Origin: a virus
Taxonomy: Duplodnaviria > Caudoviricetes
IMG/VR virus record: IMGVR_UViG_3300028888_000093
Location: 27,345 to 91,344 of that record
DNA: 64,000 nucleotides
Reading direction: 5' to 3' (one strand)
Part shown: one piece after another, positions 1-64,000 of the stretch
Numbering within the stretch: position 1 is the stretch's first letter
How the letters are laid out: every line of letters starts with the position of its first letter
Program-made: the position numbers and the translations under genes
Notes under the pieces: model-generated
Seen by the model: the letters and a program-made list of their open reading frames with translations, nothing else
Told to the model about the DNA's origin: nothing
Database searches by the model: none

Positions 1-1281
1 TTATGGGAGAGATTCCCGAATCCAATACCTTTTGACAGGAAAATAGCATACAATTTCCCAGAAAATTGCCACGTTTCAAGTATAGTTAGGGGTGGTTTGG
101 AAGACATTAAGTGGGAAGGAAACGGTTTTACACACACACCAAGCCCGAATAATCTTAGGTGTTGTAATAATGTCGGGTTCACATGTGATAGCAATTCTCC
201 GTTTACGAACATTGATTATCAATTGGCTGAATTCAGACATTACACAACAAAAACAGCAAGAGAGTATTGTAACAAGATGAGAAGGGGTTTCCCAGACCAG
301 AAGTGGGATGGTAGTAGAATACAAAACTTGATTGAAACAAGGTTCTTCAGAACAAATGAAATAACAAAAGAGAAAGTCGATATATTCAAAGAAGAATTAG
401 GAATCGATATGTCATATCTTTTACCTCATGTGTATGAAGGCCCTAAGAATGATGATATTAAAATTTATTCATTATGTTATGCTAAAAAGGATTTCAAATT
501 TTTAGAAGACAGTGTTGTGACACCATTGCAAGTTGGCGCGGCAAACGGAACTGAAGTGTGTTCCTTGAAAGACAATGTTGGAGACAATATTTCAGACAAG
601 AACTACCTTTATATTGAAAACACTGGTACGTATTGGATTTGGAAGAATGTACATGATTGCAAATACAAGGGACAGATGCAATACAGAAGGCCTTTAAGCG
701 GTGTTACTGAGGACATGGACTTTGACAAGGTTTTCGAGGATTATGATGTTATAACTTGTGAGCCATTTTATCATCCAGACCATAAGACGCCGACGGAAAC
801 AGAAAAAATGGTGATACCAGCCGACACGGTTGAACAAGGGTATGCTTTTTCAAATTGTATTGACGACCTTTTGATTTGCGAGATGGCAGTAAAGATGCTT
901 TATCCAGAATATTCGGAGGATTGGGACAAATACATAAAGAATGGGTCGAATCTGTATTATTCAAACGGTTTCATAATGAAGACTGAAGATTATGACAGAT
1001 ATTGCGATTTTCTATTCAAATGCCTTGACATGTATCTGCAATTCTCAAAGATACATGACAAACAGTCGCTTGAAGAACATGTGAGATACAATCTTGAGGT
1101 TGGAAAATATCCGAGATACCAGAATCCAAAACAAATACCGCAGGAGGCTGTAAAGTGGCAGATGTCGATTCTTGGCTTCCTGAGCGAGAGGCTTTGGACG
1201 TTGTGGTTGCAGCACAATTTCAATCAGGACAGGATTTACAAAACCCCATACATTAAAATGGAGGAGAATATGTATACATAG
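1..1281 (+). CDS. Glycosyltransferase-associated fusion protein (GT92/GT2-like C-terminal part + DUF4422-like domain), 5'-truncated by the window edge
   Basis: Frame is open from base 1. The HYTTKTAREY..K..RGFPD motif resembles GT92-like C-termini; 'PLQVG..DNVGDNISDKN..IENTGTYWIWKN' and 'GFLSERL' are DUF4422-type motifs. Confidence 0.7.
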   Translation, partial: LWERFPNPIPFDRKIAYNFPENCHVSSIVRGGLEDIKWEGNGFTHTPSPNNLRCCNNVGFTCDSNSPFTNIDYQLAEFRHYTTKTAREYCNKMRRGFPDQKWDGSRIQNLIETRFFRTNEITKEKVDIFKEELGIDMSYLLPHVYEGPKNDDIKIYSLCYAKKDFKFLEDSVVTPLQVGAANGTEVCSLKDNVGDNISDKNYLYIENTGTYWIWKNVHDCKYKGQMQYRRPLSGVTEDMDFDKVFEDYDVITCEPFYHPDHKTPTETEKMVIPADTVEQGYAFSNCIDDLLICEMAVKMLYPEYSEDWDKYIKNGSNLYYSNGFIMKTEDYDRYCDFLFKCLDMYLQFSKIHDKQSLEEHVRYNLEVGKYPRYQNPKQIPQEAVKWQMSILGFLSERLWTLWLQHNFNQDRIYKTPYIKMEENMYT

Positions 1282-1324
1282 TTTGTTTTGGCTGTGTCAA
1301 GGTAGTACTTTTCATATTGTTTTT

Positions 1325-1358
1325 GGCAACACGCATGGTTGTGTGCTGCCATTTTTTT
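1325..1358 (+). terminator. Probable rho-independent terminator
   Basis: ggcaacacgc...gtgtgctgcc imperfect stem followed by a T7 run after the 1281 stop. Confidence 0.55.
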
Positions 1359-1366
1359 CAAGAAAA

Positions 1367-1375
1367 ACTATTTAT
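1367..1375 (+). promoter_or_regulatory. Putative phage late promoter motif ACTATTTAT
   Basis: Same 9-mer recurs on the sense strand upstream of many structural/late genes. Confidence 0.6.
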
Positions 1376-1401
1376 TATAATACAAAATAATTTTCAATAC
1401 A

Positions 1402-2115
1402 ATGAAGGATATTGCATTTGCATACCAGGAGGAAATACGATATTATAATGACAAACAGAGATTACATTCAAATGTGTTGAATATATTGGATTATATAGGT
1501 AAAGCTGGTTATGATAATTATGATGAGTATTATACTGATTTACAAGAATATCTTTTGAAGACACAAGATTATGAAATAGTTGAGGAACCAGAAATTAATG
1601 CAAACATACCAGTTCCTTACATAACAAACAACAGACCAGCGTTTTTGTATACTATCAATTGTGGCACAAATTATGCTTTTATACCTAACAGTATAAATGA
1701 TTACAGTTTAATTGAAGAATATGGGTATACACCTGTAAAACTCGGATATGATGGTTCAAATGGGCCGATATTGTCTTCTGATGGTGATTTAAGGGTATAT
1801 CTGGTTTATCCTGTAAGTATAGATTTGTCTTATGGGTATTTTTCTGAAAAAATGGTTTGTTTTTTGTCTAAATATTTTACCAACATAAACTTGGATAATA
1901 ATGATATAATGTTGGACGGTAAAAAAATAATAGGTGGTGCATCTACGGTTATGAACAATATGAGGGTTGTTGTATTTCAGATTAACTTCATCGACAAGCA
2001 AAGTGACATACAATCAATATGTGGGATAACGAATAAGATTCCTGGGTATATCGACAAAACGATACTTAGTGCTGTGGAATTTAAAAACGAATTTCTGACA
2101 TGGCTAAGAATTTAA
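1402..2115 (+). CDS. Lipoate/biotin-protein ligase (BPL/LplA/LipB fold)-like protein
   Basis: NNDIMLDGKKIIG matches the ND(I/L)xxxGKKxxG motif; 237 aa. Confidence 0.55.
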   Translation: MKDIAFAYQEEIRYYNDKQRLHSNVLNILDYIGKAGYDNYDEYYTDLQEYLLKTQDYEIVEEPEINANIPVPYITNNRPAFLYTINCGTNYAFIPNSINDYSLIEEYGYTPVKLGYDGSNGPILSSDGDLRVYLVYPVSIDLSYGYFSEKMVCFLSKYFTNINLDNNDIMLDGKKIIGGASTVMNNMRVVVFQINFIDKQSDIQSICGITNKIPGYIDKTILSAVEFKNEFLTWLRI

Positions 2116-4055
2116 TTATATATCCATTTTCGGATAATACAGTACAACACACAAAATCATCAACAGGCTCTACTGGCTATGCTCTGGTTAATGAAAAAAC
2201 AAACAGCACAAATGGTTATTTGGAACATGTGTTTTCAACTGGGGCCACAACCTATGTTTCAAGTTTTAATAATCTTGACCATGCTTCTGATGTCACCGTT
2301 GGAAAAATAAGAATTAATTCCATATCATCTGTTAATTTATATTTGGCTTTAACAAAGGGTAGCAATGCAACATTAAACGGTGTAAATATATTCGGAAAAG
2401 TAACAATCAACGGAAACACATATACTAGCAGTAGCTATAACCCAACAGGCAATGTTAGTACATCCCTTCAAACGCTGGCAATATCAAATGCCAATATAAA
2501 TCAAATATATTCATCAGTATCAGCCGCATCAATAGGATTGTCAATATCAACAACTGGTAGATACACAACAGACAGTGACAAAAACAACGACTCGTATCTA
2601 AGAATCTACAATGCTAATGTGACAATATCATATGATGATGTTTTCACTTGTGCTGTAAACGTGATATCTGGACATGGAATATCACAGGCAACTTGTTCTG
2701 ATAGTGATGTTATTGACGGTGGTTTGTGTACATTTAATGCATCAGTACAGGATAAATATGAATTTTATGGATGGTATGACAATGCAGACTTTGAGGGGAA
2801 TCCACTTTCAATATCTCCGTCTTTTACGACAGTGATAAGGGAGGATACAACGTTATATCCAATGGCTGTCAAAGAGGATTTTGTTCCACCAGATGAGGAC
2901 CCACAAAAGGTTTACTACCCATTAACAATATCGTCAATTAACGCAATAACAAATCCGACGAAGGGTACAACAAAGGTTGAAAGTGGTACAAGCAAAACGA
3001 TAACAATAACCCCGTCCTATCCCTTGTTGACTTTGGCTTTGGATAATGGTGTGGATATCACATCACAACTTGTTCTTTGTGGTGATACTATAAATGTGCC
3101 AACAGTTGCCATGGCGCCAAACGCAAACTATGGATTTACATTAAACGACAACACAAAATATTACACCTCCACAAACCAAGGGCAAAACAACAGTGCATCG
3201 GTATGCAGAGTTACATTTAATTTGCCTGTTGATTGTCTTGTGACATTTCAATACATAAATTACTCCGAAACCACGTACGATTATGGAATTTTCGGAAAAG
3301 TTGATGTTGCGTTAACAACAACAAACACTTCAGACAGTAATGCATATAAAATATTGTCACAAAGTTCAGACAATACACCAGATGCCAAAACATTAACATA
3401 TGAAATAGATAGTGGAACTCATTTCATTGATGTCAAATACAGGAAAAATGATGTGATAAATAGCAACAATGATAATTTGCAATTCAAAATATTAAGTATT
3501 GAGCCGATTGAAGCCGAGTCATACTATGTCTATGAATTATCAAACATAAACCAAGAACACTCTCTCACATTTGTTTTTGGAAATGTTGAGTATTATTTTA
3601 TCACATCACAGACAGACAGTAACGCTGGACTTTATCCTAACGGGCAAACAGTTGTGCTTCCAGGAGATGACTATAGGCTGACAATCATTCCAGAAAACAA
3701 TCGGGAAACAATAATGTTAAAGGACAACGACTATGATGTGTCGTCACAATTGGAACGTGTCGAAATCGAAACAGAAAAGGACGGGCAGACAATAACGGTG
3801 CTAAACTATGTCTATAGGCTTAATAACGTATCACAGGGACATGTGTTGACTGTTGAAACGACAAAACCAAACCTCGGATTTTCAATTAAAATAAACGGAA
3901 CCTACATGTCTGGAAATTTCTTTGTGAAGGCAAACGGGGCGTGGGTGCAAATACAGGCTGTAGATATATACGCACACAATGGCGTCAAATGGTTGGAAAG
4001 TCTGAACGATGTCATCAAAACCAACAACATATTGTTCGGAGGTAATATAGGATAG
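2100..4055 (+). CDS. Beta-rich virion/adhesin-like protein with an InlB-B/Listeria-Bacteroides-type repeat
   Basis: 651 aa, S/T/N-rich; 'YEFYGWY' repeat motif; internally repeated 'LxDNxxDxTSQL...YxYxLxNxxQxHxL' Ig-like modules. Confidence 0.55.
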   Translation: MAKNLIIYPFSDNTVQHTKSSTGSTGYALVNEKTNSTNGYLEHVFSTGATTYVSSFNNLDHASDVTVGKIRINSISSVNLYLALTKGSNATLNGVNIFGKVTINGNTYTSSSYNPTGNVSTSLQTLAISNANINQIYSSVSAASIGLSISTTGRYTTDSDKNNDSYLRIYNANVTISYDDVFTCAVNVISGHGISQATCSDSDVIDGGLCTFNASVQDKYEFYGWYDNADFEGNPLSISPSFTTVIREDTTLYPMAVKEDFVPPDEDPQKVYYPLTISSINAITNPTKGTTKVESGTSKTITITPSYPLLTLALDNGVDITSQLVLCGDTINVPTVAMAPNANYGFTLNDNTKYYTSTNQGQNNSASVCRVTFNLPVDCLVTFQYINYSETTYDYGIFGKVDVALTTTNTSDSNAYKILSQSSDNTPDAKTLTYEIDSGTHFIDVKYRKNDVINSNNDNLQFKILSIEPIEAESYYVYELSNINQEHSLTFVFGNVEYYFITSQTDSNAGLYPNGQTVVLPGDDYRLTIIPENNRETIMLKDNDYDVSSQLERVEIETEKDGQTITVLNYVYRLNNVSQGHVLTVETTKPNLGFSIKINGTYMSGNFFVKANGAWVQIQAVDIYAHNGVKWLESLNDVIKTNNILFGGNIG

Positions 4056-4094
4056 AAAATGTACCAAACAATTGATGCGTTTTTTTGTTTTTTA

Positions 4095-4997
4095 TCACTT
4101 CCCGTATATGATTACAATTCCTTGGTAGCCATTTCCACCTTGTGAATAGGTATGCTTACTGGAAAACGCACCGCCACCACCTCCAGCACCAGGACTGGTA
4201 CCGTTGAAACCAGTATTTAAAATATTATCATTTGGTCCATACCCACCGTTACCTCCACCAGTTTGACCACCAGCAAATCCAGTTGGATATGTGCCGCCAT
4301 ATGTAGTCCAGTTGTCATATGAATCAAAGCCAGCGCTACCGCCAGCCCCATATAAGGTTTCATCATTTTGGTCAAATGGGTTTGGCAAACCATCTTCACC
4401 CATAACACCATATGTGTCATTTTCGCTTGCTTTGTAATATCTTGTTTGTGGATTTCCATGTCCACAAGGTCTTCCACCGATACCACTATATTCAACTTTT
4501 GTGTTAACCCCGCCGTTTGAACCACTATATCGAATACCGCCGTAGGATGTGTAAGTGTTTCCATTATACATAACATAACTATCACCGCCAGAATTACCAG
4601 CACCATTGGCTGAGCCACCAGCCCCACCATCACCGACATAGACGGTTATTGATTTTGAATTATATATGGTTTCAAAAGCTTTGGCTTGACCACCATTTCC
4701 ACCATTACCACCCCAATGGGCAGTATTAAAATCACCATGTCCACCAGCTCCACCACCTACAATCCAAAAACCAAGTTGTGTGTATTTCTTGTCAATCGTG
4801 TATGTTGTGGTCCCAGTAGTTGTAAATCTGGCTATTTCAACCCATACGTCGCTATATTCCTGGTCCATGTCGTTTGTTGGGTAGAATTTTACAATTCCAT
4901 GTTCGCCAATCATACCGAGACTCGGTTCCACAAATTCCAATGAGTTTCTGTATTGGTTGTATTCTTCTATGTCTGTAAATTGTTTTATGTAGTCCAT
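4095..4997 (-). CDS. Glycine-rich domain protein (tail fibre/adhesin-like)
   Basis: VGGGAGG, GGNGGNGG, GAGGGGGA and C-terminal GGNGYQGIVII motifs typical of phage glycine-rich domains. Confidence 0.7.
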   Translation of the reverse strand: MDYIKQFTDIEEYNQYRNSLEFVEPSLGMIGEHGIVKFYPTNDMDQEYSDVWVEIARFTTTGTTTYTIDKKYTQLGFWIVGGGAGGHGDFNTAHWGGNGGNGGQAKAFETIYNSKSITVYVGDGGAGGSANGAGNSGGDSYVMYNGNTYTSYGGIRYSGSNGGVNTKVEYSGIGGRPCGHGNPQTRYYKASENDTYGVMGEDGLPNPFDQNDETLYGAGGSAGFDSYDNWTTYGGTYPTGFAGGQTGGGNGGYGPNDNILNTGFNGTSPGAGGGGGAFSSKHTYSQGGNGYQGIVIIYGK

Positions 4998-5102
4998 TAA
5001 TCATTAATTCTTTTAATTGTTATTAATCGTTGTCGATTGTGGCACTTATAATATTGTATGATGAATCGAGATACCAGACTTTAGATTCATTTTCAAAAAA
5101 TG

Positions 5103-5276
5103 TTATTTCCCCAAAATAACCAGGTTAGGTCGTATTTCGTTTGGGTTCGGTTTATATTTTGGAATTCCACCACTCAATTCGTCAATTACACTTATGTTTG
5201 GGAGAGTGTATCCAGACGAATTAACATATTCGGTATAAGCTGAAAGGCTTTTAAATCTTTTGAAGTAGTCAATCAT
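5103..5276 (-). CDS. Small protein (57 aa) sharing an N-terminal module with the downstream Gly-rich protein; possibly frameshifted
   Basis: Translated by hand: MIDYFKRFKSLSAYTEYVNSSGYTLPNISVI vs MDYIKQFTDIEEYNQYRNSLEFVEPSLGMI; ACTATTTAT motif upstream at 5299-5307. Confidence 0.55.
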   Translation of the reverse strand: MIDYFKRFKSLSAYTEYVNSSGYTLPNISVIDELSGGIPKYKPNPNEIRPNLVILGK

Positions 5277-5395
5277 AATTCAATCTTTTTATTATTACAT
5301 AAATAGTGTGTTTGTCATTGATTATTTTACAAAAACGAGGTAAATTGATATAGAATAATTTCTTGTAAACTATTTATGTTAAATTGGTTTTAAGT

Positions 5396-5785
5396 ATGGC
5401 ATTAACGCAGAAATACGGAATAAAATACCCATTCACATCAGACAACAACGACAATGTTTTCATGGATGTGAACGGAACTTATGCTGACAGCATAAAATCA
5501 AAGGTCATGCATGTTATTCTGACACAAAAGGGACAGAGGTTAAGGAACCCAGAGTTTGGCACAAGTCTGATAAATTACATATTTGCCGCATCGGACGACA
5601 TAACGTTGTCTGCGGTGAAGCAGGAGGTTGGGTCTCAATTGTCAAAATATGTGCCAAATGTGGCTTTTAATGACCTTGATGTTTATCGTGACGAAAATGA
5701 CGAAAACAATGTGATTGTGTCTGTCACATATTCAGTAACAAATGGAAATAACACCGAAACAACAACTGTTGCGGTGAGATTATAA
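5396..5785 (+). CDS. Baseplate wedge protein, T4 gp25/GPW-like
   Basis: ILTQKGQRLRNPEFGTSL..YIF signature; ATG at 5396 preferred over TTG 5384. Confidence 0.85.
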   Translation: MALTQKYGIKYPFTSDNNDNVFMDVNGTYADSIKSKVMHVILTQKGQRLRNPEFGTSLINYIFAASDDITLSAVKQEVGSQLSKYVPNVAFNDLDVYRDENDENNVIVSVTYSVTNGNNTETTTVAVRL

Positions 5786-5797
5786 TCAAAATTACAG

Positions 5798-7720
5798 ATG
5801 GAAAAAGGGATAACATATTTGAATCGCACATTTTACGACTACAAGGATGCCTTGTTGGAATACTCAAAGAAATATTATCCAGACTTGAACTTGGAATATG
5901 ACGATGCATCTGTCGCTTCGTGGTTGATTGATTTGAACGCCGCCATTGCCGACAATTTGTCATATCACATTGACAGGGTGTATCAGGAGACAAATTTGGA
6001 CAGTGCACAAGAGAGAAAATCTTTGTTGAATATCGCAAGAAACAATGGGGTTAAAATACCAGGACCAAAAGCGGCAATGGCTGAGGTAAGGCTTTGGTGT
6101 GTGCTTGGGGTTGACCAGGTCAGTCATCCAGACTGGTCTTATGCTCCAATAATAAAGAGGGGGACAAAGGTTGGTTCGGCAAACGGACAGGAATTCGAGG
6201 TATTGGAAGATGTTGACTTCGCGCAACAATTCAACCAGGATGGAATAAGTGACAGAACATTCACACCGAATCTGAATGCCAACGGTGTGATAACAGGGTA
6301 TACAGTATCGAAACTTGCGGTTGTTGTTGCTGGTGAGTCATTAATTTACAGGCAGAACATAGCCAAAACAGATATAAGACCTTTTATGGAAGTTGTTCTT
6401 CCGATAGAAAATGTCATGAATATTGAATCAATACTTGTCGTTCCAGGAAACAGCAAGGAAATACCGACATATGGCGCATTTTACAGTGAGGTGGAGGAAT
6501 GCGAGAATGGTGTGAGATTTTTCGAAGTTGACAGTTTGTCGCAAACAGAGAGATGGGCGCCAGAACTTGACGTACACACAAACACAGCAAAAAAATACTA
6601 TTATGGCTATGATTATTCTGGCGGCACGGTTGCGTCTTATTGCATCACAAAAGGTGAGTGGAAACCAGTGAAACACAAATTCATAACCGAATACATGGAT
6701 AACGGGTACATGAAAATAATATTCGGTGCTGGAAACAATTACGAGTACCCAGAATTGGGTGATTCAATGTCTGATTTTGCCAAGTGGCAGATATCAAGAA
6801 TGATAAGCAATGATTCTTTGGGATTATTACCAAATCATGACAGTACAATGTTTATATTATACAGACTTGGTGGTGGTAGAGCAAGCAATTTGGCAAGGGG
6901 AGCAATAAACAGGATTTCATATTTGAACGCCGAATTCAGGGGAAGCGACCAATCTGTAATTTCAGAAGTAAACAGGAGTCTTGGCGTTATAAGCACAACA
7001 CCATCAGTATCTGGAAAGGACTTTCCGTCAAATACCGAGTTGAAGTATATTGTAAAATACAACAAGGGGGCACAGGAGAGATGTGTTTGTGTCAAGGATT
7101 ATATAGACAGGTTGTTGCAGCTTCCGCCGAAATACGGAACGCCGTTCAGACTTGGTGTGGTTGAACAGAACAACAAGATTGTTGTTTATGTTCTAGGTTT
7201 GAACTATCTTGGCCAACTTGACACACTTTTACCGATAACATTGATAAAGAACATAGAACGTTATTTGTCTAAGTATAAAATGTTAAACGATTATGTTGAG
7301 ATAAAGAGCGGAAGAATCATAAATCTGGAATTCCAGGTTGATGTAATTGTTGATAAAAATTACAACAAATCAGATGTTGTTTCGTCTATCATCAACACAA
7401 TCAAGGATTACATGGATATCAACAAACACCTTATGGGTGAGGAAATTTACGTTGGAGATATTGAGAAAGAGGTGTCGAAGATAGATGGTGTGTTAAACCT
7501 TATTGATTTGGCTGTTTACAATAAGATGGATATGGGTTATTCAAATGTTCAGGTATCTCAACCAATCATGCTGGATGACAGTAGGGTACAGCCTTATGCG
7601 TCTAATAAAGTCAGGATTGACCTTGAGGAAAGTGATTGGATACTATATAATGAGGGTGACACCATGATGGAAATTAAAAATCCAAGCGAAGATATTTTGG
7701 TAAGGGTAAAGGAAAGATAA
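5798..7720 (+). CDS. Baseplate wedge subunit (T4 gp6/baseplate J-like)
   Basis: YLNRTF..KYYPD, DNLSYHID..QET.LDSAQER.SLLNIAR, AQERCVCVKDY motifs; follows gp25. Confidence 0.8.
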   Translation: MEKGITYLNRTFYDYKDALLEYSKKYYPDLNLEYDDASVASWLIDLNAAIADNLSYHIDRVYQETNLDSAQERKSLLNIARNNGVKIPGPKAAMAEVRLWCVLGVDQVSHPDWSYAPIIKRGTKVGSANGQEFEVLEDVDFAQQFNQDGISDRTFTPNLNANGVITGYTVSKLAVVVAGESLIYRQNIAKTDIRPFMEVVLPIENVMNIESILVVPGNSKEIPTYGAFYSEVEECENGVRFFEVDSLSQTERWAPELDVHTNTAKKYYYGYDYSGGTVASYCITKGEWKPVKHKFITEYMDNGYMKIIFGAGNNYEYPELGDSMSDFAKWQISRMISNDSLGLLPNHDSTMFILYRLGGGRASNLARGAINRISYLNAEFRGSDQSVISEVNRSLGVISTTPSVSGKDFPSNTELKYIVKYNKGAQERCVCVKDYIDRLLQLPPKYGTPFRLGVVEQNNKIVVYVLGLNYLGQLDTLLPITLIKNIERYLSKYKMLNDYVEIKSGRIINLEFQVDVIVDKNYNKSDVVSSIINTIKDYMDINKHLMGEEIYVGDIEKEVSKIDGVLNLIDLAVYNKMDMGYSNVQVSQPIMLDDSRVQPYASNKVRIDLEESDWILYNEGDTMMEIKNPSEDILVRVKER

Positions 7721-7983
7721 TGGCTTGTGCATGTAAAGTTACGAGACAGTTGGATTTCCTGCACAAGAAATACGGTGACAACCAACCGAAAAGCAAGAAA
7801 ACCAACATAATAGGAAGTATAAAGGGCAAAATCATGGCTGTGTGTACTTCTGTTTTGATAGTGCCTTTTTTCCCCTTTTATATTGTCAGGGCAATGATAA
7901 CAAACAGACACGGAATATTCAACATAGATAAAATTTTCAATTTAACAAAAAGCAAGAATGTTAGAAAACAACAAATCATATAG
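7720..7983 (+). CDS. Small membrane protein with N-terminal MACACK motif
   Basis: 87 aa, one hydrophobic segment, overlaps neighbours (TAATG coupling). Confidence 0.6.
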   Translation: MACACKVTRQLDFLHKKYGDNQPKSKKTNIIGSIKGKIMAVCTSVLIVPFFPFYIVRAMITNRHGIFNIDKIFNLTKSKNVRKQQII

Positions 7984-10900
7984 AATCAGAACGGATATAA
8001 ACAACGACAATTATGTTACGGTCAACCTGTCACAGGATTATGATTCTTTTGACATACTGTCATTGAAGATAAACAGCCTTGATGCATACAAACACCACAA
8101 TTCAAAGTATGGTGTTGTTGTCGGAAGGGTTTTGGCTAACGGTGGTTTTGGTGTTCCAAACGCCAAGATAAGTGTTTTTGTTGAATCAGAAAATCCGAAC
8201 ATGAACGAACTTGACGAGATATACCCGTTTACGTCGACAGTTTCAAGAGATAATGACAACATAAGATACAATTTGCTTCCTGACAATAAGGTTTCTGATT
8301 GCCATCAGGTTGTAGGTACGTTTCCAAACAAAAGATTCATGTTGGACAACAACATATTGGTTGAAATGTATGACAAATATTACAAGTATACAACAAGGAC
8401 AAATGAGGCTGGAGACTATATGCTCGCGTGTATACCAGTCGGGCAGCAGGTATTGCATATGGATTTGGACCTTTCCGATTGTGGTATATTGTCTCAGAGG
8501 CCGAGGGATTTCATATACAAAGGATATAATGTTGAGCAGTTTGAGAATCCTAATCAATTCAGAAGCGGAACTGAGTTTGAAACATTAAGTCAGATTTTTT
8601 CACAGGACCAAGTTGTTTATGTGCAACCATTTTGGGGAAATGAATCCGAGGGTGACACAATAGGTATTACAAGGGCTGACATAAACATCAGTTATAAGTT
8701 CGAGCCGACATGCGTTTTCATCGGATGTGTTGTAAGCGACAACTCATCACAGGGAATATCAAAAAACTGTGTCCCGACAGAACACATGGGAGATATGGAT
8801 GAGCTTGTTGCTGGAAAGGGACGGATTGAGATGATTCGGAAGACTTATGGGGGTTCTGTTGAAGAATTCCAAATAAACGGTACGGAGTTGATAAACGGTG
8901 AGGGAATATGGTGCTATCAGATACCGATGAATCTTGATTATATGGTTACGGATGAATACGGCAGAATGGTTCCGACAGACAACCCAAGCAAAGGAATACC
9001 GACCAGGACCAGAGTGCGCTTCAGAATGTCAATGGAAGATATGGAGGAAAACGTTGACAACTTCTTCAGAGCAAAGGTTTTGGTCCCGCACAACCCGCAA
9101 AACTTAGGCGGAACAAAACATGAAGATTATGATTATGAATTCGGTACACACACAAAGGATGAATCATTCAGGGATTTGTTCTGGAATAATGTATATACGG
9201 TTAAATCATATATCCCAAGATTTCAAAAGAGAAAAGTGACTGGTTGGAAGGCTCCTAAATTCACAGGAATAAAACATTGTCAGAATTACGGTTCAAACAA
9301 TCCGATACCATATAACAATATAAGGATTAAACTTCCGTTCATGTTCAGGATAATGTGTATCTTGATTAAGGTGTTTATCAAACTTGTGGCCATTTACAAC
9401 AGGGTTGTTGCTTTGATTGGCAATGTGCTTGTTGGGTTGGCGGAAGCTTTTTCCAAACTTGCTTTATATAAACCAGCTGGAAAAGTCATGGAGGTTGCAC
9501 AAAAACTCCATTTGAACATCATCGAGGATGGTTTGTGTCCAGACCTTGAAAATTGGTATTTCGCGCCATTGGTCACGAAAAACGGAATCAAATACAAGGG
9601 TTTCGCTAGGGTTAAAACAGAAGAAAACAGCACTCCGCACAAAGAGTATTATGACCTTGTGAGCCAAACGATGGATGTAATAGAAAATGCTGGTGATTAT
9701 GATGATGAGACATCAATCGACACACAAAATACAGACCCAGATGACAATGATGACGCTATATGTATAACATTCAAAACAGATTATTTGATTTCATGTGTTG
9801 AAATGAATCTTGCTCAAGAGTATAAAGTGATTAATTTTGACTTCTATAATGATTGGGTTAACGGGATGATTTATTTTCCTAGATGGATGCGATATATAAG
9901 GCTTAAGAGACGTTTTCGTGGGAATACAATCATAAAAAGCAAGACAAAGGCTTGCATGGACAATACAAAAATCTTTTCAAAAGCAAGAAGATACACACAA
10001 TTATGTTCTTTGGCCTATGAAAAGGACACATCAAGCAATAAAGTGACATATTCGAAGGTAACAACCAAACTCAACAATAAAACCGACATAAGAAAATCAA
10101 ACAACTATCACAAAAAACGCGGATTTTCCCAAGTGAAGATTTTTGGTAAAAATGGAGGAATATGTCATGAAAAGGAAACAATGGCTGGACAGCATGTGTA
10201 TTATTTGAAGCCGTGTGAATGGCTCAGAAACACAACACCAGCGAACAAAAAGGTGAATCTGTTCGCCACGGACCTTGTTTTATTAGGCTCACTTAACGAA
10301 TGTGATATGTACGGCGTCCCTCAAGCATTCAGATATTTGTCAAGCACCTCATATATAATGCCGACAAACCTTGCATTGACCAATATGGAAACTGATGGTG
10401 TTTTGTATTCATATGGAGACAACAAGACAATATGTTCAAAAACAAACCAGTCAAGCCTCAATGGGGATGACCCGAATCTGGACAAACCAGTCGGTCTTGC
10501 AGATAACACACTTGTTGGCGAATTGAATTATTTCAGTGGTGCTGGTGAAAATTATGACACACAATATGAGGATGATGAATCAGACACAATACCGATGACA
10601 GAAGCGGCTGGCATTTCATGGAATTACACTGGACCAGGCCAGAACGAGATAAACGAATATCAAATGTATTATCCAGGAGGTCATTTTTTAGGTCTTTCAT
10701 GTTCTAATTCCCAAACAAACATAAAATCATGCATAAACCTTGAACGTATATGTGAGCAAGGTGTTGTTATGTCACAGAGGAAGGTTGATGTTCGCGCCGT
10801 ATCTACAGGTGGAACAAGTGAGCTAAAATACGTTTACACGGCTCCGTCTGGATTTATAGCCAAAGATGAGATTGTTGACGATTACTTCCGTTCAATGTTT

Positions 10901-13819
10901 GCGACTATGAACAAGAACAGGTTGATTGCGACAAAGATGAATCGTGAAACTGGATATTTTACTTATGATTTTGATTACGTTAACCCTATGAACTTTAGTG
11001 GTGAATTTTCAAATTTCGCACGTCCACAAACGGCTTACAACAGTGGTGTTTCAATAGTTGATGAAAGTTCGGTTCTTAGTTCATACGGAATTGCAAGTGG
11101 AACTAGCAGACCAGATTTTGACGCCGATGAATCAACCCATACACAAGTAAGGACAATTGAAGACAAGAGTGTTGATTACTATATGTTCAGGCTTGGTTTG
11201 GATTACGAAGACCTTAAATCAAACAACCAAAAGCACAAGAGGCAGTTTGCTGCGGAAAACAAGAATAAAATGTATTTGCCACAATATGAAAACAGTTATT
11301 ATTTCTATTTCGGTTTGCACGCTGGCTCAACTGCAATTGATGAATTCAACAAGCAATTTTTCTCACAATGTGAAAACAGTGTGTTAATTGAAAGAGAGCC
11401 TAATATAAATCTTGTTATAGGTGATTTCAAACTTTGTTCTGGGACATCAACAGTGAGTATAGTTGTTGAAAACATGGAGGAACCGTTTGAATTTATTGTG
11501 TATGATGACAACGGAAACGTTTTTGAAAGTGAAAACGGGGACAACATAAACGCTGTTTTTGAATTGCCAAGCGGTGAATATCAAATTCTTGTAAGAGACA
11601 CAAACGGTGTTGAAATGATACGAAATATTGTTATTGGCGACCAGATATTGCAAGGAAGTTTTGTGCTGATGGATTTTAATAACAACATAACAAACGATTT
11701 TGGTGGCTCAATACAGAGAACACAGACCAATAAGAATATTTTTTATGGTGGAGGTATTGCTTGTAATAATGTCTTCATAGATGATTCTATTGAAACCTAC
11801 ACGCTTTTGGCTGTAAAAGACGGATTAAACCCGATAACCGATTTTGAAGTTAGTGAGGTGTTGACCGCAACAGGTGAATCTGAAGAAACTCAAATTATAT
11901 ATTTGTCATCAGCAAACACTGAATATGATTTTTATGTTAAATACCAAGTTGAAGGGTGTAGTGAACAATATTTGTTCGTTGTTGAAGGCAAACTTATGGA
12001 TACATCGGTTGTGAACCTTCAGTATGGTGCTGTTGAAAAATCAAATGTTGTGACAGATACAATGTATACGAAAGATTGGTGGGTTGGAAGGTATACAGAG
12101 CCAGTTGACATTACAATCATGGAATCAAAGCAAAGATGGAATGCGCGAAAGGCTATGGAGAACACAACATGTAACAGTGCTACAACCGATTCATGCGGTG
12201 TATCAACAAACGGCGACAAGTTTGTGTTTGGTTCACCTCAAAATTTTGATAGTGTATTATATAATAATAAATATTATGTTGACGGATACAACACACCAGC
12301 TGGTATGAGTGTTGATGATGACTACTCGTATTATCCAACATATGGAATACCTCAATACAATAATGTGAAACAGTTTAATTGTGTGTCTTACATGGGTAGT
12401 GTCGTTTTTGGTTCGTTTGCTGCAATAGTAAGTGGACAGTCTGGTGAAACGAAACAATTGGTTTTGCAACCGCAGATATCAAACAGATTAAGACATGGAG
12501 ACGGTTGTGTTTTAAAATCTCTTCCAGATGGTGTCCTTTATCCAGCAATTGCATTTAATCAAAACAACAATTGGACAATACAATATATTGACGCAACACA
12601 ATCACAAAACATCGGGTGGAATGATGTGGAATATGGAATAGTGTATCCTACAATATGTTATCCATCGTTAAACAAGGTTTTCAGAACAGATGTTTGTTAC
12701 ACCATAATCAACAGGATTATGTTTAACAACACAAAAGAGAGTTATGAACCGTTCAATTATTTAACAAAGTGCGACGGTAGTATATTCAATGGTGTAACAT
12801 ATAACAGGAAGTATAGCGGAAAATCACACATAGATTTGTATGAAAACACAAACGACTTGGAGGATTCAACAGACATAACGATTCCAGCTTTGTCTGATTT
12901 TGCTGGTGTTTATTCGGCGACATCAATACCGTTGGTTACATATGTTTCTGGATTCACAGCATATGCTTATGATGAAAACATGGAATTAAATGAGGTTGGT
13001 ACAAATTACAGTTATTCTATAACAGAGGGTTATCCGTTGTATAAACACACAGCAAACCAAGAAACAGCATACTCGGCAATCAAGACAGACAATTACAGCA
13101 CACAATACGAAAAATCATATTTGTATGAAGGTGTTGTTGACACTCTCGGATTGGACATGAATGCCAGTTTCTATGATAACATATGTTATAACAGTGGGTC
13201 CACTATTACATTTGGTGGTTTGGGTGTTTCCGATTCAGATGTAAAATATTATTGTTTGTCAAAGGACCAGACAAACCTTTTTAATGAGTATTCAACTGTT
13301 TTATTCTATAAAAGCGACAATTCACGAAGACCAGACACTATAGTGGTTCCTGTTATTTACAATGTTGCTGGAACGGAATTCAATGCTGGTGACATCGGTG
13401 TAATAACCTTCAAAAAGGCAACTGGACATTATTCGGCTGAATATTTTAACTCCGACGGGAATTTGGAGCCAATTGATAACATACCAGGAGACGCTGACAA
13501 AGGAAGAATTGACTATATGGACATTGTAAACATGGCAACTTGGGTCATCGAAAACACAAACCCATCAAACCTGTTTAAAGCGGCTAAAATGTACAGACTT
13601 TTTACAAATTCAAATGTTGATTACCGCACAAACATACTTGATTTGTGCAATTCAGGAAACAGGATTGTTAACGGACATGTCACAAACTTGCCAAGCGGTG
13701 AGTTTTTCATTGTCGGAATAAAGAGTTTTTCGAATGATGACGGGCGTGCAACTGGCAGAATCGGTATTGTTTATGTGACACCAGTTGATGTTAATAATAT
13801 TGATAATGTGTTAAATTAA
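7958..13819 (+). CDS. Very large baseplate/tail structural protein
   Basis: 1953-aa ORF in baseplate operon; N-terminal carboxypeptidase-regulatory-like GVVVGRV..GVPNAKISVF segment; internal hydrophobic helices; SprB-like 'LPSGEYQILVRDTNG' repeat. Confidence 0.65.
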   Translation: MLENNKSYRIRTDINNDNYVTVNLSQDYDSFDILSLKINSLDAYKHHNSKYGVVVGRVLANGGFGVPNAKISVFVESENPNMNELDEIYPFTSTVSRDNDNIRYNLLPDNKVSDCHQVVGTFPNKRFMLDNNILVEMYDKYYKYTTRTNEAGDYMLACIPVGQQVLHMDLDLSDCGILSQRPRDFIYKGYNVEQFENPNQFRSGTEFETLSQIFSQDQVVYVQPFWGNESEGDTIGITRADINISYKFEPTCVFIGCVVSDNSSQGISKNCVPTEHMGDMDELVAGKGRIEMIRKTYGGSVEEFQINGTELINGEGIWCYQIPMNLDYMVTDEYGRMVPTDNPSKGIPTRTRVRFRMSMEDMEENVDNFFRAKVLVPHNPQNLGGTKHEDYDYEFGTHTKDESFRDLFWNNVYTVKSYIPRFQKRKVTGWKAPKFTGIKHCQNYGSNNPIPYNNIRIKLPFMFRIMCILIKVFIKLVAIYNRVVALIGNVLVGLAEAFSKLALYKPAGKVMEVAQKLHLNIIEDGLCPDLENWYFAPLVTKNGIKYKGFARVKTEENSTPHKEYYDLVSQTMDVIENAGDYDDETSIDTQNTDPDDNDDAICITFKTDYLISCVEMNLAQEYKVINFDFYNDWVNGMIYFPRWMRYIRLKRRFRGNTIIKSKTKACMDNTKIFSKARRYTQLCSLAYEKDTSSNKVTYSKVTTKLNNKTDIRKSNNYHKKRGFSQVKIFGKNGGICHEKETMAGQHVYYLKPCEWLRNTTPANKKVNLFATDLVLLGSLNECDMYGVPQAFRYLSSTSYIMPTNLALTNMETDGVLYSYGDNKTICSKTNQSSLNGDDPNLDKPVGLADNTLVGELNYFSGAGENYDTQYEDDESDTIPMTEAAGISWNYTGPGQNEINEYQMYYPGGHFLGLSCSNSQTNIKSCINLERICEQGVVMSQRKVDVRAVSTGGTSELKYVYTAPSGFIAKDEIVDDYFRSMFATMNKNRLIATKMNRETGYFTYDFDYVNPMNFSGEFSNFARPQTAYNSGVSIVDESSVLSSYGIASGTSRPDFDADESTHTQVRTIEDKSVDYYMFRLGLDYEDLKSNNQKHKRQFAAENKNKMYLPQYENSYYFYFGLHAGSTAIDEFNKQFFSQCENSVLIEREPNINLVIGDFKLCSGTSTVSIVVENMEEPFEFIVYDDNGNVFESENGDNINAVFELPSGEYQILVRDTNGVEMIRNIVIGDQILQGSFVLMDFNNNITNDFGGSIQRTQTNKNIFYGGGIACNNVFIDDSIETYTLLAVKDGLNPITDFEVSEVLTATGESEETQIIYLSSANTEYDFYVKYQVEGCSEQYLFVVEGKLMDTSVVNLQYGAVEKSNVVTDTMYTKDWWVGRYTEPVDITIMESKQRWNARKAMENTTCNSATTDSCGVSTNGDKFVFGSPQNFDSVLYNNKYYVDGYNTPAGMSVDDDYSYYPTYGIPQYNNVKQFNCVSYMGSVVFGSFAAIVSGQSGETKQLVLQPQISNRLRHGDGCVLKSLPDGVLYPAIAFNQNNNWTIQYIDATQSQNIGWNDVEYGIVYPTICYPSLNKVFRTDVCYTIINRIMFNNTKESYEPFNYLTKCDGSIFNGVTYNRKYSGKSHIDLYENTNDLEDSTDITIPALSDFAGVYSATSIPLVTYVSGFTAYAYDENMELNEVGTNYSYSITEGYPLYKHTANQETAYSAIKTDNYSTQYEKSYLYEGVVDTLGLDMNASFYDNICYNSGSTITFGGLGVSDSDVKYYCLSKDQTNLFNEYSTVLFYKSDNSRRPDTIVVPVIYNVAGTEFNAGDIGVITFKKATGHYSAEYFNSDGNLEPIDNIPGDADKGRIDYMDIVNMATWVIENTNPSNLFKAAKMYRLFTNSNVDYRTNILDLCNSGNRIVNGHVTNLPSGEFFIVGIKSFSNDDGRATGRIGIVYVTPVDVNNIDNVLN

Positions 13820-13833
13820 AATAAAAATAAACC

Positions 13834-16626
13834 ATGGAAATTCAAATACCATTAAATTCATTCAAGGGCAAGGCTTCGGTCAATGTTGAAAATTCATTTT
13901 CTTTCGACTTGCGAAACAAGGAGCGACAGTTAAAGCCTGACAACATGATATCGGATTTTTCGTTGCTTGAGCAATATAATATTGAAAGGGACGCATGTGA
14001 CAAATTCAGATACATATTGACACTCAATCCGATATGCACAAACGTGCTTTTTAACACGCAAACCGAGGTGGTTCAATTCGAGGGTTCGAATAGTGCGATG
14101 GTTTTGACGAATACAGACTCAATACATAAGGAGGATATAAAGCGTGCCGACACATTTGAATATGACAATGCAATACAAAACACGAGCATAATAGACAGAT
14201 ACCAGGCTATAAACGACACCGAATATTCTCACGACGCAAACGGAGGTTTTGAATATCATTGCGGAGTCGACATATTCAATAATCACATGTTAAGGAAAAA
14301 CGGTTTCATACATATAAACAAAATGCATGGTACTGATTCGCTTTCATCTCCTGTATACAACACAATAGCGGACTATTTGAGAGATGGTGAGGGAAACATT
14401 GTTTATTCAAAAATTTCTCCAGTATACAACAGGAACCAAAACACAAGATTGCACTTGTATACACTTGATAATTGCAAGTCACTTAAAGATGCTTATCTTC
14501 AAAACATAGAGGAGGATAACGGGTGGGTTGGTTTTAAAAACGTGACAAACATAGACGTTGAAAACAATTCTGGTGACACGGTTATGATTAACAGTATTTT
14601 TGCAAACAAGAAACCGTGCGAGTTTGTTGATTTATATCCAGACAGGACATTGTTCTCGTTCATTCCAAAATACAACAAATACAGGAAAAGAGCAGAAAAC
14701 AATTGGGAATATTGTATAACATATCCGTATGCGATTGATTATGATATGTTTAACATTGTGTTTGGTGGTGAAAACCAAACATTAAAAGCTATAGCGGAAA
14801 GCGGGATGAATATATCAGCGACAAATGTATTGTTCTGTCGTTCAATGGTCAGACACAATCTGTCGAAGGGTGACAGGGTTTCCGTTTATTATTATAATTC
14901 AGATGGCGAAACCAGTGTGTTCGAAAAATACAAGACATCAGTAGAGGTTTTCGGTATTGGTGATGTTGATGGAAGCGAGTCGGATTTTGTGTTTTCAGTC
15001 AAATGTTCAGATGTTGATTCAATACTGGACTATCTTTTAAATGGCGGTTTTTTCTTCAAAAAACTTGTGAACGGTATAGAATGTGATTATTATTTCAGAA
15101 AATACAAAAAAATCAAGAAGTTTGATGAAAATGGTGAAAGAACCAGGGAACTTGACAGCGATTTGAATAAATGTGGCTTTTCAGAGAACATTTATGGTGA
15201 CGGAATAGCCCAAATCATATTTACAGATGACATAGATTTGAATGGTTTGGTTGACCATCGCGGTAGAAAAGTGACTGAGACATATTTCACTGTAATAAAA
15301 AACAACAAGGGAAACAATTTGTGGTATAAAAACCATTTTTTCGGTTCTGAAAATGTTGAATACTCACATTGTTTCGGGCCAATTACATCTGGTTTGTATT
15401 TCGGCGACAACGCAAATGCCGAATTTGATTACAATATAAGATATTTGCATAATGTTGAAATTGACACGGAAATAGCTGACAGACCAGTTGATGATGACTC
15501 TATTAGACCATACCAGGGCGACATTGTTTATGGTAAGGGAGATTTGACGCTTGGAGACGGGGTGGTTTTGGATTTCATCCCATACAGTGCGTTAGGAGAA
15601 ACAATATTGCGTGGCGTGCCGAAAAAAATAGAGGACAACATCACAATAGACAACGATGAATTCTATGGCGATGTTGTTGAATTTGATTATTACAATTATG
15701 CGGAAACACAATTAAGCCCAGTACTACATCGTTTCAACACAGTTCAGCGGGAATGGATTGCAAACAAAAACTATGCGTCATTGAGATATGACAAATTGAT
15801 ATATGATGATTTTGACCTGAAAGAAAACGGTGATTCAAGACAATTTACCATTCAGGCAAGCGATATGTCCGTTGTTAAGTACAACAACAAAAATTACAGG
15901 TTGTATTCGAATGTAAGACCAGAGGGGTATTTTTACAATCCACACACGTTGATTAGTGTGGGGGAGGAATCCGAAATGACAACAAGGGTTAAGGGAAAAA
16001 GAATAAACTTCTCCAGCTCCAGTGGTTATTATGATATGGATACGGATAAGACAACAGTTTCATTTGTTGCACCGATAAACTACGGTTTTTATAAGCACAC
16101 AAACATAGCATTGTATGATGCTGGAGGCAGATACAACGGGAAATTGCAGCATGTCAGAACAATTTGGGGTGAAGTTGTTGATATTAAAGACAATAAACTT
16201 ACGATTGTCTTTGATGGAGATGTCTTTAACGTCATGACACAAATAACAGACATTAATGAAGTCCTGAACCCGAATGGCGAATACAAGGAACGGTATACTT
16301 TTTATTGGTCTAAAGACGGTGTTCCGACATATGCTAATTTTGTCCCTCAAATATCTTCGTTTGTGTGGAAGTCGGTTGTTCCGCCATCCAAGATGTCGAA
16401 TGACATGGAACTTTTCGACACACCTTTTGCAAACGGAAGATTCTATATTGAAAAGGATATAAGGTTTTATAACAGGAGACAGGATGCGGACGGAAGATTT
16501 GGTTTGTTGTTCGCAAAAAATCCGATTTTAACCCCACCGACAGACTTTTTCAGCATAGAGGGTGACACATTCAATACGGACCAAGCGTTTGATTTTTACA
16601 ATAACATAAACAATGTTTGCTATTAA
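13834..16626 (+). CDS. Large virion structural protein (baseplate/tail region)
   Basis: 930-aa ORF, operonic with baseplate genes. Confidence 0.55.
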   Translation: MEIQIPLNSFKGKASVNVENSFSFDLRNKERQLKPDNMISDFSLLEQYNIERDACDKFRYILTLNPICTNVLFNTQTEVVQFEGSNSAMVLTNTDSIHKEDIKRADTFEYDNAIQNTSIIDRYQAINDTEYSHDANGGFEYHCGVDIFNNHMLRKNGFIHINKMHGTDSLSSPVYNTIADYLRDGEGNIVYSKISPVYNRNQNTRLHLYTLDNCKSLKDAYLQNIEEDNGWVGFKNVTNIDVENNSGDTVMINSIFANKKPCEFVDLYPDRTLFSFIPKYNKYRKRAENNWEYCITYPYAIDYDMFNIVFGGENQTLKAIAESGMNISATNVLFCRSMVRHNLSKGDRVSVYYYNSDGETSVFEKYKTSVEVFGIGDVDGSESDFVFSVKCSDVDSILDYLLNGGFFFKKLVNGIECDYYFRKYKKIKKFDENGERTRELDSDLNKCGFSENIYGDGIAQIIFTDDIDLNGLVDHRGRKVTETYFTVIKNNKGNNLWYKNHFFGSENVEYSHCFGPITSGLYFGDNANAEFDYNIRYLHNVEIDTEIADRPVDDDSIRPYQGDIVYGKGDLTLGDGVVLDFIPYSALGETILRGVPKKIEDNITIDNDEFYGDVVEFDYYNYAETQLSPVLHRFNTVQREWIANKNYASLRYDKLIYDDFDLKENGDSRQFTIQASDMSVVKYNNKNYRLYSNVRPEGYFYNPHTLISVGEESEMTTRVKGKRINFSSSSGYYDMDTDKTTVSFVAPINYGFYKHTNIALYDAGGRYNGKLQHVRTIWGEVVDIKDNKLTIVFDGDVFNVMTQITDINEVLNPNGEYKERYTFYWSKDGVPTYANFVPQISSFVWKSVVPPSKMSNDMELFDTPFANGRFYIEKDIRFYNRRQDADGRFGLLFAKNPILTPPTDFFSIEGDTFNTDQAFDFYNNINNVCY

Positions 16627-19001
16627 TGGAAAAAATTAAAATTAATTTAAGAAGTGGGGTTGACAGTACAAGGGAGTTGAGCGTAAGGAGGTTTTTTGTA
16701 AAAAATGAAAGCCTTGTGTTTGTTTTAAACGACAGAATAAACCACGAGCTCTCAATTGGACAGACCTTCAAATTCAAACGGCAAATGTATCGGGAAAACG
16801 GTGAATATTTGTTTTTGGACAACACTGTTGAAATTATCGGTTTGTCAACATATTTAGATGATGATGGAAATGAATATGATTTGGTTGAAACAAGCAACGT
16901 GCCAAACAAACGTTTGACAATAGACAGAAGAAGTATTAGCTATTTCACTTATTACGATTTTTCTGGTGGAACGTATTTCTCGTCATCAACACCGACCGTT
17001 TCAATATTGGATTATGTTGTGGTGGACGAATCCGAATTGGATTATTACATGTCGGAAGCGGAATCTTTGCCTGAAGAAGAATATGAGTCATACGCTTTTA
17101 AATATTTGTCAACAACTGGTGTTTCCGAAAACGGAGTCGAGCATATTGACAAAACATACCATTATGTGAATGTTATACCAGAAGAAAGCGGATATTTTGA
17201 TTCTCCATATTTTAGTGGAATGACAGATGGGGAAACTGTTGATGAGTTCGTACAATCACACCCTGAAGAGTTTCCGTATTTCAGTGCAATGACACAGGGA
17301 GAGACAATTGAAGAATTCATGGAGAGGATGCCAGAGTTGTTTGAATTTGACGAACATATTGAAAGGTATATCGTGACATTCAATGAATCGCACAATATCT
17401 TTTACCAGGATATAAGACTGACAAAAGAGACACCATATGTCACTGAATACGACATAGCTGTTTTTGATATCTATGGAAATGTTATTGGATATTTGAAGTC
17501 GTTGTCTCCAATACACAGGATTGACTCAATTGAATTGGATGATGATGATTTTTACAACACAACAATAGAGGAAACTTGTGGGATGTATGATGAGGCTGGA
17601 TATCCATATGATGTTTCGTTTCATAACTATTTTTTCATACCGAACAATTTAAGTGATAATAAAATAGCTATCACTGGCGCTGAAACAAATAGGGTGGCAA
17701 GAACGCTTACGGATACGGACAGAACTTACAGAAACAGACAGATTGAGTATTTGCTTGAGAACGGTTTTTATTTCGAGCCTAGATATAATCCGTTTTTTTA
17801 CAAATATTATGACGGAAATGATAATTGCGGTGTTTTTTGGGGTGATGTTCTTTGGGATTTTTACAACCATGCAAACAACGATACACCAAGAAAAGATGTT
17901 TGGGTTAATTGCGGTATGACAAAATCAGTATTGACAATTGATGAATCTTATTACAGGGTACCGATAAATGCTTTGGTTGATGTTTCGAATTCGTTAGGTG
18001 TTGACGATGATTTGAGCAGATTTGCAAACAATGAAATAAACACTTTGATACCGCAAACCATAGACTATGAGCGAGTGAAGTATATTCCAATCGACGGACA
18101 TAATTCTGGTGAATTAAAAACACAAATATACTTCATAAATAAAATAACGCTTGATTTGCATTTCAGAAAGAGAAAGGAAACACCCAACTCAACTGAAGAA
18201 TGGCCAAAATACGAAAACGGCTGGTATATTGACCCAGATTCCGCCTCGACAACATGGTGGAATGAAATGAATTACAACGGTGCTGAATTCAATGCTAATG
18301 CCATGAATGTTTTTATGGATGAGCAGGATGGGAAATCTGATTTGCTTGGTTATCTTGGGTTTGATGACGATGACGTGTATAATCAAAAAAGGAAAATACG
18401 TGACACATTTGTTCGTTTGTCGTTTTACACATCAAAAGACCCTATAGAACAGAAGCTTTTGTACTATTCAACAGTTTTCTTTGATAGTGGTAGTTTGTTT
18501 GGAAAATACATGAAACAAAAAATACACAATTACGAAACGCATACAAAGCCGTCTGGCCCGCTAGTCTTCCATTGTGGTGACAACAGGTTGGACAGCAAAA
18601 TAACAATAACAAACGAATATGACAAAACAACGTCAGCCGAAGGTTTTAACCTTTACTTGTTCAGGGATGATGTACAGGAAACAGGGTTTAGAACTATTTA
18701 TATGAAAGTTGAGTTTAATCACGCTGGTTATGGCAAGACCATACCAATGGTTTTGTGGCCAGTTGACGAGGATGATAATTTCATACCGTTAACATTGGAC
18801 AACTACCTTGACAGTCTTTACATTCCAGTTATTTTGCAATACATTAATGGTAAGTATACTTATTTGATTGATGGGGCCAAGATAAACGGTGATGAAATAA
18901 AACTTGTGCTTTTTGAACCTAAATTGGAATTGGATATTGTTGACACTGAAGCGAATAATAATGGAATTGATGACCACACGGAACCAAACGACCACTTTTA
19001 A
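16626..19001 (+). CDS. Large virion structural protein
   Basis: ATG at 16626 overlaps upstream TAA; acidic; C-terminal YMKVEFNHAGYGK segment; short internal duplication. Confidence 0.55.
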   Translation: MEKIKINLRSGVDSTRELSVRRFFVKNESLVFVLNDRINHELSIGQTFKFKRQMYRENGEYLFLDNTVEIIGLSTYLDDDGNEYDLVETSNVPNKRLTIDRRSISYFTYYDFSGGTYFSSSTPTVSILDYVVVDESELDYYMSEAESLPEEEYESYAFKYLSTTGVSENGVEHIDKTYHYVNVIPEESGYFDSPYFSGMTDGETVDEFVQSHPEEFPYFSAMTQGETIEEFMERMPELFEFDEHIERYIVTFNESHNIFYQDIRLTKETPYVTEYDIAVFDIYGNVIGYLKSLSPIHRIDSIELDDDDFYNTTIEETCGMYDEAGYPYDVSFHNYFFIPNNLSDNKIAITGAETNRVARTLTDTDRTYRNRQIEYLLENGFYFEPRYNPFFYKYYDGNDNCGVFWGDVLWDFYNHANNDTPRKDVWVNCGMTKSVLTIDESYYRVPINALVDVSNSLGVDDDLSRFANNEINTLIPQTIDYERVKYIPIDGHNSGELKTQIYFINKITLDLHFRKRKETPNSTEEWPKYENGWYIDPDSASTTWWNEMNYNGAEFNANAMNVFMDEQDGKSDLLGYLGFDDDDVYNQKRKIRDTFVRLSFYTSKDPIEQKLLYYSTVFFDSGSLFGKYMKQKIHNYETHTKPSGPLVFHCGDNRLDSKITITNEYDKTTSAEGFNLYLFRDDVQETGFRTIYMKVEFNHAGYGKTIPMVLWPVDEDDNFIPLTLDNYLDSLYIPVILQYINGKYTYLIDGAKINGDEIKLVLFEPKLELDIVDTEANNNGIDDHTEPNDHF

Positions 19002-19003
19002 AT

Positions 19004-21460
19004 ATGAATGAAATAAGGAAAACGATATGTTTTGACAAATACAGAAGCCACTATAGCGGCATTTTGCCGTATATAGAGTTTGGCGATTCTGGAGCTACCA
19101 GAAACTTTGTTGTGTCAAATAATACAAACGGTAACTGGGGTCAGTTTCCGATGGATTTCGCTTTGGTATGTTCTTGTTTGTGTGGTGAGACAATCACATA
19201 TGAAGCAAGTGAGATAAAAAAATCTGGTATAACGGAGTATGACAAGTCTGTTGAAGCCAGATTGAGATATTGTGATTTGTCCAGGAAATACAATTTCATA
19301 CAAAACCAGCTTAGAAACGGTTTGTATTGCAAACTGATAAAACAAATGTCGGAGGAAACAACTATATTTGATTGTGAGGATAACAAGTACGGGTGCGGGG
19401 AGAACAACAATGAAACTGAAACGGAGATAGTCCCTTCTTTGATAACAAAATTCGACTATCTTGGTATAAAATATGACTATGTTCCAATGAAAAGAACATG
19501 GTTTTCACAAATAAGCGAATTTGTTTACAGATTGTTGCCGATAGAGAGTATAGCTGAATATGAAACGGATGAAACAGTCGAATTCATTCTGGAAAAGCTT
19601 TCTCTTGACGATGCTTTTATTGTCTTGGTGGACGATTACGACACTTTGGTCAAATATGAATCGGATTGGGTGAATTGGTGGGTTAAATGGTTTGGTGATG
19701 AGTGGTATGATTTGTTTCCAGACCACACAGTGCATCCGTTTTTCCAATTTTGTATTGATTTTGAAAAATATTGCCTTGGCAGGATTTGTGTGCCAGAAAC
19801 ATATTTAAGCGGAAATGAAACCAAAACCATAACTGGAATACTTGTACCAGATTATATCAATTATACAGATGTGGAACAACTTTTGTTGTGGTTTGAAACA
19901 AATGATTCAAGTGCCAAAACAGTATCACAGCAAACGGTTTGGAATGAACATGGGGGTGATAATTTTTATGAATACCTTAAGAGTGTAAAAACCAATTGGA
20001 TTACCGAAATTCCTAGATATAGTGGAGATGGTGAATTGGAATGCCGTTTGACTTATGTAAGCCCGTATATTTCAATACCAGTGTGTTTGTCTCACACATT
20101 TGAATATGGTGATATTTACGAAAATTATTTGGTTGAAGGTTCTTACAAACCATTTTCAGCTGTCGGTATATATAGCGGATACACACAATTCAATGATTCA
20201 AAATACGTTGTTTTGGAGGACAGCGGAACTGTTGAATCAAAACTTGAGAATGTGATAAACCAAAACGCAGTGGAAATAAATGGAGTCATTGGAGTTTTTA
20301 AAGAATTCAATGAAGCTGACGATGTTTCCAATATATTCAAATGTACATTTTATAGTGGCTACAGTGTTAGTGATGGTGAGGTTGTTACCAAAACCAAATA
20401 TTATACAGATGGGCGTTTTGAGTCGGTTGTGACAGACGATTTGTCTGAAAATGAGAGTGAACCAACGACAAATGGTATTCCGAAAAGAATATGGCTTGTA
20501 AAAAAAGTTCAAACAAAAGTCGACCCAGATATTGACACGTATTCACCTTCCGACGATACGGATATTCGAAACGGTGTGTCTGCAATAACAGAAACAACGG
20601 CATACACAAGATATGCTTATTATTGGTGGGAGTGTGAACAATTGTCAAAACAAATGGCTGAAACAATGCGTTGTGCCGATGGTGAATATGTTGAAGCAAA
20701 TGAAAATGGAAAATACAGAAGCATACCATTGTTGAGTTGCATCGGCGGTTTGGTTGACAACCCTTTGATTGGTGACATATATTATTTCTTACCATCGTTT
20801 GACAATGGGAGAGTGAATGACACAAATGACGCTTGTTCGGTTTATGGTACTTCAATATCATCATTTTCAATTCCCTATGAAAATAACACTTTTTTCAACA
20901 TGACCAAAGACGAACAAACGGAAAATATTGAAACATTTATCGGGGATTATATCGGATATGATTCTATAGATATTGAAAGCGGAATCTGCACAATTCGTTA
21001 TGTCGTAGGAGGAAAAGCATTATATAATGACAATACAAAAACATTTAATGAAGTTCCGAACACAGGAATCCATTATCTTGAAAGTCATAGAATAGCACAA
21101 GATGTTAAATCAAGTATTTATATAGACAACTTCATGGATGTTGAATTTTTCTATGACAAGCTTGATTTCGAAAACGACAAAAAACTAGTTTACAGTGATG
21201 ATTACCGAATGTATCGCTATGCCAACATTGCACAGCTTGAGGGAATGGAGGTTGGAACAATGTGGACCAGCGGTACAGCAATAATTGCAAAGGTTTTCAC
21301 AAATGAAAACACTGGAATGGGTTTTAACGGGATTGTGGAAAAACCGAACATAACAATGGACAGGGGAAACGCGGCGGCATTTGAAAGATATTTCAAGCTT
21401 AGTGAATGCAACACTTTGGATGACATAAGACAATATGGTAATAACTTTTTTAATATATAG
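19004..21460 (+). CDS. Large virion structural protein
   Basis: 818-aa ORF in structural operon; C-terminal DRGNAAAFE..KLSE..YGNNFFNI. Confidence 0.55.
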   Translation: MNEIRKTICFDKYRSHYSGILPYIEFGDSGATRNFVVSNNTNGNWGQFPMDFALVCSCLCGETITYEASEIKKSGITEYDKSVEARLRYCDLSRKYNFIQNQLRNGLYCKLIKQMSEETTIFDCEDNKYGCGENNNETETEIVPSLITKFDYLGIKYDYVPMKRTWFSQISEFVYRLLPIESIAEYETDETVEFILEKLSLDDAFIVLVDDYDTLVKYESDWVNWWVKWFGDEWYDLFPDHTVHPFFQFCIDFEKYCLGRICVPETYLSGNETKTITGILVPDYINYTDVEQLLLWFETNDSSAKTVSQQTVWNEHGGDNFYEYLKSVKTNWITEIPRYSGDGELECRLTYVSPYISIPVCLSHTFEYGDIYENYLVEGSYKPFSAVGIYSGYTQFNDSKYVVLEDSGTVESKLENVINQNAVEINGVIGVFKEFNEADDVSNIFKCTFYSGYSVSDGEVVTKTKYYTDGRFESVVTDDLSENESEPTTNGIPKRIWLVKKVQTKVDPDIDTYSPSDDTDIRNGVSAITETTAYTRYAYYWWECEQLSKQMAETMRCADGEYVEANENGKYRSIPLLSCIGGLVDNPLIGDIYYFLPSFDNGRVNDTNDACSVYGTSISSFSIPYENNTFFNMTKDEQTENIETFIGDYIGYDSIDIESGICTIRYVVGGKALYNDNTKTFNEVPNTGIHYLESHRIAQDVKSSIYIDNFMDVEFFYDKLDFENDKKLVYSDDYRMYRYANIAQLEGMEVGTMWTSGTAIIAKVFTNENTGMGFNGIVEKPNITMDRGNAAAFERYFKLSECNTLDDIRQYGNNFFNI

Positions 21461-21463
21461 GCA

Positions 21464-22327
21464 ATGAGTAACGGACTGTTTGGAACAATAAGGCCAGCAA
21501 ATATAAACATCAGTGAAGATGTTGAAATTTTATACTACTACAGACCGACAAGAGGAACTGGTAGCGACGATTTTGAGGGTTACAAATCATTAAACCCAAC
21601 AGACTGCCTTGTTTATTGTGTAACTGATGAGGAACACGACAGAATAAACGGCGTCTACGATTTAAGACTTCCACTTGATGAATTTAACATGAAGGGATTT
21701 TATAGTGTTTATATCAGACCTAAAGAGTGCAAGACAAAAATTATAGACGTTAGTGTTCTTGCAAGCTATCCAGATGTTAACGGAATAGTGTTGAATGTCA
21801 CACAAGGAGAACTTGCTGGTATTTCTGATTTGACAGGATACAGGATAGAGTTCGAAGACGGGACATCAAGACTTATCAAATCATGCAATCGCTGTGAACC
21901 AGTTTCGGTGAACATAGGTGACGGATATCCTACCGTTACCAGGTACAACCTTGTCGACACTTCCAGCAGTTATGTTTTCTGCACGGTTAGTCCGTCTTCA
22001 GCTCCGTCATTCAAACCAAATGCAACTCCGTATATAGGAACACCAACCGAGGAAATAAAAGTCATCAACACAAAGTTCGCACCACAATTAATTGAAATTG
22101 AAATGGTTGAACATGACATCGAAACGCTAACATATAGTGTTGAGGGTGACCAAGTTAGAGACAGGGACAATGGTATTTTGACAACATATAACGATGAGAA
22201 GGAAATTTACAAACAATTTGATTTCTATACCGTAAAGAGTAAACTTGGAAAGGAATTGTATGACGTTAAACGCGAAAGAGTCCTGATTGATAACACACAA
22301 ACATATGACAATGTTGTAAAGGAATAG
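21464..22327 (+). CDS. Virion structural protein (baseplate/tail region)
   Basis: 287-aa ORF tightly coupled in the structural operon. Confidence 0.55.
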   Translation: MSNGLFGTIRPANINISEDVEILYYYRPTRGTGSDDFEGYKSLNPTDCLVYCVTDEEHDRINGVYDLRLPLDEFNMKGFYSVYIRPKECKTKIIDVSVLASYPDVNGIVLNVTQGELAGISDLTGYRIEFEDGTSRLIKSCNRCEPVSVNIGDGYPTVTRYNLVDTSSSYVFCTVSPSSAPSFKPNATPYIGTPTEEIKVINTKFAPQLIEIEMVEHDIETLTYSVEGDQVRDRDNGILTTYNDEKEIYKQFDFYTVKSKLGKELYDVKRERVLIDNTQTYDNVVKE

Positions 22328-22331
22328 TGAT

Positions 22332-25292
22332 ATGGCAAGAAGAAACCAATATATTAAAAGCAAAGCCGATTTTGTCTTAAGAAGACATCACATGACAACC
22401 ACTGAGGGTGTTGTGTTCGAAAATGACAAATTCACAATAATGCCAGAGGATAATCCGTATGACAATGGCAGGATAATATCTTTTTCCGATTCAAATTTCA
22501 AATTCAAAAAAAACCTTGAGCCTTATACACAAAAAAAGCTGCATAACGGAAATTGGATTAGTCCTGAAAACGACGGTTTTTCCGATTTTTGGACGATTGA
22601 CAATTGTGTCAGTGGAATATCAACAAGTGAATACCACATAGAACCGAATCCAGATTGCACAACACTTAAAACTTTTGCTTATTTTGGGTCAGCTGTCGAA
22701 TTGGTGAATGCAACAATCAAAGACATTATCCTACATTATCCTGGAGGAATATATTACCTTGGAGGAAAAGCCGAAGAGGTTGTGGTGGATGGTCAGACAT
22801 ATTATACAATGGCAAATGATTTTGAAATAGACATTTTGGCCACTCATTGCGCCGAAGAGGACGTCGAAAATCCAATGAGAATTTTAAGTGCAAGTTATTC
22901 AAAATACATGGACCCTACAACCAAAGAGCCTATAGCACAACCGATACTTGTGAATATTGGAGATTGGTGTTACAATTCTATTGTTGCTGAAGTCAATGTA
23001 AATGGGGTATCACTGTTTGTCTATTTGGATAATGATGGAAATAAACAATTATTAACAGTCAACAACTCGCATTCTGAAGGGGAGCCACTGATTGTTCCAA
23101 CATATGATGTTTTTGCTGAAATGTACAATAAGTTGGATGATTTTTCAAAAGTTTTGTTGAATCTCACAACAAATCCGCTGTTTACTGCGAATTTCAAAAC
23201 AACATATTTTGCAAATGACGGATATAAGTATCGTAATGAAATGTATACTTTCCCTTCAATGCAGTATAATGAGTGGTTTACTCCACGCATAAACGGTGGT
23301 TCGTTTAACAAATATTATGACAGGCTGATTAGGCTTGCCGAATATCATGACGAATATGATTCATTCAATATATGGCGAATGCTGACACATGAGTCAATCA
23401 AGAACCTTGACTGGACAACCACAAGTGATAATTTGGATGAAGGTGATTTTGATTCAACAAGAATGAAAATCATGCTCACATTATATGGAAGACAATATGA
23501 CGACTTGAAGCGTTATGCTGACAATATAAAGGACATCACATCTGTAACATATAGCAATAACGGAAGTATTCCGAATTATTTTCTGACGGATGTTCTTGAA
23601 AACGACGGGTGGGATGCATTCATGGTAAACCCGTCAAATGACAATACCGTGCAAACAGATGTCATTTACAAATATTCGACAGTATGCGGACATACAAGCA
23701 GCGACGCGAACATTGGTTTTATGAAGCGTTTGGCTTTGAATTCAAATTACATAAAATCATTAAAAGGTACAAAGCGTGGAATTGAGACAATGTTGAATCT
23801 GTTCGGTCTAAAAAATGACCAGGATAACAATGGTGTGCCTGGCACATACCAGATGCATGAATATGTGGCAATTGCCACTGAATTTCCAAGCTATGACGAT
23901 ATCAGGTTTGCAATAGAACAAGCCGATGATTATGAGGATAATGTATACCCTTATGACACAATACCAGCAGCACTTGTGCAATTAACTGAAGACCCAGTTG
24001 ACGCTGGTTCTACAAATTACTTTATACCGTGGTTTGACAACAAAAACCCGAAGACTGGATACATGTATTTCCAAATGAACGGCGGTTGGGAAAAAACTGG
24101 AGAAAAGAAGATAAATTTGGACATTACCGCTTTATCCTCAATCACGTCAACAAGTGATTTTGATTTGTACAATGAGACGGTTCCATATATGAAATTTTTA
24201 CAGGATACAAAATCATTAACCGCTTTGACTTCGAATCAAATAGACGAAGGAATGGTGTGCTATGTCCATGACATTAGTGATTTGTATGGCGGATATCATG
24301 GTAATGATGAGGATGATGAAATAATAAGGGAAACGAGTGGAAATTGCTTTTCACATTATTTCATATTGAAAAACGCAGACCTTTCAACAGTTATTGGGTT
24401 TGTTAGGCCAACAGACAGTGACGGATTATATAATTGCTACGGATGGAGAAATATATTCACCAGAGAGTATGAAGGTGTGTTACCAGAATATGAAATAACA
24501 TGTGACGGAATGAAAGTGCTTTATCTTGAATCCATTATAAATTATGGTATAGGAAACAATCCTCACGTCGGCTTCAGTCATTATGATGACGGAATTGAAT
24601 ATCTGGAATATTTCAACCAATTGTTTAAATATCGTTTGGATAACAACCTGTTTTCCAGACTTGCATACGGAAATGCATATGTGACAGAAGACAGTATCAA
24701 GGAAATTGGTTTCAAGATAGATTACGATTTGCTTGTTGATGACGAAAAATGCCACTATTTCATATCAGACCAGGAAAGAAGGAATGTCATACCTAATGAC
24801 GATATGGTTTTTGGACTTGGTGAGGATGATGATACCAATGGAATTGAATCACCAGTTTTGGTTACAATAGGAGAAGCGGACGCTGATGATGAACCGTCCA
24901 ATTGGTCCGCCGCCGATTCATTTTACTCCATGTTGACAGTACCAGAACAAGAAGAAAGCGCAACAAATTTTGACGAACCAGCATCATTTTCGGTTGTAAA
25001 TGTCAAAAACTTTAACATAAATTTTGTCACTAACGGAAATCAGTATCTCAGGGATTATATCGTAAATGCTGTCATGCCTTATTTGGAACACATGATTCCG
25101 TCAACAACAATATTCAGATACACATTTGACGGAGACCATGCAAATGCAATTCCAATTGATTATGGATTCGGATACGGAATTCCGACACACACAGCGACAG
25201 GTGACGGTGTTTCCTTGGTTCCAGAAAACGAAACCGTTTTAGGCGAATATGACGTCGAAAACAATATGGTAAGCGGAATGATTCAAGAATAA
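22332..25292 (+). CDS. Baseplate protein with tail protein I/gp7-like segment
   Basis: 'RLALNSNYIKSLKGTKRGIETMLNLFG' matches the KGT..I...L..FG motif of P2 gpI/gp7-like baseplate proteins. Confidence 0.6.
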   Translation: MARRNQYIKSKADFVLRRHHMTTTEGVVFENDKFTIMPEDNPYDNGRIISFSDSNFKFKKNLEPYTQKKLHNGNWISPENDGFSDFWTIDNCVSGISTSEYHIEPNPDCTTLKTFAYFGSAVELVNATIKDIILHYPGGIYYLGGKAEEVVVDGQTYYTMANDFEIDILATHCAEEDVENPMRILSASYSKYMDPTTKEPIAQPILVNIGDWCYNSIVAEVNVNGVSLFVYLDNDGNKQLLTVNNSHSEGEPLIVPTYDVFAEMYNKLDDFSKVLLNLTTNPLFTANFKTTYFANDGYKYRNEMYTFPSMQYNEWFTPRINGGSFNKYYDRLIRLAEYHDEYDSFNIWRMLTHESIKNLDWTTTSDNLDEGDFDSTRMKIMLTLYGRQYDDLKRYADNIKDITSVTYSNNGSIPNYFLTDVLENDGWDAFMVNPSNDNTVQTDVIYKYSTVCGHTSSDANIGFMKRLALNSNYIKSLKGTKRGIETMLNLFGLKNDQDNNGVPGTYQMHEYVAIATEFPSYDDIRFAIEQADDYEDNVYPYDTIPAALVQLTEDPVDAGSTNYFIPWFDNKNPKTGYMYFQMNGGWEKTGEKKINLDITALSSITSTSDFDLYNETVPYMKFLQDTKSLTALTSNQIDEGMVCYVHDISDLYGGYHGNDEDDEIIRETSGNCFSHYFILKNADLSTVIGFVRPTDSDGLYNCYGWRNIFTREYEGVLPEYEITCDGMKVLYLESIINYGIGNNPHVGFSHYDDGIEYLEYFNQLFKYRLDNNLFSRLAYGNAYVTEDSIKEIGFKIDYDLLVDDEKCHYFISDQERRNVIPNDDMVFGLGEDDDTNGIESPVLVTIGEADADDEPSNWSAADSFYSMLTVPEQEESATNFDEPASFSVVNVKNFNINFVTNGNQYLRDYIVNAVMPYLEHMIPSTTIFRYTFDGDHANAIPIDYGFGYGIPTHTATGDGVSLVPENETVLGEYDVENNMVSGMIQE

Positions 25293-25320
25293 TAACAAGT
25301 GATTTCAATATAAAACAAAT

Positions 25321-26145
25321 ATGTCTAAAATTTTCAGTTGGAAGGTTGGTTCTGGCAAATACGCATATCTTATACCATCCGAAGAAACTAACAAATACAT
25401 AAGGAACAGGATTACAGACACCGACAAACTGTTGGACATGTCGCACATAATCGACCAATACACGGAATCTGAATATGAAAATGCATTCAATTCACTTAAA
25501 GAAGAGGTGGAAGCGGCTTATGGATACAATCTTGGTGATTATTCACAATATTACAATGTTTCCAACGATGATTTGTCAAGGCTTGTATTGCTAACAGGTA
25601 AAGATGCTGATAACACTCTGGTTTCAAGACTCACACAGACAGATTACAATAATATTCAAACTATGATAAATCAAGCTATTGAACAGTTGAGACAGGAGGT
25701 GATGCTTAATAATACAACAATAGTGACCAATGTTCAGTCGGTTGCAAGCGCATGTGTCAGTAATGCAATTGAAGAACTTGATGATACCACAAACAGACTT
25801 GAAAGTCTTAATGAAAGACTTGAAATTACAAATGCCGAAGCGGTAAGAAATATTGACGATATGAGAAACATTTTGTCAACAGATGACGGGGATATAACTC
25901 TGCAAATGATGGTTAATTCATATAAAACAGTTACGGAATCACAAGCGTGGATGAACTCAAACAGGGATATATTACAGACAATGACAATAGATTACGGAGT
26001 GGCATATGAAGAACTTGGAGGTGAGTCGAATTCCGTCTTTAAAACAATGGCTAACAATATCAACAGAAGCAATTCGGCGATAACCGACATTGAAAAAGAA
26101 ATATCAAAAAGTGCAATTCCTTTTGGTGATGGTGATGAAGTTTAA
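25321..26145 (+). CDS. Coiled-coil hypothetical protein
   Basis: 274-aa ORF with heptad-like helices. Confidence 0.55.
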   Translation: MSKIFSWKVGSGKYAYLIPSEETNKYIRNRITDTDKLLDMSHIIDQYTESEYENAFNSLKEEVEAAYGYNLGDYSQYYNVSNDDLSRLVLLTGKDADNTLVSRLTQTDYNNIQTMINQAIEQLRQEVMLNNTTIVTNVQSVASACVSNAIEELDDTTNRLESLNERLEITNAEAVRNIDDMRNILSTDDGDITLQMMVNSYKTVTESQAWMNSNRDILQTMTIDYGVAYEELGGESNSVFKTMANNINRSNSAITDIEKEISKSAIPFGDGDEV

Positions 26146-26166
26146 AATTGATTTTTCATTTGTAAC

Positions 26167-26191
26167 GGGCGGTATTTAATACCGCCTTTTT
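26167..26191 (+). terminator. Rho-independent terminator ending the baseplate operon
   Basis: ggcggtat-tta-ataccgcc stem + T run. Confidence 0.75.
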
Positions 26192-26239
26192 GTTTTTCTA
26201 CCTATTTATATGTAAAGAATTTTTTTAGAAAAATAGTAT

Positions 26240-27223
26240 ATGGCTAGACAAGTAATAAATAAGCATGTATCAAACGCTTCGGACATTCATTACTTGAATT
26301 TTGAATATTTGGGTGAGATTGTTATTTGCAATGAGGCGGGTAATGAAGGTATTTATGTCATTAATACAAATCACGAGCCTGTTAAGATAGGTTCTTGGAG
26401 TGGAGACATTGATGTTGATACAGATAGGATTATTCAAGATTTAAAAGGTTGGGTTACAGCTAATTTTGCATCAGCAAGTGATATAACCAATCTTCAGGAA
26501 CAAATAGACAATATCAGCATTGATATTGACGAGGAAAAGGTGAAGGAGATTGTGAATGGTGAAATCGAGAAATTGGTTGATTCGGCTTCGACTGATTTCA
26601 ATACACTTGGAAAGATAGAGAGATGGATAAAAGAACATCCTTCCGATGTTGACCCGCAATTGGTTGCGGATGTTGAAAGCCTTAAGGCAATTTCAGCAGA
26701 TACAAGGATTAGTGAATTGGAATCCATTTCAGCTGGAACAAGACTTGATACAATCGAAGACAAAATAGATGGCATTGTAAAGAACAACGACCATTTCGTA
26801 ATGACATACCAAGAATACCTGACATTGATTACAAGCGGAAGTGTTGTTGTGAACGACCAATATATATCTTATAGTGATGACCATTTTTATTGTATATACG
26901 AGAGTGATAGCCCAGAACCAACGCCAGAGCCAGAAAGTGGAGGAACCATAATAAGTGGAGACACGGTTATATTTGGCGATGGATATCCATATGACGACGG
27001 TTCATCAACGGGAGAAGCACCATCGTTGTATATTGGAACGATTGAAGACGAGGGTGATGGTGTGATTGTTGTTGATTGGCTTGCTGGCAGCGATAGTGAC
27101 ACACCAGACCATGATATAGATGATGATACAATAATCATTAATGACACATATGATGAGGACTCTGCATCAATAAATTTGGGAACGGTTGAAATTGATGAAC
27201 AAAACGGAATAATCACATTATAG
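26240..27223 (+). CDS. Acidic fibre-like virion protein
   Basis: N-terminal LGEIVI motif, DFNTLGKIE fibre-shaft motif, coiled coil, PE linker; CCTATTTAT upstream at 26201. Confidence 0.55.
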   Translation: MARQVINKHVSNASDIHYLNFEYLGEIVICNEAGNEGIYVINTNHEPVKIGSWSGDIDVDTDRIIQDLKGWVTANFASASDITNLQEQIDNISIDIDEEKVKEIVNGEIEKLVDSASTDFNTLGKIERWIKEHPSDVDPQLVADVESLKAISADTRISELESISAGTRLDTIEDKIDGIVKNNDHFVMTYQEYLTLITSGSVVVNDQYISYSDDHFYCIYESDSPEPTPEPESGGTIISGDTVIFGDGYPYDDGSSTGEAPSLYIGTIEDEGDGVIVVDWLAGSDSDTPDHDIDDDTIIINDTYDEDSASINLGTVEIDEQNGIITL

Positions 27224-27247
27224 AATAATTAATAAAAATTAATAAAT

Positions 27248-29380
27248 ATGGCATACGTAAAACAATTTAAAGCTAAGAAAAGCACTGGTGAAGAAGTGCT
27301 TCTTGATATTTATGCAGCATCAGCTGATTTGGCAACCTATGCAATTGAGGCTGAAACCGCACTTGGTGTAAATGGAATATATGTGAATACAAGCAATAAT
27401 TTTGAAATAAATGCAGCAGCCGCTGGTGGTGAAAAACTAAACCTTGTTGCTGGAGATGCAATACAGGTCAAACCTGGCGATGGTGAGCCTTTGCAACTCG
27501 ATTGTGAACAAAACAGTGTTGACATTAATGAATATGGAATTAAGGTTTGCAATGGTGCAATGCCAAAGAATACACGTGTTGTCGGTTTGAAATTGAATGC
27601 CGCTGAGCTTACCGTTGACACACAAAAGGCAAACACTAGTGAATTTGATATTGATGAATTCAATGTTAAAGTGCGCAATGATAAATGGAATGGCGGAGAA
27701 CAAGTTGGCTCAACAGGTCCTATTTACCTTAAAGTGAAAGCGCGTGCCATTGATATGAGATGCCATGACCATGGTGGTATTGCTTTACAAATAGCTGGAG
27801 CTGACAGCAATGGAAAAGAAAATAAAATAAAGTTCGAAAGTGACAGAACTTCAGAAATTGGTGCAATACCAGCGTATAACAAAGAAGGAGGAAAGGGTCT
27901 TGAATTTGGTACCTTCAACAACGAACACGCTTCATTATTCTGTGGGGATTATCGTTTCAAAGGAGATGCAAATGTATACGGCGTAACACGTAACACTCCA
28001 ACGACCGACCTCAAAGGTAAGACCGACTATCCAACTCAAAGTGATGATTTTAAAGATGTTATCAATGCTTCAACTCCGAAAGCCACTTGGAATGAAATTA
28101 TAGACGCAGCTAAAAAATGCGGTAACCTTGATGAAACAATTCGCGCAGAGGTTGCAAGACAGGCTTTAAACGGTGAAATAGACACAAGTGTATTTGTAAC
28201 AAAATCAGAGGTTGAAGATGTTGTTGCTTCAGCAATCAGCGAGGCGCATATCGACACAACTGGGTTGGCAACAGAACAATGGGTTCTTGACAAACGTTAT
28301 ATTGACGCTTTGCCTGATACAATCCAATATTTGAAGATGGGTAAGAGCAAAGGTAATTTTGCTGTTGATGTAACTGGAAAATACACATGGGAATTGACAA
28401 GTCCTAAATCAGCAACAACTGTTGATGAATATGGTGTGCCACACGCAAAAGGCGACAGAATTATCAACTATTCAAATGAAGCATTTTACTCTGACCCGAA
28501 TAAAGTTTATTATAAAGCAGTAATAGAGACAACTCTTGCCGACAACACTACTGTTGTTCCGATAGACACAATCGTTTATACTTCAGGATGTAATTTGACT
28601 TTCAATGTTCCAGAGGGTGCATATCAATATTATTTAATCGGTAACGGTGAAGCATCGTTTTATGAAGACCCAACAAAATATGTTTACCAGGGTACTAAAA
28701 ACATTTCAATAGCATATGGAGAAACAACACCAATAAAGAAAAAGGCTATTAAAAATCCGAACGATTTAACACAAGAAGAATTAGAGTATTACGATAGTCA
28801 AACACCAGAATACGATGAAGAAGGTTCTTTGATTGCTGGTTGGGAAAAAACTCCAATATGGAAAAAATCGACATTGTGGTCACAAAACGAAATCAACATT
28901 AATCTTGAAACAGATAGTAAAATAAAATTTGCTGGAAAGAAAATTGAAACTGTTTGGACTTATGAAGAAAATGGTGAGGATGTTGACCACAAAATGGATG
29001 ATATTTTACTTTCAACAAACACTTTGTCTACTGATGCAAATGAAGTCGTTTTTGAACAAAAGATTTCTAAAAACGGTGATAGAGAAGGTCAAGACAGTGA
29101 AATAGTGTATTCGTTCGGTAATAATGTTGCAGACGTTGAAAAGGTTCCAGACTTGTCTGCATTTATGGCTAATTATCGTTCAAAACATTCTGGTACCTAT
29201 ACAGATGAAGAACTTACAGCAAAATATAATGCATTTTTAGCTGAAGGCCAATCCTTTGAAATCAGAGTCAAAATCAGCGAGCTTCTTGGTCTTGTTGAAA
29301 GAGTTGCACAACTTGAAGCAAAGGTGGCACAGCTTGAAAACACTTCAACAGAACCAGAACAGACGAATCCTGGTGAATAA
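27248..29380 (+). CDS. Tail fibre/spike-like virion protein
   Basis: 710 aa; beta-rich N-half, LATEQWV shaft motif, C-terminal coiled coil. Confidence 0.5.
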   Translation: MAYVKQFKAKKSTGEEVLLDIYAASADLATYAIEAETALGVNGIYVNTSNNFEINAAAAGGEKLNLVAGDAIQVKPGDGEPLQLDCEQNSVDINEYGIKVCNGAMPKNTRVVGLKLNAAELTVDTQKANTSEFDIDEFNVKVRNDKWNGGEQVGSTGPIYLKVKARAIDMRCHDHGGIALQIAGADSNGKENKIKFESDRTSEIGAIPAYNKEGGKGLEFGTFNNEHASLFCGDYRFKGDANVYGVTRNTPTTDLKGKTDYPTQSDDFKDVINASTPKATWNEIIDAAKKCGNLDETIRAEVARQALNGEIDTSVFVTKSEVEDVVASAISEAHIDTTGLATEQWVLDKRYIDALPDTIQYLKMGKSKGNFAVDVTGKYTWELTSPKSATTVDEYGVPHAKGDRIINYSNEAFYSDPNKVYYKAVIETTLADNTTVVPIDTIVYTSGCNLTFNVPEGAYQYYLIGNGEASFYEDPTKYVYQGTKNISIAYGETTPIKKKAIKNPNDLTQEELEYYDSQTPEYDEEGSLIAGWEKTPIWKKSTLWSQNEININLETDSKIKFAGKKIETVWTYEENGEDVDHKMDDILLSTNTLSTDANEVVFEQKISKNGDREGQDSEIVYSFGNNVADVEKVPDLSAFMANYRSKHSGTYTDEELTAKYNAFLAEGQSFEIRVKISELLGLVERVAQLEAKVAQLENTSTEPEQTNPGE

Positions 29381-29400
29381 AAATTTGCACTTATTATATA

Positions 29401-29589
29401 ATGATTATAAAGGGTGGTCATCAAATAACTGATATTTATCATGGTAAGCTTCGGATTGTCGAGGTTTACCATGGTAAATCATTGGTATATAAACTAAAAA
29501 AAGAAGAATCAGAATCGTGTTTTGCTAACGGATATTGGATTAATGAATATCCATGGAGCAATAGCGATGGTTGGAAAAATGAAAATTAA
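29401..29589 (+). CDS. Small virion-associated protein
   Basis: 62 aa; IxxIYHG repeats and SCFANGYWINEYPW..GW C-terminus; precedes the giant protein. Confidence 0.6.
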   Translation: MIIKGGHQITDIYHGKLRIVEVYHGKSLVYKLKKEESESCFANGYWINEYPWSNSDGWKNEN

Positions 29590-29611
29590 AATATTTTTTA
29601 ACAAATAAAAT

Positions 29612-32600
29612 ATGGCAAATACTTACAACGAAAAAATAAACAGAACAACCGACTGGGGTGGAGATTTCAGTACCAGTGGATTGCCTGTGACAGGTTATAG
29701 GGTGCAGGAATTCATCAAAAGTGAATTATGGGGTAAAATAGGTTCTATATACAAGCCAGAGGGTGGAAACAAGGTTTATTGTTTCTCAAACGATGATGAC
29801 AAGCAGGAATTTATAGAGACTGGTAACGAATTATTGGCATTGTCATCATTTGAGACCGTATCAAATTTCAGTGTCAGAATCAATACTGAAACTCTTGTTA
29901 GGTCTTATAGTGTGATTAATGGAACAACAGGAAACACCATATCATTTCAATTTATGATTTCCGACAAGGATGGGATGATTTCAGATTCCAGAGCATCAAT
30001 TGAATATTCGTTCCTATCACAAGGAATTGTCCAAAAATATACGAATGAAGTTCAAATGAATGGTGATGGTTGGACAACAGTGACCAGTGAGGTTTTGGAT
30101 AGGTATTTGCGTAACGGTGAAAATACCATAACTATCGCCATAACGGGACTTTCAACAAAGACTACATCTCAGTTTATTGTAACGTACAACTTGTTTGATT
30201 TGTCGTATGAAACAATGTTTGAATACAATGTTGTTCAAACAGGAAATACTATTGCTGTTCCGTATATGGTGGAATGTACAGACACAAAATACTTGGTGTT
30301 TTATATTGATGGTGTTGAAGTGAATCCATATGAAAGCACCGTAATTGCCGATTATAGAAAAGACAGTACAGCGAATTTGAATATTTCCGATTTGGAACCT
30401 GGATTGCACACATTGCAAACATATGCATATGTTAGAGCTAATGATGGCACAATATTCAAATCAAACATTTATTATTATACATTTGCGGTTGACGGAAATG
30501 TCGCACCTTCATTTTTGATGTCATTGGTGCTACCGAACACACAATTAATTGCATTGAATGGTGCCGCATTGACTGTATATACCAAACAATTCGAACAAAT
30601 TCATTTTGACTGGTCCATGTACGATTACAGGGAGAGAAAACTGGTTGTTAATTTTGAATTCGCTGGAGATGTCATAACCAAAACAGTGGTCGACAAAAAC
30701 GGGGAAATAAACACATTTATGTTCAGACCAATGGATTATGGCTATGCGAAGCCTTTGATTGTCTATGCCCTCGACGATGAAGATAACAGGTTGTTCGAAT
30801 ATACTGTATATTTTGATGTTGAGGAAACTGATATGGGTATAAGGGAAACAACTGACGGCTTGTTGTTGAAACTCCAATCACAAGGAAGAAGAAACACTGA
30901 TTTGAATCGTGATAACTGGTCTTGTATTGGTAACGACGGTAATGAATATAAAGCCACATTTAACAATTTCACTTGGAGTGAACAGTGTGGATGGGATTCA
31001 AACACTGAATCGTTGGTTATTTCAAATGGTGCCACGGTTGGTTTCAATATCCAGCCAATGATAAATGAATGGGAGAGAAACGGCGGTACAATTGAAATAG
31101 ACCTTGAAACTTTTGACATTGAAGATGACAATGCGGTTATATGTGAGTGTTTCAATAGTATTCCAGAGAAACCTTCGGCTTATTTCAGGGTGACATCCAC
31201 AAAAGCTGAATTTTCAACAAAGGATGGTATTTCCATAAACACGAGATATAAAGACAATGAAAGGCTTAAAATCGCCTTTATCGGAAATAAGGTTGGAAAT
31301 CATGAGGACGGCAATTTGATTTATATTGTTGTCAATGGTGTTCTTGAGCGTGCCGCTTTGTATGAGGATACTGACAAATTGTATTCTGACGCATTTTTAC
31401 AAATAGGTAATCCTGACGGCTTGTGCAAGGTGAGATTGCGTTCAATCCGTGTTTATAACAAAGCAATAACGGTTGATGAAGCATTTAACAATTATGTTGT
31501 TGATTCTGATGATGTACAGACAATATATGAAAAAAACAATGTATTAAAACCTGGCACAAACGAAATCGGTTTTGATGAAGTGGCAAACAAACTTCCTGTG
31601 ATGATTTTCACAGGAGATATGGGTGAATTAGCCAAAAACGGGCAGGATAAAAAATGGAGATATTTTGATGTGGAATATATCAACAGGCAGGAACCAGCAA
31701 GAAATTTCGTATCTTTTAATTGCAGAATGAAACTTCAGGGTACATCTTCATTGGGTTATCCCCGTAAAAACTTCAAATTAAGTACAAAAGACAAGAATTT
31801 CAATAAAGACATCTATGCCGCATCAATTTATGAACTTGACCCGAATTCACAGATAAGCAATTTGATGCTTAGAAACAAGAGGACGGGCAAACAACTTGAT
31901 GTTGGTGATTTGAACGGTAATTGCTTCACGTTTGATTATGAAGGAAAACCTTTGAAAAAGGGTAAATATAGATTTAAAGAAGGAAGTCATAAAGCGGATA
32001 AATGGACACTTAAGGCTGATTTTATGGAATCATCTTGTTCACACAATGTTGCCGCTGGACGTAGTTGGAATGATATTTTTGAAAATACACTATTTGAATT
32101 AACTTTGGATGCTGGATATACGAATAACACATATAAGGATTCTGCGTTGGTTGATTCTAGAGAATATATTGAATACAACAGAGCAGATGGCGCACATTGT
32201 AAGATAAATAACAACACTGAAGAAATCAAAGCACAAAAGAAATATGTTTGCCGTACAGATGCACAAAAAATATGTCATGCTGAAAATGCGGACGATATAA
32301 GAACGGCGGTTGATGGTTTCCCAATGGTTTGTTTCTATAGAACGTCACATAAAACAAACAATCTTGTTTTTATGGGCCAATATAACTTTATAAATGATAA
32401 AGGTTCATATGAGGTTTTCGGCTTTGAGGATATTGAGAAACCAGACGACGAAGACACCTTTATTTATGATGCTTCAAAGGTTGAATGTTGGGAGGGTTTG
32501 AAAAACGCCAATCCAATTTCATTGTTCAAGACAATTGACAATTGGGAAGACCCTGAAGTTGGTTGGGCGTCAACATATGAGTCAAGATATCCAGACCCTG

Positions 32601-35600
32601 ATGATTATGGTGTTGATGGAAAGAAATGGTATGACGCTTCTGTCGGCTCTCCATTGTATGAATTAAGTAAATGGCTTGTTTCAACAAGACATGAATCCGA
32701 TACAATTTACAACGGAACGTTGAATATAGACGCTTCGTTTGCAAAGAGAATCAATGATTATCAATACGGTTATACAGTTGATACCCAAGATTCGTTCGAA
32801 TATGCTGAGGGTGTAAATCTTGAAGATAATGCCGAAAACAGACAGAAAAAATTTGAAACCGAAAAGTGGGAACACTTCGATGTGTGGAAACTTGCTGGTT
32901 ATTACATTTATCTTATGAGATATGGAGCTGTGGACCAGTTTGTTAAAAACACTATGTTATTTACCGACGGTAATGGAAAATATGACAATAGAAGTGATAA
33001 CAAATACAGGAAATGGTTCTTCCTTAACTATGATAACGACTGTTTGTTCGGTTTGAGAAACAACGGTGAAATTGCATTTGACTGGAAATTGGACAGGCAA
33101 ACACTTGATGGTGCAAATGACATCATCGAAGACGACAACAACAATGAAGAAGGCGATGTAAACACCTATGCCATGATGGGTCATGATTCAACTCTATGGA
33201 ATAACCTTGAAAGAGATGATGAATTCATGCGCATGGTTCGTGACCTTGACAATGCAATGAGCACTTTCGGACTTAACTATAATAATATGGTTAAGGAATT
33301 CGACACAAACCAGACAGAACAATGGTGTGAGAGAATTTACAATGCAAACGAAAGATATAAATATATACAGGCGGCAAAAGGTATCGGTGATATGAGCGGA
33401 AATCCAGTAAACAACCTATGGATGTTACAGGGTACACGTAGGTCTCACAGACACTGGTGGATTGCAAACCATTTCAACCTGCTTGATGCAAAATGGTTGT
33501 CTGGTGACTATAAAAACACATATGTACAACTTAAAACCGACTGTTTTGCTGGAGACACCATTCGTGCAAGTGCTGGTACTGACTATTATTTCGCGTGGGG
33601 ACAACAGAAGAAGATTTACGAGAGCAACATGGTTAGAGAAGAAGGAGAGGCAATTGATTTTGTGTTCGACACGAATCAAGTGCAAGGAGACCCTGTTTAC
33701 ATATATGCAATAAATAAAATGTCAACTTTGGACTTTTCAGGTATTGCTTATAAGGTAGCCGCTGGTTCATTTGAGTTCCATGTTGGAGACACAAATGTGG
33801 CGAATTTGTTAAAAAAACTCATCATAGGTAACCCCAATGTGGTAAACAGGATGACAGGTATCGCTACTTCAACATGGGCTTCTCTGACAAACCTTGAATA
33901 TCTCGACATCACTAACTATAACGGTATCAAAACTGTTCCTTTGTCATCGTTCAAAAATATTCACACTTTGAAGGCGAACGGAAGCTCATTGGGTAGTTTC
34001 GTTCCAGCGAATGGTTGTAATTTTGACCTTATTGAACTTCCTAACACGATTGCAACAATCGAAATGAATGACATTGGTATTAACAATCTTGTTACTGACT
34101 TCAAATATACACCGAACACAACGCTGGATAGCTTTACCTTAAGCAACAACGCTGGAGTTGGTATGACATATTACAACAACATCATCAAACCTTGGATTAA
34201 TTCAATTGAGGCTTCTGCAAATGCAGGTGCATTATATAGAGAATGCAAGATTGATGTCAGTGATATCAACTGGAGTTTCTCAAAATTGTCAGACTTGTTG
34301 ATATTCAGGAATTTCAGGGACTATGCCAAACCTAATAACTTCAATTTGAGAGGTTATATCGATATTACGGCTTGTGGTAACCTGTCAATGGATAATATTA
34401 ATGAAATCATACACATATTTGGTGACAACTGCTTCTCCGAAACAATGGGTTCATTGTATATCAAAACCCCTAACAGTGTATTTATCGACTTACCGAAAAA
34501 CGAGATAGTTGCTGGTGAAACAATTACAATTTCAAGAACAATATATCCTTCTGAAAGCGCAATTGCAGACCTGAATCCTGACATACAATATTATATTGTA
34601 CGTGAAACAGAGCTTACACCCGAAGAGGATGAAAGAGTGATTGAGGATGTTCTTACTGGTAAAAAATACTTGCCAGTCGAAGATTTGAGTACAGTAAGAC
34701 AGGGAATAACCCTTACAAACACTGTAGACGAAAATGGAAAACAAATAGCAGTGCTTTCGACTGACGAGATTGTGACCAATAGGGATACAGATTTGTTGTT
34801 GCTTGTTAATATGAAGATTATAGGACAATTCAATGATTGTGTTTCTGTTGCACAATTCAAGATTAAAGACCCGACATATGCGACAACTTCAAACATCATT
34901 GGTGAAACTTCATTGTACAAAAACAAAGAATATACATTTGAATTGAAATTGTTTACGAATAGCAACGTTCCACCTATCGGAAGCTATAATGTTTCTTGGG
35001 AATTAAGTGGTTCAGGAATTAGTAACTATATTGATGAGTATTATCCTTCTGGTGACCATGATTTACGCTTCACCATTAAGACAAATCAGAACCAGCCAGA
35101 AACTTCCGAGCCGTTGTTTATCAAGACATTTGTAACAAACCACAACTCCACAAATGTTTCAACATCAATCAAGGTTTTGATTCTCAATGAAAATGTCATT
35201 ATGACAAGTGAATCCAATCCAGTTGTCATGGCTAAGTGTTATCAACAAGGATGGACAAACGGAAGTCCAGATGCTATGAGAAAAGACCAGGCTGAGGCTA
35301 TCACAAGCATCGGTGGAGTATTCAGCGGTATTACCGAAAAATTCTCATTCTACGAATTCCAGTATTTTATCAATGTTGTTGATATTTCGGAAAATGCATT
35401 CAAGAATTCAAAGCTAACCACAATTGTCTTGCCGACAACTGTTCGAACTCTTGGAAATGGTACATTCAACGGATGCCAGGAACTTACCGATGTTTTGTTG
35501 AACTGCGGAGAAAAGGGAAATGGGGAAACGGTTTATAGAAACGAGCTTCCGTCTGCTGTTACAGAAGTTCCAGAATCTTGTTTCTTGGGATGCAAAAAAC

Positions 35601-37774
35601 TTGGAAAACTTATTTTGGGTGAAAACATAACAGCAATAAGGAATTTTGCTTTTGGTGATACAAACTTCACATATGCATTGTTGCGCGATGCTGAACTTGG
35701 TGATGGTGTGTTGATATTGCCTGATTCATTAACAATCATAGAAAAGAACGCTTTTGAACAAACAGAGTGGAGCAGGACATCAACAACAAACAAACTTAAA
35801 GTACTTTCATTCCCTCCACAATTAAACGTTTCAAGAGACCTACAGTTGCTATATGGTAAAAACTATGAGGAATTCATTCTGTCAAGCGCACAGACCATCT
35901 ATATGACTATAGACGGCGTCCTGTTTGATGGAAGAATGGCTACATTGATAAAATACCCAGCAAACAAGGCGTATGTTGATTTGTATGAAGTAAATAACGT
36001 CACAACTCTTAACGATTATGCTTTCTTTGGTGTTCAGAATATGGGAACACTTGTTTCTCCAACAACACTTGGTGCAAGAGGTATGGGCGTTCATGTGTTT
36101 GAGGATTCGAAGATAAACACAATAGACCTGAGAAATTCTGTCAACCTTACAGAACTTCCAACATATACATTCTACAATTGTAACGAAACGGAACACATCT
36201 ATCTACCTAACGAGGGTTCAATCAAGACGTTTGGAACACATACGTTTGACGGTTGTACATCATTGCTTGAGATTGAAATTCCTTATGGCGTGGAAACATT
36301 TGACAACGGTGGACAAGCTGGTGGAAACTACTATGCAAGTAATGTGTTTGTTGGTTGTAACAGTTTGGCTGAGATAAACTTACCAGAAACATTGACAAGT
36401 GCTGGTTATAACGTTGTTAAGGATTGTGCAAATGTTGAAACGGTTAAGTTTCCGACATATATCAAGTATTCAAGCATGAATCCAAGTTCTTCAAATATTA
36501 CGGACCAACGAAACACATTGTTTAATTGTCCTAAGCTTAAGACTGTTTTTATACCTGTGTTCTCATACACAAACGAAGATGATGAAAATGTCATTGTCAA
36601 CCAGAACTTCCCGCAATTCTATACAAACTGTCCTAATATCGAGGAATTTGTTTTGCCAACTGAAGACAACGGAAACGTTGCGGTTGTTTCAGACGGTGTG
36701 ATATTCACAAGTGATATGTCTACACTTTGGCGTGTTCCTAGTGCAATAGACAATTACACAATACCGAATACGGTTACAACTGTCGGAGGGAACTCATTTG
36801 AAAACTGCCACATCACAAGTATTGTAATTCCTGATAGCGTTACAGTATTGGGTGGTTCAGCATTCAGGGGCTCTTCGTTGACAGCTGTCACATTGAATGA
36901 AGGATTGCAACAGATTGGTGCCGAATGCTTCGCAGATTGTGCAGGTATTACAAGTATTGATATCCCAGACACGGTTACAAGTATTGGAAACTATGCTTTC
37001 CGTAGTACAAACCTTACTGGAATAACAATACCTGATGGTGTTACTATTATTAGTCAGGGTATTTGCCAATACTGCTCGAATTTGCAGTCAATAACAATTT
37101 TGGGTGAAGTTTCCACAATCCAAGGTATTGCTTTCTATAATGCATCTAACGTTAATACAATTACAATCGCTTCCATAAATGCTCCTACACTGAGAACAGT
37201 CAACCCGTTTACAAATGTCGGTAATGCAAGTGCCAGCAATATGTTGTTTGTTCCTTACAATGCTGTTGGTTACGATTCAACTGCTGCTGGTGTGAACTGG
37301 GTTACTCCGCTTCAAAGCGACAAGCATTTCCAATTGATTTACGGCAAACAGATTATGGATGCAATATATGTGAAATGTTATGACAACTCACATGCTGAGA
37401 TTACACAAGGAACTATTTATGGTGCAGGTGAGCGTGGTGCTAACATGATTCTAGCTTACTACGACCCAGACGGATATATGCTCGTTTCAAGCGACTATGA
37501 CCTTGTGGATAATGAGATTGTGACGTTATACTATGATTCCGAACACTCGAATGAAATCGGTTCTTTCAACATAAGATTCTTTAAGTCCGAATACACAATA
37601 GGAACACCAGCAGGTGTGCTTGGAATGGGAAGAAGAATGAGCTTCACACTTGGTGAATCGATTGAAGAAACCTCAGATACAGAGTATGTTAACATCACCA
37701 AAGAGGAGTATGAAACCATAACAACAAAAATAAACCAACTTCACTCAATAATCAAGAATTTTAATAAAAAATAG
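29612..37774 (+). CDS. Giant multidomain protein: LamG/ConA-like domain, CotH-like kinase domain, LRRs and BspA-type (LRR_5) repeats
   Basis: LRSIRVYNKA (LamG); QGTSSLGYPRKNFK, GQYNFINDK, AVDQFVKNTML, YDNDCLFG (CotH-like); many IPxxVTxIGxxAF repeats in the C-terminal third. Confidence 0.75.
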   Translation: MANTYNEKINRTTDWGGDFSTSGLPVTGYRVQEFIKSELWGKIGSIYKPEGGNKVYCFSNDDDKQEFIETGNELLALSSFETVSNFSVRINTETLVRSYSVINGTTGNTISFQFMISDKDGMISDSRASIEYSFLSQGIVQKYTNEVQMNGDGWTTVTSEVLDRYLRNGENTITIAITGLSTKTTSQFIVTYNLFDLSYETMFEYNVVQTGNTIAVPYMVECTDTKYLVFYIDGVEVNPYESTVIADYRKDSTANLNISDLEPGLHTLQTYAYVRANDGTIFKSNIYYYTFAVDGNVAPSFLMSLVLPNTQLIALNGAALTVYTKQFEQIHFDWSMYDYRERKLVVNFEFAGDVITKTVVDKNGEINTFMFRPMDYGYAKPLIVYALDDEDNRLFEYTVYFDVEETDMGIRETTDGLLLKLQSQGRRNTDLNRDNWSCIGNDGNEYKATFNNFTWSEQCGWDSNTESLVISNGATVGFNIQPMINEWERNGGTIEIDLETFDIEDDNAVICECFNSIPEKPSAYFRVTSTKAEFSTKDGISINTRYKDNERLKIAFIGNKVGNHEDGNLIYIVVNGVLERAALYEDTDKLYSDAFLQIGNPDGLCKVRLRSIRVYNKAITVDEAFNNYVVDSDDVQTIYEKNNVLKPGTNEIGFDEVANKLPVMIFTGDMGELAKNGQDKKWRYFDVEYINRQEPARNFVSFNCRMKLQGTSSLGYPRKNFKLSTKDKNFNKDIYAASIYELDPNSQISNLMLRNKRTGKQLDVGDLNGNCFTFDYEGKPLKKGKYRFKEGSHKADKWTLKADFMESSCSHNVAAGRSWNDIFENTLFELTLDAGYTNNTYKDSALVDSREYIEYNRADGAHCKINNNTEEIKAQKKYVCRTDAQKICHAENADDIRTAVDGFPMVCFYRTSHKTNNLVFMGQYNFINDKGSYEVFGFEDIEKPDDEDTFIYDASKVECWEGLKNANPISLFKTIDNWEDPEVGWASTYESRYPDPDDYGVDGKKWYDASVGSPLYELSKWLVSTRHESDTIYNGTLNIDASFAKRINDYQYGYTVDTQDSFEYAEGVNLEDNAENRQKKFETEKWEHFDVWKLAGYYIYLMRYGAVDQFVKNTMLFTDGNGKYDNRSDNKYRKWFFLNYDNDCLFGLRNNGEIAFDWKLDRQTLDGANDIIEDDNNNEEGDVNTYAMMGHDSTLWNNLERDDEFMRMVRDLDNAMSTFGLNYNNMVKEFDTNQTEQWCERIYNANERYKYIQAAKGIGDMSGNPVNNLWMLQGTRRSHRHWWIANHFNLLDAKWLSGDYKNTYVQLKTDCFAGDTIRASAGTDYYFAWGQQKKIYESNMVREEGEAIDFVFDTNQVQGDPVYIYAINKMSTLDFSGIAYKVAAGSFEFHVGDTNVANLLKKLIIGNPNVVNRMTGIATSTWASLTNLEYLDITNYNGIKTVPLSSFKNIHTLKANGSSLGSFVPANGCNFDLIELPNTIATIEMNDIGINNLVTDFKYTPNTTLDSFTLSNNAGVGMTYYNNIIKPWINSIEASANAGALYRECKIDVSDINWSFSKLSDLLIFRNFRDYAKPNNFNLRGYIDITACGNLSMDNINEIIHIFGDNCFSETMGSLYIKTPNSVFIDLPKNEIVAGETITISRTIYPSESAIADLNPDIQYYIVRETELTPEEDERVIEDVLTGKKYLPVEDLSTVRQGITLTNTVDENGKQIAVLSTDEIVTNRDTDLLLLVNMKIIGQFNDCVSVAQFKIKDPTYATTSNIIGETSLYKNKEYTFELKLFTNSNVPPIGSYNVSWELSGSGISNYIDEYYPSGDHDLRFTIKTNQNQPETSEPLFIKTFVTNHNSTNVSTSIKVLILNENVIMTSESNPVVMAKCYQQGWTNGSPDAMRKDQAEAITSIGGVFSGITEKFSFYEFQYFINVVDISENAFKNSKLTTIVLPTTVRTLGNGTFNGCQELTDVLLNCGEKGNGETVYRNELPSAVTEVPESCFLGCKKLGKLILGENITAIRNFAFGDTNFTYALLRDAELGDGVLILPDSLTIIEKNAFEQTEWSRTSTTNKLKVLSFPPQLNVSRDLQLLYGKNYEEFILSSAQTIYMTIDGVLFDGRMATLIKYPANKAYVDLYEVNNVTTLNDYAFFGVQNMGTLVSPTTLGARGMGVHVFEDSKINTIDLRNSVNLTELPTYTFYNCNETEHIYLPNEGSIKTFGTHTFDGCTSLLEIEIPYGVETFDNGGQAGGNYYASNVFVGCNSLAEINLPETLTSAGYNVVKDCANVETVKFPTYIKYSSMNPSSSNITDQRNTLFNCPKLKTVFIPVFSYTNEDDENVIVNQNFPQFYTNCPNIEEFVLPTEDNGNVAVVSDGVIFTSDMSTLWRVPSAIDNYTIPNTVTTVGGNSFENCHITSIVIPDSVTVLGGSAFRGSSLTAVTLNEGLQQIGAECFADCAGITSIDIPDTVTSIGNYAFRSTNLTGITIPDGVTIISQGICQYCSNLQSITILGEVSTIQGIAFYNASNVNTITIASINAPTLRTVNPFTNVGNASASNMLFVPYNAVGYDSTAAGVNWVTPLQSDKHFQLIYGKQIMDAIYVKCYDNSHAEITQGTIYGAGERGANMILAYYDPDGYMLVSSDYDLVDNEIVTLYYDSEHSNEIGSFNIRFFKSEYTIGTPAGVLGMGRRMSFTLGESIEETSDTEYVNITKEEYETITTKINQLHSIIKNFNKK

Positions 37775-37830
37775 ACTATTTATTTGAGAAGAAAATAAGA
37801 AATAATTCATAAAAAAATAAATTCGAAAAT

Positions 37831-39618
37831 ATGGCAAGAAAAAAACAGAAACTGATTAATTACCATAGTCCGAACGTTTTATCTATGCATAACGAAGCTG
37901 GGATAGCAAGCGGACTTTCATATGGTGAAATTACTGTTATTCATGCACCAGAACAGCCTTTGATTGGTACGAAAATTGACGATGACAAAGTCGCATGGTT
38001 TATGTCATCTGGACAGGTGGAAACGTCAATCCATAACGCTATTTCAGGTGCAACTGGTGATATAAGTCAACTTAAGACGGATGTTCGTAATTTGTCATCA
38101 GCAACCGACACTTACATTAACACCACGGCACCTAACACTTATCTCACAATGCAATCAGCCGCAACCACTTATTACACAAGTGGTGATGTTGAAACAATTT
38201 ATCTAGCTAAATCCGCAGCATCAGCAACGTATTTAACAATAGCTTCAGCCGCATCGACTTATTATACAAGTGGTCAAGTTAAGACGATAACTGATGGCCT
38301 TAACAGTGGTATAACACAAAATGCAACTGATATTTCAGAACTGCAAGATGATGTTGAAGAATTAAAAGAATTTAGCGGTAAGGTAGAAACCGACTATTCA
38401 ACAACAGCTCAAATGAACAGTGCTATTGCCGCTGCTTCAGCTGCTTCTGTGAATAGTGCAAAATCATATGTTGATACTGTTATTGCTGATTATGCTACCT
38501 CTGCTAATGTTGTAAGTGCAATTGAAGCTGAAACCTCAAGGGCTACAGGCGCTGAAGATGCTTTAGATACACGTATTGGTAGTCTGGAAACTGATATGAC
38601 AAGCATCAAGGCACAACCAAGTGGCTTGTCAGCAACTGTTATTGCAAATAAAGCAAAACTTGATACACTTGAAGCAACTTATGAAACCAAGGATGATGCA
38701 AACAAAAAATATACCAGTGCAATAACTTATGTTAATACCGCAAGTGGTAATATTGAAACTCATCTTCATGAAGGTTATTGGGATAGCGCAACCACTCAAG
38801 GTAAATTAGATACAATCGACCAGCATATTAAAGATGTTAGTGGAGCTGTTATTTCAACTTCAGCTGCTGTTAAGACCTTAAGCGGTAATGTTGTTAATTA
38901 TGTTAACTTGAAGGTTGCCAATGTTTATCGCTATAAAGGTTCTGTAACAAACTATTCAGAACTTGCATCAATCACTAACAAAGAAAATGGTGATGTTTAT
39001 AATGTTGTGAATGCCAACGGTACTATTGGAGAAACTGGATATACTCCAGCTGGCACAAACTATGCTTGGAATGAAACAGGAAACACCTGGGATGCTCTTG
39101 GTGGTACAATCGACTTGAGTGCATATGCAACCAAAGAATATGTTGATAACAAAACTAGTGGAATCACCAACATGGAGACCGATATCTCTAATTTGCAAAG
39201 AGACCTTGGTGCTTTAAGCGGTAGTGTTAGTGGTTTCAGTGGCCAAGTTGTTGAAAATTATTATACAAAGAGTGATACCAATAATATATTCTTGTCACAA
39301 TCTGGTGCTGAAAATACGTATCTTACCATGACAAGTGCTTCAAGCACATATATGCCGACTACAGCAATACAAGAGACATATTGGACGAGTGCTACAACAA
39401 AGAATAAACTTGATACTATTGATACGACAATACAAGGTTTGTCAGCTTCAACCATTGCTATTGAAAGTGCTGCAACGGAATCTGTTAAAGATTTGCAAAT
39501 GGGAACAGTGTCAAATGCTAATGAAAATCATACACAAAGCGGAGCTAAAACATCAGTAACAGATAGAATAGCTACGATAGATTTGTCAGAATTGATAGTT
39601 GATTGCGGTGATTACTAA
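37831..39618 (+). CDS. Ser/Ala/Thr-rich fibre-like virion protein
   Basis: LSYGEI N-terminal motif, TYLTxxSAxxTY repeats, YKGSV..GDVYNV..WDALGG module, C-terminal DCGDY. Confidence 0.65.
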   Translation: MARKKQKLINYHSPNVLSMHNEAGIASGLSYGEITVIHAPEQPLIGTKIDDDKVAWFMSSGQVETSIHNAISGATGDISQLKTDVRNLSSATDTYINTTAPNTYLTMQSAATTYYTSGDVETIYLAKSAASATYLTIASAASTYYTSGQVKTITDGLNSGITQNATDISELQDDVEELKEFSGKVETDYSTTAQMNSAIAAASAASVNSAKSYVDTVIADYATSANVVSAIEAETSRATGAEDALDTRIGSLETDMTSIKAQPSGLSATVIANKAKLDTLEATYETKDDANKKYTSAITYVNTASGNIETHLHEGYWDSATTQGKLDTIDQHIKDVSGAVISTSAAVKTLSGNVVNYVNLKVANVYRYKGSVTNYSELASITNKENGDVYNVVNANGTIGETGYTPAGTNYAWNETGNTWDALGGTIDLSAYATKEYVDNKTSGITNMETDISNLQRDLGALSGSVSGFSGQVVENYYTKSDTNNIFLSQSGAENTYLTMTSASSTYMPTTAIQETYWTSATTKNKLDTIDTTIQGLSASTIAIESAATESVKDLQMGTVSNANENHTQSGAKTSVTDRIATIDLSELIVDCGDY

Positions 39619-39640
39619 AAACAAAATCAATAATAAAAGT

Positions 39641-39669
39641 AAAGGGTGGTATGATTACCACCCTTTTTT
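39641..39669. terminator. Bidirectional terminator between convergent genes
   Basis: aaagggtggta-tgat-taccaccc-tttttt. Confidence 0.8.
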
Positions 39670-39681
39670 GTTTCCATTGAA

Positions 39682-40173
39682 TTAGTGTTTCTTCTTATTT
39701 TGTTTTTCAGCCTTTTTCTGTTCAGCCTCCTCTTTTTTCTTCTCTTCAATTTGAGCTAGAACATGGTGTCCAAGCAACGAGGAGTTGATTGCCGCTTCCT
39801 TGTATTTCTCATAGAAACAAACAGGAATGTTGATTGAAGGGCTGGACATAATGATTTTTTCCTTTTCATAGTCATAGGAAACACGTTCCATTTCATTTCG
39901 AATCCACATGTATTTGGTTTTCTCGTCAGCGAACGGATGTCCTTGAGCATCTGCGCCTTCAAAAGCTGTTTCGTTGCATAGAATAAAGATAAGGCCATCC
40001 CTATCCGATGCATATTCAGCCAATTCATTGGCTTTTACAATTTTGCAAACTTCTTTCAGATTACTAACGCATAGTGGTTGGAAGTCAATACCGTTTACAT
40101 TAAGTCCTAATTCGTCTGAAATTTCTTTAACAATCTTTTCCATCTCTTCTGATGGGTTTGAATATCTTGTCAT
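39682..40173 (-). CDS. Hypothetical protein
   Basis: 163-aa ORF with its own promoter and terminator. Confidence 0.6.
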   Translation of the reverse strand: MTRYSNPSEEMEKIVKEISDELGLNVNGIDFQPLCVSNLKEVCKIVKANELAEYASDRDGLIFILCNETAFEGADAQGHPFADEKTKYMWIRNEMERVSYDYEKEKIIMSSPSINIPVCFYEKYKEAAINSSLLGHHVLAQIEEKKKEEAEQKKAEKQNKKKH

Positions 40174-40218
40174 TACTTTAAAAGTTTTGTTTATTATTTA
40201 TGTTCTATAACTTATCTT

Positions 40219-40250
40219 TTAATATACAGAATTTTTTTAACAAAAACAAA
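40219..40250 (-). promoter_or_regulatory. Bacteroidota-type housekeeping promoter (TTTG-N20-TATATTAA)
   Basis: Resembles the -33 TTTG/-7 TAnnTTTG consensus; similar sites near 42701-42732(-), 50379-50410(-), 62505-62535(+), 63187-63218(+). Confidence 0.55.
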
Positions 40251-41278
40251 TGGCTAAAGGAGAAATTTTAAGTCCAGAGGAAAAGGAGCGGATAAGGAAA
40301 GAGAAATGGAATCTTTATATGCGCAAATACCGTGCGCGTATTAAAAAGAAAAACGCCGAAAAAAACAGAAAAAGAAGAGAAAGGGAGAAATTACGCAGGC
40401 AAAAGGAAAGGGAGAAAAAACTTGAGAAAGAGAAGGAAAAGAAGCGGAAGAAAAGGGAGCGGGAAAGGCTTAAAAAGCTTAATGCCCCAAAAAAGAGAAA
40501 GGTGGGAAGGCCGAAGAAAATAGGGAGAAAGAAAAAGTGGAAGAGGCCAAAGGTTAAAAAGCCGAGGGTTTACAAAAAACTTCCCCCTTTTTCATACAAG
40601 ATAGTATCATGTACAAATTACAAGCAACGAAAGGTTGTTGGAAAATACAGATACAAGGAAAAGGCATATGAGGCATTCGAAGAGCTTCGAAATAACCAGC
40701 CAGAAATCATATTTCCGAAAACTTTTTACGCTGGTGATGAGATGGCGAAGAATTATATCAATGAATACGTTTTGTTAACGACAGACCAGACGGAACGCCC
40801 TGTCTATTTCAGGGATGAATATGGAAGGGTTAAAACGGTCAAAAGTACCAGTGATGACTGGAAGATTATTGATAAATTCAAATATAACATTGAGGAGGAT
40901 TTTTGGGTGTTTGGTATGGATAAGGTAAGTGAGAGAAAAGACTTCAATTGGATATATGAAAATGTTTTATTATCAAATATTGACACAATGTATGATTTCA
41001 AACGGGTAATGACCTATATGAATAAATTGGTTATCAAAGATGACAATGGAAATATTGACTTGATAATCTGCAAATGTGAGGGCTATGCTGTGAAAATGTA
41101 CAACATGATGCTTGCTCGCGTCAAAAAAGCAAAGATAAAGCAAATCATATTTGCTGGTGATTATTCGGAAAGAAGTGAGAAAAGGTCTTGGTTGGAAAAG
41201 GACCTTGTAGCGTTAACTGGTTGGAGTTTGAGAAAATTGCACATGAGGAACCAGACATATTATATGACACACGAATAG
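40250..41278 (+). CDS. Hypothetical protein with Lys/Arg-rich N-terminus (probably nucleic-acid binding)
   Basis: 342 aa; first ~110 aa K/R/E-rich, with GRPKK AT-hook-like motif. Confidence 0.65.
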   Translation: MAKGEILSPEEKERIRKEKWNLYMRKYRARIKKKNAEKNRKRREREKLRRQKEREKKLEKEKEKKRKKRERERLKKLNAPKKRKVGRPKKIGRKKKWKRPKVKKPRVYKKLPPFSYKIVSCTNYKQRKVVGKYRYKEKAYEAFEELRNNQPEIIFPKTFYAGDEMAKNYINEYVLLTTDQTERPVYFRDEYGRVKTVKSTSDDWKIIDKFKYNIEEDFWVFGMDKVSERKDFNWIYENVLLSNIDTMYDFKRVMTYMNKLVIKDDNGNIDLIICKCEGYAVKMYNMMLARVKKAKIKQIIFAGDYSERSEKRSWLEKDLVALTGWSLRKLHMRNQTYYMTHE

Positions 41279-41301
41279 CAACTATTTATTAAAAAAAGCC
41301 T

Positions 41302-41484
41302 ATGGATAGTAAATACAATGTGCACCAGGAATTCAGACTAAAACACAATCCAGAGATTGTTTTCAAAATCAGAATGGTCATGCATCACAAGAAGCATGTA
41401 GACTATACGATGGAAAATATTGTGACAAATGAGTGCATAAAAATAAAAGACACCGTTTTTGACGATATCTTCATAAAAAAATAA
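41302..41484 (+). CDS. Small hypothetical protein
   Basis: 60 aa, ACTATTTAT motif at 41281. Confidence 0.55.
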   Translation: MDSKYNVHQEFRLKHNPEIVFKIRMVMHHKKHVDYTMENIVTNECIKIKDTVFDDIFIKK

Positions 41485-41563
41485 AAAATTATGTTTGTCT
41501 TATATGATTTATATTACTATTATTTAACCTATCTGACTTTGATAGATTATTATTGCAACATGC

Positions 41564-41806
41564 TTATGGGTTTTTTCTGCACCATAATGTAAGTGCGTTC
41601 AATATTTTATGAAACAAATCATGTTTTTTTATTGTTTGATTGTTTGAATCAATGTTTGACAATGTATTGTCAATTTCTGGTCCAATATAATCTTTCAATT
41701 GTTTTGCAAACATAACCTTGTATGATTCTATTGCAACATTTTTGGCTTGTATATCTGACTTTAAGCCATTGATTTCTTTTTTGGTTAACGGGTCCATATG
41801 TTTCAA
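41564..41806 (-). CDS. Hypothetical protein
   Basis: 80 aa, ATGA-coupled to upstream gene. Confidence 0.55.
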   Translation of the reverse strand: MKHMDPLTKKEINGLKSDIQAKNVAIESYKVMFAKQLKDYIGPEIDNTLSNIDSNNQTIKKHDLFHKILNALTLWCRKNP

Positions 41807-42213
41807 TCGTTTAGTTGTATTGTATCATTATCTTGTTCTTGCACTGATGATGTGCCTTCGGCTATGCTTTCGAAAAAGCTTTCGACATTATGTGTTATCC
41901 AGACTATTCCGCTAGTGAAGCAGCAGTCACACAATAATGCGAGCCACCAAAGGTTTGTTCCAGCAAGAAGTATGTTGAATGGTGTGATGGCAATTGACTT
42001 TATAAAAAACCAGTCAATTAAGCTTACAGCCCACCCAACATTGGCTGGAAAACACATCATACATTGAAACATTGAACCGAAATGCTCCGAAATTGAGGAA
42101 GTTATGTTTCTTATATGTTCAAAAATCTTAAATGGACCGCTACCGAACACCATCATGTTTGACAAACCATATGCGGCTATACAATACAGAAAAACAATCA
42201 TACAGTTACTCAT
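41803..42213 (-). CDS. DUF1360-like membrane protein
   Basis: Hydrophobic segments and F..IR...F.CxxC..W pattern (FQCMMCFPANVGW). Confidence 0.6.
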   Translation of the reverse strand: MSNCMIVFLYCIAAYGLSNMMVFGSGPFKIFEHIRNITSSISEHFGSMFQCMMCFPANVGWAVSLIDWFFIKSIAITPFNILLAGTNLWWLALLCDCCFTSGIVWITHNVESFFESIAEGTSSVQEQDNDTIQLND

Positions 42214-42682
42214 TTGTGGCTTCTTTTTGTTCTATGTTATTAGTGTTTTTTTGCTTGTTTTGTTTTTTCTTTTGTGGTACAAGGATTTCTTCTGCTTGTT
42301 GGACTTCTGTTTGCGTGAAAATGAATTTCAGACTTTTCAAGTCTTCAACACTGTTTGCTTCATTTTCAAAGAGTGATTTCAGTTCCTTTGTTTTTTCGGT
42401 CAATAGTTTAGCCCTTTCAATTGCATCTTTCATTTTTGATATGTTCTTGTCAATTGCATCAAACACATTTTCAATACCATCTTCGATATTGCATGCGAAA
42501 TAAATGAAACCGTCTTGCCCATCCAATATTGAAACATTGTATTGCTCACTTAATGTTTCGTCAATAATCCAACCTTTTGGAAAATCGACGCCAACGTAAA
42601 TAACTTGTTTTCCATCAATTGTTACTATTTCCATTTTTTGGAAATATTCTTTGATTTTTGATATTCTTTCTTGTATCTCCAT
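42206..42682 (-). CDS. Hypothetical protein
   Basis: 158 aa, operonic. Confidence 0.6.
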   Translation of the reverse strand: MEIQERISKIKEYFQKMEIVTIDGKQVIYVGVDFPKGWIIDETLSEQYNVSILDGQDGFIYFACNIEDGIENVFDAIDKNISKMKDAIERAKLLTEKTKELKSLFENEANSVEDLKSLKFIFTQTEVQQAEEILVPQKKKQNKQKNTNNIEQKEATNE

Positions 42683-42789
42683 TTTAAAATGTTTGTGTAA
42701 TAAATATACATTTTTTAAAACTAAAAAGCAATAAAAAACCGCATGATTTCAATTCCATGCGGTCATTGCTTTTTTTTATATTGGGTTGT

Positions 42790-43485
42790 TTAATCACTTG
42801 TAAGCATTTGTGATATACAGTGGCTTTGTTGTGTCAGGGCCTTTTTAATTTCACTTTCGGATGGTATGTTCTTGCTGTCGGTATAGCTTATTCCGATGGT
42901 ACCTATCGGGTTTTTATGTCCATACATGACCATAAGAGCTATTTGTTGTACACCCTCTTTTTCCAGTCTGTAATACAATTCCATATCCAATTCTTTAATT
43001 TGTTCCAATGATAAATATAAGAATGTTTCATTGTAAAGTTTATTGGAAATACCGTATCTGGCGATTCTCACATTTTTATATTCGTCAATCAGCCATGATG
43101 TTGTTTTTTTTGGCTCCGCATATGTAAGGTCTGCATATATAAACGGAAGTCCGTTTAGGTTTTCGCCTCCGTTATGTGTTTCGAATACGAAAACTCTGTC
43201 TGCATTTGTCATGGCTTTTAAGTCGATTAATGTTTCACGCATGCTGTTGTTTATGCTTAGCCGTTTGGCTATCAGTTCTTCGTGTTGTTCCTTTTGTATT
43301 TCTTCAATCTTTTTTACAATCCCACCAGGATTGAATGCAACCTGGCCAACAACTATAACAACGAACAGCATAACAAAGGTTATTATGATGTTTTGAACAC
43401 CGATTTTTTTAATGATTGATGATAACTTTTCAAGCCAACCAATCACGTTTCCTGCATTGTTTGAACCTTCTGGAATTTCTGCCAT
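42790..43485 (-). CDS. Putative T4-T-like holin (single TM + GAF-like domain)
   Basis: N-terminal amphipathic helix, one TM segment, coiled coil, then ADRVFVFETHNG...IGTIGISY GAF-like fold. Confidence 0.5.
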   Translation of the reverse strand: MAEIPEGSNNAGNVIGWLEKLSSIIKKIGVQNIIITFVMLFVVIVVGQVAFNPGGIVKKIEEIQKEQHEELIAKRLSINNSMRETLIDLKAMTNADRVFVFETHNGGENLNGLPFIYADLTYAEPKKTTSWLIDEYKNVRIARYGISNKLYNETFLYLSLEQIKELDMELYYRLEKEGVQQIALMVMYGHKNPIGTIGISYTDSKNIPSESEIKKALTQQSHCISQMLTSD

Positions 43486-43492
43486 GCTATAC

Positions 43493-44404
43493 TTAGTTTT
43501 TCAAATTATTTATTCTTCTCATTATATCAAGTGTTTTTGAAATTGAGTCGGTTGAATTGGATTCACATACCATAGAATCATTTTTGACAGAATGTGACGT
43601 TGATGTTTTGAAATTTGTCAAATCTTTCATTTTTGCAAGGGATTCTGTCAAACCATTTTTGTTGTTGTGTCCGATTATTTCACCCCTGTTGTTTGTCCAC
43701 TCTACAATATATTCGTTACCAGTTTTGTCCTTCATCTTGAATTGTTCTCCTTCGTTTTTGAATTCATCTGGTATCTTGGATAACATGTGGCCTTCTGTTA
43801 GGAATTGTGTCTTTTTGAAAAATACGGTTTTAAGTTTCTTGTTTTCATCTAATTTTGCTTCGTGGAAATTTGATTTAAAGGCATTAATGGCTTGTCTCAT
43901 GTTAACACCGTCAGTGCTTTCGTACAATGTTTCCTTTTCGAATGTTTCTGCTGGCATTTTGCTTGCTTGCAAACCGCTCTTTTTTAGATTGAAAACATTT
44001 TTATCCATTTCTTTTTCGGCTTTGGTTATACCGTCGAATATATTTTCATTATCGGAATAATCACCAGCTTTTTCAATTCCATTTTTTTCCTCTAATTCTG
44101 AAGTGTAACCAAGTGCCTGTGCTTTTACCCTTTTCTTATATTCATCGGAAGCATTTTCAGGATTGTAACCTAGTGTTGTGTGGTTACCGTCTGTTTTCTC
44201 GTATTTTGCATCTCCCCTTGCAAAATCTTCTTCTTTTCTAAGGCCTCCATTGTAGTCTTCAGCTCGTTTCTTAGACTCTTTATAGGCCTTGTCGTTGATG
44301 GTCTTATTGGCACTTTCAACGCCATCGCCAAGTTTTGGCTTTGACTCGTTTGAACTTTCCGCAATAAGCCTTTTTAAATCGCCTACTTTGTAAACTATGT
44401 CCAT
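43493..44404 (-). CDS. Probable internal head protein
   Basis: Charged 303-aa protein with repeated (L/I)xE(S/G/N) motifs; late-motif operon. Confidence 0.45.
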   Translation of the reverse strand: MDIVYKVGDLKRLIAESSNESKPKLGDGVESANKTINDKAYKESKKRAEDYNGGLRKEEDFARGDAKYEKTDGNHTTLGYNPENASDEYKKRVKAQALGYTSELEEKNGIEKAGDYSDNENIFDGITKAEKEMDKNVFNLKKSGLQASKMPAETFEKETLYESTDGVNMRQAINAFKSNFHEAKLDENKKLKTVFFKKTQFLTEGHMLSKIPDEFKNEGEQFKMKDKTGNEYIVEWTNNRGEIIGHNNKNGLTESLAKMKDLTNFKTSTSHSVKNDSMVCESNSTDSISKTLDIMRRINNLKN

Positions 44405-44427
44405 TTCTTTTATATTTTATTATATGT

Positions 44428-45237
44428 TTATTTTTTCTTTTTTTTATGGTCCCAATGAGCAGCATTTTGAGCAAAGATTGCCCTCTTGCGTGTCAGTGGA
44501 TTTTTTGAGTGTGTAAGTTCTTCTGTTGATTTTCCAGTTCTCTTCTTGGTTGCATTGAATTTTCCCTTGTTTTCTGGTTTGATGTCAATGTCCTCTTCCA
44601 ACTCTCCTGGAAAGCTTTTCTTCATCATGTCTTTATGGTCATTTGCTTCCTTATAGAAATCGTCTTTTTCATGACCTTTGTTGAATGGTGCGTCATAGCC
44701 GAAATCACCCGCTGGCGTATCCATTACTGTTTCTTCGTTTATTATTTCAGACAGGGCCTCAAGTTGTTCTTGTGTTATGTATACTGTTTTTCTCCTTATC
44801 ACATTGTCCTTCTTTCCGCCAAGCGGTTGTATGAATTGTCCAGATGATGCGTCACATGTTGTAGCTCCAGCACATTCGCCTTCTTCGGCTAAAATATCAC
44901 CATTGACAATATTTGAATTCTCATACAATTTTTTGTATAATTTGTGCATTTTTTTTAAATAATCTTTTCTTGGGAGTTTGTATGTTATTTTAAATTTGTC
45001 TTTGAGTCGGTTTCCGTTTTCATCGTATCCACCGTTTGATATTGTTTCACTTCTGATTATGATGGCATCATTATCATCACCATTCAAAAGCATGTTCAGT
45101 GTTTCAGGTGCGGAAAAACCATGACCTTTAAGAAAATCGTCAGTATCCGCCTTTAGCGGGTCGGTCAAGAGTTTCTTGATATAATCCTCCATGTGTGACA
45201 TGAAGGCGTGTCTGGTCATTTCATTGTGTTTTCCCAT
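44428..45237 (-). CDS. Probable internal head/DNA-binding protein
   Basis: KTVYITQEQLEAL motif; basic C-terminal IDIKPENKGKF...RKRAIFAQNAAHW module. Confidence 0.5.
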   Translation of the reverse strand: MGKHNEMTRHAFMSHMEDYIKKLLTDPLKADTDDFLKGHGFSAPETLNMLLNGDDNDAIIIRSETISNGGYDENGNRLKDKFKITYKLPRKDYLKKMHKLYKKLYENSNIVNGDILAEEGECAGATTCDASSGQFIQPLGGKKDNVIRRKTVYITQEQLEALSEIINEETVMDTPAGDFGYDAPFNKGHEKDDFYKEANDHKDMMKKSFPGELEEDIDIKPENKGKFNATKKRTGKSTEELTHSKNPLTRKRAIFAQNAAHWDHKKKKK

Positions 45238-45249
45238 TACTGTTCATTA

Positions 45250-45465
45250 TTATCTTGTTATTTCATTTTCGTAAAAATTCCTACGTTGCCACAAAGTTCT
45301 AAATAATGTGTTTACAGCATTGGCCACAAGTTTTTTCACTTTTTTTTCAATGTCCTTGTTGGTGGTCCTGTCGTTTTTGATTGTGTCTTTGACAATCTTC
45401 TCGATATCTGATTTCGACCAGTCGTTTTCACTTATAATATATTTGCATTTATCCAAATATTTCAT
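45250..45465 (-). CDS. Small hypothetical protein
   Basis: 71 aa; ACTATTTAT on minus strand at 45498-45506. Confidence 0.6.
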   Translation of the reverse strand: MKYLDKCKYIISENDWSKSDIEKIVKDTIKNDRTTNKDIEKKVKKLVANAVNTLFRTLWQRRNFYENEITR

Positions 45466-45576
45466 GATACTATAATATATAAGATTATTTACCTAATATA
45501 AATAGTTTGTTTAAAAGAAAATGACCAGACAAAAAGCCTGGTCATCCACATTGTATTTTATTTGTTAAAAGATATA

Positions 45577-46107
45577 TTAGATATTGTCGTTTATATGGTT
45601 TGCGAGTTTTTCAAGGTCGGTTGATTCAATGTTCCATTCTTCTTTCCAGTTTTCATAAAATCCGTATAACTTATTTAAAATAGCCAAGTTATCCTTCGTT
45701 AAATTCAAACCGTTTTCGTCATCAACCCATATAAAGCAGCCACATCCAGTGTTAGTTCTTAGTTTGAACTGCCATTGCAGGTTTCCAAGACAAGGTATCG
45801 TTCCGCCAAAAATGAGGTTGTCTCCACCGTTATTATCAGTTTTCGGTTGGTAAATCAACGGTGAATTTTCCACATGTTCCTTGTCTGGTTTGGAAAACTG
45901 CGCTCCGCTTTCCACGGATGACCTGAAAGCCTCTATTTGTGAAGAAAGCACGTTGGTTCCGAATATAGGGTCATCGGTGATTGCAATTGCTTTGTTCGAA
46001 CCTTTTTCATCGTTTTCAAGCAGCAATCCGCTATTTGATGAATCATTATTCTTTATATTTCTTATACTTTCAAGTATATTTCTTGTGATTTCGTCTTCGC
46101 TTTTCAT
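45577..46107 (-). CDS. Hypothetical protein
   Basis: 176-aa ORF. Confidence 0.6.
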   Translation of the reverse strand: MKSEDEITRNILESIRNIKNNDSSNSGLLLENDEKGSNKAIAITDDPIFGTNVLSSQIEAFRSSVESGAQFSKPDKEHVENSPLIYQPKTDNNGGDNLIFGGTIPCLGNLQWQFKLRTNTGCGCFIWVDDENGLNLTKDNLAILNKLYGFYENWKEEWNIESTDLEKLANHINDNI

Positions 46108-46113
46108 TTTTTT

Positions 46114-46605
46114 TTACTCGTTGTAACCTGTTCCGTTCCACCATCCTGTGATACGGTTATTCTTGCTTCTGCTAAGGATGTTTTTTAACCTTTCTTTAAG
46201 AGACACAGCCTTGTTTAACTGCTGTTCTGTGTAGTTTTTCAATTCAGCAGTATTCATTGTGGTTGTATTTTTTTCAAATTCATCTTTTGAATTCACAACA
46301 TCGTCAACTTCTTTTGAAATTTCAATAATTGGTTCAATTTCTCTGTTTATCTTTTCTTCGATTTCAGCAACCTTGTTTGAAGGTTCGATTTCAGTGTTAA
46401 CACTATTGATTTGTTCCTCAATAGACTTGTTTTCCTGTTTGGCAATTGGTTCGTCGTTTATGATTTTTTCGACATCATCACTTATGACAGCTTTTTTAAC
46501 TGGTTTCTTTGGAGCTGTTTTCTTAGCTGCTGTTTTTTTAGCTCCAGTTTTTGTTGAATCCGAAGACTTGGTAGTCTTTCTAGTTGCTTGTTTCTTTTCA
46601 GTCAT
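46114..46605 (-). CDS. Hypothetical protein with histone-H1-like K/A/T N-terminus
   Basis: KKTAAKKTAPKKPVKK then acidic coiled coil. Confidence 0.6.
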   Translation of the reverse strand: MTEKKQATRKTTKSSDSTKTGAKKTAAKKTAPKKPVKKAVISDDVEKIINDEPIAKQENKSIEEQINSVNTEIEPSNKVAEIEEKINREIEPIIEISKEVDDVVNSKDEFEKNTTTMNTAELKNYTEQQLNKAVSLKERLKNILSRSKNNRITGWWNGTGYNE

Positions 46606-46636
46606 TTTAAATTAAAATTAATTTTTTTTATTAACT

Positions 46637-46907
46637 TTGACATACTCCCACGAATAAATTCGTGGGATTCTTGGCTTAGACATGCACGCTGATGGCGTTG
46701 ACGCCAGCAGCATTTGCGCTCACCAATTCGCCGATGCCCCGACGAAGTATATTTCTTGCATCATTCAAGACCCTATCGTTTGTCCTTCCGCTTATTGTTA
46801 TATATTATAATAATAAATAATCTGTTATGTATAAAAAACTATTTATGATTTGTGCTGGATTCATCCAACGACTAAACTAAAGTCTTTGGTTTTCTCCAGT
46901 GTGAATG
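46637..46907 (-). mobile_element. Non-autonomous IS200/IS605-family element (MITE-like) with left end, tnpB 3' remnant and omega-RNA/right end
   Basis: Minus strand: TTTAT target motif, left-end hairpin (ctggagaaaacc...ggatgaatccag), tnpB remnant, perfect right-end hairpin tcccacgaat-tt-attcgtggga, terminal TCAA at 46637. Confidence 0.8.
46676..46792 (-). pseudogene. tnpB: tnpB C-terminal remnant
   Basis: Translates SGRTNDRVLNDARNILRRG..., a decayed CG..DRDxNAAxNI RuvC-III motif. Confidence 0.75.
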
Positions 46908-46943
46908 ATAAAAACATTTTTTCAAAAAGTAAACCTTTTTCAA

Positions 46944-47651
46944 CTATATAACAGATTGTTGTATGGCTTCAGCACGTAATTTTCTCAAGCCCCTTTCCTT
47001 TATTTGCCTTACACGTTCTTTTGTCAATCCCATCAAATCACCGATTGCCTCAAGTGTCATCTCATCATTGTCACCAAGTCCGAAGTATTTGTTTATCACA
47101 AACATTTCCTTATGTGTTAGACATTTGCATAGAAGTTCAACAAGACTTTTGTCATCTTTTTGTTTGATGGACAGAATTGTCGTATTGTCTGTGTAATTTG
47201 AATCATGGTTTTCATAATCTGATTCTGATTCCGTTTCGTAGTCTGTGGATTCTGTTTTTCTATATTCCTCTATTTCGTCGGCATCTATAAGGTTTCTTGA
47301 TTTTAACGCTTCGAGAATGGTTTGGCGAATCCACCAGATAGCATAACTTATTGTTTTGTTTCCTTTGGTGTAATCGAATTTGTCAAACGATTTCAAAAGT
47401 CCGATATTGCCTTCGGATATAAGGTCCGCATATGACAATCCGAGACCCTGGTATTTTCTTGCGACGCTTGCGACAAATTTCAAATTCGATTTCAGTAGTT
47501 TGTCGCGGGCCTTGATGTCGTTTTTCTCTTTATATGATTCCCACAGGGTTTGTTCCTCTTTCTTTGAGAGAGGCATGAATTTGTTAATTTCATTAAAGTA
47601 AAGTCTAGAACTTTTTTCAAAATCATTTATCTTGTCTTTTCTGGTCGGCAT
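46944..47651 (-). CDS. RNA polymerase sigma-70 family factor (RpoD/RpoS/RpoH-like)
   Basis: LYFNEI..PLS.KEE (region 1.2), NLKFVASVARKY..DLISEGNIGL..YAIWWIRQ (region 2), TLEAIG..LTKERVRQI (region 4). Confidence 0.9.
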   Translation of the reverse strand: MPTRKDKINDFEKSSRLYFNEINKFMPLSKKEEQTLWESYKEKNDIKARDKLLKSNLKFVASVARKYQGLGLSYADLISEGNIGLLKSFDKFDYTKGNKTISYAIWWIRQTILEALKSRNLIDADEIEEYRKTESTDYETESESDYENHDSNYTDNTTILSIKQKDDKSLVELLCKCLTHKEMFVINKYFGLGDNDEMTLEAIGDLMGLTKERVRQIKERGLRKLRAEAIQQSVI

Positions 47652-47652
47652 A

Positions 47653-50016
47653 CTATTCTTTGATTCTACTTATATTATTTTCTTTCACGATAGTGACTAT
47701 GTTACCATCATACCAATCCAAATCGATATGACAAATATGCAATACAAATTCATAGCATTCGACAATCTTGTCATAAAGTTTCTTCATATCGTCGTAGTTC
47801 TCACTTGCTACAGTTCCGAGAACTTCATCCAAAAGGATAAACGGTGGTCTTGACAGTTTTGACATTCTTCCGAGTACAACTCTAAGTGCTAATGAAGCTT
47901 GGGTTTTTTCAAGTCCAGATGCTGCGGACAATCTCGTTGTAACGCCGTCCCTGATAAGAAGGAAGTCAATATCGTTCTTGTCATTCATTGTTACCTGGAC
48001 CTCAAAGTCGGTTACGTCTGATAACATTCTGTTAAGTTCACTGTTTATGATTGGAAGAGTGTTTCTCAAAACCATCTTTGAAATTCCGTCCTTACCAATC
48101 ATTTGCAAATATACTTTCCAGTGTTTTTCAGTCTTTTGTTCAATGTCAATCTTTACGATATAGCTTTTCTTTAGTTCAATGTTTTCAGTGTTTTTGCTCA
48201 TTTCAATATTATTCGTCTGAATTGAGCTATTGTGACGGTTCTTTATAGTTTCCTCATTTGATATGTTTGTGTTGATGACATTGATTTGTGCATCAATTTC
48301 AGCATTCTTTTTAATGGTCGCCTCATTTTCCTTTATCTCGTTCAACAGCTGTGTCTTTTCCTTATATTCAAGCCTTTGTTGTGCAATAGAATTCTCAAGT
48401 GCGGAACAGTTTAATTCCAATTTATTCTTTTCCTGTTGCTTTGTGCGTTTTTCCGACATGTCATCCATAGTCTTGGATAATTTGTCATTTTCAGACTTCG
48501 CATCAATACCTTCTTTTGTTTTTGATGCGATTTTTTCGTTGTTTGCCTTGATAAGGCCGCTATTATCCACATTATCAAGTTTTCTGTGACATGTTGGGCA
48601 AAATTCAGCTTTTTCCAATGCTGTGTTCTGTTGTTTTAATTGGTTTATCTCGGTTCTCAGTGTTGCCATGAGAGCAATGAGTTCATCGCTTCTTTTCTTG
48701 CATGCCTTATATTCCTCTTCGGAATATTCAATATTGCCTATTTCTTTTATTTTCTCTTTAAGAATTTGAATTTCCGCGTTTTTTTTCTTTCCGTTTTCAA
48801 CGATGCTGTCGATTTTAGTTTTAAGGGTGGTTACATCAACCTTCAGAAGTTTTTCATCAACAGCTTTTTTTGCCAACAATAATGCGTCTCTAGTTGAATT
48901 CAAATTCTTAATGTTGTCTTCACATTTTTTTATTTCGTTGTTTGATTTTTCGTTTTCAGTCACCAACTCCTTGTTTCTTTCTACAAGTTGTGAAATCTCC
49001 TCTGTAAGGGTTGCTCTGTTATACATGTCAGAGTATCTTCCGACACTGATTTCCTTGTTCCACTTTTCCCTTGCTTTGATATCCTTGTCTTCCAAAACTG
49101 ACAAACCAATCCATCTTGACAAAAGTTTACCCTTTTCTGTTTCGGTAAGCGAAATCAACGAATCAAGGTCTTTTGCGTTCGCACTGATAATGAGGTCGAA
49201 ATCACTTTCGTTTCCGATAGCTTCCTTGATTATTTTGCTTGTTTGCGTGGTTGTCGCACCTTGTTGGTTCTCCTCTGGAAGAAGTTCCTCAGTCCCGTCT
49301 TGCAATAATTTGTAATATTCAACCTTGTTTGTCACAGTTTTTGTTTTTCTCTTCGCAGAAGGTCTTGTCAGTGTTCTTTTGATGATATAGTCATCACCGT
49401 CTATATTGATGCAACCTTCAAGACTGATAGTGTTCTCCTCTGGAAGATAATTGTTGAACAATTCACCCAATGTTTTGGCTTTGTTGGTATTTGTTTTACC
49501 AAACAAAAGAAAATGAAGCAAATCATATGCAAAAGTTGATTTTCCACTTTTGTTTGCTGGTTCGCCATTCAACAAAACAAGTCCATGCAGTTTTGTGAAA
49601 TCGAAAAAGTTGTCAGGCCCGTATGACAGAAAATTGCTCCACTTTACCCACTTTATTGTATATTTTTTGGTTTTTTCATATATGCTGAAATCAATGAGAG
49701 AGTTGATTTGGGAATCTATTTTTACAATCTCGTCAAAATCAATATCCTTTATTTCGTTAGCCTCAATCCATTGTTTCATTAATCCCAATTGGAATTGTGG
49801 CTCATATATGTCATGCACTGTCTCATTTGCAAGCGCACTGTTCGCATTGGAACTGTCAATATAGTTTTTCTCAACCTTTATGTTCTTCTCTGGAATCCCG
49901 TATTTTTGGGACATCAGCGATATTATGTTTTTTTCGTCTTCCTCGGTTGAAAGCAGACTGTTTGTGTTCCATTTCACAACTACCTTGGCATTTTGCCCAA
50001 TGTCAATTTTCTTCAT
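47653..50016 (-). CDS. sbcC: SbcC/Rad50/gp46-like recombination ATPase
   Basis: NFLSYG, Walker A (NKSGKST), CPTC zinc hook, SGLEK signature, LLDE Walker B. Confidence 0.9.
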   Translation of the reverse strand: MKKIDIGQNAKVVVKWNTNSLLSTEEDEKNIISLMSQKYGIPEKNIKVEKNYIDSSNANSALANETVHDIYEPQFQLGLMKQWIEANEIKDIDFDEIVKIDSQINSLIDFSIYEKTKKYTIKWVKWSNFLSYGPDNFFDFTKLHGLVLLNGEPANKSGKSTFAYDLLHFLLFGKTNTNKAKTLGELFNNYLPEENTISLEGCINIDGDDYIIKRTLTRPSAKRKTKTVTNKVEYYKLLQDGTEELLPEENQQGATTTQTSKIIKEAIGNESDFDLIISANAKDLDSLISLTETEKGKLLSRWIGLSVLEDKDIKAREKWNKEISVGRYSDMYNRATLTEEISQLVERNKELVTENEKSNNEIKKCEDNIKNLNSTRDALLLAKKAVDEKLLKVDVTTLKTKIDSIVENGKKKNAEIQILKEKIKEIGNIEYSEEEYKACKKRSDELIALMATLRTEINQLKQQNTALEKAEFCPTCHRKLDNVDNSGLIKANNEKIASKTKEGIDAKSENDKLSKTMDDMSEKRTKQQEKNKLELNCSALENSIAQQRLEYKEKTQLLNEIKENEATIKKNAEIDAQINVINTNISNEETIKNRHNSSIQTNNIEMSKNTENIELKKSYIVKIDIEQKTEKHWKVYLQMIGKDGISKMVLRNTLPIINSELNRMLSDVTDFEVQVTMNDKNDIDFLLIRDGVTTRLSAASGLEKTQASLALRVVLGRMSKLSRPPFILLDEVLGTVASENYDDMKKLYDKIVECYEFVLHICHIDLDWYDGNIVTIVKENNISRIKE

Positions 50017-50355
50017 TTATAATCTTCTTTTTTTTGGTTTTATAATTTCTTCGGTTGGAATTTCCTGTCCATTTTCAAATTCAGGCTTGGTTTCAATAAC
50101 AATATCATTTACAGCTTCATTGCTATTGACCGCTGTGTTATAATCACTTGACGAAGTTCCGCTTTCAGGAAGGTTTTCAACAATATCGTCGTTACCGCCT
50201 ATGATTCCGAAAGGTATGTCACCGTATTTGGATATATTGTGTTCCTTCCTCAACAGGTCGCAACAATATGAATTTATCTTCAAATTATTGAGTTTGCAAT
50301 AATTTGCTATGTCTTCATATAAATCATCCTCTATCGTTATATAATGCTTTGCCAT
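50017..50355 (-). CDS. Small ribbon-helix-helix-like DNA-binding protein
   Basis: MAKHYITIEDDLYEDIANYCKLNNLKINSY pattern; ATG at 50355. Confidence 0.5.
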   Translation of the reverse strand: MAKHYITIEDDLYEDIANYCKLNNLKINSYCCDLLRKEHNISKYGDIPFGIIGGNDDIVENLPESGTSSSDYNTAVNSNEAVNDIVIETKPEFENGQEIPTEEIIKPKKRRL

Positions 50356-50465
50356 GAAATCCGAATCTCTATTGTCTGTTAATATACAAATTTTTAATTT
50401 TAAAACCAAAAAACTTTACCTTTTATTTCCAATTATATATATTTCTTGAAAATATTGTTTAACAT

Positions 50466-51257
50466 ATGGAAAATGAAAGTGTTTACCCAAGAATTATACT
50501 TGGACTTGATGTTAGTACGGCATGCATAGGCGTTTGTGTGATAAGGGACGACGGAAGTGACAAACCGACAATACTGTCACTGACACACAAGACACCAAAG
50601 GTAAGCAAAAACATAAAGGGAATCGAGGCCCTTTTCATAAGAAAGCGCATATTCGAGGAAGAGTGCCTTATTGAGATAAAGGAAAAATTCGACATAACCG
50701 ATGTCGTAATCGAGGAACCGCTGCTTTCGTCAAACAATGTCAATACGGTTGCGACACTTCTAAGATTCAACGGAATGATTTCAGATTCCATTTACTCAGT
50801 ATTCGGAATTGTTCCGAATTTCATTTCAAGCTATGACGCGAGGATGTTTTCATTTCCAGAACTTGTCGCACTCAGGAAATACAACAAAAAAGGCGTCGAA
50901 TACCCAATCAAACACATTGAAAACGCCATCAAAAAAAACAATATAGTCCTGTTTGGGTCATATCCTTTTGACATTGACAAAAAAACCGTCATGATGAATA
51001 TGGTCAACGAGCTTTATCATGACAATGAGATTGCCTGGACATATAATGACAAAGGTGAATTGAGAAAGGAGAACTATGATGCGTGCGACTCACTTATATG
51101 TGCTCTGGCATACGTCAATATCAACCATAACGGAATCGACAAACCGTCAATCGTTGAGCATGCGATAACCGAAAATGACAATAATACCGTTGTACAGTAT
51201 AAAACCAAAATTTGGAATAAAATTTTTGAAAAAAAATTGATTTTAATGAAAAATTAA
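50466..51257 (+). CDS. ruvC: RuvC-like Holliday junction resolvase
   Basis: ILGLDVST..IG, VVIEEP, YDACDS catalytic motifs. Confidence 0.8.
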   Translation: MENESVYPRIILGLDVSTACIGVCVIRDDGSDKPTILSLTHKTPKVSKNIKGIEALFIRKRIFEEECLIEIKEKFDITDVVIEEPLLSSNNVNTVATLLRFNGMISDSIYSVFGIVPNFISSYDARMFSFPELVALRKYNKKGVEYPIKHIENAIKKNNIVLFGSYPFDIDKKTVMMNMVNELYHDNEIAWTYNDKGELRKENYDACDSLICALAYVNINHNGIDKPSIVEHAITENDNNTVVQYKTKIWNKIFEKKLILMKN

Positions 51258-51294
51258 CTGTTTTTTATTAGAAATTTTAAATTAAAATTAAAAT

Positions 51295-51320
51295 ACCGCA
51301 CCATTTCGATGCGGTTTTTT
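51295..51320 (+). terminator. Rho-independent terminator
   Basis: accgca...tgcggt + T run. Confidence 0.65.
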
Positions 51321-51468
51321 GTTTTTTTTGTATTAAAGTAAAAAATATAGTAGTTTTATCCTAATAGCACTATTTATGTTATGGTAATAAACTAAGTTAA
51401 TAACTATTATTTTAATTTAAATTTTAGTTTATTATCTATAAATAAGCATACTAAAGAAATAGAGTGAT

Positions 51469-52539
51469 ATGGCATACGAAAACGACCCAAGAGAATGGCA
51501 GATTAGGCCTGAGAGTGGTGTTACGCTTGAAGAGGACAACAGAAAAGAACAGATGTGGCACTGGGGTGCACACATCCTTGACCTTTGCGACCTGCCAGTT
51601 GAAGAATATATGAAACCGATGGAAGTCCGTGGAGTCGGCGGCGGTGAAGGCGGAGGTGATGACACTGGTACAACTCCGACCGTAAAAGACGTGAAATTCA
51701 CCGTTAAGGTTATTTCTCCTGATGGAGATGTAATTGATGCAAACGGAAATGTTGTCGAAACAGTTGAAAACCCTGATAACGAATGGAAAGTTTCGATTAT
51801 TCGTGACAAGAACTTCGCATCAATGGTTGATGTTGAAGTGGAAGTTATTGATACAAATGATAATACCACGTCGAAGACCGTTGAAATCAATGGTGTTTCA
51901 TCAAACAAGACGACAGATGCTGCTCTAGGTTTGAGCGACGACACACAATTAAAGTCTGTTGACGCAACATTTGATGACGGAAAACAAACAAAGGAAGTTG
52001 AGGATGATGAGGGTAATGTAATCGCAAATATCACAATAAACATACCGAAACAGAAAACGGATGATGAAATGAATCTTTACTATTGGTTTGGTGTTCATAA
52101 AGTGGGATATAAGGATAGTGAACTTATATCATTTACAAGCACGGATGCCGACGAAAGCGATGGCGGGTTTGATTTTGATGTAATCGAACCAAAATCCGAT
52201 TTGATTATCGCAGAAAACGCAAAATTCCAAAATGGAGAATCACCATATGATGATGATGACACCGCTCAGGATATTTTCGATGAGTTTTTAGCAAACATGC
52301 AAGCAGCAAGTGCATACTCGTTGAGTGTGTTCGTTCCAACTGAAATATTAGAAACAAAAGAACTCGTTGTATCATCATATAATGATTTAGGTGAAACAAT
52401 TTCAAGTGATATAGAAAATACTGTTACTGTTGAAGGTGTTGAATACAAACAATATACATTCTACGTTGGGCCAGATGGTTATCGTTATAAATTAACTGCT
52501 GATAACCAACAATTCCGTTTTAACGCTAAAATAAGATAG
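51469..52539 (+). CDS. Acidic virion-associated protein
   Basis: 356 aa; ACTATTTAT at 51369; first gene of the collagen cassette. Confidence 0.55.
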   Translation: MAYENDPREWQIRPESGVTLEEDNRKEQMWHWGAHILDLCDLPVEEYMKPMEVRGVGGGEGGGDDTGTTPTVKDVKFTVKVISPDGDVIDANGNVVETVENPDNEWKVSIIRDKNFASMVDVEVEVIDTNDNTTSKTVEINGVSSNKTTDAALGLSDDTQLKSVDATFDDGKQTKEVEDDEGNVIANITINIPKQKTDDEMNLYYWFGVHKVGYKDSELISFTSTDADESDGGFDFDVIEPKSDLIIAENAKFQNGESPYDDDDTAQDIFDEFLANMQAASAYSLSVFVPTEILETKELVVSSYNDLGETISSDIENTVTVEGVEYKQYTFYVGPDGYRYKLTADNQQFRFNAKIR

Positions 52540-52557
52540 TGAAATAGTATATAATAA

Positions 52558-55500
52558 ATGGCTAGTATTACTGAAAGACTTAAATTTACAGGAAATTATG
52601 TTGATAGGCTAATGTCTGTTGACACAATGGCTGACTTATTGTCATTGAATCCTAGTGATAATTTTAATGGGCAGACTGTTACTGTATTAAAATTGTATAA
52701 CAGGATTCCAGGTGATTTTTGGCTTGTTAATGGAACAGCATCAAGATATTGGAGATTAAAGGAACTTCCACAAGTTGCAAGTATTGATATCCTTAACCAG
52801 ATAACACAAACATGTACTCTTGATACTGGAAAAATACTAATTGATAACGGTTTTGTTGCATCTGTAAAGTCAGGTTCGACTTTTTCTGAATATGTCTTCT
52901 TTGACGGTGAATGGCTTGAATACAAGAAAGATGGTGAAACTGGTCCTCAGGGTCCACAAGGATTTGTCGGATATCAAGGCGCAAAAGGACCTCAGGGAAA
53001 TATTGGTTTGCAAGGTGCAATAGGTTTCCAAGGAAACGATGGTGAGGATGGCCCTCAAGGTGCTGACGGCCCTCAAGGTAGAGAAGGTGTCCAAGGTCCG
53101 AAAGGTGAAGACGGTGAGAAGGGTGAAGATGGCGTACAAGGACCAGAAGGCCCTCAAGGTGTCGTTGGTATGCAAGGTAATGTAGGACCACAAGGCAAAG
53201 ACGGTATTGATGGTGCACAAGGTTCAGACGGGCCTCAAGGTCCAGAAGGTGCACAGGGTCTGAAAGGTGAGGACGGTGAAAGGGGAGAAGATGGTGCCCA
53301 GGGTCCACAAGGATTTGAAGGTCCACAAGGTCCTAAAGGTGAAGATGGGGCAGACGGAGAAAAAGGCCCTCAAGGCAATGTCGGTCCTCAGGGTGAAAAG
53401 GGTGCAGACGGAACTTCTGTTAAGATTCTGCCTACAAGTGCCGAATGTGAAAACATTGGTGACGGATATATTGATGAAAACGGTGATTTGAACATTTTAT
53501 ATAGTTTAAATCCAAAAGTATTCAAGAATGTGGGCCCGATACGTGGTGAACAAGGCCCAGAAGGTGCACAAGGAAATGATGGTCCTCAAGGTCCTGAAGG
53601 TGTGCAAGGTCCAAAAGGCGAAGATGGTGATAAGGGAGAAGATGGTGTCCAAGGTCCTCAAGGAAACGAAGGTCCACAGGGTCAAAAGGGTGAAGATGGA
53701 GAGAAAGGTGAAGATGGTGTACAAGGCCCGCAAGGTTTGAAAGGCGAGGACGGAGAAAAAGGCGAAGACGGGGCACAGGGTCCACAAGGAATTAAAGGTG
53801 AAGATGGAGAAACTGGTACACAAGGTCCACAAGGTAAAGATGGTGAGAAAGGTGAAGATGGAACACAGGGTCCTCAGGGTGTTGTTGGCCCTCAAGGTGA
53901 AAAAGGTTCCGACGGTACATCAGTAAACATTTTACCGAGTTCAGCCGATTGTGAACACATTGGCGATGGTTACATTGACGAAAATGGAGACCTTAATATA
54001 CTTTATGAATTAAATCCAAAGAAATTCAAGAATGTTGGACCTATCAGGGGTGAACAAGGTCCAAAAGGACCGCAAGGAAATTTAGGCCCGCAAGGTCCTG
54101 AAGGTATACAAGGTCCGCAAGGTTCACAAGGAAACGATGGTCCTCAAGGTCCGAAAGGAGAAGATGGTGAGAAGGGTGAAAAAGGATACCAAGGTTATCA
54201 GGGAATGGAAGGCCCTCAAGGACTTAAGGGTGAAGATGGAGAGAAAGGTGAAGATGGTGTCCAAGGTCCGCAAGGTTCACAAGGAAACGATGGTCCTCAA
54301 GGACCAGAAGGTATTCAAGGACCAGAAGGTCACCAAGGTAATGTTGGACCGCAGGGCAATATTGGTCCTCAAGGAATAAAAGGCGAAGTTGGAGCTCAAG
54401 GACAGCAAGGTTTTGAAGGCCCGCAAGGTCCAGAAGGTGCACAAGGATATGATGGTCCACAAGGAAACGACGGCGTTCAAGGACCTCAGGGAACAACGAA
54501 TATAATTTCAGCTTCAACAGCGATTACAATTGAAGACAATACAATTGGCGTCAAAGTAGCCGAAAGTCTTGAGGAAGTTATCGTTTCAGACAATGGAAAA
54601 AATTATTTGAGAGTGACCGAAAACAATGAGCTTCAAGTTGATGGTGTCGACACTGATTCATCTGTTATTCCGAGTGAAATCATACTAGAAGGAGGTCCGT
54701 TGGCTGAGTTGGCAAAACAAGCATATCCAGATGGAACAATTCCTAGCGGAACAACAATGCAAGACCTGCTAATGAAACTATTCTGTCAGGAGAAGTGGGG
54801 TTCGGCAAACGGCCCGACATATACTTTCAATGCCAGCGTTGCTGCACCTACAACCAATTTGAACAAGTCTTCATATCAGCCAGTAGGCATGATTGCTATC
54901 GGTTCAGCATCTATCAACAACACAAGCGCAAACCAATATGCAACTGTTACTGGTATGACATATGGATATAGCGGAACAAGCCATTCAAATACAGCAACAA
55001 CATATACACAGACAGTTACACCTACAAAGACAGGTGAGGCCACTATCACGTGCTCATGGACAAACCTGGTTCCTGTTGACAATTCCGTTGATGGTTCAAG
55101 CGGAGCCTCCAAAGAGTTCTATATCATGAATGGTACAAACACATACAGGGCAAATGTCACAGGACAGACGGTTACGCCAGCTGAATTTTCAGAAGAGACG
55201 ATTTATGCAATGTCTAACTTAGACTCTGTATCAGAAATCGGGGCCACAATATCAGAGGAAGGTTTTGAGTCATCATCGGCCTACAAGACTGGAATCACGC
55301 CTACTAACACATCAAGCAAGACTGTGACTGGATACAGACCTGTTTATTATGGTGCTGTTACAGCAACGTCAATTGATGACAACTATGTAACTGAAAATGT
55401 ATTGACTGGTTTCGGAAGTTCACAAAGGAATGTTCCTACATCATATACGGTTCCTACAAATTCAGGTGCATTCATAATTGCAATTCCAAGTGGCAATTCA

Positions 55501-55683
55501 AATTATAATAAAACAAATATGATAATGAGGGATTCCAAGGGTATGTCTTTCGGTTTAGTGCACGTAAAGGCAATGTCAGTTAACATGTTAAACAATGTTG
55601 AAACCGTAAGCTATAAAATATTTTATATAACTAATGCAAACGCAACAACAGAACCTGGAACTTACAATATTTCATTTGAATAA
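52558..55683 (+). CDS. Collagen-like triple-helix fibre protein
   Basis: About 500 aa of Gly-X-Y repeats interrupted twice by a duplicated globular spacer; beta-rich C-terminal domain. Confidence 0.9.
52939..54492 (+). repeat. Collagen Gly-X-Y tandem repeats (9/18/36-nt periodicity)
   Basis: Repeated ggtcc(a/t)caagg and ggtgaagatgg units. Confidence 0.9.
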
Positions 55684-55710
55684 TAACGATAAACAACTTG
55701 TCAAACAATA

Positions 55711-56247
55711 ATGGCAAATATAGATTTTAATAATTACGCAGGTTGGGACTTACCAGTATACTTTAACAGGCTGAATCCGATTCCGCTTGACAAGACGTCT
55801 ATATTCTACTCTTATGCAAGCGCGGCGACTTATGCACTCAATGTGAACTTGGCTTACGAGGGCCAGGTTTTGAGTGTCCTTGAGGATAATGTTGTTACAG
55901 TATACAAAATCAACGCCAACAGAGAGCTGGAACCCATTGTCGGTGGTTCCCCATCGTCAATTCCAGCTGACAACTATGTAAGTGCGGTAACACTTGCAAC
56001 GTCAGACAACATCGGTCAGATAATTGACGTCCAAAACGATTACACAGAAGGCGAAGGCGCAACCGCAACAACCTATACAAGTGGTTTGTATATAGTTACA
56101 GGACCAAACACCATTTCAAAACTTGGTGTGTCGTCTGCAAGCGGTGACATCAGTTCTGATGTTGAAAATTTAAAAGCAAGAGTTGCGACACTTGAGGAAG
56201 CATGCAACTATTTATATTGGGAAACTGACGAAGGCGTTGGAGAATAA
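55711..56247 (+). CDS. Virion fibre-associated protein
   Basis: FNRLNPIPLD...AYEGQVLSV module and C-terminal coiled coil. Confidence 0.55.
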   Translation: MANIDFNNYAGWDLPVYFNRLNPIPLDKTSIFYSYASAATYALNVNLAYEGQVLSVLEDNVVTVYKINANRELEPIVGGSPSSIPADNYVSAVTLATSDNIGQIIDVQNDYTEGEGATATTYTSGLYIVTGPNTISKLGVSSASGDISSDVENLKARVATLEEACNYLYWETDEGVGE

Positions 56248-56292
56248 AATTAGGTATTGAGAATAACATCTTTCAAAATATATAAAATAATA

Positions 56293-56748
56293 ATGGCTGT
56301 ACAACATAGAATAAGACATTGGAGAGGCACTATAGAATCTTACAACTTCTTGAAGAGTCACAATGCTTTAGATGATTGGACACTGTATTATGTCATATAT
56401 AGTGGCGAGACAGCTGGTAGCGGAGGAACCATCGTTGAATACTTCGGGCAGAACAGGATACATGAGGAACCTGGACAATTGTTGCCTGTTGAATCAATAG
56501 TTTCGGCAGCACCGTTGAATCCGAACCCATATGACAGATATTTGGTAGGTGAGGACATAAACGGATACGAGGTTTATGAATACACCCCAGAAAAAATACA
56601 GGGGGACACTGGTTACACTTTGGCTTGCAGGCAACTCAAGTTTGATGAAAAGTACGGAGTCCGTGTCAAAGACATGGATTTGAAGAATTATATCTACGTA
56701 AACGGTAGATTGGTCACATATGATGATGTGGACTGCGGTGATTTTTAA
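56293..56748 (+). CDS. Virion fibre-associated protein
   Basis: WRGT..Y..L N-terminus; C-terminal DCGDF like the 37831 protein. Confidence 0.55.
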   Translation: MAVQHRIRHWRGTIESYNFLKSHNALDDWTLYYVIYSGETAGSGGTIVEYFGQNRIHEEPGQLLPVESIVSAAPLNPNPYDRYLVGEDINGYEVYEYTPEKIQGDTGYTLACRQLKFDEKYGVRVKDMDLKNYIYVNGRLVTYDDVDCGDF

Positions 56749-56772
56749 TTAGATAAGACCTAGAACTAATAG

Positions 56773-56808
56773 CAAGGGACGGTTATTTGCCGTCCCTTGT
56801 TTTTTTTT
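56773..56808 (+). terminator. Rho-independent terminator
   Basis: caagggacgg...ccgtcccttg + T9. Confidence 0.85.
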
Positions 56809-56833
56809 ATATTTTTTAGTATCATTAAAACAA

Positions 56834-57865
56834 ATGATTAGAGTATACAACATATTGACAAGCTTATTCGGGCAATCCAAACAGGGTGTGTTCGATAAAG
56901 GTGTGACACAATACCAATTCAACTGTCCAAATTGTGCGGAAGAAAACGGTTGTGTTGATTACAAGTACAATCTTGAAGTGTCTTTAAGTCTTGGGCAATA
57001 TCATTGTTGGTCATGCGGCATATCTGGCCGAATATCGAAACTGGTAAGGCAATATGGTGGAAAACAAACATATGACGAGTACATTCAAATAATAAACGAA
57101 ATAAGGGAAACAAAATATTACGACCTTGAACTTTTCAAGGATAATTGCGACATGTTTGAAGAAACTTTGTTAAAGCTTCCGAAAACTTTCCAAACAATCA
57201 ACCTTGAGTCTTGTAAAAACAGACAACTTGTTGACTACCTGAACAAAAGAAAGATAGACCAAACAATGATTGACTATTATAACATAGGAGTTACAGGCTG
57301 GGAAGGAGAGGAGTACACGTGGCGCAACCGAATCATAATACCGTCCTATGACAATAGTGGGGAACTTAATTATTTCATCGGAAGAACATACAAGCAAAAT
57401 GACAAACGGATAAAATACAGGAATTGTGATTTTGATAAAAAAAATATAATATTGCATGAAGACAAGATAAATTGGGACTGCGACATATATTTGGTTGAAG
57501 GAGCGTTTGACTGCATTTACTATTACAATTGTATCGGTTTGATGGGTAAAATACTTACCAAAGACTCGAAAGTTTTCAAAACAATAAAAGAACTGTCGCA
57601 TGCAAATGTTGTCGTGTGTTTGGATGGGGACACAACAGAAAATGAAATAATTAAAATATATCTGCTATTGGAAAACACAAAAGAGCTGAGGGGTAGGGTA
57701 AGATATATACGAATGGGGAAAGACATAGAATATAAGGATTTTGGAGAACTTTATGAGGCCGAGGGCAAAAACGGGATAATAAGGGCAATTCAAAACCAAA
57801 AACAATATAGTGAACAGGAAATAATCAAAATTAAAAATTTAAATTTCAATCAATATGATTACTAA
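56834..57865 (+). CDS. dnaG: DNA primase (Zn finger + Toprim)
   Basis: CPNC..HCWSC zinc finger, RIIIPS..YFIGR, LVEGAFD, CLDGD, KDFGE. Confidence 0.85.
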   Translation: MIRVYNILTSLFGQSKQGVFDKGVTQYQFNCPNCAEENGCVDYKYNLEVSLSLGQYHCWSCGISGRISKLVRQYGGKQTYDEYIQIINEIRETKYYDLELFKDNCDMFEETLLKLPKTFQTINLESCKNRQLVDYLNKRKIDQTMIDYYNIGVTGWEGEEYTWRNRIIIPSYDNSGELNYFIGRTYKQNDKRIKYRNCDFDKKNIILHEDKINWDCDIYLVEGAFDCIYYYNCIGLMGKILTKDSKVFKTIKELSHANVVVCLDGDTTENEIIKIYLLLENTKELRGRVRYIRMGKDIEYKDFGELYEAEGKNGIIRAIQNQKQYSEQEIIKIKNLNFNQYDY

Positions 57866-58700
57866 AATTATAGCTTGTGCGGACATTCATGTTCCGTCAG
57901 TAAAAGGAATTGACGAGTTGAAGTCGCAAATGAAGAGATTTATCGACAAATGCAAAAAAATCATAAAGGACGAAGACGACCCTTCAAATGTCAGAATTGT
58001 TGTGTGTGGAGATATTTTTCACGCCAAAATTCAAATCACAAATGAATCGATAATGTGTGTCGACTGGTTTTTCAAGGAACTTGACAAGCTTTGCAAGACA
58101 TATATTGTAACTGGAAACCATGATTTGCTAATGAACAATCTTGACAGACTTGATTCAATCAGCCCTCTGTTTGAAATCGGAAACTACAAACAAGTTTGCT
58201 ACTTGGACAAGGATTTGGAGTACAAATCTGGAATCATGGTTGATGATAATGTGGCATGGTGCCTATATTCTTCATTTGATGGGTTTTCAACACCAAATAT
58301 ATTAGTCCATAAAGAAGCAAACAAGTCTAAAGATTTGATATATGTCGGATTGATTCACGGAGATGTCAATGGGGCTATTACAACAACAAATTATGTTACC
58401 GATAATGGTCTTGACCCAGCAGTGTTTGATGGATGTGACTTTGTTATTGCTGGGCATATCCATAAGCGTCAGGAAATAAAGAAAAACGGTATTCCGATTG
58501 TCTATTGCTCCAGCCTTAAACAACAAAACTTCGGAGAATCAGTGTCTGGGCATGGATTCGTACTTTGGGATATTGAGGATAAGGATGATATTACATACAA
58601 GAATGTCGATATCAAAGACAAGGACGGAGGATATTACAAGTTCGAAATCAACAACATCGAAGATATTAACGAAGACAAGGAAGAATTAATTAATTATTAA
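57855..58700 (+). CDS. sbcD: SbcD/Mre11/gp47-like metallophosphoesterase nuclease
   Basis: ADIH, GDIFH, GNHD, HG, GHIH motifs and SL.QQNFGE. Confidence 0.85.
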   Translation: MITKIIACADIHVPSVKGIDELKSQMKRFIDKCKKIIKDEDDPSNVRIVVCGDIFHAKIQITNESIMCVDWFFKELDKLCKTYIVTGNHDLLMNNLDRLDSISPLFEIGNYKQVCYLDKDLEYKSGIMVDDNVAWCLYSSFDGFSTPNILVHKEANKSKDLIYVGLIHGDVNGAITTTNYVTDNGLDPAVFDGCDFVIAGHIHKRQEIKKNGIPIVYCSSLKQQNFGESVSGHGFVLWDIEDKDDITYKNVDIKDKDGGYYKFEINNIEDINEDKEELINY

Positions 58701-58720
58701 CAAAAAATATAATTTTTATT

Positions 58721-59404
58721 ATGAATGATTTTAAAAAATTTGCAGTAAGCAATAATGTAAACGGTAACACACTGGACCGTTATAGTAAAACTTTGAACAG
58801 CATTATCAGCCCGACAATCATTGAGGAACGACAGATGAACGCTGTTACCATCGATGTTTTTTCAGCATTGATTAGAGAGAGAATTATTTTCCTCGGAACG
58901 GCAATTGACGATGATGTTGCAAATATAGTTAATTCACAGTTGATGTATTTGAATTCTTTGGATAGCGAAACACCAATAAAGCTCTTCATAAATTCTCCAG
59001 GAGGTGTAATTACCTGTGGATTAGCGATTTACGACGTACTGAATTGGGTTGACTGTGGTGTTGAAACATATGTGATGGGTATGGCAGCATCTATGGGTTC
59101 TGTATTGTCATCATCTGGAATGAAAGGACATAGATATGCATTGAAGAACAGTAGAATCATGATTCACCAGCCTATGATGGGAATTCCTCCTGGAACCCAG
59201 GAATCAGATATTGCAATTGCTTATAATGAAATTCGCAAGGACAAAGAATTATTGCTCGGAATCCTTTCTGAGAATTGTGGGAAGACGATTGAAGAGTTGA
59301 GAGCTGATGCTGACCGTGACCACTGGCTTACACCAGCTGAAGCACTTCCTGGTGTATATGGCGAATTCGGGCTTATTGATGAAATTATCACCAAGAAAAA
59401 ATAA
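58721..59404 (+). CDS. clpP: ATP-dependent Clp protease proteolytic subunit
   Basis: DVFSALIRERIIFL, INSPGG, GMAASMG (Ser), IMIHQP (His), DRD (Asp). Confidence 0.95.
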   Translation: MNDFKKFAVSNNVNGNTLDRYSKTLNSIISPTIIEERQMNAVTIDVFSALIRERIIFLGTAIDDDVANIVNSQLMYLNSLDSETPIKLFINSPGGVITCGLAIYDVLNWVDCGVETYVMGMAASMGSVLSSSGMKGHRYALKNSRIMIHQPMMGIPPGTQESDIAIAYNEIRKDKELLLGILSENCGKTIEELRADADRDHWLTPAEALPGVYGEFGLIDEIITKKK

Positions 59405-59408
59405 ATCA

Positions 59409-59990
59409 ATGAATACAATTGAATCATTAAAGGATAAACACGAACTCGTGAAAAATAATCCATATTGGGTTAATTTTGATGAGAAATATCTTCCAGGAAT
59501 GCTTAACATGTTCAGAGACATGGTGAATAATGTTTGGGGTACTGGTGATACTTCAAATCCATATTATGTAATCCTTAGATGCTGTACACATGATGTAAAT
59601 GCAATGATTTCCACAATTCAATATATGGTTGAGGAAGAAAAAGAATTTACAAAGGATGAATTTGGAAATGTTATCACCGTGTTACAAACTTTTCTTACAA
59701 ATGTACATGCACTTGTGAATGGGGACAGGGCGAAAGACAATGTAATTGGTTATCTTTTCACATTTGACAAAAGTGGTTTGCGAAAATACAAATCTGTTTA
59801 TGATAACGAAAAAAACGAATGGAGAGCTTTTAACATTATCAAACCAACCGATGTTGAAAAAGTCAGAAAAATGGTTAAACCTTATCTGAAATTAAAAGAC
59901 ACACGAGCAATTAAGCAATGGGCTATCGAATGTATAGATGATATTGAATCTGGGAAAAAGATTATAGGTGGAGCATATATGGTTGAATAA
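59409..59990 (+). CDS. Hypothetical protein
   Basis: 193 aa from ATG 59409, operonic. Confidence 0.6.
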   Translation: MNTIESLKDKHELVKNNPYWVNFDEKYLPGMLNMFRDMVNNVWGTGDTSNPYYVILRCCTHDVNAMISTIQYMVEEEKEFTKDEFGNVITVLQTFLTNVHALVNGDRAKDNVIGYLFTFDKSGLRKYKSVYDNEKNEWRAFNIIKPTDVEKVRKMVKPYLKLKDTRAIKQWAIECIDDIESGKKIIGGAYMVE

Positions 59991-60011
59991 TAAACAAAAA
60001 TAAAAAAAAAC

Positions 60012-61610
60012 ATGATAAAAATTATTGTTGCGGTAGGTAATTATGTCCCAGAAAAAGGGTTTCCGATTGGAAAAAACGGTGGCATGGCGTGGGATTTTCC
60101 AGAAGATTTAAAATGGTTCAGAAAAACAACTGAACACAATATTGTTGTGATGGGTAGAAACACGTATAAAGCAATTGGTGAGAAACCACTACCAAATAGA
60201 GACAATTATATTGTTTCAAATTCAATGACAGAAACACCAGAAGGATTTTCTGGAATTTTACATAGTATTGACGACATTGTAAAGTTACACGAAAATACGG
60301 TATTTTACGATGTTTATGTTATTGGTGGTGCAGAGTTATATAAGTCTGTTATTGACGCTGATATAGTAGATGAAGTTTTAATTGATTTTATTGATGTTGA
60401 AGTTCCAGATGCAGACACATTTTTCCAGCCTTTGGACTTGAATAAGTGGAAGATGGATGAAGATGGTATAAGATTAAGCGATAAATGCACCGTCAATACA
60501 TTTAAACATGTAAAATTTTTTAATGATGTTGATGAACAATATTTTAATTTGGTGCAAGACATTATTAAAAACGGAGAAACAAAAGAAACACGTGCTGGAA
60601 TTACAAGGTCTGTTTTTGGGAGACAACTACGTTTCAACCTTAAAAATGGCTTGCCGTTGCTAACAACAAAAAAAGTTTACACAAATGGTATCATTCATGA
60701 ACTTATTTGGTTCCTTAAAGGCGATACGAATATTAAATATCTTGTTGACAACAATGTGCATATATGGGATGATGACGCATACAGATATTATCTTGAGCTT
60801 GTTGAAAAAAACAACGAAGTCTTAAAATGTGATGACGCACCATTGTTGAATGCTCATTATTTTGGGCCTATCACAAAGGAAGAGTTCTTGAAAGCTGTCA
60901 TTGAAGAAAAAGACTGTTGGTTATACTTGGATAGATTGGCTGGTTATATATCATACTACCCAAACAACTATTATATTCACTATAAATTTGGCGACCTTGG
61001 TCCAGTTTATGGTGAACAATGGAGAAACTGGTACGGCGTTGACCAAATAAAGAAAGTTATTGAAATATTAAGAACAAATCCAGATGACAGAAGAATGGTC
61101 GTCTCTGCTTGGAACGTTAAAGAATTGGATAAAATGGCTCTTCCTCCTTGTCATTATTCATTTCAATTTTATACAAAAAAAATGGATATTTTAGAAAGAA
61201 GGAACTGGGCAGACGAACATAACTTTGATTGCTGGGATGAAAAATCACTCGATAAAAACAATGTTCCGTCAAGAAAGTTGAGCTGTATGTTTCATATACG
61301 CAGTAATGATGTAGGTTGTGGAACGAGTTTTAATTGGGTTTCATATGCAATATTAACACATATGGTTGCACAATGCTGTAATATGGAGGTTGATGAACTT
61401 ATTTATGATGTGGGAGACGCACACATATATGAAAATCATATTGAACAATTACATGAACAATTAAAGAGAAACCCACATAAATATGCGTTACCGAAACTTG
61501 AATTGAATCCAAATGTAAAAGAAATTGATGATTTTAGACCATATGATATTAAAATAGTTGGATATAAATCATACCCAGCAATAAAATTGCCATTAAATGT
61601 CGGATTATGA
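60012..61610 (+). CDS. thyA: Bifunctional dihydrofolate reductase-thymidylate synthase
   Basis: DHFR motifs IGKNG.MAW..PEDL, VVMGRNTY, PLPNR, VIGG, ADTFF fused in frame to ThyA motifs PLLTTKK, DLGPVYG.QWR, MALPPCH, RSND..FN, GDAHIY.NH. Confidence 0.93.
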   Translation: MIKIIVAVGNYVPEKGFPIGKNGGMAWDFPEDLKWFRKTTEHNIVVMGRNTYKAIGEKPLPNRDNYIVSNSMTETPEGFSGILHSIDDIVKLHENTVFYDVYVIGGAELYKSVIDADIVDEVLIDFIDVEVPDADTFFQPLDLNKWKMDEDGIRLSDKCTVNTFKHVKFFNDVDEQYFNLVQDIIKNGETKETRAGITRSVFGRQLRFNLKNGLPLLTTKKVYTNGIIHELIWFLKGDTNIKYLVDNNVHIWDDDAYRYYLELVEKNNEVLKCDDAPLLNAHYFGPITKEEFLKAVIEEKDCWLYLDRLAGYISYYPNNYYIHYKFGDLGPVYGEQWRNWYGVDQIKKVIEILRTNPDDRRMVVSAWNVKELDKMALPPCHYSFQFYTKKMDILERRNWADEHNFDCWDEKSLDKNNVPSRKLSCMFHIRSNDVGCGTSFNWVSYAILTHMVAQCCNMEVDELIYDVGDAHIYENHIEQLHEQLKRNPHKYALPKLELNPNVKEIDDFRPYDIKIVGYKSYPAIKLPLNVGL

Positions 61611-62146
61611 GTATTTTGTTGATAAACAAGCAAGCAAAAAAAATAACGGTAGCTTCTGATGGCCGTTCATTGATAGGTGATTTCGTTATTTCGGATAATA
61701 TAAAAAAAATAAAAAAGATAACAAAAAAACTTATTGTTGGTTCAGTTGGATATTTATCAATAAACACATTATGGAATTCTTTTGTGGAATTGAACAAGCA
61801 AAAAATTGAAAACATAAGTTCAATTCAAGAAACAATAACATGCTCCAATAACTTTGTTGACTATTTGAAAAACTTTTGTTCTTATGATGAAGAAGATTTA
61901 TGTGAAGAATTATGTGGTTCTACATTGTTAATGTGTAATAGGAATATTGTAAATATAATTAAATTTTCAAATAAATTAACACCAATTGTATTTACAGTTG
62001 AATCAACTTATAGTGTTGGGTGTGGAAGTGAGTATGCACAAGCACTCATTGATTATGGTGTTAATTTTAAGGAAATAATATCAATGGTATCAAAAAGGTA
62101 CTCAAATATCGGTAATAGTTATTTTGTTGAAGAAATTAAAATTTAA
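61607..62146 (+). CDS. HslV/proteasome-beta-like Ntn-hydrolase
   Basis: MSILL..VASDGRS..KKI..VGSVG..SVGCGSEYA pattern; Ser at the Thr1 position. Confidence 0.65.
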   Translation: MSILLINKQAKKITVASDGRSLIGDFVISDNIKKIKKITKKLIVGSVGYLSINTLWNSFVELNKQKIENISSIQETITCSNNFVDYLKNFCSYDEEDLCEELCGSTLLMCNRNIVNIIKFSNKLTPIVFTVESTYSVGCGSEYAQALIDYGVNFKEIISMVSKRYSNIGNSYFVEEIKI

Positions 62147-62167
62147 TTATCACAATAGAAAAAGAAT

Positions 62168-62204
62168 AATGGCGAAGCAAAATAAGCTTCGCCATTTTTT
62201 TTTT
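62168..62204. terminator. Bidirectional terminator
   Basis: aatggcgaagc...gcttcgccatt + T run, between convergent genes. Confidence 0.85.
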
Positions 62205-62206
62205 CA

Positions 62207-62347
62207 TTAAATCGGCCTTCTGTAAACAACACGTCTGTTTACATTTCTTCTAGGAGCTGGAGCAGCAGTTGCACTCTTTTTCTTTACAACCTGCTTTACG
62301 GTTGTCACTTGTTTTTTTGAAGAACCCTTTTTACATCCACATGCCAT
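62207..62347 (-). CDS. Small basic protein with N-terminal MACGCKK motif (46 aa)
   Basis: Hand translation MACGCKKGSSKKQVTTVKQVVKKKSATAAPAPRRNVNRRVVYRRPI; ACTATTTAT at 62368-62376(-); terminator downstream. Confidence 0.7.
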   Translation of the reverse strand: MACGCKKGSSKKQVTTVKQVVKKKSATAAPAPRRNVNRRVVYRRPI

Positions 62348-62504
62348 TTCTAAATATTTTTTTTCAAATAAATAGTGTTATTTCGTAAAAAAATCCAAAA
62401 AATAACAACATAAAATATTGGTTATTAAAAACTTTATGATAATAAGAAACTTTAATTAATTCAAAATCAATATTTTAAAGTAATTAAAAAATTTTTAATT
62501 AAAA

Positions 62505-62535
62505 TTTGATTTTTTTCTTTTTTTCTGTATATTTA
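62505..62535 (+). promoter_or_regulatory. Bacteroidota-type promoter TTTG-N19-TATATTTA upstream of the orphan omega-RNA
   Basis: tttg 62505-62508, tatattta 62528-62535. Confidence 0.55.
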
Positions 62536-62550
62536 TAAAAAAAAATAAAT

Positions 62551-62675
62551 CGTTGGGGCATCGACGAATTGGCGAGTGCAAATGCTGCTGGCATAAATGT
62601 CATCAGCGTGCATGTTTAAACCAAGAATCTCATGGATTTATTCGTGGGGGTATGTCAATTATAGAAAAATCGCCA
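62551..62675 (+). ncRNA. Orphan TnpB omega-RNA/reRNA (IS200/IS605 right end, scaffold 62551-62658, plus ~16-nt guide)
   Basis: 108 nt align without gaps to the reverse complement of 46637-46744 (14 differences); ends in TCAA; no left end or tnpB adjacent. Confidence 0.7.
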
Positions 62676-62756
62676 TGAGGTTGTGGCGGGCAATGGACTC
62701 AAAGCAACCACAATGTGCGGTTTATAAAAACAGAACAAACAAAACAGAAAAATAAC

Positions 62757-62921
62757 ATGTTGGAATCATATATGAAGAATATTAACAGGCAATACATAAA
62801 CACACTCCCACAAGGAGATGTGTTGGATTTTGCACATGTTTCCAGTAGTAATTATTCAATAGCGTTTGAACCGAAACAGGAACAAAAAAGAGGGATGAGG
62901 GATATTGGAGTTTTAATATGA
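62757..62921 (+). CDS. Putative leader peptide (54 aa) upstream of the tRNA region
   Basis: ATG 62757; stop lies ~40 nt before a terminator whose 5' arm is complementary to the last codons. Confidence 0.4.
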   Translation: MLESYMKNINRQYINTLPQGDVLDFAHVSSSNYSIAFEPKQEQKRGMRDIGVLI

Positions 62922-62962
62922 AATAAGGTGAGCACATAGGTTTCTAACCACAACATATTCCC

Positions 62963-63003
62963 AACCTCTGAAAAGTTTCCGAACAAATCAGAGGTTTTTT
63001 TTT
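62963..63003 (+). terminator. Rho-independent terminator/attenuator
   Basis: aacctctga...tcagaggtt + long T run. Confidence 0.75.
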
Positions 63004-63023
63004 ATGTTTAAATCTATGTAAAC

Positions 63024-63084
63024 TGTCATTTTGACATATAAGCATGACAAAATGTCATAAATTTAGTTTGGCATGATGTTTGCA
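63024..63084 (+). promoter_or_regulatory. Sigma-54 (-24/-12) promoter with two upstream TGWCA-N3-TGWCA boxes
   Basis: TGGCA-tgatgt-TTGCA at 63069-63084 with exact spacing; TGTCAtttTGACA 63024-63036 and TGACAaaaTGTCA 63045-63057. Confidence 0.7.
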
Positions 63085-63102
63085 TAAATAAAAAAACGAC
63101 AT

Positions 63103-63176
63103 GGTGCCGTTAGCTCAGTTGGTAGAGCGCATGTCTGTGGAACATGAGGTCGTTGGTTCAAACCCAACACGGCACC
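63103..63176 (+). tRNA. trnH: tRNA-His (GUG), encoded G-1:C73, no encoded CCA
   Basis: Full cloverleaf: gtgccgt/acggcac, gctc/gagc, catgt-ctGTGga-acatg, gttgg-ttcaaac-ccaac. Confidence 0.95.
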
Positions 63177-63232
63177 CGAAAAAAAGTTTGGAAGTTTCAA
63201 AAAAGATTTGTAATCTTACAAACACAAACGAG

Positions 63233-63244
63233 AGTTCTTTGAAA
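63233..63244 (+). promoter_or_regulatory. boxA-like antitermination element
   Basis: agttctttgaaa just downstream of a promoter-like TTTG-N20-TAATCTTA; resembles rRNA-leader boxA. Confidence 0.5.
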
Positions 63245-63274
63245 AAATGAAAATATAAAGTGATTGCTGGTGTT

Positions 63275-63686
63275 AATAGTGACACTACATGCATAGGCGA
63301 GAAATCCCTATGTAGAATCTCCCAAATTCGGTGGAAGGCCTTTTCCTATTGATAAGACAAGAAATGTGTATAAGAAAGGAACACAACACTAAACAATAAC
63401 GTGTAAGGACAATACCGAGCGAAAGTGATATAAAGACTTAGCCAAAGAAACTATATATCATCAATCGTGTAGAGACTGAACGGGAGATACCTAAATTGGA
63501 ATTGAATTCCCTATTAAGCATTGTTAGGTGATGCTGTCCCGAAAGGATGAAACAAGATGCAATTTCTTGAATAGGATTCTTGCAAGAATTTCAATATGGT
63601 AATGTCAGTCAAAGTCACAATAAGCATTTGTAAGAACTGTGGAGTTGAAACCACATTAAAAAACGTGTTGAGAATGCTTGACACTG
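63275..63686 (+). ncRNA. Group I intron (412 nt, no ORF) in the non-coding leader of a tRNA
   Basis: P1 ggtgtU/Gacact; P2; P3 tctccc(63318)/gggaga(63482); P4 ttcggt/accgag; P6-P6a; P7 gactga(63474)/tcagtc(63605); omega-G 63686; P10 atag/ctat. Confidence 0.85.
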
Positions 63687-63700
63687 CTATCACTTTACTT

Positions 63701-63847
63701 GCGCCCGTAACTCAGCTGGTAGAGTACATCCCTTTATACAGTTTGACATTTCTGCAAAATGTTTCAGATGCTGAAAGGAAAATTCAAGTTCGATTCTTGG
63801 AGCATCTGCTAAGGATGGAGTCGTGGGTTCGAATCCCACCGAGCGCA
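63701..63847 (+). tRNA. trnK: Intron-containing tRNA, most likely Lys (UUU); 74-nt insert at about 63736-63809
   Basis: gcgcccg/cgagcgc acceptor (one C-A mismatch), actc/gagt D stem, catcc/ggatg anticodon stem, gtggg-ttcgaat-cccac T arm; removing 74 nt gives loop CT-TTT-AA; A73 and U20. Confidence 0.75.
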
Positions 63848-63874
63848 CAATAATAACTTAAAAATTATATTAAT

Positions 63875-64000
63875 ATGGAAGACGGGGCAAAAACTAAAAG
63901 AATATCTTAAAAAAGATTTTGATTGGAATAATCATAAGAAGTATAGGAAATATTTTGATGACTGGTATTCAAATTTAACCGAAAATCAACTACTGTACTA
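63875..64000 (+). pseudogene. Small frameshifted or mis-sequenced phage gene, runs off the window
   Basis: ATG frame stops after 11 codons, but the +1 frame reads KLKEYLKKDFDWNNHKKYRKYFDDWYSNLTENQLLY. Confidence 0.4.

Follow-up and report, generated by a model that had tools for sequence, protein, structure and literature searches.

In the genome of a rumen huge phage, a 112-nt element at positions 62547–62658 (plus strand) of the DNA analysed, hereafter referred to as copy B, was found to consist of the right end and omega-RNA scaffold of a TnpB-family transposon, with neither the left end nor the tnpB gene, and to lie behind a promoter-like stretch that predates it. With a probability of roughly 55%, we take copy B to be an immobilised omega-RNA module, which would still yield a guide for TnpB acting in trans and would be kept by homing-type maintenance; its role would then be the ordinary selfish homing and maintenance of TnpB, and not a regulatory function of the phage. 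The DNA analysed, referred to as the window, is the last 64 kb (positions 27,345–91,344) of the 91,344-bp record IMGVR_UViG_3300028888_000093. CheckV estimated this 91-kb record to be 25% complete; the whole phage genome should thus measure roughly 360 kb, of which the record is a fragment. The sequencing runs in which the copy B locus was detected came from the gut of sheep, cattle and goat. The 112-nt element is present twice in the window, as copy B and, on the minus strand at 46637–46748, within a longer element referred to as copy A; scanning of the window with a covariance model of the family gave no copies beyond these two.

The boundary of copy B was set by comparison with its relatives. 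All 24 distinct copies identified in viral and metagenome collections end with GTATGTCAA and diverge at once thereafter, which fixes the right end of copy B at 62658 and places its presumed 16-nt guide, TTATAGAAAAATCGCC, at 62659–62674, within the flank of the insertion. An earlier note, made from the letters of this DNA alone, had described an IS605-type right end lacking left end and tnpB, followed by a guide; both statements were borne out by the relatives, with the start of the element corrected from 62551 to 62547. Copy B aligned with L004, L005, L009 and 20 other family members. In the relatives, the 112 nt comprise the final ~70 nt of the gene for a 369-aa TnpB as well as the right end, and the tnpB stop codon is located ~70 nt into the 112-nt core; a stop codon inside the scaffold is usual for omega-RNAs overlapping tnpB. 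Full-length relatives with an intact 369-aa TnpB were found in other rumen huge phages. For one of these (L005:6612-7721), the 369-aa protein was shown to carry the Pfam OrfB_IS605 and Cas12f1-like TNB domains. The family TnpB matched the ISDra2 TnpB structures (E=1.7e-38) and retains GIDFG, IEDL and DRDLNAARNI, the D-E-D nuclease motifs. As the transposon-adjacent motif (TAM), TTTAT was observed at four of the five left-end junctions available from the relatives and copy A, the fifth being ATTAT; the junctions continue with GATT(Y)ACACTGGAG. Copy B is the right end of an IS1341-like (tnpB-only) element of the IS200/IS605 group, from which left end and tnpB are gone.

With the covariance model, copy B scored 116.5 bits (E=1.6e-29) and copy A 127.7 bits, the tnpB-linked and miniature (MITE) copies ranging between 127 and 132 bits. 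Independent MITEs (copy A, L088, L069 and L062) all keep the 112-nt core plus ~6–10 nt upstream. This is far more than a transposase-binding hairpin needs, suggesting that the scaffold itself is what persists. Judged from its sequence by this standard of the family, the scaffold of copy B is complete. Rfam scans, with both gathering and E-value thresholds, detected no family at copy B, and near and distant blastn searches of GenBank phages gave no match to the element. Among bacterial genomes, a family member was found only in one rumen Bacteroidales MAG contig of 287 kb; a second match was spurious. A further member at L013:8155-8264 (IMGVR_UViG_3300045988_176777) shares the terminal hairpin and the GTATGTCAA end, has another upstream scaffold without the P1 TTCGTCGG hairpin, and scored 71 bits with the covariance model. 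The family resembles the ISDra2 system (PDB 8exa, 8h1j) in that the omega-RNA is derived from the tnpB 3' end plus the right end with a scaffold of ~110–130 nt, the 16-nt guide is taken from the flank, and a 5-nt TAM is located 5' of the left end. It differs in that the TAM is TTTAT and the scaffold is unrelated at the nucleotide level, and copy B has no cognate gene in cis.

Copy A (46637–46907, minus strand) is a 271-nt MITE of the same family, composed of the left end, ~45 nt of the tnpB 3' end and the right end. TTTAT is located next to it at 46908–46912, and its guide, AGTTAATAAAAAAAAT, at 46621–46636. MITEs of the IS200/IS605 group, known as palindrome-associated transposable elements (PATEs), are non-autonomous tnpB/tnpA derivatives that retain the terminal structure. 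Copy A fits this description, with subterminal hairpins at both ends; in contrast, copy B has no left end, and as DNA its right-end hairpin is predicted to remain unfolded. Upstream of copy B, similarity to the left end was not significant (P=0.1–0.77), and tnpB is represented only by a 26-aa C-terminal fragment, the scaffold therefore lacking the overlap in cis with tnpB that marks omega-RNAs. The inserted DNA directly follows a TTTAT at 62532–62536 (plus strand), identified as the family TAM from the left-end junctions of the relatives, and the core begins 10 nt past it. The A-rich junction between the two, AAAAAAAAAT at 62537–62546 (plus strand), was compared with tnpB-linked copies and with the sister copy L080 described below; it is probably a leftover of the ...AAGAAATAT end of the tnpB frame, as far as such a low-complexity sequence allows.

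The promoter-like stretch upstream of copy B (62505–62535, plus strand) is composed of TTTG at 62505–62508, 19 nt, and TATATTTA at 62528–62535. As described in the earlier note, TTTAT is seen both within this stretch and in front of the MITE. A scan for sigma-70-type promoters listed a site at 62506–62533, but the 5 sites in the scanned stretch compare with 4.9 expected from shuffles, so that by itself the motif does not exceed chance. The history of the site was read from the nearest relative found, a complete 361-kb phage (L019; genome G006), in which the fused dihydrofolate reductase-thymidylate synthase (DHFR-TS) shows 86% protein identity and the flanking DNA 84–87% identity. The DHFR-TS gene, a 46-aa reverse ORF, a terminator-like hairpin and tRNA-His are conserved in L019, and the window between 62352 and 62932 has no blastn counterpart there. 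The order in the window is aaaaTTTGATTTTTTT, 19 nt, TATATTTAT, the element and TTATAGAAAAATCGCCATGAG. At the element-free site of L019, a 206-aa ORF is followed by aaaaCTTGATTTTTTT, ~20 nt and TATTTATA, and ~45 nt later by a 41-aa ORF. L019 keeps, without the element, both the −33-like stretch (TTGATTTTTTT, cTTGATTTTTTT) and the TAT(A)TTTATA box. The sequence after TTTAT in L019 is ATTTTTGAAATCACATAAG, with which the window flank matches as GAAATCACAT against GAAAAATCGCCAT, and after removal of the element in silico the flanks of the window and L019 are colinear. The presence of the same promoter-like stretch at the empty site indicates that the promoter predates the element and serves the small ORF and the tRNA array. 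The proposal that copy B stands under its own promoter was not upheld by this comparison. As read from these alignments, the element either inserted into an existing phage promoter or lost sequence up to it; in our preferred reading, the parent element would have inserted 3' of TTTAT inside the existing promoter of the small ORF and the tRNA array (more than 20 genes). The element-free allele had been expected to read TTTAT plus guide. The form of TTTAT plus flank was found as expected, but the empty site of L019 is diverged.

Downstream of copy B, the small ORF of 54 aa (62757–62921, plus strand; from the ORF list) is covered by overlapping RNA contigs. It has no Pfam family; the 41-aa ORF of L019 occupies the same position and shares a similar C-terminal motif. 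A terminator-like hairpin with a T run (62963–63004, plus strand), conserved in L019 and weakly matching a terminator-like sRNA in Rfam, precedes tRNA-His (63104–63177). A contig identical to the window (L003/L082; 100% over 4,847 bp) extends it by 6.5 kb and carries, after the window, 23 tRNA genes on one strand (L003:177-7388), bounded by a third copy of the element on the opposite strand. This third copy, of which the guide is TTGAATTGCCAAATGA, is cut off within its tnpB 3' end, where the contig stops. The tRNA array of L019 includes a suppressor-type tRNA with the anticodon TTA.

The presence of copy B in RNA was observed in contigs from two metatranscriptome runs of one sheep sample; these contigs give neither ends nor strand. 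The RNA contig depth was 89 on 62550–62962 and 118 on 62933–63318, and was ~0 on 62144–62509 and 5.5 on the upstream gene, the element and downstream region thus being covered at ~16 times the RNA depth of the neighbouring gene. Uncovered parts of the RNA runs were taken as absence only for this contrast between upstream and downstream. The DNA runs from cattle and goat were flat at ~5 over the whole region, and the silent stretch next to the element argues against carried-over DNA. Lack of transcription had been named beforehand as a ground for giving up the guide-RNA proposal; RNA-library contigs do cover the element, as contigs without strand or ends. The depth did not drop across the terminator-like hairpin (89 before, 118–158 after). 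The RNA contigs break near 62550, at the place of a 38-nt stretch that A-type copies also contain, and 437 nt of an 850-nt RNA contig (contig 9) do not belong to the window; our guess for these 437 nt is an assembly join, via the 38-mer in common, with the tnpB 3' end of an A-type copy. The remnant is located ~10–15 nt behind the second box of the promoter, and the RNA contigs include it along with the leader.

The apparent co-transcription of the element with the leader and the tRNA-His region, as judged from overlapping RNA contigs with depths of 89–158, could also be read as that of a leader acting in cis, in which the 112 nt would, for example, help to stabilise or process the precursor of the small ORF and the tRNAs, independently of TnpB. 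The stable predicted fold of copy B (−38.7 kcal/mol, z=−2.1) would suit such a leader as well. We consider this very improbable, because L019 has the same operon architecture without the element, the sister copy L080 is located in an unrelated context, and what is conserved belongs to the scaffold of the TnpB family.

The structure of the scaffold was predicted from 21 copies using RNAalifold, giving a P1 hairpin, a long-range helix around an inner hairpin, and a terminal hairpin, with compensatory changes across the family at 12 of the 26 predicted pairs. Copy B contains all four helices, i.e., the P1 hairpin, long-range helix, inner hairpin and terminal hairpin, followed by the tail GUAUGUCAA. 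It keeps 35 of 38 pairs and every single-stranded segment, the outer P1 pair being broken. Comparison with the MITE copy confirmed that the four changes of the terminal hairpin (C>T, C>T, A>G and A>G), to which the earlier note had drawn attention, all give G-U pairs; the compensatory swap from G-C to A-U in the inner hairpin is present as well. The view that such wobbles are tolerated in RNA and damaging to a DNA hairpin agrees with the computed folding energies. As RNA, the terminal hairpin of copy B is weakened to −7.3 kcal/mol as compared with −13.0 kcal/mol for the consensus, while as single-stranded DNA it is unfolded (0 against −8.9 for the consensus).

These changes had been interpreted as a signature of selection at the level of RNA. 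The changes themselves are real, but L080 has three of the four wobbles too, and the statistics for copy B range between P=0.05 and 0.2. Part of the wobble pattern is automatic, since a wobble results whenever C>T or A>G occurs in a stem. The preservation of 35 out of 38 pairs in copy B gave P=0.046 against a strand-symmetric null, 0.058 when only the transition/transversion class was kept, and 0.21 when the observed mutation spectrum was retained. L080 (also L085) is a second tnpB-less copy, found by the metagenome scan on a 46-kb contig of another phage, which also carries two full tnpB copies; the record of copy B shares nothing else with this locus. Eight derived states are common to copy B and L080; they include the three wobbles mentioned above as well as three transversions, and are represented by AAATCGTT at the 5' end, TTTAAACC, TCTCATG and GGGGG. 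Shared states at two loci in two phages indicate that the changes arose in a common 'B-type' ancestor before both insertions; copy B has acquired one private change since then. The selection signature of copy B is not assignable to its stand-alone state, for which it is suggestive at most. In viral, metagenome and genome collections, no B-type copy joined to tnpB was detected with the pattern used.

The core of L080 shows 83% identity and has accumulated 15 changes since the B ancestor. Twelve of these are in stems; they include three pairs in which both bases changed in compensation and one wobble that has become U-A. The core preserves 35 of 38 pairs (P=0.001–0.01), and all the single-stranded segments are identical to those of copy B. 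Upstream of the L080 core are TTTAT, a decayed AT-rich left end, and then ~30 nt of the tnpB 3' end. Where this left end can be aligned with A-type left ends, the identity is ~62% (P<=0.007 against shuffles), and its hairpin CCAACGAC/GTCGTTGG is lost. Decay of the left end with preservation of the scaffold pairs indicates that tnpB-less B-type scaffolds are under constraint, an argument that applies to copy B indirectly. In our reading, copy B belongs to a distinct B-type sublineage of the TnpB family circulating among rumen huge phages. That the B-type scaffolds (copy B and L080) form a selected lineage of immobile, promoter-fed guide-RNA genes in huge phages is a further step, which we regard as rather unlikely; if true, TnpB in trans would cut the empty alleles of relatives, and the scaffolds would be an RNA-only homing or gene-drive cassette or a weapon between phages.

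The same comparisons bear on the possibility that copy B is an inert relic, i.e., the remnant of a recent deletion, transcribed only by its position between a promoter and the genes which that promoter serves. Its intact appearance would then reflect youth together with the structure-preserving evolution of mobile ancestors. The single private change, the eight derived states shared with L080, the P value of 0.21 with the mutation spectrum kept, and the nearest relative lacking the element altogether are all in agreement with such a relic. The cattle and goat strains, which differ from the window by 1–2% in the flanks, show zero changes in the covered parts of the 112-nt core, where ~2 were expected (P about 0.1), and this conservation is unremarkable. 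The lack of TnpB in the 91-kb record and of any target found, described below, also fits. On the other hand, the scaffold of L080 was kept while its left end decayed, the core of copy B has a G+C content of 45% within intergenic DNA of 24% G+C, and the single-stranded segments that resemble protein contacts are all unchanged. We consider the inert relic a real possibility, though a doubtful one.

A guide RNA without its own effector would depend on TnpB supplied from elsewhere. In the 91-kb record, representing 25% of the phage genome, neither a full tnpB nor a match to PF07282 was found, the only traces being two C-terminal fragments at copies A and B. The complete relative G006 has no TnpB and no copy of the element. 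A complete 355-kb phage with terminal repeats, G001 (IMGVR_UViG_3300021400_001148), carries two MITE-like copies (L014 and L016) and no full TnpB, indicating that such copies persist without a resident nuclease. Among the fetched loci, only L003/L082 shares the flanks of the record, and no full-length copy could be linked in this way to the phage of copy B. This phage may carry tnpB, as judged from the third copy at the end of L003, which could also be another MITE. The Y1 transposase TnpA was absent from all five phage records searched, including G001, and mobility must therefore depend on a transposase from elsewhere. In the preferred reading of a guide-yielding module, the intact scaffold would give rise to a guide RNA that the TnpB of sister copies could load in trans, a step to which we give even odds. 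The RNA 5' end, TnpB loading and cleavage are inferred.

As the guide was taken from the flank of the insertion, just one target can be predicted, namely TTTAT plus this flank, which is the element-free allele of the copy B locus. TnpB programmed with the copy B guide would then cut this allele in co-infecting relatives. The empty-site sequence of L019 is, by alignment, too diverged to be cut. The target search proposed in the earlier note found none: in five phage records, the TAM plus the copy B guide with up to three mismatches detected only the own flank, which is without a TAM, and in IMG/VR there was no exact match, even with a variant length of the A run allowed. A search with the L080 guide yielded two exact 21-mers in unrelated phages without flank homology; these were rejected as targets since, by our estimate, an AT-rich 21-mer should give about as many by chance.

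The earlier note had also proposed that a nuclease-dead TldR uses the guide for repression, or that it targets the tRNA promoter of relatives; this received no support, as no target was found and the family TnpB has the D-E-D motifs. More generally, copy B could be a guide domesticated by the phage, a phage gene by which TnpB or TldR is directed at competitors or made to repress a promoter. The location directly behind a promoter and the RNA cover would suit this, as would the fact that both tnpB-less B-type copies are intergenic and upstream of a gene on the same strand, and that the hairpin is predicted to fold as RNA and not as DNA. However, the promoter is older than the element, the nearest relative manages without the element, and no TldR or TnpB is located nearby; the search for tnpB or tldR found neither in the 91-kb record, while the catalytic motifs of the family TnpB are intact. 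Furthermore, the guide is the insertion flank, as in any IS605 copy, it matches nothing else searched, and it differs between strains by an indel, the A run at 62665 having lost 1 nt in the cattle and goat strains. Domestication by the phage is thus improbable. The guides of TldR are encoded beside a TnpB homologue that is nuclease-dead, and a host promoter contains their match (PMC10705468). Copy B is similar to these guides in being an immobile omega-RNA-like guide, those of TldR being used beyond transposon maintenance (PMC10705468), and differs from them in that the 91-kb record has no TnpB homologue, the D-E-D of the family TnpB is intact, and the guide is the insertion flank.

The closest known counterparts are stand-alone omega-RNAs. 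In the account of Altae-Tran et al. (2021; via PMC10691335), such RNAs are found without effector or transposase, beside effector-carrying loci, and work in trans, their role being stated as unknown. Copy B is like the RNAs of that account in having a scaffold and a guide with no adjacent effector or transposase, and in that effector-carrying copies of its family exist. It is unlike those described there in belonging to a rumen huge phage, in lacking the left end and hence not being mobilisable, and in its location behind a prior promoter heading a tRNA array. Stand-alone omega-RNAs are already known, copy B fits them, and nothing here shows a new function. The points of interest are the phage setting, the capture of a promoter, and the B-type pair. 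If loaded by TnpB in trans, copy B would represent a natural case of a guide RNA that has outlived its transposon and is transcribed from a promoter of the phage; should the RNA be inert, the locus would be no more than a transposon scar of the usual kind. The TnpB biology of rumen huge phages has hardly been looked at, and copy B and L080 together offer a concrete test of whether selection keeps orphan omega-RNAs.

Several other features were observed in the window. Between tRNA-His and tRNA-Lys, the region 63242–63610 includes a weak match to a group I intron (Rfam, 63268–63551; 25.5 bits, E=2.5e-4, below the gathering score). The RNA contig depth of this region reached 51,000 against 89 in the neighbouring stretch, the DNA depth also being raised; variable skips of 70–75 nt were seen at 63503–63578, and in one RNA contig, 63700 is followed by 63253. 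The following tRNA-Lys(UUU) gene (63701–63847) carries a 74-nt insert (63736–63809) in the anticodon loop; it was missed by ARAGORN and detected by the Rfam tRNA model at 50 bits, and the insert is absent in the orthologous tRNA of L019 (9570–9643). Upstream of copy B, a 179-aa ORF at 61607–62146 with a sub-threshold match to a proteasome subunit (E=0.006) is missing from the otherwise colinear L019, and the 206-aa ORF of L019 (7896–8516) is missing from the window. The DHFR-TS fusion protein of the window (60012–61610) is 532 aa in length, and genes for a ClpP-like protease and a metallophosphoesterase are also present at 58–62 kb. Farther upstream, long 9-nt-periodic Gly-X-Y (collagen-like) repeats are located in a coding region at 52900–54500, which is probably that of a fibre protein.

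Follow-up and report, generated by a model that had tools for sequence, protein, structure and literature searches.

A group I intron relative ahead of a phage tRNA gene may be a non-splicing leader RNA released as a circle

In a tRNA array of a giant rumen phage, a group I ribozyme fold with all of its core helices lies directly ahead of a tRNA gene and interrupts nothing. The element descends from tRNA-type group I introns but differs from an intron in three respects: it lies in no host gene, its J8/7 is short, and its splice-site determinants lack conservation. We give roughly even weight to the reading that it is a non-splicing, released leader RNA, an exon-less descendant of mobile tRNA-gene group I introns. 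The unspliced element seems to be released whole, probably as a circle, because an RNA contig that joins position 63700 to position 63253 has a depth of ~72×, while the flanks are at 0 to 4×.

The window, that is, the whole 64-kb stretch of DNA analyzed here, is the last part of a 91,344-bp IMG/VR phage contig that is ~25% complete according to CheckV. Its source is a giant rumen phage of about 360 kb, whose nearest complete relative is a 361-kb phage (G001) with an 86% identical DHFR-thymidylate synthase. At the end of the window, tRNA-His is followed by a weak promoter-like stretch, the motif GTTCTTTGAAAA, the ribozyme and a tRNA that begins at 63701 (Table 1). An initial annotation had described an ORF-less group I intron outside any coding sequence, tRNA or rRNA, placed between a boxA-like site and a tRNA starting 14 nt past its end. 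These features are all present, together with a P1-like helix with a U·G pair, a P10 and a candidate omega-G, and ARAGORN and Pfam show no interrupted gene. Removal of the element restores no host gene, as ARAGORN with introns allowed gives only the His and Lys tRNAs, and joining the flanks yields a 36-nt hairpin. A tRNA remnant around the element was sought by eye and with ARAGORN, and none was found. The ORFs in the element have no Pfam match that passes the family cut-off; there are two weak sub-threshold matches (E values of 0.026 and 0.066), both to an 85-aa ORF extending into the tRNA. Both junctions between the element and its flanks are backed by independent assemblies, namely L001/L054 and the Logan contigs of an RNA run (X1) and a DNA run (X2). 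The ends of the insert in the tRNA-Lys gene are fixed by the uninterrupted orthologue in G001 (L002:9570-9643).

Table 1. Features at the end of the window (window coordinates)
Feature	Position	Strand	Basis
tRNA-His(GUG), upstream neighbour	63104..63177	+	ARAGORN; Rfam tRNA, 69.4 bits
Weak promoter-like stretch (TTGGAA, 17 nt, TAATCT)	63187..63216	+	Read from the sequence
boxA-like motif GUUCUUUGAAAA (also written GTTCTTTGAAAA)	63234..63245	+	Sequence motif
Proposed released RNA unit, 448 nt (ribozyme flanked by 22 nt on the 5' side and 14 nt on the 3' side), ends joined head to tail	63253..63700	+	X4 RNA contig
Closing helix, 5' strand	63257..63269	+	11 of 13 positions pair with 63684-63696
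P1-like hairpin (GGUGUU, loop AAUAGU, GACACU); proposed 5' splice site after U63274	63269..63286	+	Sequence, MFE fold
Ribozyme core (P2, P3, P4, P5, P5b, P6, P7, P8 and long P8 extension)	63290..63610	+	48 of 48 pairs; family covariation
J8/7, shortened (AAUGU)	63601..63605	+	Comparison with gene-hosted copies
P9 domain, ending in a second UGACACU copy and the candidate omega-G 63686	63611..63686	+	Alignments
Closing helix, 3' strand, spanning the candidate omega-G and the start of the proposed 3' exon	63684..63696	+	Fold, duplex energy
tRNA-Lys(UUU) with a 74-nt insert (63736-63809) between U35 and U36	63701..63847	+	Rfam tRNA, 50.1 bits with a 77-nt gap; ARAGORN with introns allowed

The promoter-like stretch scores 8/12, under the threshold of a sigma-70 promoter scan that called nothing. 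It is the sole such stretch across the 91-kb contig and is homologous to the sequence that precedes another exon-less copy of the family (L050). A Bacteroidota-type promoter (TTTG..TAnnTTTG) was considered and rejected, with just two matches in the 91-kb contig and a poor match in the leader. Separately, a sigma-54-like -24/-12 pattern, TGGCA-N6-TTGCA, is found at 63069-63084, ~20 nt before tRNA-His.

Relatives of the element were collected with a 21-nt core word, which gave 20 stretches in other viral contigs, and two further scans added more. In the window copy, all 48 core pairs form, including the P3/P7 pseudoknot, and the core elements follow in the normal order from P1 to P9, unlike in the permuted intron-exon ribozymes that yield circular RNA, in which the 3' half of the core comes first. 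When the hand-assigned structure was placed on a 20-copy family alignment, 98.7% of the cells were paired and 12 pairs had changed on both sides. None of 500 shuffles matched this pairing and covariation, and slid controls paired at 35 to 46%. The search with group I models that the initial annotation had suggested gave 25.5 bits for RF00028, under its gathering score of 50, and the fold is backed instead by covariation among the 20 relatives. At the gathering threshold, Rfam has no group I match in the window or the 91-kb contig, and the RF00028 alignment to the window mis-assigns P8, P7' and P9. Because RF00028 was reported for none of the nine gene-hosted relatives searched, its score says little and cannot separate active from inactive copies. 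Neither a c-di-GMP-II aptamer nor a GIR1-type fold is among the Rfam families matched to E = 10 at 62900-64000.

Most copies of the family sit in the anticodon loops of tRNAs (Leu-UAA, Arg-UCU, Met/Ile-CAU and Ser-UGA) in rumen and gut phages, and removal of these tRNA-hosted copies restores a 7-nt anticodon loop. The junctions of most copies allow placement directly after a U, with an intron whose end, GUGGUA(A/G)G, terminates in G. The family guide is formed by the 4 nt directly before GC and P2 (GAGU, GGAU or GUGU), and the introns are about 460 to 780 nt long, with large peripheral insertions. One copy (L057:4324-4815, minus strand) lies inside a helicase-like coding sequence, the frame of which is continuous over the joined exons near the GGKS motif. 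The family comprises mobile introns. Peripheral modules are common to different copies (P5 of L002 with L060; P8 of L099b with L053), and the sharing of P5, P6 and P8 modules points to recombination among copies.

Several further observations concern the family as a whole. A member in a tRNA-Leu(UAA) gene (L097:2172 onward) has an ORF after the 5' strand of P7, starting MTKEEKAAIRGMMIGDSYLR, which may encode a homing endonuclease and so be a source of the mobility of the family. L092/L093 combine the GCCA form of the P7 5' strand with the CAGU form of the 3' strand, at the cost of two mismatches. Either natural recombination between family members or chimeric assembly could account for this, and the combination is a caution for metagenome assemblies that span the conserved core. 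A standard ARAGORN run misses the family, and a run with introns allowed misnames several of the split tRNAs: in L048, L059, L064 and L058, some intron-bearing tRNAs are labeled SeC(UCA), Leu(CAA) or Stop(UUA). Under the rule of U(-1) and terminal G, L048 and L064, and likewise L059 as judged from its flanks, are tRNA-Arg(UCU) genes whose intron follows U34. Suppressor tRNA calls in such phages need checking. In practice, Rfam at its gathering threshold and a standard ARAGORN run both miss the family.

The window copy itself offers elements from which a splicing reaction could be built. GGUGUU (63269-74) pairs with GACACU (63281-86) in a 6-bp P1 with U63274·G63281 at the proposed cut, AUAG (63276-79) pairs with CUAU (63687-90) in a 4-bp P10, and the candidate omega-G, G63686, is located 4 nt past the last P9.0 pair, as in the gene-hosted relatives that end in GUGGUA(A/G)G. 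In the MFE fold, the P1 hairpin and the outer closing stem form together, resembling an anticodon stem around a tRNA intron, and every helix is intact. All of this would be expected of an ordinary, active ORF-less group I intron in the loop of a leader hairpin, self-splicing at 63274/63275 and 63686/63687 and leaving AAAGUGAUUGCUGGUGUU joined to CUAUCACUUU. That the window, unlike the copies of L002 and L099, has a plausible P1 with U·G, a P10 and a terminal G speaks against a non-splicing RNA, and because of these three elements we keep self-splicing as an explanation that is unlikely but deserves to be taken seriously. It meets difficulties within the same sequence. The P1 hairpin lies 4 nt upstream of the family guide position, which reads ACAU and so has no G. 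The intactness of the core claimed by the initial annotation holds for the helices, with 48 of 48 pairs, but not for J8/7, which in the window is 5 nt long (AAUGU) instead of the 7 nt (AAAGAGA) of gene-hosted relatives; the Rfam consensus is AAGAUA. In group I structures, J8/7 helps to dock the P1 substrate helix. Given this role, the short J8/7 may point to lost or altered catalysis. The P9 domain of the window copy, as aligned, is also without the terminal hairpin of the family, CUAUGGUAACAUAG, and without its GUGG strand.

These departures are not peculiar to the window. Seven copies of the family, that of the window included, interrupt no gene. Four stand ahead of tRNAs in tRNA arrays (the window, L002 in G001, and L099a and L099b in a 302-kb contig), and three ahead of protein genes (L050 in G002, L096 and L100). 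A boxA-like GTTCTTTGAAA occurs 10 to 60 nt upstream of P2 in all six exon-less copies whose 5' flank is present, and in none of the gene-hosted copies with flanks inspected. Antitermination signals of the boxA type act in leaders and are bound by NusB and S10. The candidate motif matches 10 of 13 positions of the boxA consensus of Bacillus subtilis rrn operons, AUGAUCUUUGAAA; boxA is an RNA signal bound by NusB (PMC13753749). An identical 12-mer is contained in the rRNA spacers of Mollicutes (probe in PMC7110721).

Of the seven exon-less copies, six have a J8/7 of 4 to 5 nt, and its sequence takes at least three forms (AAUGU/AAUAU, AAAG and AAGA). Each of the 17 clear gene-hosted copies with data has a 7-nt J8/7, AAAGAGA or similar. 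L061, a further copy, combines a tRNA-like context with an odd guide and a short J8/7. The helices of the exon-less copies are retained, with 45 to 48 of the 48 core pairs formed, except in L099a, in which 41 form, a count we put down to the alignment. The splice-site elements have fared differently: the four tRNA-array copies have no G at the family guide position (ACAU, UCAU or UUGU), and the terminal G is missing in three of the four. Both L099 copies read GUGGUAAA in place of the GUGGUAAG of their relatives and have no G·U pair, which also counts against self-splicing.

The copies ahead of protein genes differ in this respect, as L050, L096 and L100 keep both the guide GUGU and the terminal G. 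Downstream of each of them is a terminator-like hairpin (e.g., GGGUUUCACAAACCC) with a loop, UCACA, that is complementary to the guide, and a U or A/U run after the hairpin is clearest in L050 and L096. Such a hairpin could act as a switch between ribozyme folding and transcription termination. The combination raises the idea that the ribozyme is active without splicing, cleaving itself from the transcript or sensing guanosine or GTP to tune downstream expression, a role conceivable for these copies ahead of protein genes. For the window we consider this very improbable. No downstream site in the window matches the guide, and the ends of the RNA described below, between A63252 and A63253 and between U63700 and G63701, resemble neither attack by G after a U·G pair nor cleavage after a terminal G; moreover, the joint between them contains no extra G.

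G001 carries the element at the same site (L002) and is the sole orthologue found. The flanks of L002 and the window are nearly identical except in the closing-helix strands and the splice-site region, and the ribozymes are ~75% identical by eye. In P7, L002 carries the alternative version of the family (GCCA/UGGU), which amounts to a compensatory switch. Its P1-like hairpin, AUGAUAG/CUAUCAU, contains no G·U pair, and an A takes the position of G63686 of the window. The closing helix, in contrast, is kept in this orthologue that has neither G·U pair nor terminal G, an arrangement that speaks against self-splicing. In the window, AAAGUGAU (63257-64) pairs with AUCACUUU (63689-96), and the flank duplex has an energy of -24.6 kcal/mol, compared with -12.0 ± 3.1 kcal/mol for shuffled flanks, with none of 500 shuffles as good. 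The G001 helix is paired at 13 of 13 positions, and its energy is equalled by 9 of 500 shuffles. From the window to L002, the helix changes from C-G to U-A at 67/86 and from G-C to A-U at 69/84, and one G-C pair becomes G·U. A closing helix in the two L099 copies was rejected, since 55 and 106 of 500 shuffles do equally well, and this weighs against the reading as a released RNA.

In the window, the closing helix pairs G63686, the nucleotide that self-splicing would need as its terminal G, with C63267, and its inner part can use the second GACACU copy (63680-85) instead of the guide copy, which leaves the splice-site elements partly sequestered. To look for intron-less alleles that keep the hairpin, as the initial annotation had proposed, IMG/VR and JGI metagenomes were scanned with exact patterns, one for the leader and one for the 3' flank together with tRNA-Lys; only the phage of the window and G001 were retrieved, and no such allele was among them. 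Four other matches to the leader pattern fall within sequence that looks coding and appear to be fortuitous, and a search of GenBank phages gave tRNA similarity only.

RNA evidence comes from assembled contigs with mean depths, which are too coarse to split spliced from unspliced pools; X1 and X4 are RNA runs of one sheep-rumen sample, and X2 is a DNA run. Copy-specific contigs were defined as those without mismatches across the variable regions of the element. Their depths are 247 to 431× in X4, in which the flanks are at 0 to 3.6×, and 1,252 to 3,568× in X1, in which the flanks are at 118× and 48×. The DNA run is roughly flat (54 to 83×) where only the contigs of the window phage lie. RNA of the element is thus more than 10-fold above its flanks, and the retention emphasized by the initial annotation is borne out, with the element at the same site in the one available related phage and its RNA accumulating far above the flanks. 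Independently of this copy, the conserved core segments (63381-63528) have a summed depth of 66,000 to 107,000 in a rumen RNA run, in which the flanks are at 118, and of 170 to 300 versus 82 in the DNA run. The high summed depth indicates that RNA of the family as a whole is very abundant in rumen metatranscriptomes.

The form of the released RNA is suggested by one X4 contig (record 28), 192 nt in length and with a depth of 71.7, which runs from 63579 to 63700 and then from 63253 to 63322 without mismatches. The joint contains no ambiguous letters, both proposed splice sites are unspliced on this contig, and its depth is about 20-fold above the flanks. The 63700/63701 boundary is the 5' end of tRNA-Lys, i.e., the RNase P site, and A63253, on the other side of the joint, is opposite, four nucleotides outside the closing helix. 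The ribozyme was considered as the maker of the joint and rejected, as attack by the terminal G would connect 63686 to 63275. The joint is also unfit for ribozyme chemistry because there is no G before 63253, none at 63700 and none added at the joint. Circularization by an intact intron produces a circle that excludes the intron (PMC12336344), unlike the joint found here.

Two readings of these data compete with release of an unspliced RNA. Self-splicing could draw on the excess of depth within the ribozyme in X4 (247 to 431, versus 72 at the junction contig), which would fit a pool of excised introns. No spliced joint, no intron circle (63686 to 63275) and no deletion joint (63252 to 63701) are among the contigs listed, and the unspliced form is abundant, although contigs cannot show absence. 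The initial annotation's notion of a working intron that yields a functional hairpin is not supported here: L002 has neither the G·U pair nor the omega-G, J8/7 is truncated in nearly all exon-less copies, and the sole RNA junction is on an unspliced contig. The suggested link to processing of the downstream tRNA remains plausible in a sense different from that originally proposed, since the released RNA has its 3' end precisely where RNase P cuts to generate mature tRNA-Lys at its 5' side.

The second competing reading is that the element is a decaying relic without function, whose intact look comes from recombination with active members, whose RNA is abundant because it is compact and nuclease resistant, and whose joint is a library or assembly artefact or the product of incidental ligation. 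The splice-site determinants and J8/7 do decay differently from copy to copy, exon-less copies and gene-hosted introns have peripheral modules in common, the terminal hairpin is deleted in the window copy, and the junction contig is a single one. Recombination with gene-hosted introns could indeed keep the helices intact without selection on the exon-less copies. Against this, neither G001 nor the 91-kb contig of the window phage holds another family copy to recombine with, and the boxA-like motif, intact helices and a short J8/7 recur together in at least six phage contigs. The closing helix is maintained via compensatory changes, and an excess of about 20-fold over the flanks is too much for a rare artefact. 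We therefore regard a relic as quite unlikely.

We somewhat favor a covalent circle as the form of the released RNA, with restraint because the joint is not shown in X1 and contigs cannot prove covalent circles. The joint is not listed among the contigs of X2 or of X1, the latter containing linear paths only. The circle reading is limited by having its joint in one contig of one run; a tandem duplicate in a strain or a reverse transcription artefact could also have produced it.

A plausible route to such an RNA can be outlined from the arrangement of the locus. The array would be transcribed through the element, and Nus factors at the boxA-like site may hold the first strand of the closing helix close to the polymerase until its partner has been transcribed, a step modeled on a proposal for rRNA operons. 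The transcription complex as an RNA chaperone is the stated subject of PMC8632103. The closing helix would then bring both ends together. RNase P, in generating the 5' end of tRNA-Lys, would leave a 3'-OH at U63700, and a second nuclease would cut four nucleotides outside the helix to give the 5' end at A63253. With the helix keeping them adjacent, the ends would resemble a broken hairpin loop, and a ligase that joins the 3'-OH to the 5'-phosphate would seal the two short tails into a loop, giving a stable circle of 448 nt.

An RNA ligase (PF09414) is present in all three complete relatives, and the G001 enzyme has an N-terminal OB domain. No ligase was found on the 91-kb contig of the window itself, ~25% of the genome. 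RtcB was rejected as the ligase, being absent from four of four records. In G001, the ligase gene (L071:1465-2712, minus strand; L071 is G001:5511-9083), which encodes the OB domain PF21189 and PF09414, has a VWA/DUF7788 gene and a DUF932 gene as its neighbors, a group that may be an RNA repair module. At least ten tRNAs of these phages carry inserts of 54 to 108 nt in the anticodon loop (window 63736-63809, L054, L002, L047 and L099). Many of the inserts begin (U)AUACAGAGUAAACUGU and end in an acceptor-like stem and a GGUUCGANUCC T arm, a tRNA-like element nested in a tRNA, and they start with AUA, like the 5' end of the released leader RNA (A followed, after the cut, by AUAUAAAG). Because the inserts are far too short for group I or group II introns, their removal likely depends on a cut-and-ligate pathway, and a ligase activity of this kind is accordingly plausible in these phages.

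If the element is a released leader RNA, its conserved activity is not splicing, and the circle may be functional or a tolerated by-product of a structured spacer. It is tempting, though doubtful enough to be put forward only tentatively, to assume a phage lineage of group I-derived RNAs that gave up splicing, carry a boxA-like signal and are excised by host enzymes from tRNA or mRNA leaders, here to be sealed into a stable circle by a phage RNA ligase. The ribozyme would then be a shell with a new role, e.g., as a stable scaffold, a decoy or a guanosine-binding module.

The papers searched contained no account of exon-less copies within the tRNA arrays of phages, of the boxA-like motif ahead of them or of a circle of this kind. 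The element is best placed by comparison with better-known systems. Its relatives are of a type that we take to be that of the bacterial introns in tRNA anticodon loops (Azoarcus tRNA-Ile and cyanobacterial tRNA-Leu(UAA)), subgroup IC3. The set of helices and the conserved strands (e.g., GUAGAGACU..ACGG and AAUUCGG) are alike, and the relatives of the window copy, as bacterial tRNA introns do, lie in the anticodon loop after position 34 or 36 and have a short P1 with U·G and a terminal G. The window copy, in contrast, interrupts no tRNA and lies between tRNA-His and tRNA-Lys, is about twice as long through extensions of P5, P6, P8 and P9, and has a short J8/7 and a displaced guide.

Work by Lee and colleagues, which appeared in Science in 2010, reportedly described an allosteric group I ribozyme in the 5' untranslated region of a Clostridioides difficile mRNA, in which a c-di-GMP-II aptamer is present and splicing builds a ribosome-binding site. 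It is, to our knowledge, the one bacterial case of a leader-borne group I ribozyme. In both systems the ribozyme is part of an untranslated leader and not inside a gene, but the window element matches no aptamer family, has a tRNA downstream, and its splicing is unsupported.

In full-length circles of group I introns, the terminal G is linked to the nucleotide with which the intron begins, and exon sequence is absent (PMC6274462; Azoarcus circles, PMC13168695). The RNA proposed here would likewise be a circle holding a whole group I ribozyme, but its joint, from U63700 to A63253, includes 36 nt of flank and does not suit ribozyme chemistry.

The closest parallel in layout is offered by the leaders of rRNA operons, in which boxA and a long-range processing stem surround a large structured RNA; in archaea, the excised pre-rRNA is circularized. 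In both cases a boxA or boxA-like motif is followed by a 5' strand, a folded RNA and a 3' strand, with release at the base of the stem. In the phage, however, the cargo is a ribozyme fold and one end would be made by RNase P, and the binding of Nus factors and the ligation are presumed. Group I ribozymes are almost always described as introns that solely remove themselves, whereas here the fold is kept where nothing needs repair. If our reading is correct, RNase P, phage RNA ligases and the expression of tRNA arrays would be linked, and the element would exemplify how, in nature, a self-splicing intron can become an independent non-coding RNA of phages, possibly a circular one.

What the first reader, a model, noticed from the sequence alone, without database searches (positions are those of the whole stretch)
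63701..63847. tRNA-Lys whose anticodon loop is interrupted by a nested tRNA-like domain (tRNA within a tRNA)
Seen: a 74-nt insert splits the anticodon. It is far too short for a group I/II intron and I see no clear bulge-helix-bulge. Its 3' 45 nt fold as an 8-bp acceptor-like stem (cagatgct 63765-63772 / agcatctg 63801-63808) stacked on a canonical T arm (tcaag-TTCGATT-cttgg), joined by a GG-containing linker (gaaaggaaaat) like a stemless D loop; its 5' part is a separate hairpin (acattt/aaatgt). The mimic's discriminator (C63809) falls exactly at the 3' junction needed to rebuild a UUU anticodon. Established: RNase P and RNase Z recognise acceptor + T-arm minihelices, and tRNA-Lys(UUU) is the PrrC anticodon-nuclease target. 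Inference: an intron type excised with help from tRNA-processing nucleases plus an RNA ligase, possibly storing a nuclease-resistant pre-tRNA or releasing a tRNA-like decoy.
Basis: partly seen in the sequence, partly recalled or inferred. Interest (0 to 1): 0.9.

Follow-up and report, generated by a model that had tools for sequence, protein, structure and literature searches.

The report
tRNA-shaped mobile intron in phage tRNA-Lys
A jumbo phage from the sheep gut has a lysine tRNA gene split inside its anticodon by a 74-base mobile insert that is shaped like the top half of an unprocessed tRNA. This is a little-described kind of phage tRNA intron that probably relies on ordinary tRNA-trimming enzymes plus an RNA ligase, but its removal has not been shown.

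Summary
Window 63701-63847 is a tRNA-Lys(UUU) gene. An intron-less allele with identical exons in a 361-kb relative fixes the insert at exactly 63736-63809, between U35 and U36.

It is not an assembly artefact and not a group I, group II or BHB intron. It belongs to a mobile family. I defined 11 members in five phage lineages, all with the same plan:
- a 25-32 nt 5' module that starts N-U-A and carries a small hairpin;
- an 8-bp stem stacked on a T arm, which covaries fully;
- one final C, followed directly by the 3' exon.

New here: the "8 bp + C" copies the ends of these phages' own tRNA genes, which have a -1:73 pair and encode only C74. Relatives whose inserts end in CCA have CCA-encoding tRNA genes. 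So the 3' cut probably uses the tRNA 3'-end endonuclease. Cleavage after C74 is published for a chloroplast tRNase Z fraction.

The 5' cut lies about 29 nt upstream of where RNase P would cut and remains unexplained. The complete relative encodes an Rnl5-type RNA ligase and a polynucleotide kinase.

Splicing is not shown; the RNA-run contigs carry only the unspliced gene. Two papers briefly mention tRNA-like phage tRNA introns, and this scan met the class before on other DNA.

The parts
63701..63735 (+). tRNA-Lys(UUU) 5' exon: acceptor 63701-07, D arm 63710-25, anticodon-stem 5' strand 63727-31, loop positions 32-35 (63732-35)
   Evidence: Rfam RF00005 alignment; identical to the intron-less allele L004:13570-13604
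63736..63809 (+). 74-nt insert (intron) between U35 and U36
   Evidence: Only register compatible with the intron-less alleles in L004 and L160
63736..63764 (+). 5' module of the intron, 29 nt: starts AUACAG, weak hairpin 63745-51/63757-63 (-3.0 kcal/mol), U-rich end
   Evidence: RNAfold of the module. Siblings have modules of 25-32 nt; U2-A3 is invariant in all 11 members
63765..63772 (+). 5' strand of the 8-bp acceptor-like stem (first base is the equivalent of position -1)
   Evidence: Pairs perfectly with 63801-63808. In the nine members tabulated all 8 positions covary, 72 of 72 cells are standard pairs
63773..63783 (+). 11-nt purine-rich linker that replaces the D and anticodon arms
   Evidence: Sequence; linkers are 11-79 nt in relatives, and a full cloverleaf in the Met intron
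63784..63800 (+). T-arm mimic: 5-bp stem (one U-G pair) and loop UUCGAUU
   Evidence: T stems covary, 43 of 45 cells paired
63801..63808 (+). 3' strand of the acceptor-like stem (last base is the equivalent of position 73)
63809..63809 (+). Single unpaired C, last intron base; copy of the C74 that this phage's tRNA genes encode
   Evidence: C in all 11 family members. C74 followed by a non-C in 19/20 and 21/23 of the lineage's own tRNA genes
63810..63848 (+). tRNA-Lys 3' exon: U36 A37 A38, anticodon-stem 3' strand 63813-17, variable loop, T arm 63823-39, acceptor 63840-46, A73 at 63847, encoded C74 at 63848
   Evidence: Rfam alignment; identical to L004
63877..64000 (+). Start of a 279-aa DUF559/HNH-like endonuclease ORF that runs off the window; free-standing, present or absent among relatives
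   Evidence: Full ORF in L003:5139-5975. Pfam DUF559 1.5e-9; PHROG HNH endonuclease 2.8e-12. Absent in G001 and in a run X3 contig. Present next to an intron-less Lys in L160, so not strictly linked to the intron

Best explanation
The insert is a mobile, protein-dependent tRNA intron of the tRNA-like class. It carries its own processing handles. Its 3' two-thirds imitate the top half of one of this phage's own unprocessed tRNAs: a 7-bp acceptor stem plus a -1:73 pair, a T arm, then C74. The endonuclease that trims the phage's tRNA 3' ends after C74 (an RNase Z of the Thermotoga/chloroplast kind is the best candidate) would therefore cut exactly at the intron/3'-exon junction. Its 5' third (N-U-A, small hairpin, A/U-rich spacer) marks the 5' junction for a second endonuclease, which is unknown; an RNase E-type enzyme that cuts two bases before a U is a candidate. 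The two tRNA halves stay held together by the tRNA body and are sealed by an RNA ligase such as the Rnl5-type enzyme encoded by the complete relative. Shown: the exact boundaries, the mobility, the conserved and covarying architecture, the match to the phage's own tRNA gene ends, and the presence of ligase and kinase genes in the lineage. Inferred: every enzymatic step, and that splicing happens at all.
For: (1) The insert lies exactly between U35 and U36, with exons 100% identical to two intron-less alleles. (2) Presence/absence turnover: the window's phage has this insert type in Lys and Tyr, while its 361-kb relative has it in Arg(CCU) and Met(CAU) and has plain Lys and Tyr genes. (3) Eleven members in five phage lineages share the plan. 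In the nine tabulated, every acceptor-like position covaries (72/72 cells paired). U-G/G-U wobble pairs, which would be A-C mismatches on the other strand, point to selection on the RNA of the tRNA strand. (4) Applying one rule (cut after the single C; cut before N-U-A) gives canonical 7-nt loops with U33 and a purine at 37 in every member examined, including G37 for Pro. (5) The minihelix plus C occurs only inside anticodon loops, not elsewhere in 361 kb plus 64 kb. (6) The lineage's own tRNA genes encode C74 but not C75 or A76 (23/24 and 27/29), and position -1 pairs with 73 in 79%. Arrays whose inserts end in one C are C74-only (L267 11/12, L247 11/13, L222 7/7), while arrays whose nested elements end in CCA encode CCA (L232 12/12, L212 2/2, L188 9/9). 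(7) Published: RNase P, tRNase Z and the CCA-adding enzyme accept acceptor/T-arm minihelices (PMC3714273). A spinach chloroplast tRNase Z fraction cleaves after C74, many chloroplast tRNA genes encode C74, and Thermotoga tRNase Z cleaves after CCA (PMC3161902). (8) The relative G001 encodes an RNA ligase (Naegleria Rnl5-type, PDB 5cot, E 2.5e-33), a polynucleotide-kinase-like protein and a CCA-adding-type nucleotidyltransferase. (9) U at +2 of the 5' junction is invariant, which is the dominant in vivo RNase E signature (PMC5222698 abstract).
Against: No spliced read or contig was found. The RNA-library contig that spans the gene is unspliced and could be DNA or precursor. The 5' junction has no demonstrated nuclease; RNase P would cut about 29 nt too far downstream, and the U+2 match may simply reflect common descent of the inserts. 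C74 is reported as the strongest inhibitor of ordinary bacterial tRNase Z (PMC3161902), so the model needs a host enzyme of the other kind, and the host is unknown. The short bacterial form of tRNase Z is reported not to cut micro-pre-tRNA complexes in vitro (PMC2691602). The ligase and kinase are seen only in the relative, because the window's own record is 25% complete. They have an obvious alternative job, repair of anticodon-nuclease damage. The phage could tolerate a dead tRNA gene, because the host supplies tRNA-Lys.
Confidence: 0.45

Rival explanations
1. Unspliced selfish DNA. The insert is a small mobile element that lands in tRNA anticodon loops and simply inactivates a dispensable phage tRNA gene. 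Its hairpins serve DNA-level mobility, and the interrupted gene is a young pseudogene.
For: Rapid presence/absence turnover between close relatives. A free-standing DUF559/HNH endonuclease gene lies next door. Only the unspliced form was seen in run contigs. Host tRNAs could cover the loss.
Against: The architecture is kept by compensatory changes, including wobble pairs, on the tRNA strand, and a canonical T loop is kept in 10 of 11 members; this is RNA-level selection. The boundaries always rebuild a perfect loop. The tail copies the phage's own tRNA 3' ends. Target sequences differ at every site, unlike IS200/IS605-type elements. Interrupted genes keep clean cloverleaves, and in the array as held they are the only Lys and Tyr genes. 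The endonuclease ORF also sits beside an intron-less Lys.
Confidence: 0.25
2. The product that matters is the released tRNA-like minihelix, not the tRNA. RNase P and the 3' endonuclease free a 45-nt mini-tRNA, which may be CCA-tailed. It acts as a decoy or titrant for tRNA-targeting host defences or tRNA enzymes, and the host tRNA gene is only a carrier.
For: The minihelix has both 5' and 3' processing signals of a pre-tRNA. The 5' module is not needed for such a release. The phage lineage has a CCA-adding-type enzyme.
Against: Only the shape is conserved, not the stem or loop sequence, which fits a processing handle better than a specific decoy. It does not explain why the elements sit only in anticodon loops at positions 35/36 or 36/37 with loop-restoring boundaries.
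Confidence: 0.15
3. A new compact self-cleaving or self-splicing RNA. The T loop and the A-rich, partly GNRA-like hairpin loop of the 5' module organise a fold that cuts at both junctions. The ends are healed and sealed by the phage kinase and ligase or by host RtcB.
For: Two classic tertiary-contact modules lie in 74 nt. Several hairpin loops in the family follow an A-R-N-A-A-A pattern. A polynucleotide kinase, needed only for 5'-OH ends, is encoded in the lineage.
Against: No Rfam ribozyme family matches, even at E up to 10. Apart from U2-A3, the T loop and the final C, almost nothing is conserved in sequence. Pairing between module and linker is no better than in shuffles. The window member's hairpin loop does not follow the pattern.
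Confidence: 0.07
4. Assembly chimera of two tRNA genes.
For: None beyond the presence of two T arms 39 nt apart.
Against: The identical structure is found in two assemblies and in contigs of two further runs. The family recurs with a fixed plan.
Confidence: 0.01

Closest known systems
'Enigmatic' introns of Lak megaphage tRNAs (Devoto et al. 2019, PMC6784885, Fig. 4) and the one-line note in a 2026 jumbo-phage survey (PMC13037316)
   Same: Short inserts in phage tRNA anticodon loops. Present or absent between related phages. One (tRNA-Thr) is itself predicted to be a tRNA. No ribozyme family match.
   Different: Those papers give no anatomy, splice rule or mechanism. Here the insert is bipartite (5' module plus reduced minihelix), ends in a single C, and that end is shown to copy the phage's own C74-only tRNA genes.
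Minihelix or tRNA-shaped inserts that run from their first base to a CCA tail
   Same: An acceptor/T-arm mimic nested at anticodon positions 35/36 or 36/37. L212 interrupts a tRNA-Lys at the same U35|U36 site.
   Different: They have no 5' module, so an RNase P cut would coincide with their 5' junction. They have a CCA tail and sit in arrays that encode CCA. The window's type has a 25-32 nt 5' module and a C-only tail.
Group I introns in bacterial and phage tRNA anticodon loops (reviewed in PMC3984707)
   Same: Mobile, in the anticodon loop, often with homing endonucleases nearby.
   Different: At 74 nt there is no P3-P9 core, no U-G pair at the 5' junction and no terminal G. A true group I intron lies 50 nt upstream in the same window, but its guide sequence does not fit these junctions.
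Archaeal and eukaryal tRNA introns cut by the splicing endonuclease at a bulge-helix-bulge (PMC4090602)
   Same: Protein-dependent: two endonucleolytic cuts followed by ligation.
   Different: No BHB can be drawn. The junctions are at 35/36, not 37/38. There is no EndA homologue in either phage record. The tRNAs are bacterial in type (class II Tyr, encoded G-1 in His).
tRNase Z processing after C74 in chloroplasts and after CCA in Thermotoga (PMC3161902); guide-RNA-directed cleavage by tRNase ZL (PMC2691602)
   Same: An endonuclease that reads an acceptor/T-arm stack and cuts just past C74 or CCA, whatever follows.
   Different: Known only for 3'-end maturation or as an engineered tool, not as one step of intron removal.

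Membership tests
tRNA (RF00005), isotype Lys(UUU) | Full cloverleaf match above the curated score once the insert is skipped | tested here: met
   50.1 bits against a gathering score of 29, model positions 1-71
tRNA (RF00005), isotype Lys(UUU) | Anticodon UUU after removal of the insert | tested here: met
   The intron-less alleles in L004 and L160 have identical exons and a Lys(UUU) loop
Group I intron (RF00028) | Conserved catalytic core P3-P9, roughly 200 nt or more | tested here: not met
   No match inside 63736-63809 at E up to 10; the only match is at 63268-63551. The insert is 74 nt.
Group I intron (RF00028) | 5' exon ends in a U paired to G; intron ends in G | tested here: not met
   The last exon base is U, A or G across the family, and the intron always ends in C
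Group II intron | Six-domain structure with domain V, several hundred nt | tested here: not met
   No Rfam match; 74 nt
BHB intron (archaeal/eukaryal) | Two 3-nt bulges separated by a 4-bp helix, carrying both junctions | tested here: not met
   By inspection and the folds, the junctions lie at a three-way junction. The bases next to the 5' junction have no complement next to the 3' junction.
BHB intron (archaeal/eukaryal) | Splicing endonuclease (PF01974) available | tested here: not met
   No match in G000 or the complete G001, while the control rings in four archaea. The host was not testable.
tRNA-like introns of phage tRNAs (Lak type) | Short insert in the anticodon loop of a phage tRNA, absent from the same gene in relatives | tested here: met
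tRNA-like introns of phage tRNAs (Lak type) | Insert folds as a tRNA or tRNA top half | tested here: met
   8-bp stem plus T arm with full covariation. The Met sibling is a full cloverleaf.
tRNA-like introns of phage tRNAs (Lak type) | Removed from the RNA (spliced) | tested here: inconclusive
   Only contigs could be laid. The unspliced form is present and no junction is listed.
IS200/IS605-type miniature elements | Insertion next to one fixed target tetranucleotide; subterminal hairpins at both ends | tested here: not met
   The bases before the insert differ at every site
Known small self-cleaving ribozymes (hammerhead, twister, hatchet, pistol, HDV-like) | Match to the family's covariance model | tested here: not met
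   None at E up to 10 in 62900-64000

The most novel reading that the evidence does not exclude
Bacteriophages have a protein-dependent tRNA splicing route that needs no dedicated splicing endonuclease. The intron brings a copy of a pre-tRNA end, so the cell's tRNA 3'-end endonuclease makes the 3' cut after a C74 mimic. A conserved N-U-A plus hairpin module directs a general endonuclease to the 5' cut. A phage Rnl5-type ligase reseals the anticodon loop. This would be a third way of splicing tRNAs, besides self-splicing introns and BHB introns.
Probability: 0.35. Interest if true: 0.85.

Novelty: new variant of a known kind. Interest (0 to 1): 0.66.

Why it matters
Bacterial and phage tRNA introns are textbook self-splicing group I ribozymes, and protein-dependent tRNA splicing is thought to be confined to archaea and eukaryotes. 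These inserts are too small to be ribozymes of any known kind. Yet they are kept in shape by selection, and in the arrays held they sit in the only Lys and Tyr genes of a 360-kb class phage.

This report turns an 'enigmatic' observation into explicit, testable rules. The 3' junction lies right after a C74 mimic on an 8-bp plus T-arm stack. The tail type matches the phage's own tRNA gene ends. The 5' junction lies before N-U-A plus a hairpin.

If the rules hold, they would reveal a new splicing pathway built from housekeeping enzymes. They would also show tRNA-finding programs how to call these genes, which are currently missed or mis-typed: ARAGORN calls this Lys gene 'Ser'. And they would offer a compact protein-guided RNA excision module.

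Tried and rejected
1. RNA evidence. One run search and one lay of four runs. All runs are kept as contigs. The Lys gene appears only unspliced and no joint across L003 4583-4656 is listed. Contigs cannot show absence, so this says nothing either way.

2. Lys-specific pattern scan of IMG/VR (intron start plus T loop). It gave 105 matches (the window's own gene aside), none a relative of this insert.

3. Exact 3'-exon scans of IMG/VR and JGI metagenomes. They found only the three or four contigs of this lineage. That yielded one new intron-less haplotype but no divergent copies of the Lys intron itself.

4. blastn of the window region and of the Met and Tyr genes against 50,697 phage records. 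Only exons match; there are no intron homologues.

5. MAFFT/RNAalifold on the inserts. They are misaligned, with no consensus. A covariance model built from the Lys minihelix alone was too sequence-specific to find its own siblings. I replaced it with a hand-written structural scan and hand-anchored pair tables.

6. Pseudoknot between the 5' module and the linker: no better than shuffles.

7. Trans action of the neighbouring group I ribozyme. Its guide sequence pairs with its own 5' exon and not with the junctions of the insert. Sibling inserts lie far from any group I element.

8. RNase P as maker of the 5' junction. No helix starts at the first intron base; the acceptor-like stem starts at base 30.

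9. Exonuclease trimming back to the anticodon loop. It cannot give the exact, site-specific ends (4 or 5 loop bases) that are needed.

10. Linking the DUF559 endonuclease to the intron. It is contradicted by L160, which has the endonuclease next to an intron-less Lys.

11. RtcB, Rnl1, RNase Z-type metallo-beta-lactamase and EndA were sought in both phage records and not found. The Rnl1 control rang nowhere, so that search is uninformative.

12. An automatic search for outer anticodon stems around all nested elements was too noisy. Family members were therefore parsed by hand.

Full report
WHAT IS THERE

The window is the last 64 kb of a 91-kb IMG/VR virus record, rated 25% complete. Rfam's tRNA model matches 63701-63847 over its whole length (50.1 bits) with one large insertion in the anticodon loop. 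ARAGORN finds the gene only when introns are allowed, and it mis-types it as 'Ser(GCU)' because the splice register is ambiguous from this sequence alone.

EXACT BOUNDARIES

A 361,445-bp relative (G001; DHFR-TS 86% identical; rated complete) has the same tRNA array. Its tRNA-Lys(UUU) is uninterrupted, and its exons are identical base for base to the window's. Only one insert is compatible with this: 63736-63809, 74 nt, between U35 and U36. A third haplotype from another metagenome (L160) is also intron-less.

The interrupted form is real. It is present in a second assembly (L002 = L162). It is also in a 2796-nt contig of a sheep-gut RNA library and in a slightly divergent contig of a further run.

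A MOBILE FAMILY IN THIS LINEAGE

A 27-tRNA array starts with the tRNA-His and tRNA-Lys genes at the window's end and continues downstream of it.
- The window's phage also has an interrupted, bacterial-type tRNA-Tyr (77-nt insert, between positions 36 and 37). Its exons match annotated phage tRNA-Tyr genes.
- G001 has plain Lys and Tyr genes. Instead it carries the same kind of insert in Arg(CCU) (74 nt; plain in the window's phage) and in a CAU tRNA (108 nt).
- The four inserts are only about 50-69% identical but share one plan: a 27-29 nt 5' module, an 8-nt strand, a linker of 11-45 nt, a 5-bp T stem with a canonical T loop, the complementary 8-nt strand, one C, then the exon.
- The linker of the Met insert folds into D-like and anticodon-like arms, so that insert contains a whole cloverleaf.
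- Chance does not give this. Shuffled upstream sequence supplies a full 8-bp partner with a probability of 0.002-0.04 per insert.
- A structural scan of G001, the window and L003 finds short-linker minihelices followed by C only inside anticodon loops. The shuffled background is about 0.85 hits per genome.

THE FAMILY ELSEWHERE

Two T loops 38-40 nt apart are a signature of a nested minihelix. At least 40 of these were distinct nested tRNA-like elements. By hand I parsed seven more inserts of the window's bipartite type, in three further large phage contigs:
- L267: Val and Pro;
- L247: Thr, Asn and Lys;
- L222: Phe and Asn.

For the nine members tabulated, all 72 acceptor-like cells are standard pairs, with 3-5 pair types at every position, and 43 of 45 T-stem cells pair. 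Wobble pairs occur in the sense of the tRNA strand. Every insert starts N-U-A (AUACAG in five of the eleven) and ends in C.

One rule is enough: cut before N-U-A and cut after the C. It restores a canonical loop with U33 and a purine at 37 in every case, including G37 in the Pro tRNA.

A second type starts at the first base of the minihelix and ends in CCA. It was seen in L212, where it interrupts a Lys gene at the same U35|U36 site, and in L232.

THE 3' JUNCTION COPIES THE PHAGE'S OWN tRNA ENDS

In this lineage the tRNA genes do not encode CCA, but they almost always encode C74 followed by a non-C (23/24 and 27/29). Position -1 can pair with position 73 in 79% of them, and it follows 73 when 73 is G or C. 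The insert's '8 bp + C' is therefore a 7-bp acceptor stem, a -1:73 pair and C74. That is the top half of one of these phages' unprocessed tRNAs.

The parallel holds across lineages. Arrays that hold C-tailed inserts are C74-only (L267 11/12, L247 11/13, L222 7/7). Arrays that hold CCA-tailed nested elements encode CCA (L232 12/12, L212 2/2, L188 9/9).

Published work gives a candidate activity:
- Minihelices are substrates of RNase P, tRNase Z and the CCA-adding enzyme (PMC3714273).
- A chloroplast tRNase Z fraction cuts after C74 whatever follows, in a system where many tRNA genes encode C74, and Thermotoga tRNase Z cuts after CCA (PMC3161902).

The same source also says that C74 strongly inhibits the common bacterial enzyme. 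The host's enzyme type therefore matters, and it is unknown.

THE 5' JUNCTION IS THE OPEN PROBLEM

The acceptor-like stem starts at intron base 30, so RNase P would leave about 29 extra bases on the 5' exon. No helix begins at the first intron base. Exonuclease trimming could not give the exact ends required.

What is conserved:
- U2-A3;
- a weak hairpin that starts at base 2-4 (-2.6 to -6 kcal/mol), often with an A-rich six-base loop;
- an A/U-rich spacer.

A uridine two bases after the cut is the main in vivo signature of RNase E (PMC5222698), and RNase E can make exact tRNA 3' ends (PMC5291269). I offer it only as a candidate.

ENZYMES

G001 encodes:
- an RNA ligase with an N-terminal OB domain, closest to Naegleria Rnl5 (5cot, E 2.5e-33);
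- two genes away, a polynucleotide-kinase-like P-loop protein (closest to Pnkp1, 4xrp);
- a CCA-adding-type nucleotidyltransferase.

Neither phage record has RtcB, an RNase Z-type fold or a splicing endonuclease. The window itself encodes a calcineurin-type phosphoesterase at 57855-58700, which could heal 3' ends but is generic.

WHAT IT IS NOT

- It is not a group I or group II intron and not any Rfam ribozyme.
- It is not a BHB intron.
- It is not an IS605-type element, because the targets differ at every site.

RNA DATA

Sheep-gut metatranscriptome runs hold 91% and 61% of the sampled words of the region, but only contigs could be laid. The gene is seen unspliced and no joint across the insert is listed. 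This is not evidence against splicing.

LITERATURE AND NOVELTY

Devoto et al. 2019 reported 'enigmatic' introns in Lak phage tRNAs, one of which 'may encode a tRNA', with presence/absence between genomes. A 2026 survey repeats this in one sentence. Neither gives anatomy or mechanism, and my other searches found no paper that proposes one.

Earlier notes of this scan describe the CCA-tailed type in many other phages. They led me to the Lak paper, which I read myself.

The window's member is a bipartite, C-tailed variant. The link between tail type and the array's own gene ends, and the N-U-A rule at the 5' junction, are to my knowledge not in print.

VERDICT

The feature is real and a good find. 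It is best read as a mobile tRNA-like intron whose 3' junction is set by tRNA 3'-end processing. The 5' cut and the splicing itself are unproven.

Noticed in passing
window 63268-63686 (L003 4122-4533): ORF-less group I intron core (Rfam 25.5 bits, E 4e-4; P3, P4 and P7 pair well) between tRNA-His and tRNA-Lys, in neither a tRNA nor a CDS. By eye, the 5' exon end (63269-74) pairs with a guide sequence at 63281-86, and an 8-nt inverted repeat (63257-64 / 63689-96) would bring the flanks together. In the RNA runs this stretch has a summed contig depth of up to 40,000, against about 50 for the flanks and about 8 in a run of unrecorded type. Many length variants are present, so related intron RNAs are abundant in the rumen.
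   Followed up: partly
L003 and G001 arrays; also L267, L247, L222, L084, L143, L005: Whole phage tRNA arrays whose genes encode C74 but not C75 or A76, with position -1 complementary to 73. Other arrays encode full CCA. This suggests two host-dependent modes of 3'-end processing.
   Followed up: partly
L003 7381-7514 and G001 343565-343698: A tRNA body (acceptor, D and T arms; Rfam 42-44 bits) with about 73 nt of AU-rich, non-tRNA-like sequence where the anticodon arm should be. The two phages differ by two substitutions. A shorter paralogue lies just upstream in G001 (343462-343532; ARAGORN calls it 'Stop(tta)'). This is a different kind of insert from the finding.
   Followed up: no
L003 7243-7358; G001 343148-343262: A 116-nt tRNA-like gene with two T arms (the inner one with a canonical T loop) but without the 8-bp plus C plan. 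Its nature is unclear.
   Followed up: no
G001 347967-348086 (L004 21050-21169): A tRNA with a hairpin-only insert of about 30 nt in an enlarged anticodon loop and a long extra arm; no T-arm mimic.
   Followed up: no
window 63877-64000, continuing in L003 5139-5975: A free-standing DUF559 (Vsr-fold)/HNH-like endonuclease gene inside the tRNA array. It is absent in G001 and in a run X3 contig (joint L003 4940 to 5977), and present beside an intron-less Lys in L160.
   Followed up: partly
L160 2713-2783: An extra tRNA-like element with an abnormal anticodon loop sits between the intron-less tRNA-Lys and the endonuclease ORF in the third haplotype. It is absent from the window.
   Followed up: no
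At least 40 distinct elements have an 8-bp stem next to the first T arm, and most are of full tRNA size (linker 40-43 nt). Some may be whole tRNAs nested in other tRNAs; others may be tRNAs followed by 3' fragments. In all but two the next base is C.
   Followed up: partly
window 60012-61610: A fused DHFR-thymidylate synthase (532 aa), an arrangement better known from protists and plants. It is followed by ClpP (58721-59404) and metallophosphoesterase genes.
   Followed up: no
L003 8837-9643: A 268-aa ORF inside the tRNA array with no Pfam or PHROG match.
   Followed up: no
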